Assembly (NCBI GenBank): GCA_012295275.1
Contig: CM022665.1
Coordinates: forward strand, 19,158,001 to 19,222,000
DNA: 64,000 nt
DNA from: Chrysomallon squamiferum
Lineage: Eukaryota; Animalia; Mollusca
Direction of reading: 5' to 3'
Notes under the pieces: generated by a model
Databases searched by the model: none
Told to the model about the DNA's origin: nothing
Seen by the model: only the letters and a program-made list of their open reading frames with translations
Position numbers and translations under genes: made by a program
In this document: piece by piece, positions 1 through 64,000 of the stretch
Position numbering within the stretch: the first letter of the stretch is position 1
Layout of the letters: each line of letters starts with the position of its first letter

Positions 1-633
1 TGAAGCAATGTTTATTCATCAGTATCACATGTCAGTTATAGATATTTATGACTGCTGGATACGTAAACACCTTACTGATTAAACTCAATATATATATTTG
101 TTTGTGTTTGTTTGTAATAGTAACTTTATAATAAAGTTATCTCAGTTGTAATATTCGCTTGAATGTTATACAGGATACAGTTTGTAATGTGAAGGAAGTG
201 GACAGGACTGATCAAGCGACGTATTTCTCCTTACCACGTCAACTTCCATTAAACAAAAATATGTGCAGAACCAGGATATTTTACAGAGGTAAGAAAAGGC
301 CACACACACGCGCACACACACACACAAACACAGATATAGACACATGCAGATATATTAATAAAATAGTCATTTTTATCTATCTTATTTATTTGTGTTTGCT
401 TACAAATAAAAATTATTTCCTTCAGAAAATCATGGTTAATACAATATTATTTATCACAGTGTTTTTCCCCTATTTCAAAAATAATTAGTTCAGCCTTACA
501 AAAAGTAAAATTTATAACAGTAATATCAAATAAAAATTCGTATCCCTCTATTCCAGTCTGTAAACAGTCATTTATTTCGTAATATACGAAAAACGTAAAC
601 GCCAGTAAGTGTATAATCACCGATGGATTATCC

Positions 634-839
634 TTAGCATGTTCCGGAAACACACGATTGTATAGTTTCGTCCCATACCGTCCCTGGTGAACAGTCGTGA
701 ACGTAAGCCTTTCCGTCAACACACTGGATAAACTGCCCACATTTATATCCTTGGTGATACGAGTGTCCGGTTGGAGAACATATAATTCCCTCCACACAGC
801 GATTGTTAAGAGTACTCCAGACAGCACCAGCCGCACATA
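634..839 (-). CDS. Exon 3 (terminal) of PAN-EGF-CBM14 protein: chitin-binding type 2 (peritrophin-A/CBM14) domain
   Basis: Acceptor tattttacag, phase 1; reads (I)CAAGAVWSTLNNRCVEGIICSPTGHSYHQGYKCGQFIQCVDGKAYVHDCSPGTVWDETIQSCVSGTC*; C-x12-C-x5-C-x9-C-x12-C-x4-C spacing with the PGTVWD motif; TAA at 636-634; AATAAA on minus strand at 576-571. Confidence 0.85.
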
Positions 840-980
840 CTGTAAAATACAGGTTCTTATATCATATTAAATGTTCAGTAATTGTTAACTAATTAAAACA
901 GTGAATTTTTATGTCTCTAATATAATTTTAATGTTTTACTGGATATTAACTATTCACTGAAATACAACAACAACAACAAC

Positions 981-1022
<42 letters not shown>

Positions 1023-1123
1023 CATAATCACAACAACAACAACAACTGTCTTTAATTTGACTTTTTCATAATCGCTTCACTTCGTTTTACTGTGTGTTTC
1101 TGTCTTTGTGTGTGTTTGTGAAT

Positions 1124-1124
<1 letters not shown>

Positions 1125-1184
<60 letters not shown>
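1125..1184. repeat. (CA)n microsatellite
   Basis: Perfect CA dinucleotide run. Confidence 0.95.
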
Positions 1185-1189
<5 letters not shown>

Positions 1190-1196
1190 GTACGTA

Positions 1197-1541
1197 CAGG
1201 GTGTCCACAATGTCTAGCCCCATATAACATTGATTTATTAATTAGTTTTCAGATAGTTACATTACGGCGGCTATATCAGAAGCTTACAATAACCTTTCAA
1301 GAACAATATTGGCGATAAACGATAACATGAACAAGATAACATTAAAAACAAATACTTCCATGCTTAGTTTAATACAAAGATCTGAGTTCATCGCGTTAGA
1401 AAATGGATATAAGTAAATGGATGTCATTTTGCCCATGTGGTGTAAACGATAAACTAACTGATAATTTATAAATTAAATTTATAAATCCTAATGGGTTTCT
1501 TCTATACTTTGGCAGCTGAGCCAGACTTTTGGATGTCTCTG
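1197..1541. mobile_element. Decayed Tc1/mariner-type MITE in intron 2 of the PAN-CBM14 gene
   Basis: Starts TA|CAGGGTGTCCACAATGTCTAG; ends CCAGACTTTTGGATGTCTCTG, an imperfect reverse complement. Confidence 0.4.
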
Positions 1542-1679
1542 CGTGTTTATGTGTATATATATATATATATATATCGTTTCATCTACCTATCACTATAAAT
1601 ATATATTTATCATACTCTGTTTATAAGTATCTCTCTGTATCAGTTTGCTTTTATTCATCTCTTCTTCTTTAATACTTAC

Positions 1680-1767
1680 TGATAGGAAAGCACTTGATGT
1701 TATTATGTACAGTGACACACATTTCATTATTTTCACAGCTGTTAAAGGTACAGGGTCCATAATCGCC
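1680..1767 (-). CDS. Exon 2 of PAN-EGF-CBM14 protein: 4-Cys EGF-like segment
   Basis: Acceptor tttactttcag, donor A|gtaagt; 88 nt reading GDYGPCTFNSCENNEMCVTVHNNIKCFPI; phase 0 in and phase 1 out match both neighbouring exons. Confidence 0.85.
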
Positions 1768-2569
1768 CTGAAAGTAAATAGGGAAACATTTTCATATATA
1801 TTTCTTTTTTCTATAACTGCTCGTTGAAGCATTTTGTAAAGTGTTTATTGTTATCATCATCATCATCAACATAATAATTATATTCATCATAACCATCATC
1901 ATCATCATAGCTTTTTTATTTGTTGTGAACGTTGTTATGACAGAGGAAATATTATACATTTATTTTTTTTTTTTTTTTTTTTTTTTTATACTTGGTCTTA
2001 TTATTCAGATAAATTTAACTAGGATGTAATAAATCTGGCTGGATGGTTAATCGATGATTCTCCGCCAGAGCTTTTTTTTGTTGTTGTTTTTTTTTGTTTT
2101 TTTTTTTGTTTGGCTAATCTACTGGCTAGTATACTGGTTTAACAATAATTTTGGTTTTACATTCCTTTAGATCGGTCATTTTAGAATTTTCTGGTACCAT
2201 AAAAAGTACCATGTAGTCGTACATATTCACGCTAAAAGAAGAAACTCGAGACCCCTGTCATAAATTACCGATTCGGACTGGTTTGAATCGATCTCAATCG
2301 TGACGTAACGGTCAACTGATTAAGACGTGACAGCTTCGTAGTGCGGCGTACTTAAGGGTTGAAAAAATACGACATTTGGCGGAGAACCAGCAATATCAAC
2401 CCAAATGTCCGTTAGAGTGTTCTCCGCCAGAGGATACTCGGGCTATCTTCGGAAAGGTTCAAAAAGTGTTTACTGGTCGTGCATGCATATCTAGTTTTCA
2501 TTTTCGAGTAAAAGTTAAAAATTAAGATAAAGATTTAAAAAAAAAAAAATGTACAAGTAACATACATAC

Positions 2570-2848
2570 GTTTTCATTAGATAGATTCACATAAACCGAG
2601 TTGCTTTTTGACATCAGATTGCCACCGTCGTTGCTGAAAAACAGTTCACATTCTCGTTTCTGTACTTCGTAGTTAAACGACGAACAAACCCCACTGGCAA
2701 AACACAGGCTGTAACACTGGTTGACGTTGCTCACCTTGTACACAATGTTTGGAGGTAAATCCATTGCTGCCTGTTTTACCTCTGAAGCCACAACAATTAA
2801 CGGAATGCACGAAATACAGATTAAACGGAAGGAAAGTAGAAAAGACAT
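2570..2848 (-). CDS. Exon 1 of secreted PAN/Apple-EGF-like-CBM14 protein: signal peptide + PAN/Apple domain (93 aa)
   Basis: ATG at 2848; hydrophobic N-terminus (MSFLLSFRLICISCIPLIVVA); PAN-type motif QCYSLCFASGVCSSFNYEVQKRECELF; phase-0 donor AAC|gtatgt at 2569. Confidence 0.85.
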
Positions 2849-4328
2849 ATTTCGCTTGGTTTCAAATGATTATTGTTCCTGTGGTTATAAATGTTCTGGG
2901 TTGAATTAAACTGTTAAAAGTAATATTCTTTATTGCATTTACAGAACATCAAACACATACTCTGAGGCGAAGACTTTAGCTATCGAATCTGTAAAAAAGA
3001 CTTTGAACAATGAATAATATATGCGGGTTTTAGAGGATAAGGATAAATTATAGAGTCACACGTAAGTTTCTTTGTAGCATATAATCAAATGAGGAAATAA
3101 AAAACAAAACCCAAGCATCAAAATAAAAATATATTACTGAAAGTCACCTTGACTTACGCATGTATAATACGTTTTCGTTCTGAAAGGATTTTTGTATTAT
3201 TGTCAACAGTTATAACAGATTAAAATATACAGGTTCTTTTTCTAAAGAATATTACTAGTAACTGCTGTAAATAGTGCAAGATGATAATACGATGTACAAA
3301 ACACTGCAGTAAACAATCTAACATTTGTTCATTTTTTAATTTTTTTAATTATTTATTTTTTTATCTCTCTATCTTTCTATCTATCAATCTGTCTATCTAT
3401 CAATCTGTCTATCTATGTTCTTATTTATTCTAATTAATGTAGTATATTTTAACATTTATAGAAAATGAATTAATAATATAAAGAAAAAAGGAATTGAAAA
3501 TTACAACTGCTGGAATCTTAGAACTTCAAGAATTATTTATTCTCAATAATTCATTATATTTCAAGAAAATAACAGTTTTCGAAGAATTATTTTGTACTTT
3601 AGAATTTAGCACTTTCGAAAACCAAAAGTGATACTTTTAAGAAATCCTTAGAAATTAAGAACAATTAGATGTGCTTAAAACAATTACCGTAGTCAAAGAA
3701 TCAGCTGAGGAAGTCTGAGATTTGGAAAAATTCACTTTTTAGCCGTTGTCAGTGACTTGGTTCAAACTACAAGTGTACCTGGTTAACGTTGGCTCCAAAT
3801 GATCGATTTTTCTTACAGTTTTAAGACCGTTAAATATGAACTGATGCAAAGAAAGTGAACATAAAGAAATACCACAGTGATTCGTGGTTTTGTTTTGAAG
3901 TGCAGTAAAACTAATGGGTGTGAATCAATAAAATGAGGAGTAGGCCTACCCGTTGTCCAGCGGAACACTTGAATAGAATCTAATCACAGGAACAAATCAG
4001 TTTTGCAGAATCTTTGCATCTCCGTTTCTTAAATAGTTTTAATGATTATATTACATCCAGTTATTTACTTTCTTTAAAATTATGAATGTTAAATTAGTGG
4101 ATCCAGCAGTTCATTAAAAGATATATGGCACCAGTGACCACTGCTAGTGTACCAGAGTATAAAATACCCTCATCTATTATTATGGGAAGAAATAAATACC
4201 TTTAAGAATTTCTGTAAATATTATTATTTTTTTATGCTTCTAAAGCAGATAATGCAGCACAAAGGCACATTAAACTGTAAGAAAACAAAACTGGTATTTG
4301 TTCTTTCTGGGGTTAAAATTTACTTTCG

Positions 4329-4367
<39 letters not shown>

Positions 4368-6761
4368 GAGGGGGGTATGTTAATTATATGAACTGAAGGG
4401 ATCGGTTTTAGTTATTCTAAATAAATATCTATATTAATTGCTATAATTAATGAAAGACAGATTATTCAGTTTAGATTACGACTCTGATTACTTAATTTTA
4501 TCTGCTGGATTACGATACACAATCAAAAATTCATGTAGGCTGGTATGTCAAAAGTATCAGTGTTGTTTAATTTTAGTGAAACTAGAGAACTCACGTGATC
4601 CTAATGTGTACGCTGCCTTTGCCTACTGAACCAAACAACTGATGTATCTTCTTTAAGTCAATAAAAAAAAAAATAATAATAATTATGATGATTTTCCTCT
4701 TTCCGTTATATCAACAATTTTATGTTACCTGGTCTTCACTGCATGCTGGATATGGAGTAAGGATTTCAGTGGTCCTAAACTTACACAAATGCACGACGAT
4801 TCTTCAACGTGTGACAATATTCCGAAATAAACATGTTCAACTGGCTTTGGCAAACATCCATTTAATAATTACTGTAAACAGTCTGACCAATTATATAAAT
4901 CAGCTAAATATTGTTTAAATAAATGAATAAATAACAACTGAATCAGTGATGAAATGTCTTTCGTTATAGAGATTCCTTTTTCTTCACTGTCGTTTGAACA
5001 TACAGTTATTTATTTACAGTGCAGTACTGTTTTTAGTGGGTAAGATTATTTAACCTTTTCAAAATGTTATTGCGGTAGTTTGGTTCACAAAGTTTTGATT
5101 TATTGACCAGACAAGTGTTTTCGCTTATTACATTGATCGAAGCCTTCTTATCAAAGATCAATACTAAGAAAACTCTATGGACCTGGAAACAAAAGGAAAA
5201 TCTTTGCTTTCCTGCACGAAATATTACACCCGTGGTGAGAGAAACTGAATATTCCTAGATCTGAGGTCAGCACACTGCTGAAAACAACAACAAAAACACA
5301 TCAGTGTCTTCATTAACTGAATCTCCATTCATGCGTTGATTCTGACTTACACGAATTTTCAATTTTATTTTAATTTTTAAAAAAGCTTTATCAATAAATT
5401 AAACAGTATTTCTGTTCTGCTATGTACATTTTTTAACAATACTTAGAGAAAAAAGAGTAAGAATTATATATGTGCCTGTGTGTGCGTCTATATGCATGGT
5501 AGAATGGATGTGCATAAATGTATGCATCCATGTACGTTTATTTGTAGTATGCATGCATTCATGCATTTATGTATGTACATTTGTATGCATGTATGTGTTT
5601 CTCTTGTGTTTCTGGTTTTTCTTCTGTTGATTAAGGTATTTACTTTATACTCAGTATTTCCTTAAATATCGAATTCATGTATGAAAAATGTTACCTGTCT
5701 ATTTTTTGAAAATGTTATTACTCTTCTAAGTCTAAGAGATACGAAAACATTATCACTGCAAGAAAAGAATTATTGATAACGCTTTCATAAAACGTCCATT
5801 CAATATTTCTTCTTTTGTTTCAACACTGATCTTAAATATGTGCAAAACATGTAGGTGTACTAATTACTGCAAGAAAATATGTATTGGTTCTTCAGATTCA
5901 TAATACATAATACACAATAAACTAATCGTAGCAAATATTTTAAAAGTATCTGGTTTGTCATATAAGAAAGCTAAAAATGAGGAGTGTTAATCGATATGCT
6001 GTGTTTAAAAAAAAAAAAAAAGTTAAAAAGGAATATTTATAAATTTAATGTCGTTTCAAAAACACACTGAAATGTTGTTTACAAGTTCCCTATCTATAAA
6101 CACTTGACTGAAATATCAATAATAAAAATTACCAGAAACGGAGAAATATGCACACAAACACTGATAGACAGGATAATTAGTCACTGGTGTCAAATGAGTT
6201 ATTTAACATCAAATCACTTCGTTTTTTTCTTCTTCATGAATAATTTACTTCTTGTCGCAGATCGATAATTGCAGTTCGTAGAATGATAGCGGCGAGTTTC
6301 CTCTCTAGCATCATATATATATATTTTTGACACGTAATAACCATTAATATAAAAAAAAAAAAAACACACCAGTTTCATTAGACAAATTTATATTCATTTA
6401 TTAAACAAGAAACTATTAACGATAATGGTGGTTGCGGAGATTTCATTATTAAAATATCACATTCATTACCACCTTCGTGCAGTTTACAGGGGACAATTAT
6501 ATTTAATTACGGGATAATTTTGTTCAATATACAGTGGGGGGCGTATCAAGTGGCCGATCATAATAAGACATCGATTCTTCTGAACCTGCTTGTAAATACC
6601 AGTACTGCTTAAGAGTTATTCCAGAAACAACACATATTTACAAAACAAATCTTTGTTTATGAAAAAAACGAAAACAAAAAACAACCGACAAAAGATTTGT
6701 CCACGAGACATCAGTCAGTCGAAAGTTATTTTGTCGCTCGCTCTCTCACTTCCCGTTTTTA

Positions 6762-6764
<3 letters not shown>

Positions 6765-6824
<60 letters not shown>
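6765..6824. repeat. (CT)n microsatellite
   Basis: Perfect CT run. Confidence 0.95.
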
Positions 6825-6827
<3 letters not shown>

Positions 6828-7099
6828 ACACACACATACAACAAACTTAACCATGCAAAAAACCATACCGTTTAAAAAAAAAAAAAAAAAAAAAAATTAA
6901 AAATTAAAAACATATAGAAATAACAGAAAGAAGAAAAATGCCAATAATCAATAGCTGACAAATACCGATTTCGACTTGCAATAGTTCAGTGCTCCTCTAT
7001 GAGTCATTATGACTTATAAAAAAATAAATAACCCGTTATGACATGGACCTTATTTATTTATCTATATAAAAGAATTTGTTATTGTTATTGTTATTGTTA

Positions 7100-7145
<46 letters not shown>

Positions 7146-7699
7146 TACTACTACTACTACTATTGCTACTGTATTGGTCATATTACTACATGTAGCAGAT
7201 AAAATATAAAATCAAGATCATATTAATTAAATTAATATATCTTCCTGAGAAATATCTAACTAAACAGAAACTAGGAGCAAGAAGGAAATGCTGAAACCAT
7301 ATTTTTATATACGAATTTGTACAAAACAGTACATTATTTTAATGTTAAAATTTCTGTTATATTTAATTTGGACAGGCTGGAAAGAAAATGAGCTAATTTA
7401 ACTTTGTCAAATTCTGGTGTTCATTTTTAGAATATTAAATTTTATTCATCCCAAACATAAACGTTATTCACTTTAAACTGCATGTCAAATTATTATAATT
7501 CTGTGGCATGTCAGAGTTGTTTTTACTATTATTATTATTATTATTATTATTACTATTAGTTGTTGTTGTTGGATTTTATTGTCCAAGCTACATTATCACA
7601 AACAAGGACACTAAAACTAAAACTAATAATAATAAATTAAATATCTATGTGAAATACTAGCTAAGCAATAACAATGCCAATGTTTTTAATCTCATAAAC

Positions 7700-10170
7700 T
7701 GTAGGATTACAGTATGTAGAAGAATGTATTACAGATATATAATAAAAAAATTAATATGCACAAACTTTTAAAATATAAACATATTTTTGTGATTAAAAAA
7801 ATTATTATATGAAAATATATTTGGATATCTCATACATTTATCTGGTAAAACATTTATCACACTTAATAAAACAGGATCACTACATTCAAATATATTGAGG
7901 ATATTCATCTCCTATTTTGTCACAGTTACAAATATGACATTTTCTATTTTCTCTTAGAGCATTAAACCACTGTCCAGGTTTTACATGTACATAAAACATT
8001 AGCATTCTTTTCTGATAGTATTCTATTTTCTAATTTCAGTTCATTTTTGAAATTCTATAATTAACTGAGACATTTCAATTTCATTTTTACATATTTGTAA
8101 AAACTGATCCAGGAATACTTTTGATACCATTTCATGTAACAATTTAACGTTATCAAACTTGTGAAATGTCTTCTTTTTGTTCTCTTGTTGACTACAAGTC
8201 AAGGCCAGCAGTGACTATGAAAGATTCTGTTCTCTGTAGATCACTTCTTGTGTCATACAGCTTCTAAAAGAGTTGTTGTAGTTGTCCAGATAGTTTCCCT
8301 CAGCCACTGTAGATTTTTTGCAGTTATGGATGATATGTTCAGTCCATCTTTTCTGCTTTTCCACAGCAGCACTTGGAAGACGATACCATCCAGAACCTCT
8401 TATGCATATGCTGGTTGAGCCTGTTGTGTACCGTCCTTAATCAGAAAATGATGACTTGTTCATGGCAGCACAACAGGTAATAATCATAAATTTTGTTTGG
8501 GAAGTCTACAGAGGATTTAATGAGGATTGTCATCTCTTCGTATGTTACCCAGTTATCTTTCTGTTCATTACCTTCATCTAGTTTTGCCAGTCTGTTGGCA
8601 TTCTCATTTCTAGGTTTGCCACAGTGAGCTGGGATCCATCGTTTTATGACTTGGTTGACACTGCTGACAGGCTGTGGGGTTTGTTGTTTTCAAGAGCCTA
8701 AAGGGCAGAGACAGCATTTTTGTGGAAGATGACATGTAAGCAGTTCCATCTGATGCTTATAATGTTGGCAGCAAGAATGAGAGGCTCAACCTCTACAGCA
8801 AGTGTAGTGCAGTGTTTACCTGTAGGAATGTGCCTCCTCTTGTAGCCACTAGGGTCAATGATGTATGTTCCAGCTCCTCCCAAGGAGAATCCATAACATG
8901 TATTAAATAATACAACTTTTACCAACACTTTTTGAATATTACAAATTATGTTCCCCCAAAAATGTTATCACTTTTATTTTTACAGAAATGCAAAGGGAAT
9001 ACCATCCTAGTTCACCACAGACCACACAACCAGAGATACATTTATTAACAGAGTAAATTTTGCAAAATTTCATACAGTCTTTCCATTAATTGTACATTTG
9101 TAAAACCCCTTACTTCACAACCACACAATAAAAGTGATTGTACAAATTTGTCAAATAAATCATTTACACAGACAATGATGAGATTATTCAGGTGACTTTT
9201 ATCTATTATGATGTATGAAGCCTTCATTGCTTTATTATATAGATGTTTTACATGGTAATTAAATAAATTGTTTCTTGTAAAGTGTATGCCCACATATTTA
9301 TAGTTTTCAACTATATCAATAATCTTTAAATATATAATCATGGAGTTTTCTCCTTTAATTTTAAAATGTTAAGATTAAAATGTAAAACATCCAATGGTTC
9401 TGCTAACAGTATGGTATCGACAGCATATAGTGGATTAAAAAACTTTAAATAAACATTAAATTCTTCACTAAACATTGTTGTAATTGATTCTAGTCCATTT
9501 GTCTTATTAGCTGTAAGAAACTACTCTAGATCATTCAGAAAAATAGAAAATAGAAATGGTGAGATATTTTCTCCTTGCCTAATGATAATTTCACAATCAA
9601 AACTATCAGATAAACCATTCACTGTAATTCTTGCCTTTGCAGCTCCATACAAATTTACTAAAACATTCAAATAATTTCCATTTATATCAGATCTAATTAA
9701 CTTATTGGATAGTTCTTTTCTCAAGATTATATCAAATGCTTTCTCAAAATCTACTTTGTTCATTAAAATAATTAAGGAGTATAAAGAAAATATTTGGTCT
9801 GTTATGGAATAATTTTTCTGAAATCCAGATTAATTTTCTAAAAATCAGGTTTTTTTTCATCTGCATTCTTATTTAATCTAGAATTAAGTACATCGCAAAT
9901 AATTTACCAAAACAGCATAATAATATAATAGGTCTACAGATTTCAGGGTCATTTCAGGGGCCTTTATGTTTATATATTGGTTTAACCAACTATATGGTGT
10001 AACATTAAATAACAGTGCCTACAAAAATAGCATACAAATATTAAAAGTATTCTTAATATGTTCATTAATAATAAAGTCTTCTCCAGCTGATCAATTACAG
10101 TGGAGTCTGTGCATTGTTCTAGTTATTTCCTCTGCTTAAAATGGCTTGTTCAGAATATCATTAGTAGTTT
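7700..10170 (-). mobile_element. Decayed non-LTR retrotransposon (RTE-X/RTE-like reverse transcriptase), interrupted by a second LINE
   Basis: RT motifs VDFEKAFD...IRQGENISPFLFSIFLNDLE (9521-9763), degenerate YADD as LYAVDT (~9420), thumb region YKYVGIHF (9045-9341), C-terminal CICNCDKIGDE zinc-knuckle remnant (~7900); many stops and frameshifts. Boundaries approximate. Confidence 0.85.
8165..8895 (-). mobile_element. 5'-truncated RNase H-bearing LINE (I/Nimb/Ingi-like) nested in the RT element
   Basis: Minus strand reads WIPAHCGKPRNENANRLAK (RNase H motif, ~8580-8640), followed by a Cys-rich remnant and a GAA/A-rich tail; more GC-rich than its flanks. Confidence 0.75.
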
Positions 10171-10603
10171 TCTGTCTTCAGTGGAAATATATATGAGGTT
10201 TATATTTGATGTAAAATAACCATTATTTCATATAGTACCTATACACTTACTTGATCATGCACTTTGTTCTGAGTCAGTAGATACATTTTGTCTCATCCAT
10301 ATAGGAATAACTCTGTTTCCACTAACTGAAGTTCAAAATATGGCTATACAGTTACCAAATCTATTTCTAATCATTACTTATTTAATGATTATTGATGTAT
10401 ATTATATGTTTTAAAATTAATGTAATGATTTTTATGCATATTAACAACATTAGTCCAAAGAATGATATTTATGTATATACATGTATATGTATCTGATATA
10501 ATTAAACTGAAGAAAGTACGTTGATATTAACCAAAAATAATTATGTGATATCTAGAAAGAAACAAGAAACTTGTATCTCCATCCAACCATCCATATGTGT
10601 GTA

Positions 10604-10658
<55 letters not shown>

Positions 10659-11444
10659 CAGTGAACATATACCAAAACTGCATACCATAAGTAGATTCTT
10701 TTATGATATTGCAGAGATCCTGAGGTATCCATATTTTATATGCAAGTCTGCCTATGTGTGTATATGTATATATGCATATCTGTATAAATATGTAAATGTA
10801 TACAAATCTGTATGAGTGTATATAAATATATATATCAAAAATTACTTTTAACTGAATAATAATAATAATAATAATAATAAGAGGGAAGTTTAAATGTGAA
10901 TACCTTCTATATTACAGCAGACTGTTCTGGAACTGTCCCATGTAGAACTGAAAGTTAGGAATTATGTTCTTATTGAATTGATTCTTGTATTAACTTACAT
11001 TTTTTTCTCCTTAATTTTAAATACATAACAAACAGTAAAACAAAAATGTAAATATAAATAATCCCATTAAGAAGACAACAGTTATAGTCCAGACATCATT
11101 GCTTATTTCAAACGACTCCCATAACCATTCAGGCCACAAAAATTGCAATTAGACCATGAATACATTAAAAGATATGGTGAGATCAAAACAAGCAACATCT
11201 TTTGGTTAAGCTTGAAAAGTTCATCATAGGAGTATTGTAACAGCAATTTTAAAACAGTTACATAAAGTACATAATTAACAAGCTGAAACATTTATCCAAA
11301 AAATCATTATAAAGATTATTTCAATCCTAAGATATGTCCACTAAAGTTTTCTAATGTAACAGTGCATTTTTCTGCAATCACATGAAAGATCTAGTGATTT
11401 TAGTCACTTCATGAAACCCCAAATGTGTCAGAGTAATTTTAAAG

Positions 11445-11775
11445 CAGACATATCTTTATTAAAAATAATGGTTAGGTTATCAATCAATTTAATGTATTTG
11501 TTTGATCAACATAATTAATTACTACAAAATAACTGATCATAATAACAATTAAGATGAAGGATACAGTTTGAAGAGAAACTTAAAGCATACATAGTCGTAT
11601 AACATGAAGTTAGATAATTAGACATCAAGGAAAATATTAAACAATGGTAGAATAACTTTTTAAGCTAGGCTTTCATCCTATCTTGAGTTTTTATGTGGAC
11701 AGTTTTGTCCTATCTTGTTTTTTCACTGTGGAGGGGCTTTTGTCCCTCTGTGCATTTTTGGATTGGGGGGAACTA
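11445..11775. mobile_element. Non-autonomous DNA element, copy 1 (homologous to 40040-40425)
   Basis: Shares ATTTAATGT.TTTGTT.GATCAACATAATTAA...GAAGGATACA with 40270-40345 and has GGCTTTTGTCC-type subterminal repeats. Confidence 0.6.
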
Positions 11776-12977
11776 TGCATGTACCCCACCAACTGATATG
11801 CAAAGGTTCATTTATGAAGTTTTACATTTTCTTTCCTACAATGCAATACTGATTCCCATACATACTCACATAGAATGTTCTTACATACACACCTAGATTG
11901 TACTGCTTACTTTTCTTTTGAGTTCTTTTTATACTTTTTACTTCTTTTCCTCACTTTGTTCTCTCTAATTTGTTTCTTCTTCTTCCAGTCTGCATTTACC
12001 TCATTTGCCTTTAATTCATTTTTTCACATTTTTCACATTTTTTTCACCATAAAAAATTATATTCCATTTGTTACTACTTTCTTCTTGTTTTCATTCTACC
12101 CATTTTACCTTTCTTTTACTTATTCTCTAATTTTATTGTTGATATTATTACTATTACGTGTGATTTTTGATTTTTCCCTTTAATTCATTTTTGTTTTCCA
12201 TTTTAGTTTTTCTTTTTTTTCTTTCAAATATTTAGTTTTCTCTGGAAATAAATGGGGGAAATGATTTTTAATTTTTTATTTTTATTTTTTTTAATTTAAT
12301 TTATCTATATTTATTTTTCATTTATTTTCAGTATTTCCATTCTTTGGTACAGATTTTCTCCATTTTCTTTCTCTTATTCTTTCACTTTGCTCACTTTTTC
12401 TTTTGAAACTGATTAATGTTAAAGTGTATAACATCAAACAGTGGATTTATACTGTATTAACAAGTAGTATATTGTTTACTTAATGGACAACAGAAATAAT
12501 ATATGTTGCTTCCTCAAACATTCTCAGTAGTATATTTTGTCATCTTATACAATCATCCACATCCAGCTTACTCATTCACTATATGTAATTTTTTATGTAT
12601 CCCTCCAAACACTCAAAAACCAACATAAACCATATGTACAAAAAATTAAACTATTTTCAACCTATTAGATTTTATCAGTTTTAAATACCCACATACATAG
12701 CTGTATCTATATCACTGTATCTTAATGAATCACAGTTTCTCCATAGGTTCTAAAGGAAAAATACTGGTAAAGTTTATTCAGATAATAATTTGTAACTTTT
12801 TTCATATCAGTGATATCCTGGTGTCATTTTTATCTGCCTTATTTATTTATTTTTTTTTTATTTTTTTTTTTTATTTTTATTATTTTTTTTATTATTATTA
12901 TGATTTTTTTTTTGTTGTTTTTTGATGATATATAATTTTATAGGAAAATTATATTTTTGAAAATTTTGTGATATATA

Positions 12978-13080
12978 CTGAATCAGTGGGATACAAATAT
13001 AATCCTCTGCCACATCATTTGTGAACACAAATAAAAGTTCAGCATTTACGTTCCACCACCAACGTTTCTTCATCAGTTCT
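12978..13080 (-). ncRNA. Candidate intronic box C/D small RNA (orphan)
   Basis: Ordered boxes on minus strand: cUGAUGA (13076-13070), CUGA (13042-13039), aUGAUGU (13018-13012), CUGA (12986-12983); about 95 nt; GAA/UUC terminal pairing; no target recognised. Confidence 0.3.
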
Positions 13081-14409
13081 AGCTATATAATGTACACCAG
13101 TTCTTTACCAGTCCAATGCCATGCATTCAATGCCAACTTGCCAAGGTTTACCATTTAGCTGCTTTGTTCTTTTCACTCATCAGATTTTAAAAATAACTAT
13201 TAATATGCTTTGAAGGGCAGTGGTATTAAAATTTGGCTAGTCAGACTGTATTAAACAGTTAACTATGCTTCTGACTGATAAGAAATATGCATGCTTTTCA
13301 GATGCACAAAGTCTCACACACAAGCCTAGTGATGTCAACAGTAACATCACTGATGCAAAGTGAAGTGAAAATTCTAAATAATCACAATATCAGTGCATGT
13401 GACATACATGAACATTTGTTAAGTGCAGCATTAATGAATTTCTTGAATTGGTGTAAAATGGTTTACTTGCATACATCATTGTCAGCATCTCACCAAGAAT
13501 AAGACTATTGACATATTATTCTGAAAGGATGCACTGATGCTTGTTGTTATTATTAAATCAATAACACATTTAAATTGTGTAACAAATTTTAGTCGAACCT
13601 CAGATATAAAGCACGGCAAATCAAACTTGTTATTTGCATCCTTGAAAGAACATGTATATTAAGTATAATATAGCTTGAATGTCTGTTATGGTCTGTCTCT
13701 CTGTATAGGAATGTATCCATATCTATCAACCAGATTCATAAATTTATCTGCTGTCTTCATATCCACCTCTGTATCTATCAACTTATCTATCTATTTATCA
13801 GCTACCTACCTACCAGTTTATCTGTTTGCCAAAATACCTTACTAACTTCCTGCCTGCCAGTATATCTGAAGATCATTGTATGTACCCATCTAGCTATCTT
13901 TCTATCACAGTGATTTACAAAACAACTAATTATCTACCTACTACATAACATTCTATCTACATACCTTTCTACCTATTGCACCTACAATACTTGTCTAGCT
14001 ATCGATTTATATATCTAACAAGTAATCTGTGTATCATATTCATGTAGCTATCAATCAGTTTATCTGTTTATCTTTGTATTTTAATATAGATCTGTGCATT
14101 CATCAATCCCTTTATTTTTTATTGATGTTTAGCTACCTACTTCAGTATTTAGCTACTGTAATGTTTACCAACATCTACATTAAATGCCTACCTACCAACC
14201 TATTTATTTGCATGCCTATCTTACAACCTACAAAACTGTCTACTCATCTGTCTACCTACACACATTCATTGTCTATCTATCTATCTATTGTTCCTTCTCT
14301 TTTCTATGCTTTAATATGACCTGATATTTACATCTATAATTTCTAAAAATGTTTATAAAAAGTAGGTTAATCTATAGAATTATTATATTTATTTATTTAT
14401 TCATCTCTG

Positions 14410-14466
<57 letters not shown>

Positions 14467-14906
14467 AGGAGTCAGTACGTATATGTTATACCATTGATTC
14501 TGCTGGATATTATAAATGTTTGAAATTTATAAATACACACAACTTACAACTGATAATAAAATTAAAAAATAAATTTTGTTCTAATATCAGTTATTTTTCC
14601 AAGATTCTAACTTAAAATGTTTGATGGTGGATCAGATTACAAAATCAGAGAACAATAATAACAATGTGCCTGTTTGCCAAGACTGATGACTCATAACATT
14701 CTAGGTACAATTGCGTGATGTCATTACATACTGACTTGTAGAAAAAGGGAAATTAACAAGCTAAATCAATTCAAACAGTTTTTAAGGAGGTTCTAAATGA
14801 AAATTACACTGACAGCCATTCCCATTGAAAATGCCAACACTTCATCACAGTGTAGTTCAGATTTATTTATTTTGTTTAAATTTTATTTTTCTCCTTGTTT
14901 TAGTTT

Positions 14907-14951
<45 letters not shown>

Positions 14952-15240
14952 ACACACTCAGATTATATTGACACATAAAACACACCATAGCATACATAAA
15001 TCCAGACAAAAAATCCACACCAGATACAAAACCAAAACAAACCCCAGTCTCTGGACACAGAACAAACACAAAACACCACAGAATACACAGCATTATAATA
15101 TACAGCATACACAAAGAACACACACACACACACACATACATGGCAAAGAACACACAGGACAACACACACATACATAATAATAATAATAATAACACCATAT
15201 GATGATGATAATAATAAATAATAAATAATAATAATAATAA

Positions 15241-15274
<34 letters not shown>

Positions 15275-15882
15275 CTAACTAAATAAATAATAATAACAAA
15301 GAGTCAGAGAATAATAAACTGGCTGAAGATAACAATCCAGATTTAGCAGCAGCAGGAAAGAAAAAAGAAAACAGTTTAAACTGGACAGAAGTACAGATGT
15401 ACAGTTCTCTTCTTTGTTTCAGGTGCAGTGATTACAAATCTTATCTGTCATTTATTGATCTCTTTGTTTTAACAGTGTCAGTATTTCACTTACAAATGTT
15501 TTAAACATCCTATTTCATACATATGATTATTAAATCTTGTTTATAATATTACAGAACTGTTTTTTAGTTATGTGGATTTACAAATATTATTTCCTGTTAA
15601 TAAAATGATTTCAATATTATAGACATTAATACCAATCTTTTTTTCAGCATTATATATATATATATATATATGTTTGCATATATTGTATTTGTAAATATAT
15701 ATGGCATCATATCTGATGTTTACAATAAAATCCATTTTAACTGAGGTCATATTAGATATTTCATAATTCAGAAAATAATAATCTTTAACTTAATAATGAA
15801 TTAATATCTTTTCTTGGGAATGAGTAGTTTTAAACATAGAATTTTGTTTGCAGTAACATTGTATATGAGTTTGTGTCAGTTT

Positions 15883-16959
15883 GGGGTAAGTTGCAGCTAC
15901 CTAGCAGCCTTTGGCTTGGGAAGTTTCATGTTAGTCATTTTTAGAGCCTTTGGAACGTGTAGAATTGCGGATGGGGGGGCACATAATGGTCATCAGAACT
16001 ACAGTGAGATGCAGGCTATTTGTCAAATTTAGCATCTGCTGTTGAAGTTGATGGTAAAACAGGGAGACTATCAGTTGGAGGAATATCTCAAATGTATCTG
16101 CAGACATTATTTTACTGTTTCTAAATTTTATGATCAACAGCCATGCGGTCACCGACATTACCTGTTAATCGGTTTCCTCTTGCTCTGCCTCTGGCTTCCA
16201 ATCACTTGGTTCTGATGGAGTGAAGTCAATATTTGTAAAACATGCCCTTGATAAAAGGGAAAATGCACAACAATATATTCCTCAGAATCATAGCCGACAG
16301 GTGCACCATATTCACCATGCTTAAATGGGCAGTAAACAGCCCAGTCTAGGTGATGAGATGAGTGTGGAGACAATGTCTGCCTCACAATACCATTATCCCT
16401 AGCTGGGTCAACAACCTGTAATGTTAGGTGTGATTCATAGTTTTCTAGTCTGAGACTATGTTTAATGATGCTGTACGTGTATTGAATGAAGAGCTCGTCA
16501 TTGATCCACCAAGGTTTAGCTGCACAACCGATGCATCCACGTGGTGCTGCCCTGATGAAGTAGTTGAGATAGCCGACATGAGGAAATATGAACATGGGTG
16601 GTCCTATCGCACAACTTACCTCTTCATCACTGGCACAGCTTAGGTCAGTGCATACTTACTGATAGAGATGATGTGAAAACAACAGGTTACAATAATAGCT
16701 ACCTAACCTAGTTATCAGACACCACATATGATTTCAGGATAATCTCCAGAACGAGTTCAAAGGAAATTCACAGACTTCTCTGCCTAAGATCAACTTTATA
16801 CAGCAAAATGTATACTTTTAGGCAGAGCACCTTTGTTCTTTAGAAAAATCACATGTCCACTACATCAGTAAGAAATGTATGCTAACAATAATCAACAGAT
16901 GGCAGCACCTTTCAGTCATAACCACTCAGATAAATTACCCAGTAGCACAACTTAACCCC
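15883..16959 (-). mobile_element. Decayed pogo-family (DDE_1) DNA transposon with imperfect TIRs
   Basis: ORF 16158-16595 PPMFIFP...WINDELFIQY...LENYESHL...NGIV..LSPHSSHHLD..VY.PFK matches the DDE_1 pattern; TIRs GGGGTAAGTTGCAGCTAC (15883) and revcomp GGGGTTAAGTTGTGCTAC (16942-16959). Confidence 0.8.
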
Positions 16960-18074
16960 TCCTCCCCTTCAGTTATGTGTGTCTGATTATATTTAATTAC
17001 ATATGGCATTGAAAACTGAAAGTATATTATTGTTTACTTAAACTATATCTTCTGTAAAATCTTTAGTATCTTGTTCTCTGATAGCAGAAAGGAAAATATT
17101 TTTGTAAACAGTATTCTCTAAATGAAATAGTTGCAAATGTTTTTCATCACTCATGAGGTGTGGCTGTGAAAACAAGGCAAATCTTATGAAAGCTATAAAA
17201 TAAATTTGAAAAAACGTACCGATTTTAATTTGATATTTTTCTTTCTAATCTGTCATACGCGTTTATTCAGCGGTGGAAGCTGATATTAATAATAACGCAT
17301 TATAATAATTTTCCATGTTTTTAGCATCATCCTAATTTCTCAGTAAAATTTCTGATTGGCGAGTGTAGTTTTAATATTTATATAGTCAACTTAGATTTGA
17401 ATAAATATTCTGTTGTTTGTTTCTAGCATAAAAGTGGTCGTCATATGACGCAGAGCTGGTATTATTTGTTTATATTTTTTAATTATAAAATGCTTGGAAT
17501 AAGAGTAAACTGTGATAAGAATTTGTCATCTTAGACCAAAGATTTTCTGAAAAAAAAAACAACAACAAAAAAACGAATGTTCGGCTTGATCTAAACGTCG
17601 TCTTCCTTCTGTGTTTTTTTTTTTTTTTTTTTTTTTTTTTGGTTCATGGGAGGCTACACTTGTTTCATGTGAGAGTTCATTGTAAATAGTAATTGTTTCC
17701 CTTGATAATGGAAATTGGCATCCATACGTTATTAATAAAAAATAAAAGAAAAAAAGAACCGAATCAAACCAAAATATTAAAATAAATAAATAATAATAAT
17801 AATGATAATGGTGATGATAAGAAGAAGAAGAAAATAAAAGAAAAGAAAATGAATGCTTGGTAGCAAAAAGGTTTTATTATATTTTTACTATGTCTGATGA
17901 TCAAAAAATAAACGTAGTCCTATTATTTATTTATTTATTATATATATTAGATTTTTTTTTTTTTTTAAAAGACTAAACCTAGATGATTTTTTAACAAAAT
18001 ATTATTAAGAAAGACAATTTATTGGTGTCCGTTTCTATTGCGCCGACACTGAATTGCTCGAATAATAATTAACG

Positions 18075-18445
18075 GATGCACGGCCATTGCTCACCGGATA
18101 GTAACTCACCGGACAATTGCTCACCAATAAAGTGAAAAATAGTGAAAAAAAATGTGTGGTAAGCACCAGTCAGTATATCAGGCGCTTCTTCAATGTGTAC
18201 TGGACAAGTGGTTGAATATGGTTTCTATCCAGATACAGAAGTAATGGGTACAGACTTTGAGAAGGCAGTTACACAAGCTGTTTCATCTGTTTTGGGGGTG
18301 CACGTGAGGACACAGAGTTGTTTCTATTATTTGTGACAGAGTACATGCAGAAAGATACAGGACCATAGACTAACTAAAGTGTATCAGTCGGAAAGGGATG
18401 TCAAAATGTTTGCAGGAATGATAATGGTCTGGTCTTTCTACCACG
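18075..18445 (+). mobile_element. Mutator-like (MULE) transposase fragment with short subterminal tandem repeats
   Basis: TDFEKAVTQAVSSVLG...CFYYL*QSTCRKIQ...MFAGM; repeated CTCACC-containing units at 18082-18125. Confidence 0.75.
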
Positions 18446-19180
18446 AAAAGGAGTGAAAGAGTGAGAAATAAAAGGATGGGTGATGTAGAAAAAGAATTAA
18501 ACACATAGACATTTTTTGTTTGTTTAATGTTTCATGTAAGAAGGAACCAGTAGAACTGATGCATCTGATGTTGACGATAAGGTAATTTCTTTAAAGTTAC
18601 TGTGCATATAACAGGTCCTCTACCTCTGCGTGTGCAGTAACCTCAGTGTGCTGTAGGGGTGAACATTCTTATGATGGCCAGTAACTGCACAGCTCCTCGT
18701 ATGAGGCGCCTTGTTTGACGTGAGGTGCGATCCTGTTGTTGAGTCACGGTTAATGTCTGTAATAGTACATTGCCACTGACAATACACTGCTTTGGCCTGG
18801 AGTTCATGTAGAAGCTTAAGAGGTAACAACCATCTTTTGTCTTTTTTCTTTTTTTAATTGTTTCTGTCGCTCTTGGACGGTGGCTTGGGTCACTTGGGTG
18901 TTTCCATATATATATTGCCTGAGTGTATCAACCAAGTATACCTGGCATGACTGCCTGGTGATTATTCACAGCAGCATGTCCCCCTGTTGGACTTGGTGGG
19001 GGCATGCTTGATGGATTCTGTAAACAAAATAAATTTAATAATAAAAAAATCTGAAATTACATTTTTTGAGTCCTCGCCAAGATTTTTAATTTTCAGTTCT
19101 TCTGTTCACGGAGCCTTGGCCAAACTTTCGCCATTTTCAGTTCAGAAGGTTACATGATGAGAACCGAAAACTGCAAAAAT

Positions 19181-19259
19181 GAAATGATTCCAACGAATAC
19201 ACTGATCCTCAGATCTAACAAGCTATCTCTTCCGCAATCAATCAAGGCCGGGTATCTTA
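19181..19259 (+). mobile_element. I/Nimb-clade LINE ORF1 (gag-like) fragment
   Basis: Reads EMIPTNTLILRSNKLSLPQSIKAGYL, resembling the PT.T.IL.F....LP..IK.GYL motif that precedes ORF1 zinc knuckles. Confidence 0.55.
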
Positions 19260-20242
19260 GTTTTTCAAAGTATATGGCCGTGCACAGTCAGCTTACAAAA
19301 ATAAGTTGATTTGTGCCCATTGTGGCTGATTAGAAAGCATGCATAATGGAGAAATAGGTTCAATGGGTAAGAGGTAAGAAACACTTGCAGTTTCAAGGAG
19401 CCAGGAAGTTGGTGGAAACAGACACATCTGATGTGGTAAGACAGTCTCATCCCGCAGCGGTCATGAGTTCTTTGAAAAAGTGTTGCAAGGAATCCTGATT
19501 TTACCTGCAATAAAATGAAACCAAATACAAAAGCTGTCAGACATTGTAAAGGCTGAAAAACAAGAAACAAATGCACTTCAGAAACATAAAGAAGCAGCCC
19601 AGATAAGAAAAGACATTATTGTTTCTAAAATGTAACAGACATCTGAACTGCAGCCAGTTAATTTTCCAAGAATGAAGGGTCCTAGCTCCAGTCACATATA
19701 AGGAATCAAGACATAAATTCGGATTTGATAGCATTTCAGCTTACAGAGTGTTATATTTTAATCATTTTCAGTGTAATAAGAATATACCCACCATAAAAAT
19801 AAAAATAAAAACACCCAAAAAACGAAAATGAAATAACGAAAAAGAAAACCCCAACAGAAACACAAACAAAATCCCAATAACAAATACGACGACAAAAAAT
19901 AATAATAATAAATTAAAAAAAAAATTAAAAATTAAATAATAATAATAACAATAAATAAATAAATAAATAATAAAAAATTAAAAATCTATTTTAATACTGT
20001 TACTTAAGAAGACGACAATAATGATAAAATTGTTTTTTCTTTTTGTTTGTTTGTTGTTTTTTTTCTCTGTTAAGCAAATGGTATTTTCAATATAAATTTT
20101 ATTTTCGTTGATTTTTCTTTTTATATAAGTTTTTCAATATTTTATCATTAATTTAATTAATTCAGTTCATTAAGGCTTCTATAATAATAATTATGATGAT
20201 GATGATGATGATGATGATGACGATGATGGTGATACATTTGTT

Positions 20243-20427
20243 TCTTATTTTGAAGAATTCGGCTAAAACTGAACATGCAGAAACATCACTCAGGCGTCTG
20301 AGGTTTATTTCTCTTTATTTAGATATAAGGTACTTAGGAAATTCTTCCAAGACACTTGCGACATTAATATATGTCACTGAGACTATCTTAAGGAATCTAG
20401 GATATCAACTGTCTGCCAGTATGTGTG

Positions 20428-20514
<87 letters not shown>

Positions 20515-21040
20515 TAATAATATGAAGAAGAATCTCTCTCACACACCCAGACACACAAGCAAACAATGACACATACACACCAACACTTAACATAAACAGA
20601 TATTAAAAATATCCCTCACACAAAAACTACACAAGTTCGATCTCGGTTCTATCTTTATTCTCTGTATCATTGTATAACATGATAGACAGTTATAGTACAA
20701 TGTTATCGATGATAATATTGTAATTACATTTCAGAGAATTGATCCAAACGTCTTTCTCCCTTGCCCGATATTTTCTCTTCGCTCTTGAACTATCTTTTAC
20801 CCCAGTCACACAGATAACATCTCACACCGTTGAACAATACTGACAGACAATTACGGTCCTGGGTTCCTTAAAATAGCGTCATTGGCAATATTTACAATAT
20901 ATTAATGTTCCAAGTATCTTGGTGGCATTGCCCAAGTACTTCAAGTATAAACAAAGAGAAAGAAACCTCAGACATATTAATGGTGTTTATGTATCTTTAC
21001 ATTATGCTTGATATTTTTAATTCAGTCCATCACAATAAGA
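20243..21040. mobile_element. Foldback/MITE-like element with long diverged inverted arms enclosing a (GA)n run
   Basis: 20281-20422 is a diverged reverse complement of 20837-20990 (e.g. GTCTGAGGTTT / AAACCTCAGAC, TTAAGGAA / TTCCTTAA); (GA)n at 20432-20511. Confidence 0.7.
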
Positions 21041-21193
21041 TATTCAGTTAAGTGCTGCTTACAAAAACAATTCATAATTGCACTTCTGAAGGAATGGCTT
21101 TCCACTGAGCAGTTCTATTATAAGTAGATGTATTTCTTATATATACCAGTGAAAATATCATTAGCTTTCAGTAGAAAGTTTGACTCTGTTCAT

Positions 21194-22060
21194 GATGGAA
21201 GTCATAACATGTAACAAAGGTGGTGAGGAGTTAATTTTCATCTACACTAAACAGATAACTAAGCCTCATAACATAAGGTGGCGATGTGTACAACGCACTA
21301 CTGATTGTAAGGCAACCAACTCTAAGCACAACCTTGGTTAATGATGATCAAAGTTAGTTACACTCATAATCATGATCCATCGGAGACAAAAGTCGCAGCT
21401 GTCAAGTGCTGTTCTCATATGAAGCAGCACGCCAAGCAAAGTTTCGACAAGCCAAGCCAGATAGTAACTGAAGCCATGAGTCAAACTGATGTCACTGCCA
21501 GGGTTGAACTTGGCAGGTAAGAGTCAGTAAAACGTACCCTATGTAACCAAAGACTTGGCTGCATCCGTCTTCAACCTGAGTCTCTCTTCGAAATCTCGTC
21601 ATCGAGGGAAAGTGGGCGCTGACAACGGGACCTGATCCTCAACAGTTCCTCGTCTACGACAACGGTTAAGTCGCCGCCTCAGTGATCATCATATCTGGTG
21701 CCAGTGACGTTCTGCAACATCTGTCAACTGCCAAGACCTGGTTCATGGATGAGAACCATGCTATTGCTCCTCCCGGGTTCCGCCAGCTGTGTGTCTTGTG
21801 GGGAACACTACGATAACCTGCTACATACTATTGTCAACAAGTGTTCCAAATTGCACCAGCTGATCCTACCACTGTAGTCACACACTTTGATGGCGACCCT
21901 TGATGGCGAACAGCGTACTAACAATCTCTGCGAGGCATAGAATCATAGAATTGAACATTTGTGTGGTGTTTCTCGTCCTTCTGTGTGGAAACTAATTCAC
22001 CGGCTTCAAGCAGATGCTGCCCAAGTCAGTACAACTCTCCTCAACGCTCTCCTCCTCGCA
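21194..22060 (+). mobile_element. Decayed FLYWCH-MULE transposase
   Basis: MEVITCNKGG..LIF.Y......IRWRCVQR..DCKAT (FLYWCH), WFMDENHAIAPPGFRQL (first catalytic D region), RTNNLCEA*NHR...PSVWKLI (E region); stops and frameshifts. Confidence 0.85.
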
Positions 22061-23439
22061 AACATAGCAATCGTGTAAACACCAGTGTCGTCGTCATCAG
22101 TTACGTGTGGACGTGATGTGATTCTAAAACTGTATTCTAAACAATATATAATGAAAATAACATGTGATGAAGGCCGATTCCTTTTGAAAACCCCATCTGA
22201 CTGATACAATGAAGAAGATACTAATTTGATTTATACATACAGATTAATTCAGTTTCCTCTCTGTCTTTGTGTATTTCTCTGTGAACACTTAATCTTCACT
22301 AATACCTACACTCTCATTTTTCACTGAATATTTAAATGTTCCTGATTTTCAAAACAGAATTTCGGTCTTGACGGAACATGTAATTCTAACTGAGAAGCTT
22401 GAATAAAACATTAATACAAAAGTTTTAATTTCTGACGGCTGGTACTATAGTCACTCATGAACAGACTTCGACACAATATGAATCTCTCAAATAATCCCTA
22501 TTTTCTGGATTATCACACTTAATTTTTATTGTTTGTATTTCATTTTGTACTTTGATTGTTGATGCACCAAATTGTATAACGCTTTGTTAACGTATAACAC
22601 TACGTCAAGGGAGGTGCTCTGGTGCTGTCTGGTCTGTGATGAAAATGAATTCAAAGGTCTGATTGAAATTACAGAAATCAGAGATAAACAAAACACAAAT
22701 GTAGAAGTTAGTTATCTGTAATGGTCTCGTTTTTCAGTTTATATTATATTGTCTAAATACATTATTAAGACCAAATAAAAATAATTATTCAACATTATAA
22801 TAACAAGTAAAAGCAATTCACTAAATAAATTTCTTTAAAGAATTCATTGCTGAAAAAGATTTAGAGATTATAATATTGAAAAAAAGTAATAATAAAATTT
22901 AAAAATATAATATTTTGTATGCATATCCGGAAGATATTACCAACAGTATTGTATTAGACAAATTGTGCATGCATGTTTAGAAAATGTAATAATTACCCTC
23001 AAGTGAGATTTGTTTTACTGTATTTAGCCATGTTAAATGTGGCTAAACACTTTTGCTTAGAAATGTCTATTTTATGATGTATGTTTTGCGGCAGTTCAAT
23101 GCACAGTCTCTAGAACTACCTAGGAACTACAAAAGAATTATTTTTCAGTGTTTGTATCATGATGACATTTGTTAATCGCATTCCCTCGTTTTTCGCTTTA
23201 ATTCTCCTGTTTTACTTGCAGCGGAATAACGTAACAGTTACGAATTTAAAGATTAGTTACATAAGGAAAAAAATTGTTATTGGTTTCGATTACCTCTGGA
23301 AAATATTGATATTTTTTTATATTTTTCATCTTTTGCAATCGATATATAGTTACAATAGTCTATAATGTGTTTGCGTGCAATAAGCAGTAACATGCCTTTT
23401 TTTTCAGTGCCTATTAAAACTGATTTTTAAACTGTCTAA

Positions 23440-24640
23440 CACTGGTGGCAAACTGCTTGAAGAGTTTATGTTGTTGGCATACACGCAGATATCTATGAAA
23501 GCAGTATTATTATAGTGTACTGGCTCAGATTGCGACTTGATTAGAAATATCTTGAGGTCATATTAAATAAACGAGGATAAATAGTAGAAAATTATTCATA
23601 ATAGATCAGTACTGGTATAACACTATGAAACTTCCTTCTGTTTTACATGTTCTTAACGTATGTATCAAATGTTTGTCTGTTGTTTTTTTTTTTTTTTTTT
23701 TTGCACAGTGGAATTCAGCATCCATCAATAGCAACTGAGCACTCTGTTCATATAAAAGAAAACTACGAAAATGTTAAATTTCTTCTAGAAACTATAAACT
23801 AGAACAGACAGGTCTGTAGCAATTTCAAAATGATTAACTTGTTCAAAGAACTGCAAAAGGCTTTGTTTGACTTTGGGACAGTCATGCTACATATAAACAC
23901 TACCAAAAAGACAATGACCTCAAAGAGAACAGTTTATTCAAGGTAACACAGAATGTAACGTTCCAGCCCTTGATAGAATCAGAGAAGGTCCTTACGTCTC
24001 CACTTGTATATCGGACTGGGGCTTGTTAGTTTATAAAGCACTGGACAAAGAAGACAAAGCCTTCAAAGACATTTACAAATTTGTTTCATATCTGTCAAAA
24101 ACAACAATTGAAGGAGGTGTGTTCACCGGATCAGATATTCGCAAAAGGTCTCACGTACGAGAATCTGAGGGATAAAAAATGACACAGAAGGAACAAAACG
24201 GTTGGAGGTCTGTTGAACATTTTCTTTGGAATAACAAACGCAGGAATTATTGGAAAAGTTGAAAAAAACGGATGTCTTTGAAGTTATATTTCCTCCATCC
24301 TCAGCTAAATTTTTTCAGTGAAAATATACGTGACATTAGTGAAGAATACAGTGAAAGATTTCACCAAGATATATCAACTATGAAAAGAAGATATCAAGGG
24401 AAATGCTACAGCAACAAGACGGATGACTCTATTAAACAATAAGTTTTACTGAACAAATGAACGAGGAAGACGCAAAAACAAATGTCGGCTACCGATTAAC
24501 GAGACTTGAAAGTACAGCATCTAATCGGTATTACCTCTCGACTACCGATTCTAAAATAAAAATATTTTCAAAACAAAAAAAAAAAACGAATGCAATGAAA
24601 GAAAATACAAAACAAAAACATTTTAGATCAGTCCATGAAA
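23440..24640 (+). mobile_element. Decayed Chapaev-like (CMC superfamily) DNA transposon
   Basis: Fragments KENYENVKFLLE, IEGGVFTGSDIRK, MSLKLYFLH..LNFFSENIRDISEEYSERFHQDISTMKRRYQGK; CACTG start at 23440. Family assignment is from recalled motifs; right boundary uncertain. Confidence 0.6.
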
Positions 24641-27600
24641 CAGTTAAACGGGAATAGGTATAAAAGTATAATTTGTCTGTAATCGCATTTGCACAGAATA
24701 TGTATCAAACAATAGTTACGGCTACACCTTATTAAGAAATAACAAAACAAAGTGCAAATCTCTTATTTTTAGCTCTGTTGAAGTTCTGGTATGTTCAGAA
24801 TAACACTATATTTCATCCTGACATGTGTCACTAAGAACTCCACGTGAGACAAAAGATATTACAACAAAATATTAATTTTACTAATAAAATAATAAAGATA
24901 CCTGTCAACGCCACCATTTATTTGTAAATATGACTATTTGAAAATAACGTGCTGACAGAATTAACTATAAGATTTTAGTTTAATTATTTTGAATATGATT
25001 AATACTGATCATGTCCAATTAAAATCTGAAAAGAAAGACGAAAGCTAATGATGAAAAAAACTTCTTCATTCTGTGAACGCGTGTTTCTGAAATACAATCT
25101 ACCAGTGATAAACTTATAAATAGAACGCACTTTTCCTAAAATGTATCTTACTTTATCTCAGGAGCTGATCTGAGGATCATCAATCAATACTGGAAACCAG
25201 CAAATTTGTTGCCATATAATTAAATTTTAAATGTATAATAACAATTTGTAGCTGTGAAACTGCATAAATCAGGGGACATTATTTTTGTCAATTCTCTTTG
25301 AACGCAAACCTGTTACCACCTAAATAGAATTACATTCAAATATTTTGAAAAGTAATTTATCATTTATAAAATAAATAAACAAACAAATTAATAAATAAGA
25401 ACAACAACAATAACAACAAAATTAAAATTAATCAATAACAAAAAGTTATCAGAAAACATAAAAATGATCTTTGTATTTTAAGTAAAATAAATGAATGAGA
25501 AGTTTTGGTGGTCAGTATAAACAATATCATTTCTATTTATATTTGCATTTTTTCTAAGTTTATAATTAATAGTAATTAATCAGCGATCTGAATTAATAAT
25601 ACATAAATTAATGTTACCTATTTAATGTACTCGGTGTTTGTATGTTTTCAAGAACTAGGATTACTTATTAATAAATTATTTTTCGGCTTCTTCGTTCTTT
25701 CTGTTATTATTTAAATCCTGTTTCTGTGTGGATTGTTTTCATAATAATAAATATTAGATTGTTTACTGTAGTAGTAACAGTAGAATTAGTAGCTGCTGTT
25801 ACGTGTCATAGTGGTAATAACAGGTAGTAGTAACAGACATGTAGTAATAGTAGTAGTAATAGTTACAGAGCAGTAGCAGAGCAGTAAAAGAAGTAGTAGT
25901 TTTTTTGTTGTTTTTTTTGGCGCAATAGTATCAGTAACATAGTTGTAGTTTCTTCTTGTTATTATTTAGAAATAGACTCCAACATTTTTTTTATTTTGTT
26001 CTCTTCTTTTTTTTTGATTTTTTCTTTTTTCTTTTTTTTCTTTCTTTTTTTTTTTTTTCTTTTTTTTTTTTTTAAACAATATTTTTAAAGATTAGCTGTC
26101 TAATTTTGCAAACAGGGTTAGTTAATGTTGAGAACTGTAGTATAATCAACTTCTTTGGCTGCCTGCAGATTATCTGAGTTAACAAATTATCTAGCGTACA
26201 AATGCAACGCACAGCACTCTAACGAGTCTAAGGGATTGTCTGGCTGTCCCATGGCTGATAACTCTAATTAGTTACCTCTCCTTTCACGCTTCTCTTTTAA
26301 TCGGATTTATCATGTATAGAAATAAATAAATGGTTGAATTCGAGTGGTTGTAATGGCATTCATTTCACTGGGGGAAACAGTTCTGAACAAGTGCTATGTA
26401 ATTATCAACTCAGCCGAATCATGTTAGCATCACGTCGGACATTTTACAATCTATTCGGTGGGATAAATCACGAAAAACACTGTTTGTTGATGAGAGCACG
26501 GAACGTTTTCTTTGTCCTAAATTTAACAATAAATTATTACGGTAAAGTGTAATCCATTAATGCACGTACAGAGACAATACAGTGAGTTAAATATTTATCA
26601 TTAAGCAGATTTCCGGACATAAAATAAGTTGTCCTTGCGAAACAACAACGCAGTATAAAGTAAATTTTATCTGAGTTGACTATAAACGTAAAAACTTTAT
26701 AGCCGTTTCTCTAGTTTTTGTAATTTTATGACTGTATATATCTTATATCGCGTCTTTAATGGCGAACAAGTAGTAATCTAGCCGTAATCATATATATATA
26801 TATATTCATTTTATTTTAGAAACTAGGTGTACGCTGAGGTCAATGAGTCTGATTGGAAAGAAGGGGAAATAGATGATATAAGCAGAATATTTTCATTATT
26901 GTTTATTTCTCGCTTTTACATCGCTGGGAAACAACAACAAAACACCACAATCAGTTTGTTACGATTCGATGTGCTCGACACTCTTGTAGGCGTAACGAGA
27001 ATCCCTTTCTCTTTCCTTCCCCAAACTCTTTTTCTGCGACAGACGTTTTCACCTGGCTTCGTCAGAGAGCGTGACTGTCGCAAATGTGCTTCACTGCAGC
27101 TCGCTCTGATTAGCACGTTAATGTTTTCACTCACTCACTCACGGAAATAAAGCATGATTTGGTAGTAAACGCAGATCACTCAGAAGAAAATACAAATAAC
27201 CCAGACCAGCTTACAAAATAGAAATACAATGGATAGCAAAGAACCATTTCTAAAGGCCAGTAAACAGTACAAGGATGTAATATTAAAATATCTAAGAACT
27301 GGAAAACAGAACAGAAACTTACAGGTCTTAGTAAATATTTACACCAGGTGGGTTGTTTTTTTTTGGGGTTTTTTTTTTTTATTCTTTAAAAACACGACAA
27401 AACGACTGCAGTCAACCACATTTAGAAACTATGTACCAATTCTTTAATTAGTTGATAGCACTCCAAAATAAGATTTTAACACAGATTTATAAAGTAATAC
27501 ATTTTAAATAGCCCTTTATTAGAAACTGAAATACTTACAGTATTAAGGACACCAGTGATTCAGGTCAATGCAACATAATTAATTAATATAATATGAAAAT

Positions 27601-28053
27601 TGTATATTGCATATAAGCTTTTTAATTTTAGTGTTTGAAAAGGATATTTTCCCTCACTCATGGTTAATTGGCCAATTTAAAAAAAAGGTGATGATAAAAT
27701 TAATCCAGAAAATTAAAGACCTAATACATTACCTGGAAAACCTTTTACTACTGTGTTAAATAATAGCCTTGAAGTTGTATCTTGAAATATATGATACACT
27801 TTCAAAACTTCAAGCAGAATTAATGAAGGATTATTGTACAAATGATTATGCTTTCACGTAATAGATTTTAGAATATCAATTTTCAGGACAATTAATCTAT
27901 ATAACAGACTTTTTCACTTACTATACAAATTATTATCATTAAGTTGATAGTTAACAAATATCGAATCACTACGTTTAACGGTACCTTGAGTGTAGTTAAC
28001 AAAAATAAATATTGCTTAAATCAAGTTAATTTTAAGCCTTATTTTTTTTAATT

Positions 28054-28436
28054 TATGTACATCGTCTACCTTGATACGCTTCAGCAGTTCCTCGAACTGT
28101 GTTTCAGGAATATGTTCTTATCCTCTAACTGTTCGAGAATACGTCAACACAAACTTTCCGGATTGATTGATTGACCTTGCCCACTGTATTTCTTTGCGTG
28201 GGTTTTCATAATAACATAAGTTTATCTCCAGAAGGTCAGTAGTTTAATTCAATTTAAAGTTGACACGAAATGTTTGAAAATTTATTTCGCCTTGAAGGAT
28301 AGATACAGGTACAGTGGGTGCACACGTTGAAACGTCACAATAAAGTTTTGACTTATGTTTTATAAATCTGTATATTTTTGTTTCATAATTTAATAATAAA
28401 CCCAAAAGTTTTCATAAATCTGTCAGGGACACCGTT
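28054..28436 (+). mobile_element. Tc1/mariner-superfamily transposase remnant
   Basis: Fragments YLDTLQQFLE, VREYVNTNFP, a degenerate DL.P..FFAWG motif, GAHVE, and a GGGACAC terminal motif. Confidence 0.6.
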
Positions 28437-29149
28437 TATTTATATTTAGTGTACGTCCTTCACTCTGGTGTGCCCCTGTTGTCTCGAAAATATTTACATG
28501 ATTGTTTCTTTTTAAAACTTCACTGAACGTATGTAATTTTAAATAACTGTTTATTTTTAATTGATAAGGATCTCCATATAAATGTGCGTGGTGCTTTCCT
28601 TATTGATTAAAGTAATCAGTTGACTGAAACAAATACTGCTTATAGCAAACTTTCTGAGGGCTATACTATTTGATAAAGTAGTAATACAAATGCAAATTTA
28701 AAGTTTACTTTTTCATTCGTTTTGCAATCCCTGGACCCCTATTTTCAATCTTTATTAGATTTAAATCCTAAGAATAACAACTAATCTGAAATCGTTGTTC
28801 TACTTTTTTTTTTACAGTAAGTTCATAAGTCTCAGAAGATAATGAAAACCTCTTTGTTATTTAATTTTAATTTTAAAACGTTAAAGGAAAACAAAACGAA
28901 GCAGTGTAGGAAGCAACTGTAACACCGCTTTCGTCTGGACTCCATTCCTGCAAAGTTATCGATTACTTACAATCCACCGTAGCAGCCAGCTGTCTTTCAC
29001 TGGAGAGCAAAGTTAATCTATCCTCGCCCACCAGTACATCACAGGTGATTCGAATAAATTAATGAGTCCAGAAAGTTCTTCCAAGAATATGCGATAAACG
29101 AATAAATCAATCAATAAATAAATGTGACTTTTAAGTGAAGTAAAAAGTT

Positions 29150-29435
29150 AAAACATCAAACTGAAGATCGTTCCACATCAAACTCACAAGAAGTTTCTGT
29201 TATGATATGGACAGGGAAAAACCAACCAACAATACACTTATGATGGGAGACTTCAAAACGCAAAAAGGGAAAGAAATGAACCCTAGGAAAACAGCAACTG
29301 GCACATCTGTGTACATTTTATTAAACGAAGGAGGCGATACATTGGTAGAATGGGTAACATCAAGAAAGTACACAATCACGAATACCATGTTTTCAAAGAA
29401 AGCAAAAGAAATGGACGTAGAAAAGTCCAAATAGA
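29150..29435 (+). mobile_element. RTE-clade LINE AP-endonuclease fragment
   Basis: ORF 29207-29434 MMGDFKTQKG...NEGGDTLVEW...TITNTMFSKK followed by a WT*KSPN remnant. Confidence 0.75.
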
Positions 29436-32400
29436 GTAGGGAGTCAGGCTCCAGTTGTTACAAGGGGACGCGTAGTGGTTCCGTCCATAGCAAATTCTAC
29501 CCTTCTAAGATCAGCCATGCTTAAAAATTTGATTTTGGTAGCTACATGTAGTTAATGTATAAGAACTTTTATAGTGTTATGTCTGTGATTAGCTATGGTT
29601 TAAATGTATGATGAGTGAAATAAAAGACATTGATCGTCAGAGACATAATAATCATTGATGTAAAAACAATGTCTTACTGAAGTGAAATGAACTGAATACG
29701 GATGTTGCTGTGCAGAAGCCCAAGAGCTAAACTCTAAAAACATGAACCTCATAAAACACAGATCTTTACATTGGTTAATTCCGTTTAGCAGGTTACAATA
29801 AAGTTTTCCTGGAACCGGTAGATATTACAACAACAACAAGCAGTAAGTTGCTGAACAGACTGGAGCAGTACCACTAAAGCAGTCGGGGGTGTACAAGATG
29901 CATTACATGACCCAATAAAGCGTTTTGTCTATCAAATGACATGTCTGCATTATGGGATGTCTGTCTTTTGGGAGGGAACCATTATTTCCATCTCACATGA
30001 TTGATAGCAAGCGGGGTTCTAAAGCGTGAAAGCTTCTTTTAGCACAACATTCTACAGGGCCGCAGCACTGGTCCAAGTTTGTAAGACGAGGTAGGACACA
30101 AACACTATTTTTTAACCTAAAACTGAAATTTTGAGTTAAACATAATTTCTTTATATCTCGCTTCACTGACGATATACTGTTACGTACAGTACGCCGTATA
30201 AACTAGAAGGAACGCTACCGCACTAATTAAATATTCTTCAACTATTCACAGACACAGACACCTTTATAGTTTTCAGTTAGGTACAAAAAAGCAAAACAAA
30301 CAAACAACAACAAAAAAAAGAAACACCTCATTTGTCTAAGCAGAACGATGTCTTTGTTTTTGTTTTGTATTATTATTATGTGTTTTTTATCCTTTGACAT
30401 TCAGTAAACGTTGGCCACCAAAATGTAATAAACAAGGTGGACAGATTTAATTGTTTGCCATCGCTGTGATATATATTTAAAAAATAACTTCCTTATTATA
30501 CATCATAACTTTTGATCATAACAAAAAAAAAAATGTTTTGATCCAAAAAGCTTTTATTCTATTCCATTTTTTAATTTTTAATTCATTTTTTTTTTTTTTT
30601 TTTTTTTCTTTTAACGAAGAAGAAGAAAAATGAAAATAATAATAATAATAATATTTTAAATAAATAACTGTAATTAAAAATAAAAAGAGTAAAGAAAAAA
30701 CTTCAAGACATTTTGAAGACAGTTATACTTAACAGTGCCCAGAAATGAGATTTGTTATCGATTGCCTGGCTCTGTTTATTATGTGTTTTAATTATTTTTC
30801 TCAGTAACAGCTTTAATTATATTGATTTTTATGTTGCATGACAAGCAGTGACTTGAATTCAACCCTCTTAAACACATCATGTCAGTGATAGATCTATTTA
30901 ACTTACATTTGATTCTTCATTCACAATTTCTTTTCTTTTTTTATTTCTTAAGCTTGCTACTTAGGTGCGTCTGCTTGCAGTTCACTCAGTCCACTGAAAT
31001 AGAAAAACAACAAAAATGTTGTGCATTTTATTACTTAAAATCAACACAAACAATTTCCGTCATACTCTCAGTTTTCATTCCTATAGAATCTGAATAGCTG
31101 ATTCTATTTTAATGTCTTTTCATGTTCGTATCTGACTCAGTCGGTCACAGGTTGACAGTGGTGTATGTACAAACGTATGCACACACACCTGTACGCTCGC
31201 ACACTTAATCTACAAAGTCTTAAACGGAAATTAAAAGTTTCCTGCTTCATGAATATTAAGGCCCTGAGCAGCTCCATTGTGTGTACGTCTCTTCCTTCAG
31301 ATAACTCCACTGTCATACAAAACTCTAAATTAATTCACCCTAAAAGATGACATTCATGTTGACAGTTGATACCTCCAGACTCCAGAGCACTTTCAAAACT
31401 GCAGCACTAATTTAGCATTCGTCTAGTATTTGACGACTGTTGTTTATATGTATGTAGATGAACGTGTGTGCGTGTTTTTTATTTTATTTGTTTCGATAAA
31501 TAGTTACAGATTTCAGTTAAAGATAAATGTACACATTATTTCAGTAACAGCAATATATTCATTCTTTTGTTATTTCAGATACGTGAATTTATTAACAAAC
31601 TATTATTGCCAGATGCTGCTATGCAATAGATTTTTTTTCATTTTTTTTTTTTCAATATCAAAATAAAACAAAAGAAAATCTCTATATTTACGCAAGAAAA
31701 CAGTTTTACTTAAGACTGAAAATGCGCTAATTAAATAACGTCTTTTTTTTTCTTTTTTTTCATTAACATTCATGACATGATCAGAAGGTAAATGAATATT
31801 TTCCCATTGTATTCCATTATATCAAAATTATAAAATGAATCTCTTTCGTAACGTCAAACAAAGAAACAAACCAACAGAAGAAGTGGAACATGAATGAAAA
31901 TTGAAAAGAATATATTACATTAAAAGAGCAACCTTCTCACAACCACTTAGAGCTGTCACACATTCAGATGTGTGTCTGTGTCCACGGGTCAGAGAAGATA
32001 TTTAACAGAAGAGAGCTGACATATTTTTAAAAAAATGAATATCTTGCAGACCACATTTACTCAGGTTTTGCTAAAATCCTAGATCCTTTTTGATGAGTCT
32101 ATGATAAACTAAAATAATCTGAAATAAAAAACCATAAGTAATGTTTGTTCAGATTTCTACATTATTACAAGTTTTATTTTGAATGTTTTATAATCATAGA
32201 AAGGATCTTACACCTTTAGAGATCAACAGAAGGAGTTATTTGTATTTTTACTTTTTTCTACCGACAGAAGCAGCTCAAAAAGGCATCATATTTAATATAT
32301 CTATTATGAAAGAAAATACATCTTAAAATCCCTCGAAGAAACTGAATCTCAAGCCTCACAAAGGCAAACGAAAGTTTTAAGTATTGCTTCTTTATTCTAA

Positions 32401-34409
32401 TAAACAATGTCAAAGTGGATTGTTTTTAATAATTTAGATTTTGTTTTCACCATTTCCTCAGCAGTATGAATGAACGTATTTGTCATACTTAATATTATTT
32501 TTTAATCTGTTAGATTTTTTTACATTTAAGTCCTAATGTAAGTAAACAACCTGGAAGTGAGTTATTGTAATTATGTTTAATATGTAATGTTTGCTTTCTT
32601 TAGCATTAGTAAACAATATGACAGTACATTTATTACAGTTAATATTATATTTATACAGAGATGTGATAGGAGTGCTGAGGAGGTTTAATCACATGCAGTA
32701 TCCTAACATCAAGACAATGACTATTTCTAATGGACTTTGGTCAAACGTCATGTATTTTTACGTATACAGTAATTATTACTGTCGTTACTTTAAGGTCATT
32801 CCAGACTGAACGTTATCATCACTAGCTCTTTCTCTATCGTTCCCTGTCTCTGCATGTTACCAGAGTTTTAAGTTGAATAAAACTTGATGTAAATATGTAC
32901 AAGAGGTTCAATGACTAACATTAAATTATTTATTTGTATTCATCTCGTCTTATATCGGTTTCTAGATGATAATTACTAACTAGATTACTCTTGTATGTTT
33001 ACATCGATTTAAGAAACACAAAATCACACAATAGAATTCCGTTGTCCAGCCTCCAGCTAAATCAACCGTTTCAGGAATGAAATTCTTCTTGTCGCCCTGA
33101 ATGAGATTTAGTAGGCGTTCTTTCAGACATCATTACGCAACCACCAGTAGAGTCTAGTAACTAGGCCACAGGCGGGTTTTTCAGTACGTATCACTCCTTG
33201 TTATGGAATAATCTAAATAGTTAGAAAGGAATCAAAACCATTCATGACCATTACATTTTTTTTCACTTATTTTTAAATTTAAGAATATTGTTTTTATGAA
33301 GACAAGTTTTTTTGATATGTAAATGTCTAATAATACAAATAAAATTTTAAAATTATTTTGATAAAATACTTGAGTGAAATAATTAGTGATGTGTTTCTGT
33401 ATATACGTATTTTTCGGAACGTCAGTTGTTTTATATGTTCACAAAAACTGGTTTCAAATCAACGCTATTATTAATACCAAAAATGTTGTGATTATATGAA
33501 AATAACGGATGATGATATGCTTAAATGCAGAAAAGTCTTCAAATTTATTGTAGTTTTATTTTATTTCAAGAAAGAAAAGCAGAAAATGAATATTTTATTT
33601 CTTTTACCTACCACCCTATAATTTACATTAACAATAGTTACCTTGTAAGATAAAGGAAACAGCAGAAATCAAAGTAAAAAAGAAAAACAAATAACAAACG
33701 TCAAGGATTCTTTTTTGTTGTTCTTGTAATGTTTTACATGAGAGGAAACAAACTGCCATGTACACGCCATCGAGTATCATTTCAGTTACCAGCAAGTTAT
33801 AATTTTACGTGAACCTTTTCAAGAACATAGAAAGAACTTTCCTTTCAGTCTTTATAAACAAGTACGAAATATCCAGTTTTTCATTTACTTCTGTCTTCAG
33901 TTAATATATTCATATATTTATCACCTTAAATAACATAACAGCTGTCCATCAATATTTATATATCAGATTATATTTTTCTCAAAACTAATTATAAATTATA
34001 TGTTCAGATTTCAGATATTAGTGGCCAGAAGAAAATATTTTAACTAAGTATAAGAACAAAGACTTTATTTTAGTATTGTTTTGTTTTTTAAATAACCTTT
34101 TATCTAACTATAGTCTACGTGTATTCAGTCTAACATTATAATGTCAGTTATTACATTATTCAAAAACAAATAAAACAAATAATGTAAAACAATTTTTTTT
34201 TTTTATTTTTTTTTTTTTTTTTCTCTCTGATTCACAACAATTTTTTGTTTTTATTGTTTTTTCAAAGAAAATCCTTCCACCAATCGGGAAATAGTTTGTG
34301 AAATCTCTGAAGGAGGCGAGAACTTGCAATCCATCATTCCTCGGGCGAATTTTCTACGACTGATGAATAATGTAATGTAATGTTCGACATCTCAGTTTAT
34401 TCTAATGTT

Positions 34410-34600
34410 AAATGTCAGTAGATGAGAGAGGAAAGCCGCCCTGACATTTCACTGGCCACTGTTATGGATTAGCAGCAAGGAATCTTTTCTATGCAGTTTT
34501 TCATAATTATTAAAAAGAAAACCACGATCTTCGAGAAATCACACCACAGTGAAAAGCAGGAACAGGAAATCAGCTGTGTTCAAGAAGTCTGGTCTTGCGA
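34410..34600 (-). mobile_element. Molluscan SINE copy (related copies near 6285-6390, 33735-33840, 43520-43740, 47150-47330)
   Basis: Shared core GAGAGGAAA(C/G)C.GC...(G/C)CAGCAAG..AT.TTT in several orientations; resembles gastropod SINE cores recalled from memory, so family name not asserted. Confidence 0.5.
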
Positions 34601-37600
34601 CCAATTACACCTTATTAACAACGACCCACTTCTGTCATTAAAATAAACACAAATGTGTTTATGTAGAATACACTGAATCTTTTATAAGCTTTAATTAAAC
34701 TCCAGAGAAACAATATTCTGATTAACTGTAATAAGTATATTTTTACTTTCTTTTATTATTATTATTTATTTCTCGTGTACATTTTATTTTTCTCAAACGA
34801 TTTTCTTGAAGCGAAATACCAAAAGTCCAGTCCGTGATATAAATACATAATCAATACTGTATAAAGTAAAAAGAAACATCTTGTATATTAATATATATAT
34901 GAACACAGCCCATGTTTATTATTGATGTCATTATATATTATTTCATTGCAAATAAGGACAGAAATAAATAAATATTAAATGGATTCTTTTAGTCTAATCT
35001 AGTGCATACGTTGTTTATCTTTACATACACTAATTTTTTATTTCGATAATGCAACAGGAAAAAAATTATTATTATTATAATTCAGATAGCATGACAAATA
35101 TGTAAGTGATATTTGAACTAAGTTACTAGTATTAGAGTACTGAAATAGTCTTTGTGAAATTAAACCTCACAGTTTCGAAAGCAGTATAACACTGAGGCTT
35201 TGTTTTCCGTTGTGGCGTGGAGACAACACGTGACTTCACCTAGATCCAAGGGTTTGTATTCAAAGCAGTTCGACTGAATAACCCAGAAAAAGTACCGTTG
35301 TTCGAAGCATTCTTTCTTTGTTAATGATACAAAATAATTACATGTGACACCTTTGTACTCAGCACTCTGTTGAAAACTCGATGCACGGCGCTTAATGGAC
35401 GGGATTTGAAAAATTTTGCGAACCATCAGCTGCAGTGAGAAGCTATTTTACAGACTGAAGATGACCGTTCGACATCTCAGTTTTTCCTCGATAAATATTG
35501 TTTTGGTAACTTCAGTCTTTGAAGTATATTTCTATTATTCAAAATTAAAATGAACATAATAATAATATTAACTTACTACGCGTTGTCGTGTGACAGACGT
35601 TCATTTCTAGAAGCATGTTTTATGCACATGTATTTTAATTAAACACATTTCCAATTAAATGTTTGCCTCTCTCTCTTTCACCATACTGCTATCAATAACA
35701 TGCATTCCCTGTCATTTTAACTTTAGTCAGGCATGGAAAAAAACACACACAAAAAAACAACAAACTGAACTTAAAATGTCGTAATTGAAAACAAATAATA
35801 AAAGTTAACATTTACTTAAGATACGGCCTTCCAGCAAGATGACCCACATTGAATCTGGATAATCAATAGCTTATTAAAATATGATCACAACTTCACATGG
35901 GAAAGTAATACTAGTGGAAATATTTTCTCATGTGGTCCAATTATAAACAGAGACTGAGATATTATTTTTCATAGGCTTTGAAGCAGAGAAGTTTTATATG
36001 TCACGATCATTTAACATAGGAAAACATTAGATCTAAAACATGAAATTAGATTAATAAAGAATTCTTAAACAGATTTAAAATGTGTTCTCCTATTTAACTT
36101 TACAAACCTATTATAAAAAATGATTTAAAAGAATATAATATAATAGTAATAAACAAATAAATGAAATAATATTTAATATCGTCGACTAATGAGGTTAGCA
36201 TTTCCAAAGCTGCGAGTCCAATTTCAGACACTCATTAATCGATATATTTTTCGAATTACGTTATATTTCCTTATCCTATGTTGCAATAACTTTAAGCAGA
36301 ATGATTTTTTTGTAACGAGGCTTATGTATGACATATTACTTTGATGTTTTACCCAATGGCAAAGATAAAGAAACAATTAACTACAGAAGTACAAAACTCT
36401 TTTGCGAGTGCGTTTGACAAATGAGCTTTTTTATCGTCTGGACATATTTTTTTCTCTTTCGACACTCGTTAATCGGCTTTCCAGTAATAGTATAACATTT
36501 TGTCTTAGCTCATTCTAGAAGACATTCCAAGGATTTTGAAGCATCAGTCACTAATACAATGTTTGCTATAGTGATGTCCTTTGTTAATATTCGATTATTT
36601 TCGGTGAACATAAAAAAAAAAAAAATTATAATAATAATAGTTATTTGGATACAATAAATAAATAACTGAATCAGACAAAAAGAAACAAAAAGAAAATTGA
36701 AAAATAATAAAAAGTTGTAAATGAAATAGTCATAGAAATAACTAATGACCGAGTTAACATTATTCACCGAGTCAGTAAAAGGCGCCCGTACGGGTCCAGT
36801 TTGTAAATACCACTAGCAAAGAAACAGAAGTTATAATTATTACAGTGTCTGCACACACTGATTTCAGCAAATTTGGTTAATGAAATGAGAGAAAAAGAAA
36901 TTAACAATATTATTACAAAACGGTGGTTTCCAGAGAATTCTGTACGTACTACACGGAACTGATCAGTGAACTAATATAGAACTCAGTGTTCCCATTCTTA
37001 ATCCCGTCCTACAAAATGTTGTTTATTCATCTATCAGTGTTTCTAACATCCATCATCCTACTATCATTTGTATCCATTTCTTTAAGCTTAATGTATCTAG
37101 ACGACCACCCGAGCGACCTGAGAGAGACATTGGCATTCTAAATAATAATACAGCAGGTACAAAAAGTACATTTAAATAGTTTCTCAGAAACATATTTTGT
37201 AAAGTCCTCAGGAGGATGGGATACTCAATAAATTATCTTTGTTATTGTATAGCCTTTACAGCCTTTAAGAATGTACCTCGATACTGACAACAACTGCAAC
37301 TTGTTAAAAGAAAAAAGATGAACCATCTACAAATTTACATTTCAGCTTTCCATATATTTAACATAATATATTTTGTCGGAAGAGTCAATTCAAAGTTAAA
37401 AAAGACCAGTAAAAATGACAAATGTTCTCCCCTGTGATTCCAGCAGTTCTCTAATCTCTGGCTATTAATGCCCAAAGAGCAGACTGGCCGGGAGACTGCG
37501 TATTTAGCATGCAGACAAACTAGCTACCATTTCAGTTAAAAAGAAAGGCTATTTAATAAACAAGTGTCTAGCGGGTGTTGTTATACACAATCAACCTGGT

Positions 37601-37689
37601 GAACAACATCCGCTGTCTCAGAAGAATACATCACTGTCAGCTGACATTAGATAATCTAACTGGTCAGTCCCCTCACATTTACTTGATTA

Positions 37690-37751
<62 letters not shown>

Positions 37752-38919
37752 TTTAAAAATTAAAATAAATAAACAAATAAATAAGTGAATGTATAATAAT
37801 GCATGTTTTTCAGTTACTAAAAGTATTAATTATTTCTTTACGTGAAAGAAACTCCATCAGCGAATAAAATAAAATACAAAACGAACAAACAAACAAGCAA
37901 AGCTAAACAACAACCAGAAGGATTCAATACAAACAATAACCAAAACGTAACAAAACAAAGCAAAGAAAGCTAAACATAGAAAGTAAATAAGTAAATAAAC
38001 AAAACAATATGAGGAAAACAGAACAAAATAAATTTAAAAAAAAAAAAAAAAAAAAAATAAAAACAACAAAACAAAACAAAAATAACAAAATAAATAAATA
38101 AGAAACAAACAAAACAGAAGAAAAAATACAAACAACAGCTGTAAATCAAAACAACCTACATCAAGTGTAACAAACAACGCACTGTAATTAAACAGAAATC
38201 TGCTGAACGCCTTTCGACGTGAAACTACTATCACCGTGCTGTGGCAATGCGAGTAAAGGACTCGTACACCTACGCGATTCTCATTCCCACGTATTTCGCA
38301 GAACAATCATTAATTTATGCAGAGATACTGTCGTACGCACTGATGAATAAAAACCCTTGGAAGCCGCGCCTAAACTATTCTTTTGAATCCTGGAATTGCC
38401 AGCGTCAGGTAGGTCTCAGTGAAATGTTTGTTTCATATCAAGTTTCTAATTTATTAGACTACTTTTTATACAGATACTTAAAGAGAAAAAAAAAAGAAAG
38501 TTATTAATTTGAAATTTATTTTATTATAATTTAATGTATAGTAATGTAATTATGTACGTATGCTTTTTTTTTTCTTTTCTTTTTTTTTTTAATTGTGTGT
38601 ATTTACTGAATACGCGTATATTATTTTATTATTTGTTTTTCGCGCTTACATTAGTATTTTGAAAATATATCAATTCAGATATCTTTCCTCGAAGGATAAA
38701 ACCTTTTGTCTCATAAAAAGTATTAAGAAATGATGGTTCACTGTTTAGATATATATATATATATTAAATTAATGGAAAAAATATAGCAATGGTATATCTG
38801 GACCAAAATGTTAACAAAATATATAGTTCTTAAAAAAAATGTGATATAATAATAAAGTAAAATAAAATAAAGTAAACAGCAACAGCAACAGCGAAAGCAG
38901 CAACAACAACAACAACAAC

Positions 38920-38955
<36 letters not shown>

Positions 38956-39901
38956 CACGAATTTAAAATTTTGTAAATGAATTTTATTACTATTCTTTTA
39001 AAAGTTTAAAATATTATTTCTGATATAATTATTCTTATCAGCACATTGTTTAATATATGAAATATATCTTTTTAGCCTAAAAATTATAATGTTGAAGATC
39101 TATAGAATTAATTCAAACTATATAAATATAAAACAACGAATGTTTAAAATAATCATTCATATATATATGTATGCATAATTATTATAACGGTGCCAGTGCC
39201 TAAAGTGCTCGTTATCGTGTATAGGGTTTTAGAAAACTATGACTAGGATTGGTAAAATAGTTAAAGACGGAACTGATCACGGGAGAATCAAGTTAATACG
39301 TTAATATATATATATATAAACAATACGCCGTTAATGAAATAGATTACACTGCCGAATTGAGGTATCAAAAAAAAAAAAAAAACAAATATCTTACCACATC
39401 AATTTAGCAAGGCTAAAGTTTCATATTCTCTCGCGTGACCTCTGTGTTCATCAAACGGAAAGGCTGTCGTGTGCAAACTGCCTGCTTGTTGCTTCCCGAA
39501 CCAGAACTGAACATCGAAGCTCAATATGATATTAGATTCCTGCGACGTCCGGAATCAAAGAAAAAAACAAGAAGCTAACCGGGTGGTCAAATTTCAAAGC
39601 TGTGTTAGTTTGTCACATGAAAGTCGGCGTATCGTGGCAGCAAATTAAAATAATAAAATAAAAACTGCATTTGAAAGTTCGTCATTGCGTATTTTCCTGT
39701 AAAATAGTATCACGGATGATCAAACACAATTTTGGTTATTTGCATATATCTGCAGTTAAAGGCGGTTCATTTATTGATTATAATTATCAACACACATTCA
39801 TTTAATATTTGTCAAGATTATATATATATATAAAATTAGTACGTTAATAAAATATCTTCAGTTACTAAAGAAATGCATCTGGTGAAACACAGTTTCATGT
39901 A

Positions 39902-39933
<32 letters not shown>

Positions 39934-40039
39934 CTTGTATGCATGTACAACGAACGAAAATATTTACGAATTTACGTATGTGCAGTTTCTTTCAGAGAGT
40001 ACTAGGTATTATTTACATGACTTACTCTTTATGAATGCA

Positions 40040-40425
40040 GGATATAAGCCCCCACAGGGCAAAAGCACCCCCCCCAGTCCACAAATGTACAGGTGGAGAA
40101 AAGCCCGCTCAAGGTATGACAAAAGCTTCCCCAGTGAAAAAACAAGGTAAGACAGAACCCCACCTCAGATGAAATGCACAGTAGGACAAAAGCCCCACCC
40201 CAGTAGAGAAAAAGTAACTTTGCAAACAACGACGTTATCAAAATCAGCATAATAATGGCATGACTATTGATTTAATGTGTTTGTTAGATCAACATAATTA
40301 AACACAGTGAAATAACTGTGAATATACAGATTGTATGAAGGATACAATCTGTAGAGAGAATTCATATCAAAGTATTCACAGTCACATGACACGAAATGAG
40401 ATAACATTTTGGGAGTTTTGTCCTC
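40040..40425. mobile_element. Non-autonomous DNA element, copy 2
   Basis: Five degenerate GGACAAAAGCCC units (40045-40205), internal similarity to 11445-11620, inverted GTTTTGTCC at the other end. Confidence 0.6.
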
Positions 40426-41957
40426 AGATTTCTGACATCTATTCAGTTCAAATGATTAATTATTAAATTTTGAAAGTGCTTGACGTATGTTGTTGTCCAT
40501 TATTATGTCCATTAACAAAAAAATGCTGTAAAGATAATTAATAAAGTTGTGGGAAAAGTATCTTGTCAAAGAAAAGAGACATGCTGAATTCACAATGTTA
40601 TAGATTTAAACGCGACTATCGAAATGATCAGTATATTAATACTAACACGCCAACATACTGGAGGAAATAATTTTATACACTATGTAATAATGTTTAACTT
40701 TCATCGAAATCAGCAGTTTTTTCTTTGGTATCCTTCAGATTAAAGAACACTTTTTCATAATGGTACTGTTTCTGATGAATTCATGTTTAAACAATAGTAT
40801 CAAATGATTGTAATTTAATTAAAACGCTGAAATGAGGATGATAGATGCGGACGGGGATACAACTTCAGCGCATCACCTCTGTTAATACTGTTGGCTTTTT
40901 TCGTAATGCAATGAAACGTATTCATATTGAAAAGTGCATTGACCGCGCTTCCTTTATATGAGATAATTTAAATTCATACAATGATACATTTCTATATTTG
41001 TATCCAATTAATCTGACACTAAAACAAACAGTCCCGGTCATTTCATTTATGGTAACATATGCTAAAGCAGTCAGATTCAAACTGACTCCGGCATTTAATA
41101 TGACCAATGATGACTATTGAATTTGGCCGAAAAAAACTAAAACGGTTGACCTACGATTATTTTATCATTACTTCTTCCTTAGTCACAAGACGACGATGGC
41201 AGACAAACGACTTGGCCAGTAATAAACACAGATTTAATGCAAGCTCTACATTTTGATCTTGTTAAGTACTTCTGAGCTGATTAACTCTTTGGTGACAGTG
41301 GAACAGCCTTAGATTAATGGTGTATCCACTTCACGCACGCATTATATTTGCTGTTAATTCCTCAGAATGTTTACATTCTAGTTATTTTAACAGAACTGCG
41401 ACCGCTGCAGACACTGTTTTAAGTAACAGTGCTAAGGGCCGCTAGAGGTGCGCTCTTTCATTTTTTTCAGAAATGGCGAATTCCCAAACTCAAATTTACG
41501 CTAATTTACTGTATGTTTAAAAGCAGAATGAGATCAGATATCAGTTCACTTCGTTTGGGGAATTTCTTATAAAGACATATTTGAAAATAAAATAAAAGGG
41601 AAATAGGATACAGAGTGACAAATGAATCTTAGAAAACAAATCGTTATAAACGAGAAAAAGGCGATTACTCTGAATAAATTATTTAAATGGAACATTCAGA
41701 TATACATTCATACACATATATACACACACAACACACATACATACATATTTTCAATAATATACTGTAGTTCATATCAAATCCAAAAAGCTTTCTAAGGAAT
41801 GACTAATAATACCAAGTATAACACCAGTTTAGAGAAACAGGGGTAATATTTAGGGGCCTTCCCCAAAACACTCTAGAATGAGCTTTCTGGAGGAGTGTTT
41901 GGGTGCTACTACTTTAAACTGTGTCAGTATATTGTTGCGTTATATAAAACCTTTTTT

Positions 41958-41996
<39 letters not shown>

Positions 41997-42937
41997 CTTT
42001 CAAAACCACACTGATTAACAGGTTAGGTAGTAATACGACAGCAAAATCATACACATTTGTCTGTAATAGCTGACATTTTCACATAATTATAATGATTACC
42101 AGTCACTGACATATAAAATAAACTATATATATGTATAAATACAAATGTGATTGTGTTATCATAACTGCATAAGAAGAATAAGCGATAATTATCATTTTCA
42201 GAATATTTTAATAAAGCATTAACTTATTCTTTTGATACTGACTATGGCAGGTGTATCGGTCTGTTGAAATTATCGTTAGTTTACAAGCATGCATAATACT
42301 GCTGAAACATTTTGTGGTACATTAACCTCAGTCAGTCAGCTTGTCTTTGTACACCATTTAGCCTTAACATAATATGCTTTCATTTAGTACTTGGTAAAAG
42401 AGGTTTCGTTTTATTTCTTTTAATAAAAGTAAGTAATGGGTATCTCGTTTATTTGAATAAGTATTTGTACATCTATGACAAAAGGCTTATTCTCTTCAAG
42501 CTGTTTATCTGACTCTGATTTCTCTATGTTACTCTTATATCTGCCTCATTTCACCTGTCTGTATTTCTATATACATTACTGTAGTTTTGTACAAATCCTC
42601 TGAAAGATAACAAAACACCACACACACACACAGAGACGTGATAATGACGCAATTTGTCGATGAAATATTCAAATAAAACTGAGTAATAATCCGGCAAGTT
42701 GACAATTACTGACTCGATTCGAATATAAACACATTAAAAATGGTATCGTTGGACTATTTTCTGTTCATTCCACTGCCCACACAATTGGTTTGTTAAAAGC
42801 ACTGTTGCAAGCTTTCCTCTCTATGTGAAATTGCATAAGAAGGCATTTGCTGCTATTCGATACCATGCATGCACCATGTCAAAGTAATCGCATTTGACTA
42901 AAAGCTAGAAACAGTTAACAATGAAGTGTACTGAGTT

Positions 42938-43097
42938 GTCGTTAAACATTCATTCATGAGAAACACTCAGTATAACGTACTGTTGTCAATAATTTTTGTT
43001 ATTTGCTGGGCTTTCTAAAGTTAGAAATTCAGTTCGATAATTACAGTGATGAGAACAAAAGAACAAAAGCTTTTGTACGTTTGAGATCGTATTGTAC
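42938..43097 (+). repeat. ~160-bp direct repeat, copy A (copy B at 48771-48930)
   Basis: CATTCATTCATGAGAAACACTCAGTAT...CTGGGCTTTCTAAAG...AAAAGCTTTTGTAC shared between the two copies. Confidence 0.9.
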
Positions 43098-45102
43098 ACA
43101 TGAAAATGTATCCTGGAAGTATCAAAATCAACAGAAAAAGGGAAAAAATGTTTGTCTACAAATTTACCAAAGCATTTACGTACACGTATCGTTTACTTTG
43201 TTCATTGTTTTTCCTACTGTGTGAATAACGCATTATCTGTAAACAAATTAAAGCCATCTATAAAACGCTTTTGTTGATATAACTGAGAATTTGTAAAGAG
43301 GATTTTAATAATATACACAAATACCATATACAGAAGAAATTTATAACTAAAAATAGAAATAACCGTATTGCTTTAAACATTTTCAGTAACCAGCTTTTCA
43401 AAATGTCTCAGATGGTCTGTAGGAAAAAAAATTAGTATAGCTGATGGTTAATTTAAAGTCAGCTAAACCTTCTTCAACATAAAATTGGACATATCTCATT
43501 TAAATATTACTTTTTACTAATTCCCATTCCAATCCACTTCTAATTTATCAAAGACTGTTGTATGTGCTTGTCTGTCTATTGGAAGACATGCATTATAAAA
43601 ACCCATCCGGCTGACAAAAAAGAAAAAGAAGTTATCTCTGTAGGGTGTGTGTGTGTGTGGGTGTGTGGATGCGTGCGTGCTGTGGTATGTTCTGCCATAT
43701 AAACGTAGAATAAAAAATATGTTGAGGGCGTCGATAAAATACTTATAAACTGTTTAAAACTAATTTATTAAATTCATGAAATGTTAAAATTAGAAACCTT
43801 GGAGAAACGAGTTTAAAAAAATTCCTTCACGTTTTTAATTTCCGAATCTTGAAGATTTATTGACTGAAATTATAAATTAAATAAACATTATTTGAGTTCA
43901 GTTAATTTATACAGTAAATGATTTACAGGTTACTGAAATAATGATCTTTTATTTTCTGTTTCTATAATGATGGAGATATTGTCATCCACATTTTCTAATT
44001 TGTTAATTAATAATTATATATAAAGTTTTCTAGGAGTTTTCTCCCATCTCCTAACACGCACATTTTATTCTGTCAGACTTTATTTAAATACCTTTTTGAT
44101 CACAGACACGCTCACACACACACACACACGCACACACGTATGACGATTATGCATGTTCATATACATATTCTGAATATAATTCACAAAGCTGTTTAAAGAA
44201 TTACATGCATTTTAAGTAGTTAATAGTAAGATTATCGAAATAAAACCAGAATCAATCATCTGGAAAAATACAAACATGTATAATTTATTGGACGTTAAGT
44301 TTTATATCTTCGGTATTTGTTAACTCTTATTTTGTAATTCTGTATGAACGTTTCAGTTCAAAATTATAGCGAGGACATACTTTTCTAGAACTGTCTATTA
44401 CATTACAGACATCACTTATTTTTATCCATTATTCCTTATACACCAGAATACTGAAGGACTCTTAAATTTGAATTCCGTGAGACTAAGTGCAGTGTATGGA
44501 ACCTATGTTGTGATTGAAATTAATGAATAAAAAGAGTACTTACTGCATGTATCACTGGTGCAGTTGCAATTCTTGTCGCAAAGCGTTTTTGAAAGGACAG
44601 TTTAGTAGGTTTCCTATGCGTGTTATACTGAAATAAAAAAATTGCAATAAAATATACTTAAATGTTTTTAAGTGGAACAATTCATAAAGACAGGAAAGAG
44701 ATATTCATTGTTCCAAACATTTTGCTTTATACTCGGAGTTATGAAAACCGGTTTGAATTTTAAACATCAGAACAATTCTAAGAAAGTAGCATGCTGTGTA
44801 ATTGGGCAGTTATTTTTCTTTAGACGTCAGTAGAGTAATTTTCTCAGCAAATAAAGCTGTTACTGAGAATTTACACACGCACAGTTAAAAGGCTGACAGT
44901 CACTGTAAATACTGTTTATGCGATGGTTTTTCTGTAAACATGCAGTAGAAATTTCTCCTGGATTTAAAAGTCAACAATATTTAAATGTTTTAATAAACTG
45001 AATTTGTTCTTTTGATTGATAGAATTAATATATTTATTTTAGAATATTATTTATTTATTTATTTATTACTGTGTTGTTGTTGTTGTTGTTGTTGTCGTTG
45101 TA

Positions 45103-45165
<63 letters not shown>

Positions 45166-45170
45166 TTAGA

Positions 45171-45527
45171 ATGAATAGCAACATCGTTTTGGGTGTATTG
45201 CTCATCTCCTTCACTCTAGCCTACAGCTTCACCCTGTACGACGCCTGTTTCACCGAATGTCTCATCTGCATACAGACTTGGGGAAAGGACCTCTACAACG
45301 GAGGCAAATGTGCAGCGTCGTGCGAAGAGAGCAAAGGTAGAAGCATGGATCCAAAATGTGTGATGTTTATCAACAACACTAAACGGTCCCGTCAGACAAT
45401 GCTGTCGATTCCAGACTGTGTGAAGACGTGTTCGCGATGCACCAATAAGCAGGGTGGAAAGTCTGTGGATAAGTTAACTTGCTTCTTCATGTGTGCAGTG
45501 AAGCACGAGATTCCAGGTTCTTGTTAA
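45171..45527 (+). CDS. EH: Eclosion hormone-like neuropeptide precursor with two tandem EH-like domains (118 aa)
   Basis: Acceptor ttttag|A then ATG at 45171; signal peptide MNSNIVLGVLLISFTLAYS; domain 1 C-x3-C-x2-C-x13-C-x3-C-x11-C containing YNGGKCAASC..SKG; KR; domain 2 C-x3-C-x2-C-x13-C-x3-C-x9-C; TAA at 45525-45527; AATAAA at 45786-45791. Confidence 0.85.
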   Translation: MNSNIVLGVLLISFTLAYSFTLYDACFTECLICIQTWGKDLYNGGKCAASCEESKGRSMDPKCVMFINNTKRSRQTMLSIPDCVKTCSRCTNKQGGKSVDKLTCFFMCAVKHEIPGSC

Positions 45528-46404
45528 TCAGCGGCTGCGGACAAATTATCTTTATTTTGGTTTATAAGCCAAAACGAAAGTTAAGTTCCTGGATGAGAAA
45601 TTGAACAGCACGAGTAGACTAAATTAAAGAGCTTTACACAGATGAATAGTCGGTATTAGGATATTTAGATCTTTTTTTTTTTTTTTTTTTCAAAAGGAAT
45701 TCCAAAAATTTAGCCAGATCTATTTGAGCAAGATCTGTTTTCAAATGTATCATTTCATTTGTAACAATGTTTGTTTTCGAAATGTAATAAACTTTCACAT
45801 GGCCATTTCAGATTATAGTTACCTAAATTTCACATCCAAAAGACGAAAAAAAAAATCCAAAAACAAAAGGAAGACATTTCTTTTGTTTTCACCTGTAATA
45901 CGTTCCAAAAATACGTTTTTATAAAACGTATCACGTCATTGTTTTATTAAATAATTTCAGTGTAATGTCTCATAGTGAAATTTTATTTGGTTTGTACGCC
46001 TTTATTTGTTATAGAAAAATACTGTGACACATTATCAAAATGTTTATCCAACGCTTTCTCAGCAGTAATTAAATGATCAATTTGTCAAACTGTCACACAT
46101 GATGTCGACTGGCATTTTGCTAATTGTTGTATTGAGTTATGTTTCTTTTGCGTCATCATCATGTACAAGATTGCTTATGAAACTGTAGAAGCAAAACATT
46201 AATTATTTTCTTGTTAAATTATTATTTTTATTGTCATGGATTTTTCATTAAAAGATAACAAACCTATTAACTGACATGAGACACTTTAGTAAATCAGATT
46301 ATGCTATCCTTAAATGTTTAACGTTTGCAAAATCAACATATTTAATTAGTTAATTTACATTATTCAAAATTTTTTCAATTCATTATTTGCATTGCTTTAA
46401 CAAA

Positions 46405-46625
46405 TGCCTGTCAGTTATACAGTCAAGAAACCAATTAACCTGCCAAAAAAAATGAACATAACGATAGCGATACATACACATAACATTTATTTATGCAATG
46501 AATTTCAATAACATATAAAGGGAAGCTAAACATTATCAATTTATCATTAAATATAGATAATTACCTTTTGCCTGTCAGTTATACGGTAAAGGAACCAATT
46601 AAACTGCCTGAAAAATGACAATAAC
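46405..46625 (+). repeat. Local ~57-bp direct duplication
   Basis: TGCCTGTCAGTTATAC.GT.AAG.AACCAATTAA.CTGCC at ~46405 and ~46570. Confidence 0.85.
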
Positions 46626-48770
46626 TCGCTCCCAGTATTCTTCATGATTCTGAATGTGAAATCTACTTTATATATATTTTATAGCTACATGATGAGCAAT
46701 GAACGAAGACCTTCCAGCAATTGATATTATTACTAAAATATTAAAGTAATAATAAATATATAAAAAATAATTAAATACATAAATAAGTAATAATAATAAT
46801 AATAATAAGCAATCAGAAATAAATAACAATAACAGTAATAGAAAGAACCCTGAATATCCCCTGATCGTAGCTGCAAACCTAACCTTAATCTCTAATATTA
46901 AATCCCCTTCCAAGCAACGTTACGAGAAAATAAACACAACAAGAAGAATCTATATAACTAAACTGAACTATGACAGATACGTTATTATCATATCGGTTAT
47001 TTACAATAAAACACATCCAGTGAAAGTTTATTGTTCAATTTTCTCTATTCCTTGCTAGCTGTTTTTTAAGATAATGCCATTACCAGTACACACTGACTCG
47101 ATCCAAAGTTAGAGGGTTAGAAAAATTTGGACATTTTGATGCGGGATGAATGAACGAATATTATTTAAGGACACTGGACGATTATCATTTGGTCTATGGA
47201 TTCTGATGACAAGAGCGAGGAAACCAGCTCTCGCAACTCTGTGAGCAACTGACAGCAAGGACATTTTGTTTTTTACATGAGCCAATCCAGAGACAAGAAA
47301 CCACATACCACTGCCTATGATAAACTATTTGTAATACACATCCAACAAAGCAGTGTTGAGATTTATCTCACGATACATCGCATACGACAGTGGTCAGCGC
47401 ATATAGGTGCAGGGTTTTAAAAATTGGAGGGAAAAAAAATAAAATAAAAAATAAGAGAGACAGAGAAAGAAAAGAAACACAATAAGATTTATGATAACTC
47501 CAAAATAATTGGTAGTTATTTTCCTTTTCCAACATCTTTCATCTTGGTTACAATCCGATTCCAAATGGTGGTTTTATATTCTTCAGTAAACCAATCAATT
47601 CACATTTATTAGAATTTATTGGAAGAATAAAAGTTCTTTGTGTCAGTCCCAAATGAAATGACAACATTAATATTTACAGACTCTACAAACCTGAACAGTA
47701 GCCAGGGGAATTAAATATTTGCGACACAGTGTTACTGACAAATGGGATTAAATGTCACAGCTTGGCGATCTTGAAATTTATAGAGGAGATAATAAGATTA
47801 TCTCCTGTCATTTGTCTGCTTGGCTATTCGAGACTGATGTCACAATTAATTTGTGACTAGACAGGTAGCAATTACTCATACAAAAGACTATTAACAAAGG
47901 CAAAATCATACAGAATCATTTGCCTGTAATTCGAACTTAGCCCATTGTTATGATTTCGAAAGATATTAAACTTAAATAACTGATTCTTTAACAGTCACGA
48001 AAAGTACTATCTTTTTTAAACATTTCTTTGCTATGGTGAAGTATGTTAATTCAAGTCAGTAATACTTTAAACTGTAAGAGAAACGTTTATATAATAAAAC
48101 TGTTATCCATGTTTTTCATTTACGAATTATAAATGCATGCAAAGCAGCCAGTATTGACTTAAAATTAATCCTATTTTCACATATCGATTATTCACTTGCA
48201 GAAAATTAAAGAACGTTATATCAAATTTGGTTAAAAACTTTAAAAAGTAATAATAATAAATAAAGAAATTAAAAAATATATAAATAAAAAATAAAATAAT
48301 AAGTAACTAAAAAATAAGTAACATAATGATTTGTAGGTAAGATGCATCAGTAAAGAACAAAATGTAAGATAACGAAATATAATTTAAGTAAAACTGAAAA
48401 TGAATGATATTTTTATTAAAAATGTTTGCTTTGAAAAAAGCTCTTTTTTTTAACTGATTTTCACATAGGTCGTAATCATTTTTATGACAGTTCTTTATAA
48501 ACATTTACTAGATTCCATGTTATAGCAAACTTTTAATTTAAAAACAAATTAATTTCCATAATTATTTTTTGTTCTGCAGAATATTAATGATTCTCTTTAA
48601 ATGTAATAATAGCATTTCCGAGATTTATCTTGTTAAACGAGAACAGAACCAAAAATAAAAAAATTATAATATACAAGTATATGAATAAACAATAATGAAA
48701 TAAATATATAACAGAAACAATGACAAAAATAGTTCCATCATCTTGTGTCATTACTACTACTACTACTACT

Positions 48771-48930
48771 GTCGTTAATCATTCATTCATGAGAAACACT
48801 CAGTATTACATACTATTGTCAATAATTTTTGTTTATTTCCTGGGCTTTCTAAAGCTGGAAACTCATTTTGATAATTACACTAATGATAACAAAAGAAGAA
48901 AAGCTTTTGTACTTTTGAGATCTATTGTAC
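48771..48930 (+). repeat. ~160-bp direct repeat, copy B
   Basis: Diverged copy of 42938-43097, flanked by (TAC)n and (TAT)n runs. Confidence 0.9.
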
Positions 48931-48956
48931 TATTACTGCTATTACTACTGCTACCA

Positions 48957-49005
<49 letters not shown>

Positions 49006-49015
49006 GTTGTTGTTG

Positions 49016-49079
<64 letters not shown>

Positions 49080-49830
49080 GCTTAATCAGTAACACGTGAA
49101 AAATGAATAATGTCTCTAATCAGAGTTAAAATATTAGACTTCCAGATGTAATGTAAACAGTAACAAATAGTTAAGTGGCTGCAATCGAACATTCAGGTGG
49201 TCATCTAGGATATTCAGTGTTTTCAAACATTCCGAGACAAGAAGCAGCAGACACAACAGCTGTATCCTCGTTACCGATTCCACAGAGACATTCAACAAAT
49301 TAAAATGTGTTTCACAATTTTATCTCTCACAACGTGTTAATGAACTTCATTTTTGTTGAAGCATCTGTGGAGGAAAAGTAAAAACAAAAAGGGAGAATCG
49401 CTTCACCTTCGGGAAATATATTATTCGAGTCTGCAATGAGACTGACTTTACAGTCAAAAATAGATTAAAGCTAATCATGTAAATTCTTGGATGTGCACAA
49501 CCTCTCAGTGTTCATATACGCAATAATCTAAAGCGTTACAAAACATTGGTTCAAGATGTCAAGGTTAGGAATTTTATGTCTGTGGAAAATATAATGATAA
49601 TCGAATAGGACGTATATCTGTTAATATACAAAACAGTTAATTACTACAGTCTTATATTATATATATAAAATATAATAATAATAATAATAATAAATAATAA
49701 TAAATAAATACATTTTTGTATCAGTCATGTAACGGGTTCGTTTCCTTTGCTTCACAGGGATACAACATAAATAATGTGATTATTTTAAATGTCATAATAT
49801 TACATCAAACAGATATACAACACTATAAAG

Positions 49831-49872
<42 letters not shown>

Positions 49873-50149
49873 GCTGCTTTTTTATAAAACGGATTTAAAT
49901 TTAACAAATCTAGAGACGAATTGAAATTAGGTTTATCTTTCATAAAACCCCACCCAAAACAACAGCAACAGCAAATATAAAAAAAAAAAAACAAATAAAA
50001 CAACACAAAAAAACAATATTAATACGAAGAAGAAGAGGAAGAAACTTTTACTGGTTCTTGTCAGACCCTATAAATGCATTACCAACAGACAGAAACATTA
50101 AACAAACAAAACAAACAGACAAACCCCAAAAATTATATCGAAACTGCTC

Positions 50150-50990
50150 TGTGATGTTATAGTTACATTAAACTGATGTCACGTGACAGCAAAAGGTGAG
50201 ATTTGCTGCAAATAATGTCCTAAAACAGACCATTATTTGAGATGTTGGTGGGCATCAAGTATGTTACATACACTAGTTTACAATATCTGAATGATGCAGA
50301 TGACATCATTTTGACGTCAAGTCGACATAACTGGTTTGTGCACAGCTGGTAATCACTGCAGAGAAAAAAAAAAACAAAAAAAAAATTAGATGTTGACACA
50401 TACAATGTTAAATTTCACTATCGTCATTAACATCATCATCCTGATCCACTGAGATGGGATTCTAAGGGTTTATATACGACTCTACCTGACATGGTCCCCA
50501 GGCACGTGGACATCATAATCCATACCCACTACAAGTATAGTGTTGCATAGTGCAGCCTGTAATACAGTTGCAATGCACCACCATCAGCAAATTATCCGGT
50601 GCAGCTTTCTTTGTAAACATGACTGGCCTGAACTGGTTGTTCTCACATTTCTGTCCCATGTCATTTGCATCAAGTACAGTCTCTTTTCATAACCATGTCA
50701 AAATTTGGAAATCATTTCATGGCAGATGTAGATGGAGGAAGTCGTTCCGGAGTCCTTTGATGCACTATAGATAATTTCCAATTCCTTCCAAAATAAGGAT
50801 TGGTGAAATGTTGTGTCTATCTGCAAGATTACAAATGTAAGTCAGCGTAAAGAGGTTGCATCTTGGATCACTGGAATACACACTGATCATTGGTAGGGAA
50901 ATGATGGTAGATTTTTTTTATTTGCAGCAAATCTCGTCTATGACATCATGTGACGTCAGTCTGACGTAATTATGACGCCACAAAGCAATT
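50150..50990 (-). mobile_element. Internally deleted Academ-like DNA transposon with ~65-bp TIRs
   Basis: TIR core GAGATTTGCTGCAAATAA / TTATTTGCAGCAAATCTC; minus strand reads TPERLPPSTSA and KAAPDNLLMVVHCNCITGC...TC..YGL*C....GPCQ (C-terminal Cys-rich domain). Confidence 0.65.
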
Positions 50991-51389
50991 ACCATAGACA
51001 ACTTTTTAAATTCTGTTTTTATCATTATTTTTCATATTCTGACTGACCTTATTAATAATTTTGTGTAATACTTTGTTAAAATTTTCTTACTAGTCTGATT
51101 AATATAAGCTAAAAAAATTCAAAGACTGTTAATAGTTTCATCAAAATGTAAGACATTTGAAGGTCAGTCACTAAATACTTATTAATTGTAGAGTTGTCAG
51201 AAATTAGTCAGTTCCTTAATACAAACGAAAAACAAAGACCCAGACGAAATATTTTTGTACTCATGCATCGATAAATAACTCAAAAAATAAAAAAATAATA
51301 AAATAATAATAATAATTATTATTATTATTATTATTATTATTATTTTATTATTAAATAAATATTAAAGCAATAACATTTGAAATACATTA

Positions 51390-51428
<39 letters not shown>

Positions 51429-51490
51429 CGAAGGGAGATAACTCAAATAAGACAGAAACAGCTGTTGTTGTATTTTTGAGCCCATGATTT

Positions 51491-51660
51491 AGTCGCCGAG
51501 TGACGCATTTTACCGGAAGTATGACTTCTGTTGTTAAGAGGTTTTTCAAGTGTAATCATTTGGACTAAGAGCATCCAACAGCTTTTATAAGATGCATTAT
51601 AATGCACTTTGGCATATTAGTGTGATAACTTTTGTTATTTAAAACGTAATAAGATGGCCA
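51491..51660 (+). promoter_or_regulatory. Putative TATA-less promoter/5' region of FRMD8
   Basis: TGACGCA (51501-51507), ETS-type ACCGGAAGT (51512-51520), YY1-like AAGATGGC overlapping the ATG (51651-51658); CpG retained here and depleted downstream. Confidence 0.5.
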
Positions 51661-51689
51661 GTGTTAGCAATCGATCATCGCTTCAACCG
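51654..51689 (+). CDS. FRMD8: FRMD8 putative coding exon 1 (MASVSNRSSLQP)
   Basis: Good start context aagATGG, donor CCG|gtaagc, phase 0, next to promoter motifs; RSS resembles the vertebrate FRMD8 N-terminus. Confidence 0.6.
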
Positions 51690-51928
51690 GTAAGCAGTAG
51701 TTTCCATAAATATCTGCGTAATAAAATGTGTATTATTACAACCCCAAAACACTCCCACAGGAAGCTCATTCAATGTATCATTGTATGTATGTATGTCTGT
51801 ATGCATGCATATGGGCATATTTATATGTATATATCCATATGTATATGTATATGCATCTTTGTACGTTTGTCTATGGATTTATGTATATGTGTATGTGTGC
51901 ATTAATGTATATGTGTATATGTATGTAC

Positions 51929-51961
<33 letters not shown>

Positions 51962-53442
51962 AATCTTGAATGAGAGCATGTATGTATGTATGTATTTAAG
52001 ATTTAAAAAATGCACTAGCTCCAGATTAAACAAATTATCATTTTCAAAGTTTATTTGAGTTGATTTAATGCGTCGTGTTTAGTTTTAAGGCTAATTAGCT
52101 TGTACTGGGCTCTTTTTTACTACATATTTATTATTTTGCCATCACATTTTAAAAATAGGATCAAGTTCAATATACACTTTATCATATACTGATTTTTGCT
52201 GACTGGGATTGCCTCAGCAAATTTCTGAATTTGTCATTTATTTTGGTTCACACATAAAACAACTGATAATACTTATTTTGAATGGATTACCATAAAAAAA
52301 AAAATTCAAATGGCTAGTTTTGTATAACCAGGCCCAGTAGAAATGTGATGTCTGACACTATATTTAAATAGCGATAACATGAAATACCTGGGTTTTAAGG
52401 TACAGTATAGCAAAGCTTAAATATCAGGAAGTAGAATGACAGTTTGTAATAAATGAATGTATTTAACAAATTAGAGAGGTTTAGCATAGATGTTACTTTG
52501 ACATACTGAAGCCATATTGTCCTATCTTGCGAGAATTCCCTGATACGGATCAAGCCTATGGGTACGTGTTAACGTATAACGAAGCACTTACACATGTGCA
52601 TTTCCATAACAAATTTTTGAAAGATTAGAACATGATTTTCTGTAATTATCTTAGCATGGCTTAGTACTGATTAAATTACATTTTCTTGCATGATTTTCAC
52701 ATAAATGATCACAAAGATAGGCCCCCTCTCCCATTAATAAATCTGTGGTTGTCCCTTCATACCACTGTACTGCAGGCGTAACAAGATTTCAATTTCTGGT
52801 GCTAGATTCAAACTAATATATGCTTGAAAAGTAGTAAATTAACTTTGTGGACCATTATAATACCATACAGTGTTGTTTTGCTTCTTGCCGAGAAATGTAC
52901 AAAAATGTTGGCCATTCCATAGTTCCGTATCTACTTGACAGCTGCAAGATCAACAAAGAACAAAGAAGAGGTATAGCATATATGCAGTGGTATAGGTTTG
53001 TGACAGAAGCCATCTTGACTCCAAAGCGTAAGGTCACCCAATTTTTGTGATGATTTTTGCATTCCTTGAAGGAGATTCCCTTATTTGTGTTTCTGGTTGT
53101 CATTATTTGTAAATATTTTAAAAAAAACCACAAATATCATGAAATAGCATATATATTCAACTTCATCATCATATTCATTTCTTGACAAGTAATCTTTGAT
53201 AAACAACAGAGAATAACAGACAAGTTTACCATTTCAAAATGATCTTTTGTTTTGGGTACCAAAATATGGGGTGTCTCAGCAAATTTCACAGCCATAGTGA
53301 TTGCAGTTTTAGATCTTTTCTTTCTTATACAGATTTTGGTTATGAAGAATTTCTTAGCAAGTTAGAGTTTATGATTCTTTTTTTTTAATTTTTTAGATCT
53401 AAATAATGAAGCTGTAAGGCAAATTAACACTAATTAATGCTA

Positions 53443-53822
53443 TTAATCAATTTAAAAAAAAGAATGTTAGCAAAATGCTTGAAAATGTAAAGTCCTCTAC
53501 CATTTGTCAGTCTTGAAAAATTACCTTCTTGTATACCGGTTTAATGTTTATGGAGTTTTTGAGTATTACAATACATTTATTATATTATCAAAATGAAGAT
53601 GTAGATTAGTTCTACAGCTATGCAATATTTTTTAAGGATGTTGCTAACTCTCATGAATTTCAGTTAATGCATTATTTGCACTAATTAGCTCAAGTGTACC
53701 TAAAGCCTTAATTATGTATTTCACAAAAACTTCATAGAAATGAAACCTTATAAAAAAAAATCATTTTTCAAGACTGATGCATTTTGCTAACATTCATTTT
53801 TTTTTTTTTATCAACTGATTAA
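53443..53822. mobile_element. MITE in FRMD8 intron
   Basis: Inverted GAATGTTAGCAAAATGC / GCATTTTGCTAACATTC and TCAGTCTTGAAAAAT / ATTTTTCAAGACTGA; outer ends TTAATCA / TGATTAA. Confidence 0.7.
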
Positions 53823-54790
53823 TATTAAGTAAGAAATGATTTTAACTTTTCATAATTCATGCAGTATTTGTAAATGAAAAATGTGCATATTATTTATTTG
53901 TTTATATGATTAAAGCCTTTTAGATGTTCACAACATTCATCTTTATTATTACATATAAATTCCGTCTGAATTATCATTATATTTTCTGCTTTTTGTCTTT
54001 CAAAAGAAATAACTTTATATCATTGCAAATGATAGTGACAGCACATATACTAATAATAGTTGAGTAGGATATGGCTGATTTTGAATTCTAAGTCTTCTTT
54101 GTCACTGACATTTACATTTTCAGATTACAAACTTAATCAAGGTAAAACTGTGTTCTGTGTTTTACACTGAGATATTTTGGTTCACCTGTAGTTATTTAGG
54201 TTACCACTGCACATTTAACCTGTGTGTTACAGTGTTAACCTGATCTGGGCTTTGTTGATAGTTTCTTTGGTGACTCAAAACTGTGGCCAGTGTGCCGTGA
54301 CTGTTCACAAACGCCAACACTTCGTGTATGGAGACATTTCTTTGTTGTTTCTTCAGTTTGTAAGATAAATTTGTTATTTTATCCGTTAAAATATACACTT
54401 TACATTGGTTATACTAATTTTTGATTGTATTTTTACAGTTTATTGTACATTTGTACATGGACACACGTACAGAGATAATAAATATAAAACTTAAGTTGAT
54501 TAATTGCTCATCCATGCATGATTATTATTTTGTAAAGAAAAGTAGATGTTTAATACAGTGTATATTATCTGAAGAACAGTAGATATCAGATATAATTATA
54601 TTTACATGTAGTATTAAAGGATTTGTATATAAACAATAACCAGTGTTGACTGTTACTTGATTTACCAGGTAAGTAAACAGTGGCTGGGTAAAGGTACAGC
54701 TATGTATATATATATATATATATATATAGATATAGATATACTAGATATATATACTAGGTAGTCAAACAGGTTATTTTCTTTTCTTACTCA

Positions 54791-54832
<42 letters not shown>

Positions 54833-56286
54833 AAGTAAAATAATGTACAGTTAACACTAATGGTTAAGAATCATCTTACAAGGATTTTTTTTTTTTAAAA
54901 AAAGGTGTGAAAAGCAACAACAACTAAACAAACAACAACAAAAGCAAAAGAGTTCAGTTTCTGTATTAAATTTAAAAGAAGTCTTCAAAAATATGTTGCC
55001 TATTCCTGTATTATAATGTATTATAATTCTGTCTTTTTTTTTTTTTTTTCTTTTTGTTATTATCATTATTATTATTATTATTATGATTAACTCGGCTAGA
55101 AAGAGGAAAGATGGCTTCATCATTAAACCAACTTTATCAAAAATTGGTGGATTATTTTTATAATGATAGAGAAAGGTATCACATATTTCAAAACACACTC
55201 TTGATTTTCTAGATGGTGAATTTTATATAGAAATGTTTTTCTGACCTTTTTCAGCATCCTTTAAATTCTTATCTGATAGAGATGAAGTTTAAGTTCATAA
55301 AATTAATGAGAGAATGATCTATTCATTTATATATGATCTATTGATGTGTATCAGTCAGTTTCATAGTGATCAGAGACAAATCTGAAAAGAAAAAGAAAAA
55401 GTGTCTCATGCTGTTGAGACATCTTGTATATCTTATAGGGTGTGTGTGTTTGTGTGTGTCTGTAAAATAAAGAATGAATATTACATAATGCAGGTTTTGT
55501 ACAGGTGAAACAAATTAAAGCCAAACTTGTAAATGTATTTACCAGTATATTTACTTTCTATCTCTGTCAACTGGTAATTGTGATAAGAAATCACAGCACA
55601 TAACAAAAATAATGCACAAAAGAACTGAAAATAACAACAACAAACAAACAAAATAATACAAACATTGCATCATCATAATAACAATAACAATAATAATTCC
55701 TCTGTTGTTGTACAGTGATCTGTAGACAATACCAATCCTTTTGGTTTAAAGCAAAATGTAGTAATCTGCACTGTTAATATTGTTTTAAATTATGAAAACA
55801 TAATTTGGCTTTATTGACAAAACACAGACACACATCTTATAGCTATTGAGACTAATTGTGTACTAAGTGAATTACGAATACATCATTTCTGAATTACAGG
55901 AAGTTGAAGTAATTATGTCCTTTATTTTGATGGGCTGTATTATTTGATTGTTTAATGGACTTTGATGGGAAAGTTAGAGCAAAAATGTTTTTAACAAGTC
56001 ACATTAATCATAGTGAAAGAATTTTGTTCATACTTTCTGCATTTTCTAATTTTTTAAATTAGACTGAATTATTTAATATTTGAAATGATACAGTTTGAAC
56101 AATAAAAAAAAAAACACTATTCATTATAATTCACTTGTGTACAGCTGTATTTAGTTTAATCTGTACATGTTAAAAATTCCAATTTATTTATTAAAAACCC
56201 TTTAAACTATAGTGTCCTCCAGAATTTTGGCTATGGAATAGTAATGATATAAAACTAGTAAATAATATGTTTGTGTTTATTTTCAG

Positions 56287-56377
56287 GATACAAAATCACA
56301 TGGTAACCAATTTGCTGCAGATGAAGATAAAGATAATGATGAGACAACTGAACTTCTGGTGAACAATATGAGTGAAC
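56287..56377 (+). CDS. FRMD8: FRMD8 putative acidic N-terminal exon (DTKSHGNQFAADEDKDNDETTELLVNNMSE)
   Basis: Acceptor tttattttcag, donor C|gtatgt; phase 0 to 1, exactly what is needed to join exon 1 to the exon at 59995. Confidence 0.65.
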
Positions 56378-56510
56378 GTATGTACACAAGGCACCTTACA
56401 CGTTAACATTTTTAAATGCATAAAAATATAAATATATATATATAAAACACTGAATGTATTATTATTTTCTGCTGGAATGTATCTAACATTATATGTCTGT
56501 AAATGAAATA

Positions 56511-57943
56511 CAGTCAAACTTCGATGAGTCAAACTAAATAGTTAGAGTTCTTCTGGGTGTTTTCCAGTTTTTTAATTTCAAATATTTACTGCATTCCTGA
56601 TTACTGAGTAATGTACATTTCAAATTTCGAGAAGCACATCTTTCATATTTAATAAAATAAGTAAATAACAAAATGAATAAGGAACAACTCAAAAGTATTA
56701 GACAAAAATATTCACACACCTACTCACATGCAAATATATTTATTGATATATAAAACTGCAAAACAGATGATACATACATGTACATTCATTACTGGAAAAA
56801 TAAACTGAAACACGTAATCAGTATGCAAGACAGTTAGTTTTTCTTTATGTTTTCCCTCCATGACAGTCTAGATCTTTAAATTCTAATGTTTTGTCAGGAA
56901 ATAGTCAGTAAAATATTCCAGCTTCATCTGCATTGTAGATGTCATATATGTCATATTTACAAAGAAATTGTTATAATTACTTATGCCATTCAGACATATC
57001 TGAATTGCATGTCAATTGGCCTTGCTTCACCACAAATCTGTTTAAATGCTATTCCATTGCTTTTCTTCAATTTATCCAGATATTGTGGCAAATTCCACAG
57101 CTTTTGTAAGTAATACTGACCTAGATATTGCAAGATTTTTATCCCTGGCATTTTTCAAAGTTGCAAGTTCTATGTTTGTAAATGCTCCTGTTCTCATGTT
57201 TTTAATCCATGTTGATGAAATATGTGAGGGGAAGTTGTTTCCCTTAGCAGTTTGTGTTTTAGTTTTTACACTTGCCTGCTCCTGCATTAATATTTTATAT
57301 TTTGTCTCAGTATTTTTCATAACAGACATTCTTTTCATGTATCTGCTTTCTCTTTCCAATGCAGCTATAGCCCATTGCTGGGACTTTCACCAGATTGCTT
57401 GGGTACCATGGACACAGAACTTTTATTAGTAACTGATCTGGCTATATCCCTGTTACCAGGTTCTTCTCCAGATTGTTTAGCTTTTGACATAATTTAATGA
57501 CTGCTAATTTGTAAATATTAACTGGTATTTATAAAACAGACAGCAGGTTTGACATTATACACGCATAAGTAAGCAAAACAAACATCAGTCAATGTAATTT
57601 ATCACTAAAAAAGTTCTTTGAAGTCTGTCTTCAGTTATGTAATATGCAAAGAAGCCCAGACAACCTAGGAAGGCATAATTCATTCCAGTTAATCACCCAT
57701 TGTTCACTATTTACCAGTGGAAACAATAGCATGATGATTCCAATATTTCAGTTTTCGAAGGCTAATTTTAATTAATCTGACACTGAAGTGCCTTTTGAGA
57801 AAGAGAGGTGTTCAACTTACAAGCATTTTATTATTTGAATGTCATTAGTACTGACTTATATAGGAACTCAGCCTGGACCAGACTTTCAGTTCAGTAGACC
57901 TATTATCTTGAGAAATCGATGATCAAATATCCAAGTTTGACTG
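56511..57943 (-). mobile_element. Decayed Tigger/pogo transposon with TIRs and TA target duplication
   Basis: TA|CAGTCAAACTT ... AAGTTTGACTG|TA; minus strand has CENP-B HTH (KNARDKNLAIS..LLTKAVEFA...FKQICGEA) and DIYNADEAGIFY*LFPDKTLEFK...CHGGK. Confidence 0.85.
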
Positions 57944-59739
57944 TATATATATATTTAAAATTAACCTTGTGTCTTAAGAAGGCAGCAGAACAAAATATTA
58001 GTAAGACTGTAATAGTACAGTTATTTTCATTTATTGTTTTCATGAAGCAAATTTTTTTTTAAAACTGCCAGAAGTGACATTTAATTTTCTTTTGAAATAT
58101 TAAAACCCTACCATAAAAAGCTGACTTCTAAAAGTAGATAAGAAATGGCCACCAAACAAATTTTAGAAAAATGCACAAGAGAAGTTCCAACAGACTTAAA
58201 AGTAATATTAAAAGAAGTATATATACCTTTATAAGTTTTTATTATTGTTATATAAAACTAATTGTGATTGCATAAAGTTGAAGAATAAATAATGATTATA
58301 ATAAAATACAAAAATGGAAATGAAGTAAAGTATTATCAATGAGTATTTATTTATGTATACTGTATTTTGCAAATAATTATAGAAGCAGTTTTATTATTAT
58401 ATTTTAAAAAAATAACATGTTAATATCAAAATTTAATTTTGTCATGCAGTCAAAGGCAAAAACAAGAGAGGTATATAATAGTGTATGTTCAGTGTGTGTA
58501 CTATATGTTTGTGTCTGGGGAAATGCATGTGCATTTGCTTGCTCATCTTTATTTTAAGATCTTTTGTACTTATTGCTGTTATTATTTTCTTTTTGTTATT
58601 ATTATTATTATTATTATTATTGTTATTTTATATAAATCTGTTTTTAAATTTCATACCTGTCATTATATCCTTCCATCTACTGATCATTAGAATTTATCTT
58701 TATGTTATTTTACAAAATATTTCAGAATTAATATTATTTAAAATAGCAAGTGATCAATGCTTATGCACTTACAAGTAACTTAGACATTCATTCAGTGTTA
58801 CACCAACCTACCCACACAAAAACATCTCCAACTCATATTTTCACATGTTTAAACATCCGTAGTTTGAACCATACATTATTGTTGTTATTGTTGTTGTAGT
58901 TGTAGTCTTACTGAAATCAATATTTCTTCATTTCAACTTTCAGATATATGCATAAAAATACACATACTCACCAACATAATATATATGGCATATATAAATG
59001 CATACATGGCACATACCTACCTGGTAGTTTAATAATATGAATGTTAGTGGTTGTCTGAGTGTTTAATAAATATTTCCTGCAAACAGCTTTGTTCTTAAAC
59101 TTTCTCTTCCTATTCCTCTTGTACCCCATCCTCTGTTGTATTTCACAGTCACTGTTTTATTTCTGGTAAATTTTAATTAATGTTTCACACTTGGAAATAT
59201 ATAGAAATAGAATATCTGATATAGACTGATATAAATTGATTAAATTTGAATCACTGATTGTTAAGTAATGTAGATATTGGATATTAAGTAACAGTTATAA
59301 AAGTAAGTGGTTTTTCATTTTGTACAAGTGTTTTTATAAATTGCAGATGAGTTTTTTTTTTATTGTTATTAATTAATTATTTTGGATTAAAATAAAATAG
59401 CATACATACATTCAGACATATATATGTACATATGGACATACATATACACATAATTTTTTATATCATCTATTACTACTTTTTATTTTATTTACTTTTTGAA
59501 AATGAAAAATTATTGTATTAATATTTCTTTTTATTATTATTATTTTTATTATTGTTTTCATTTTTGAATAAGCAAAATTTTTAAAAGTTATGTTACCTCT
59601 AAGAGTTTTCCTTTTATTAGATTACATATTTATTTATTTATTTATAAAGGAATGTTAATGTTGTTATCTCAGTCAGCAAGAATATTTTCCTTAATTGTAA
59701 TTTTAGTCTTACTTTCATTTTCTTTAAATAATTTCATCA

Positions 59740-59841
59740 AATAATAAAATTAGCAAATTTTCAATATTTAAAATATTGCTTACCAATTTTTCAATAATTT
59801 TCAAATAATAAAATTAGCAAATTTTCAATATTTAAAATATT
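59740..59841 (+). repeat. Short AT-rich direct duplication
   Basis: AAATAATAAAATTAGCAAATTTTCAATATTTAAAATATT present twice. Confidence 0.85.
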
Positions 59842-59994
59842 AAATTTTTAAATATTATTACTTTTGTATTAAATATTTAATATAATTATTGGTCTTTATA
59901 TATTAAAATATTATTACCTGTATATTAACTATTTAAAATAATAGTTATTATTATTTATATATTCAAAACAAATATGACCTGACATATATTTCAG

Positions 59995-60162
59995 TTGTTG
60001 AGATGGTGGTATACCTGCGTGATCGCAGTGGGGTTATGTTCAACTTGGAGGATGGTCACCTTGCCAGGGCTGATGAGCTGTTGGAGATGGTGTGTGAAGA
60101 ACAGGGACTCCCACAGGAAGCTCAGAAAGTCTTTGCCCTCTGGCTTGTGTCCAGTTTAATGG
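59995..60162 (+). CDS. FRMD8: FRMD8 exon, FERM F1 lobe
   Basis: (L)VEMVVYLRD...LPQEAQKVFALWLVSSLM matches FRMD8 VLVYLAD...LP..A.DVFALWLVSPLL; ag/gt, phase 1-1. Confidence 0.9.
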
Positions 60163-60728
60163 GTAAAAGAAACACTACTTATATATATATGCATGTTCAG
60201 ATTTAAACTTTAACATAATGTTATTAATGTTCCACATATTTATCCTTTGCATTTCATATTTTTATAGTTGAATTCTGGCAAATTGTTGACTCATTTGTAT
60301 TTGTATATATGTATTTCTAATGAGAAAGGACCACAAATCTTGTCATTAGCTTAATTATTATTATTATAATGAAATTCATTTCATCTTGATGTACCATCCA
60401 TCTTAAATCTTTTTGTCTTAAATTACCACTGGGAGAGAAACACAAAATATAATTTACATAAAAATGTGTTTTATTTCATTAGATTATCAGAAATAAAACA
60501 AGATTCAGGTATCATTAATACCAAATACTTTATGCACATGCACATCATAAATAAAATAGTTAAATAATAATAATAGAAAAAATATAAAATAAAAAAATAG
60601 TTAAATAAAATAATATAAAACTAAATAAAAAATGAAATGAAATGAAAAATAATAATAATACCGAAATATAAAATAGGTAATTTATTTTGGAATGTTTAAA
60701 TGTTTCTGTGGTTACTCCTTGGTTACAG

Positions 60729-60829
60729 ACCTACGTTTGAAAAACATCATCAACCCCACCAGATTGCTCAGAAATGGGATGAGCTGTGTGTTCTTTACAC
60801 AGATGCAAAGATGGACGAAATACAAGAAG
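60729..60829 (+). CDS. FRMD8: FRMD8 exon with apparent 1-nt deletion in an A-run
   Basis: DLRLK then HHQPHQIAQKWDELCVLYTDAKMDEIQE in a shifted frame; matches EVQLKPKHQPY...QW.ELL; exon is 101 nt where 102 is needed. Confidence 0.85.
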
Positions 60830-61166
60830 GTTTAATTTCTCCCATTATTTGAAATATTTTATTTCTCTAAATCCAGTAACTGAGAAAATATTAGTGAATT
60901 TAGACAGAACATGAAAAATGCAAAAATTTAAAAAAGAAAATTAAAAATCTTTTTATTTATTATTATTATTATTTTTTTTTTAATGTTTGATCTTAACTGT
61001 ATTTCTGTTTTTAATTTTTTACAAATATCAAAAGGATAGATTTTTTTAAAGGTGTCTAACATTACTTTTGTGATTTACAATATATTTACAGAGAATTTTT
61101 TGTTTTGATTTGATCTATATCTGAATTAAACAAATGTGATTAAAGTTTTAACTTTTTATTTCTTAG

Positions 61167-61225
61167 CTGAGCCTGTACTCATGGTTCAAAGGGATGTGTT
61201 CTACCCAAAAGATGAAGAAACACAG
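61167..61225 (+). CDS. FRMD8: FRMD8 exon ending at a GC donor
   Basis: AEPVLMVQRDVFYPKDEETQ matches DEPFLQFRRNVFFPKRRELQ; junction CAG|gcatga. Confidence 0.85.
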
Positions 61226-61693
61226 GCATGATATTGCACTTCTATGTTTGTACGTGTGAGCATGTATGTGTGTGTGTGTGTATGTTTGTGTACACACATG
61301 TGTAACAACCTACCCAGTTATCAGTATCTGAAATTTTGAAAATTAACAGTTTATTATAGTTTGTAACCTTAAATATGAAGGAAATGAATTTGAAAAATCC
61401 AGAGTGTACATGTTTTTGTGCATGTTTATCTCTGTTTGTGTGTGTGTGTGTGTGCATGTGTGTGTTTGTGAGTGTGCATCTGATAATGGATTTATGATGG
61501 AAAATTACAGTAGTGTCTGACTTTGTTATGTATTTTTGATTTGAAAGAGGCATTGGAAGTTCAAACTGTTAAAGTTCTAATTTCAAACAGATTCCAAAAT
61601 ATCATTTATCAAAAGAATTTATCAATAATGAATAGAAACCTAGGGTTGGAACAATACTTCTGATGCAGTGTCATATTTATTTATTTACTTCAG

Positions 61694-61860
61694 ATCAAAC
61701 ATGAGGAGATACTGTGTCTGCTGTATCATGAAGCTAAATACAATGTAATAGAAGGTAGATATCCACTGTACATTGAAGACTATCATCAGCTGGCAGGCTT
61801 GCAGGCTCTGATACACTTGGGTAAATACAACTCAAAGGAACATGTCTTACCTCAGTACAG
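61694..61860 (+). CDS. FRMD8: FRMD8 exon, FERM F2 lobe
   Basis: IKHEEILCLLYHEAKYNVIEGRYPLYIEDYHQLAGLQALIHLGKY...; ag/gt, phase 0-2. Confidence 0.92.
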
Positions 61861-62236
61861 GTAAATGCAAACCCAGGCAACTGCTTATGCAAACTGCCAT
61901 GTCCTCCCCTTTTTCACAGTTTTTATTTCAGGCATTCATGTGTTAGCATAATTATGATAACAGGAAAATAACATAGCTAAATTCTTTTGCAATTATTACT
62001 ATTTTAAAATTATTTTCTGCTCACTATATACTTTATTTGTAATCATTAGTTTTATATTTACTATAATGTAAGCAAGATTTAACATATCCTTAGGTTATTT
62101 TACAAATACTCATACGACACAAACTAATGATGTATCAGCATTAATAATACTTACAGTCATGTCAAAATAATCATAAATAAATTATTATACTTTACAATAG
62201 ATCTTATTAAAGGTATTTACTGTTTTTCCACTACAG

Positions 62237-62449
62237 AAGCAACTTGTTAAAGTTCTACCCAGAACATATGTACCAGCATAAAAAATTCCTGTTTTTTCCC
62301 AAGAAGTCTGAGGGTGCTCAGTGTGAGGAGTTGTTCCTGGACGCTCACAAAAGAGTGTCACAAGAATATGCTAATCTTGATCTCACTACCAGCATGTCTG
62401 TGCTGTATTACAAATACTTGGAAATTCTGTGGACATATCCATTTTATGG
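62237..62449 (+). CDS. FRMD8: FRMD8 exon, end of F2 lobe
   Basis: SNLLKFYPEHMY...YYKYLEILWTYPFYG; donor GG|gtgagc; phase 2-2. Confidence 0.92.
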
Positions 62450-62783
62450 GTGAGCTAACTCCCTAGGAATCTTAAAAAAAACCTCAACAAATCTTTATTT
62501 ATTTCAAAACATATTTGACTTGAGAAGCAGATAGAAAAGACAGATTGGTCTCTTTTTAATGAACATATTCAGAGAAAAATGGTTTATCATTATGATCCTT
62601 CGCAAACTGTACCTTGATTATAAAATGTAGCTGTATTTATTATATCTGTTTCAACTTTTCATGGAACAGTAACTTATTTTATAATGATCTTCTCAGTAAA
62701 AAAAAATCGTCTAGTTGTTAAATATTAATTCACAGAGTTTTTCATGTTCTTAATCACAGAATATTTATGTTTGTGCTTATCAG

Positions 62784-62916
62784 GAGTGCCTTCTTCTCAG
62801 GACAGGTAGAAACTCCAGCTCCACGCTGGATGAAGTTGATTCACGCACCTCCAGACACACAAGTCATTGTAGCAATCAACATGGACAGCATCAGCCTTAT
62901 TGATAAAGAGAAAGTG
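62784..62916 (+). CDS. FRMD8: FRMD8 exon, start of F3 lobe; gene continues beyond the window
   Basis: SAFFSGQVETPAPRW...VIVAINMDSISLIDKEKV matches CAFFHGEVDKPA...VSVAISLEGVHVID; donor gtaacc. Confidence 0.9.
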
Positions 62917-63331
62917 GTAACCTTCTGAACATATTCTTCATACACTTGTTGTTTCCAATGTTGGCGTAGACCTGGCAAATTCTGGGCTAGATCCTAACCA
63001 TAATTTAAACTGCAAATAGCAAGGTTGACATGATGAAGTCATTTGTAAGCAAAAACAAACAGCAATAAGTCAACTTTAACAATTTATTACAACACTTCCT
63101 TCAAGACTGTCTGCAGTTAGGAACTAATTTACCAAACTCCTATAATATTAGTGGAACAATCACGGGCTGAACTTGGCTGAATACATTTATGTATTGATAT
63201 GTGCTGTGAAACTGTAATATATGGCCTAAAGCTTTATGTATCCTTCATATGTGTGCTAAATGTGCTATAATAATTCATAACATTCTTGGGTTACATGATC
63301 AAATTTATAACGAATTGATGTGAATATAAAC

Positions 63332-63465
63332 AGGGTTTACATGCATTTTGAAAAGTCTTGGAAAGTTTTGGAAATTTGTCACAGTGTTTTCAGGACCTTA
63401 AAAGTTTTGGAAAATCAGGTTTTGTTATTTTGGCTATGGAAAAGTTTTGGAAAATTATGTCCTTG
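63332..63465 (+). mobile_element. hAT-like MITE end
   Basis: Begins CAGGGTT and carries repeated AAAGT(T/C)TTGGAAA subterminal units. Confidence 0.4.
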
Positions 63466-64000
63466 CCATAAATAAAACGTATCAAAAACTGGTTTGTTTC
63501 ACCGATATTTAGCCCCAACCCAATCCCTGTTTTAACCAATGTAATGAGGTGCCATTATAGCCGAGCCAACAAAAAATGGTTTCATTTTGGTGGTGGTTCC
63601 ATTTTATCCTGATCCCAAAAGATTATCTCAGGCTATCTGCACTTGCGCTTGCACAGATCATCTCAAGTTTGCTGCAAGTTTGATGTATCTATGATTTAAA
63701 TGACCATTGCAGACTATCAACTCCATTTAAAATGCCTGGGAACTGTGTTCAGTAACCTGGTTAACAAAGGAACTATACAGTGTTTGGCTCGCAAAACCAG
63801 GGTCAAGATGGAGCAGATACTTATATTAATTTTAGGGTTATGAATAGGGCCATTCAACTATTACTTAATGCTCAGGAGTGGGGCTGTCATGTAAGTCCAA
63901 CCATTGTATGGCATGATAAGTGCAGGGAGGTGTACTGAACAGTGTCAGGTAACACAGTTTTGTTTTCCCATATTTTCTGGACTATAACATCATATTTTTG

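What the first reader, a model, noticed from the sequence alone, without database searches (positions are those of the whole stretch)
45171..45527. Tandem two-domain eclosion-hormone-like precursor in an apparently non-moulting animal
Seen: signal peptide, then FTLYDACFTECLICIQTWGKDLYNGGKCAASCEESKGRSMDPKCVMFINNT, then KR-SR, then QTMLSIPDCVKTCSRCTNKQGGKSVDKLTCFFMCAVKHEIPGSC*. Both halves have the EH cysteine frame (C-x3-C-x2-C-x13-C-x3-C-x9/11-C). Known: insect EH (Manduca) is C-x3-C-x2-C-x12-C-x3-C-x10-C with FEGPLCAESC..FKG, is one peptide per precursor, and acts on a receptor guanylyl cyclase; EH-like genes have been reported outside arthropods. Inference: internal duplication gave a two-hormone precursor. 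Domain 1 keeps the EH surface motif (YNGGKCAASC..SKG); domain 2 keeps only the cysteines and IP..C and is more basic, so it may be a distinct ligand, modulator or antagonist. I cannot tell from here whether this architecture is already described.
Basis: partly seen in the sequence, partly recalled or inferred. Interest (0 to 1): 0.85.

Follow-up and report, generated by a model that had tools for sequence, protein, structure and literature searches.

The report
Snail two-domain eclosion-hormone precursor
This is an intact gene, likely from a snail, for a predicted secreted precursor with two eclosion-hormone-type cysteine domains; that layout is already published for oysters, so the only fresh feature is a strongly diverged second domain shared with a few unnamed relatives.

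Summary
The ORF is real and reads as described: signal peptide, six-cysteine domain 1, Lys-Arg, six-cysteine domain 2. Domain 1 is eclosion hormone (EH)-like (Pfam E 5.7e-5, 23.2 bits, just under the cut-off of 25). The animal is likely a gastropod: a neighbouring FRMD8 gene is 78% identical to that of Gigantopelta aegis. The architecture is not new. The oyster EH precursor was described in 2021 as holding two EH ligands split by a dibasic site (PMC8398477). Nine two-domain EH entries stand in a 2019 data file, and 26 of 36 EH-like relatives found here have two or more domains. What remains is a subtype of seven sequences whose domain 2 keeps the cysteines, ends on the last one, and has lost the conserved EH residues. 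Likely mechanism: convertase cleavage releases an EH that would act on a receptor guanylyl cyclase, plus a second peptide that is likely no full agonist there. Expression, cleavage and receptor action were not shown. Verdict: new member of a known kind, low interest.

The parts
45168..45169 (+). Likely splice acceptor (AG) one base upstream of the ATG; implies a non-coding upstream exon that was not located
   Evidence: sequence; no transcript seen
45171..45227 (+). Predicted signal peptide, residues 1-19
   Evidence: hydropathy 2.72 over residues 5-17; the mature start F-T-L-Y is shared with P0002 and P0009
45228..45380 (+). Domain 1, EH-like peptide, residues 20-70, six Cys, one N-glycosylation sequon at N68
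   Evidence: Pfam PF04736 E 5.7e-5, 23.2 bits; 57-65 bits against profiles of tandem EH domains, 0 of 200 Cys-fixed shuffles as high; predicted helices 22-37 and 44-53
45381..45392 (+). Predicted convertase site K71-R72, followed by S73-R74
   Evidence: KR in the linker of 21 of 26 two-domain relatives, any dibasic pair in 25 of 26
45393..45524 (+). Domain 2, diverged six-Cys peptide, residues 75-118, ending on Cys118
   Evidence: no Eclosion hit at E<=10; 26.7 bits against a leave-one-out profile of six similar second domains, 0 of 200 shuffles as high; predicted two helices
45786..45791 (+). Candidate polyadenylation signal AATAAA (common by chance in this AT-rich DNA)

Best explanation
The gene encodes a two-domain eclosion-hormone-family precursor of the molluscan tandem type, likely from a gastropod, that is predicted to be secreted and cut at Lys71-Arg72 into an EH-like peptide, which would signal through an EH-type receptor guanylyl cyclase, and a diverged second six-cysteine peptide that is likely not a full agonist of that receptor. 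Shown: the ORF, the two cysteine frames, the homology of domain 1, the shared architecture, and the loss of conserved EH residues in domain 2. Inferred from family knowledge: signal-peptide removal after Ser19, three disulfides per domain, convertase and carboxypeptidase processing, and a rise in cGMP in target cells. Inferred from comparison: an ancient internal duplication, after which domain 2 kept the helical disulfide scaffold but changed its surface in this subtype.
For: Domain 1: Pfam Eclosion E 5.7e-5. 36 of 37 scanned hits match Eclosion and 20 of the 36 pass the curated cut-off, including the closest relative P0002 (25.3 bits). P0002 aligns without gaps over all 118 residues at 36% identity. 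P0009, identical by eye to the Pinctada EH of PMC6660194 Figure 2-source data 3, aligns at 32% over 97 residues across signal peptide, domain 1, KR and the start of domain 2. Architecture: 26 of 36 relatives have two or more six-Cys domains; the oyster precursor is described with two EH ligands split by a dibasic site, and a peptide from the C-terminal region of oyster EH1 was seen by MS. EH receptors are reported in molluscs (PMC6660194). AlphaFold gives two helices for each domain. Domain 2 in the seven subtype members: 0, 0, 1 and 0 of 7 keep four EH motifs that 7 of 7 of their first domains keep.
Against: Domain 1 is 1.8 bits under the Pfam cut-off, and the Atlas hits to EH clusters (0.85-0.86) are leads only. 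Domain 2 has no Eclosion hit. Its similarity to EH domains beyond the cysteines is weak: 18.7 bits against first domains (0 of 200 shuffles) but 12.6 against second domains (40 of 200) and 17.2 against both (13 of 200); profile-profile probability 81%, 55% and 24%, with 1, 16 and 8 of 60 column shuffles as high. The oyster authors call their MS peptide possibly a non-specific product and did not detect the whole peptides. I found no paper that tests a molluscan EH on a receptor. Which EH residues bind the receptor was not established here, so 'not a full agonist' is inference.
Confidence: 0.72

Rival explanations
1. Domain 2 is a hormone in its own right: released at KR, it would act on another receptor or modulate the EH receptor, so the precursor yields two signals.
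For: Domain 2 is conserved beyond its cysteines within the subtype (leave-one-out 24.5-56.6 bits, 0 of 200 shuffles in each of 7). P0002 keeps the L-x-C-[FI]-F-x-C and E-[IL]-P-x-x-C ends. The seven second domains form one side of a branch at 100/97.
Against: With P0001 and P0002 both left out, the signal drops to 12.5 and 8.8 bits (3 and 4 of 200 shuffles). Charge is not conserved. The grouping rests on long branches and I picked the members by their cysteine spacing. Their first domains do not form a supported clade (3 changes; one clade not rejected, p-AU 0.10).
Confidence: 0.3
2. Domain 2 is a structural companion: a pro-domain that helps folding, sorting or storage of domain 1, or the precursor stays uncut and acts as one two-lobed ligand.
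For: Cysteines and helices are kept while the surface drifts. In P0008, P0011 and P0016 the linker is 65-70 residues long, and several relatives carry only a degenerate tail.
Against: A dibasic site is kept in 25 of 26 two-domain relatives, which favours separation. Single-domain EHs of cephalopods and an annelid exist without any such partner.
Confidence: 0.25
3. The product is an EH-derived exocrine or peripheral peptide (mucus, gonad, defence) and not a neurohormone.
For: Oyster EH transcripts are mainly in female gonad, mantle and digestive gland, and are also detected in ganglia. An EH-like peptide is reported from wasp venom (PMC13311285).
Against: One copy only in the window. The Toxin_13 Pfam match is at chance level (E 0.5). 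Domain 1 is conserved as in ordinary molluscan EHs.
Confidence: 0.1
4. The ORF is a silent or decaying copy.
For: Nothing positive; no transcript has been examined.
Against: Intact frame, all 12 cysteines, signal peptide, KR site, coding-like GC and a gap-free full-length relative.
Confidence: 0.03

Closest known systems
Crassostrea gigas Cragi-EH precursor (LOC105340619; PMC8398477)
   Same: One precursor with two six-Cys EH-type peptides split by a dibasic site, and low identity between the two (24% in oyster).
   Different: In the oyster alignment the second peptide looks the more EH-like one (by eye). Here domain 1 is canonical, and domain 2 has a 9-residue last loop, lacks the conserved motifs and ends on Cys.
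Tandem EH entries of PMC6660194 Figure 2-source data 3 (Pinctada, Ennucula, Nucula, Dreissena, Gadila, Lineus)
   Same: Signal peptide, two EH domains, mostly a KR linker. The Pinctada protein aligns at 32% over 97 residues.
   Different: None of the nine two-domain entries ends on the last cysteine (by eye). The gastropod entries there (Aplysia, Lottia) are a single-domain paralogue. The main text holds neither 'tandem' nor 'two copies'.
Arthropod eclosion hormone (Pfam PF04736; Manduca EH)
   Same: Cysteine rhythm 3-2-12-3-10 against 3-2-13-3-11 here, and the aromatic-x-G-x-x-C-A-x-x-C...K-G segment.
   Different: One peptide per precursor, a role in ecdysis and a tested receptor (PMC5627052). 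None of that is shown for this gene.
Unnamed relative P0002 and subtype members P0008, P0011, P0014, P0016, P0030
   Same: Canonical domain 1 plus a domain 2 with a C-x9-C end at the C-terminus.
   Different: Linker length (16-70 residues) and charge vary. Their species could not be determined.

Membership tests
Eclosion hormone family (PF04736) | Secreted precursor with signal peptide | tested here: met
   hydropathy and cleavage-site pattern; shared mature start with relatives; no dedicated predictor run
Eclosion hormone family (PF04736) | Six cysteines in EH spacing | tested here: met
   3-2-13-3-11 and 3-2-13-3-9
Eclosion hormone family (PF04736) | Significant sequence similarity of domain 1 to EHs | tested here: met
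   Pfam E 5.7e-5 but 23.2 bits, under the cut-off of 25; 20 of 36 relatives pass it; E 6e-13 (pairwise) to the published Pinctada EH
Eclosion hormone family (PF04736) | Similarity of domain 2 to EHs beyond the cysteines | tested here: inconclusive
   no Pfam Eclosion hit; weak and mixed profile scores
Eclosion hormone family (PF04736) | Three intramolecular disulfides per peptide | not testable with these tools
   the models give helices only; pairing was not read out
Eclosion hormone family (PF04736) | Activates an EH-type receptor guanylyl cyclase | not testable with these tools
   needs a cGMP assay; receptor orthologues are reported in molluscs; no genome was held in which to look for it
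Molluscan tandem EH precursor (Cragi-EH type) | Two six-Cys domains separated by a dibasic site in one precursor | tested here: met
Molluscan tandem EH precursor (Cragi-EH type) | Molluscan host | tested here: met
   seven FRMD8 exons, 261 of 336 residues identical to Gigantopelta aegis; one comparator only
Opioid precursors (PF01160) | Cys-rich N-terminal domain above the cut-off, followed by enkephalin motifs (motif recalled) | tested here: not met
   domain 2 scores 18.5 bits against a cut-off of 23.5; no enkephalin motif in the 118 residues; 0 of 36 relatives hit the family at E<=0.1
CHH/ITP family | Match to the family profile | tested here: not met
   no such Pfam family listed at E<=10 for the whole protein or either domain

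The most novel reading that the evidence does not exclude
One branch of molluscan tandem EH genes has turned the second domain into a new peptide hormone. It has its own conserved surface, is released together with a canonical EH, and acts on a different receptor or as a built-in brake on the EH receptor guanylyl cyclase. It would be an agonist-plus-modulator pair from one precursor, in a signalling system with no tested function outside arthropods in the papers I found.
Probability: 0.25. Interest if true: 0.5.

Novelty: new member of a known kind. Interest (0 to 1): 0.22.

Why it matters
It adds a likely gastropod member to the tandem EH precursors described from oyster and deposited for other bivalves, a scaphopod and a nemertean. 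It also points to a subtype with a reshaped second domain that I did not find described (searches; most subscription papers are not in the library). What EH does in animals that do not moult is open, and this precursor gives a natural pair (canonical against diverged peptide) for a receptor assay. It does not change the known distribution or architecture of the family.

Tried and rejected
Expression: no RNA holder listed, and nothing was laid on the exon from the four runs offered; neither result says anything on expression. No genome was held, so paralogues and the receptor gene could not be sought. Word-index protein search with the ORF: no candidate; with alignment A1: 2 hits among 2427 candidates, both already known and unnamed. 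Solved structures: no sequence match below E 0.3, no Foldseek match at E<=0.001, best VIA-align Z 3.6 for the whole model and 3.2 for domain 2; all uninformative. The low pTM of the full model (0.49) was not used as evidence. Rows dropped before counting: P0024 (repetitive, no Eclosion match) and P0028 (4049 aa, neither fetched nor scanned). Rejected: an opioid precursor, a CHH/ITP peptide, a toxin-family reading (E 0.5), basic charge as a trait of domain 2, and a second EH copy in the window (none outside 45100-45600 at E<=0.05). Zieger et al. 2021 was not held and is known only as cited in PMC8398477. Earlier scan findings: none returned.

Full report
Observation. It has a hydrophobic N-terminus, cysteines at 26, 30, 33, 47, 51, 63 and at 83, 87, 90, 104, 108, 118, and a single dibasic pair, K71-R72. 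It is 46.8% GC in 27-28% flanks. The EH cysteine pattern occurs twice in the window, both times here, against 0 times in 100 local shuffles. The coding sequence is one exon behind a likely splice acceptor.

Host. An exon near 62.2 kb found one protein among 3 candidates, FRMD8 of the gastropod Gigantopelta aegis. That protein matches seven exons between 56284 and 62916 at 66-90% identity, 261 of 336 residues in all. The animal is therefore likely a gastropod. With one comparator I cannot place it more closely.

Family. Domain 1 matches Pfam Eclosion at E 5.7e-5 (23.2 bits, cut-off 25); domain 2 does not match it at E<=10. A phmmer search of 1.84 billion representatives gave 38 hits. I scanned 37 of them: 36 match Eclosion and 20 of those pass the cut-off. 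The closest, P0002, aligns without gaps over 118 residues at 36%. P0009 is by eye identical to the Pinctada fucata EH in the eLife data file and aligns with the query at 32% over 97 residues.

Architecture. Of the 36 relatives, 26 carry two or more six-cysteine domains; 21 of the 26 have KR in the linker and 25 have some dibasic pair. [quoted passage not shown] Its transcripts are mainly in female gonad, mantle and digestive gland. In PMC6660194 Figure 2-source data 3 (parts 6 and 7 of 400 read) I count by eye nine two-domain entries, from Ennucula, Nucula, Pinctada, Dreissena, Gadila and the nemertean Lineus; the Octopus, Idiosepius and Capitella entries have one domain.

What is particular. 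Seven sequences (the query, P0002, P0008, P0011, P0014, P0016, P0030) have a second domain with a nine-residue last loop that ends the protein. Four motifs kept in 7 of 7 of their first domains are kept in 0, 0, 1 and 0 of 7 second domains; in the 20 other tandem precursors 11, 10, 18 and 20 second domains keep them. I chose these motifs by eye from the alignments. The query's domain 1 scores 57-65 bits against profiles of those 20 precursors, its domain 2 only 12.6-18.7 (0, 40 and 13 of 200 cysteine-fixed shuffles as high). Profile-profile comparison of the seven second domains with ordinary first domains gives probability 81% (1 of 60 shuffles as high), but only 55% and 24% against the other two sets (16 and 8 of 60). 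Descent from an EH domain is likely from position, cysteine rhythm and the predicted two-helix fold, but sequence support is thin. The seven second domains resemble each other beyond the cysteines (0 of 200 shuffles in each leave-one-out test, weaker when P0001 and P0002 are both removed) and form one side of a branch at 100/97. Against this, branches are long, the alignment has 45 columns, I selected the members by spacing, and their first domains are not a supported clade (p-AU 0.10). Net charge of domain 2 ranges from -3 to +3. None of the nine published two-domain entries is of this kind (by eye). The species of the six relatives are unknown.

Mechanism. Most likely the signal peptide is removed after Ser19, each domain closes three disulfides, and a convertase cuts after Lys71-Arg72. 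Domain 1 (F20-T70) would bind an EH-type receptor guanylyl cyclase and raise cGMP, as insect EH does (PMC5627052 passages); such receptors are reported in molluscs (PMC6660194, parts 1-3 of 7 read). Domain 2 would be co-released and, having lost the residues that EH domains share, is likely not a full agonist. It may be a separate ligand or modulator (0.3) or a folding or storage companion (0.25). Only the anatomy and homology are shown. Processing, receptor and physiological role are inferred, and expression was not examined with usable data.

Literature seen. PMC8398477: one section whole, passages, supplement passages. PMC6660194: as above, plus term searches. PMC6425005: one passage, a supplement search and one part of file 3, which repeats several tandem entries. 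PMC5627052, PMC9793003, PMC13311285, PMC12207360, PMC11641175: passages only. The two large supplement archives were cut when stored, and figures are not held, so a description of the diverged subtype could lie in unseen material or in subscription papers such as Zieger et al. 2021 (not held).

Verdict. A real and well-formed gene, correctly spotted. It is a new member of a known kind: EH in molluscs and the tandem precursor are both published. Interest 0.22, carried by the diverged second domain.

Noticed in passing
window 45393-45524 (+): The best Pfam match of domain 2 is the vertebrate opioid-precursor cysteine domain (PF01160, E 0.0021, 18.5 bits, cut-off 23.5). Synthetic human synenkephalin 1-53 is helix-rich with Cys2-Cys28 and Cys6-Cys24 pairs, I-V/II-IV/III-VI (PMC12207360); I recall the same pairing for Manduca EH but could not confirm it. 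0 of 36 relatives hit PF01160, so this may be cysteine rhythm only. A shared origin of EH and synenkephalin domains is a lead worth one profile comparison; a search for the pairing of terms listed 3 reviews, not read for this point.
   Followed up: partly
window 56284-62916 (+): FRMD8-like gene, seven exons matched to Gigantopelta aegis P0040; the 3' part was not matched within the window.
   Followed up: partly
window 637-2869 (-): Exons with a PAN domain (2525-2869, E 2.2e-7) and a chitin-binding CBM_14 domain (637-861, E 6.2e-12), probably one secreted protein gene that runs off the window's left end.
   Followed up: no
window 8444-9829 (-): Broken LINE-type remnants: reverse transcriptase (E 7e-7) and a weak RNase H match.
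   Followed up: no
window 21326-22075 (+): GC-rich broken frames that look like a transposase remnant by eye; no Pfam match at E<=0.05.
   Followed up: partly
proteins P0012, P0025, P0035, P0023, P0027, P0029: Other EH layouts among the hits: three domains (P0012), two domains with linkers over 100 residues (P0025, P0035), and a single domain with an extra adjacent cysteine and a cysteine near the C-terminus (P0023, P0027, P0029; similar Dreissena entries). Molluscan-type EH precursors vary in domain number.
   Followed up: no
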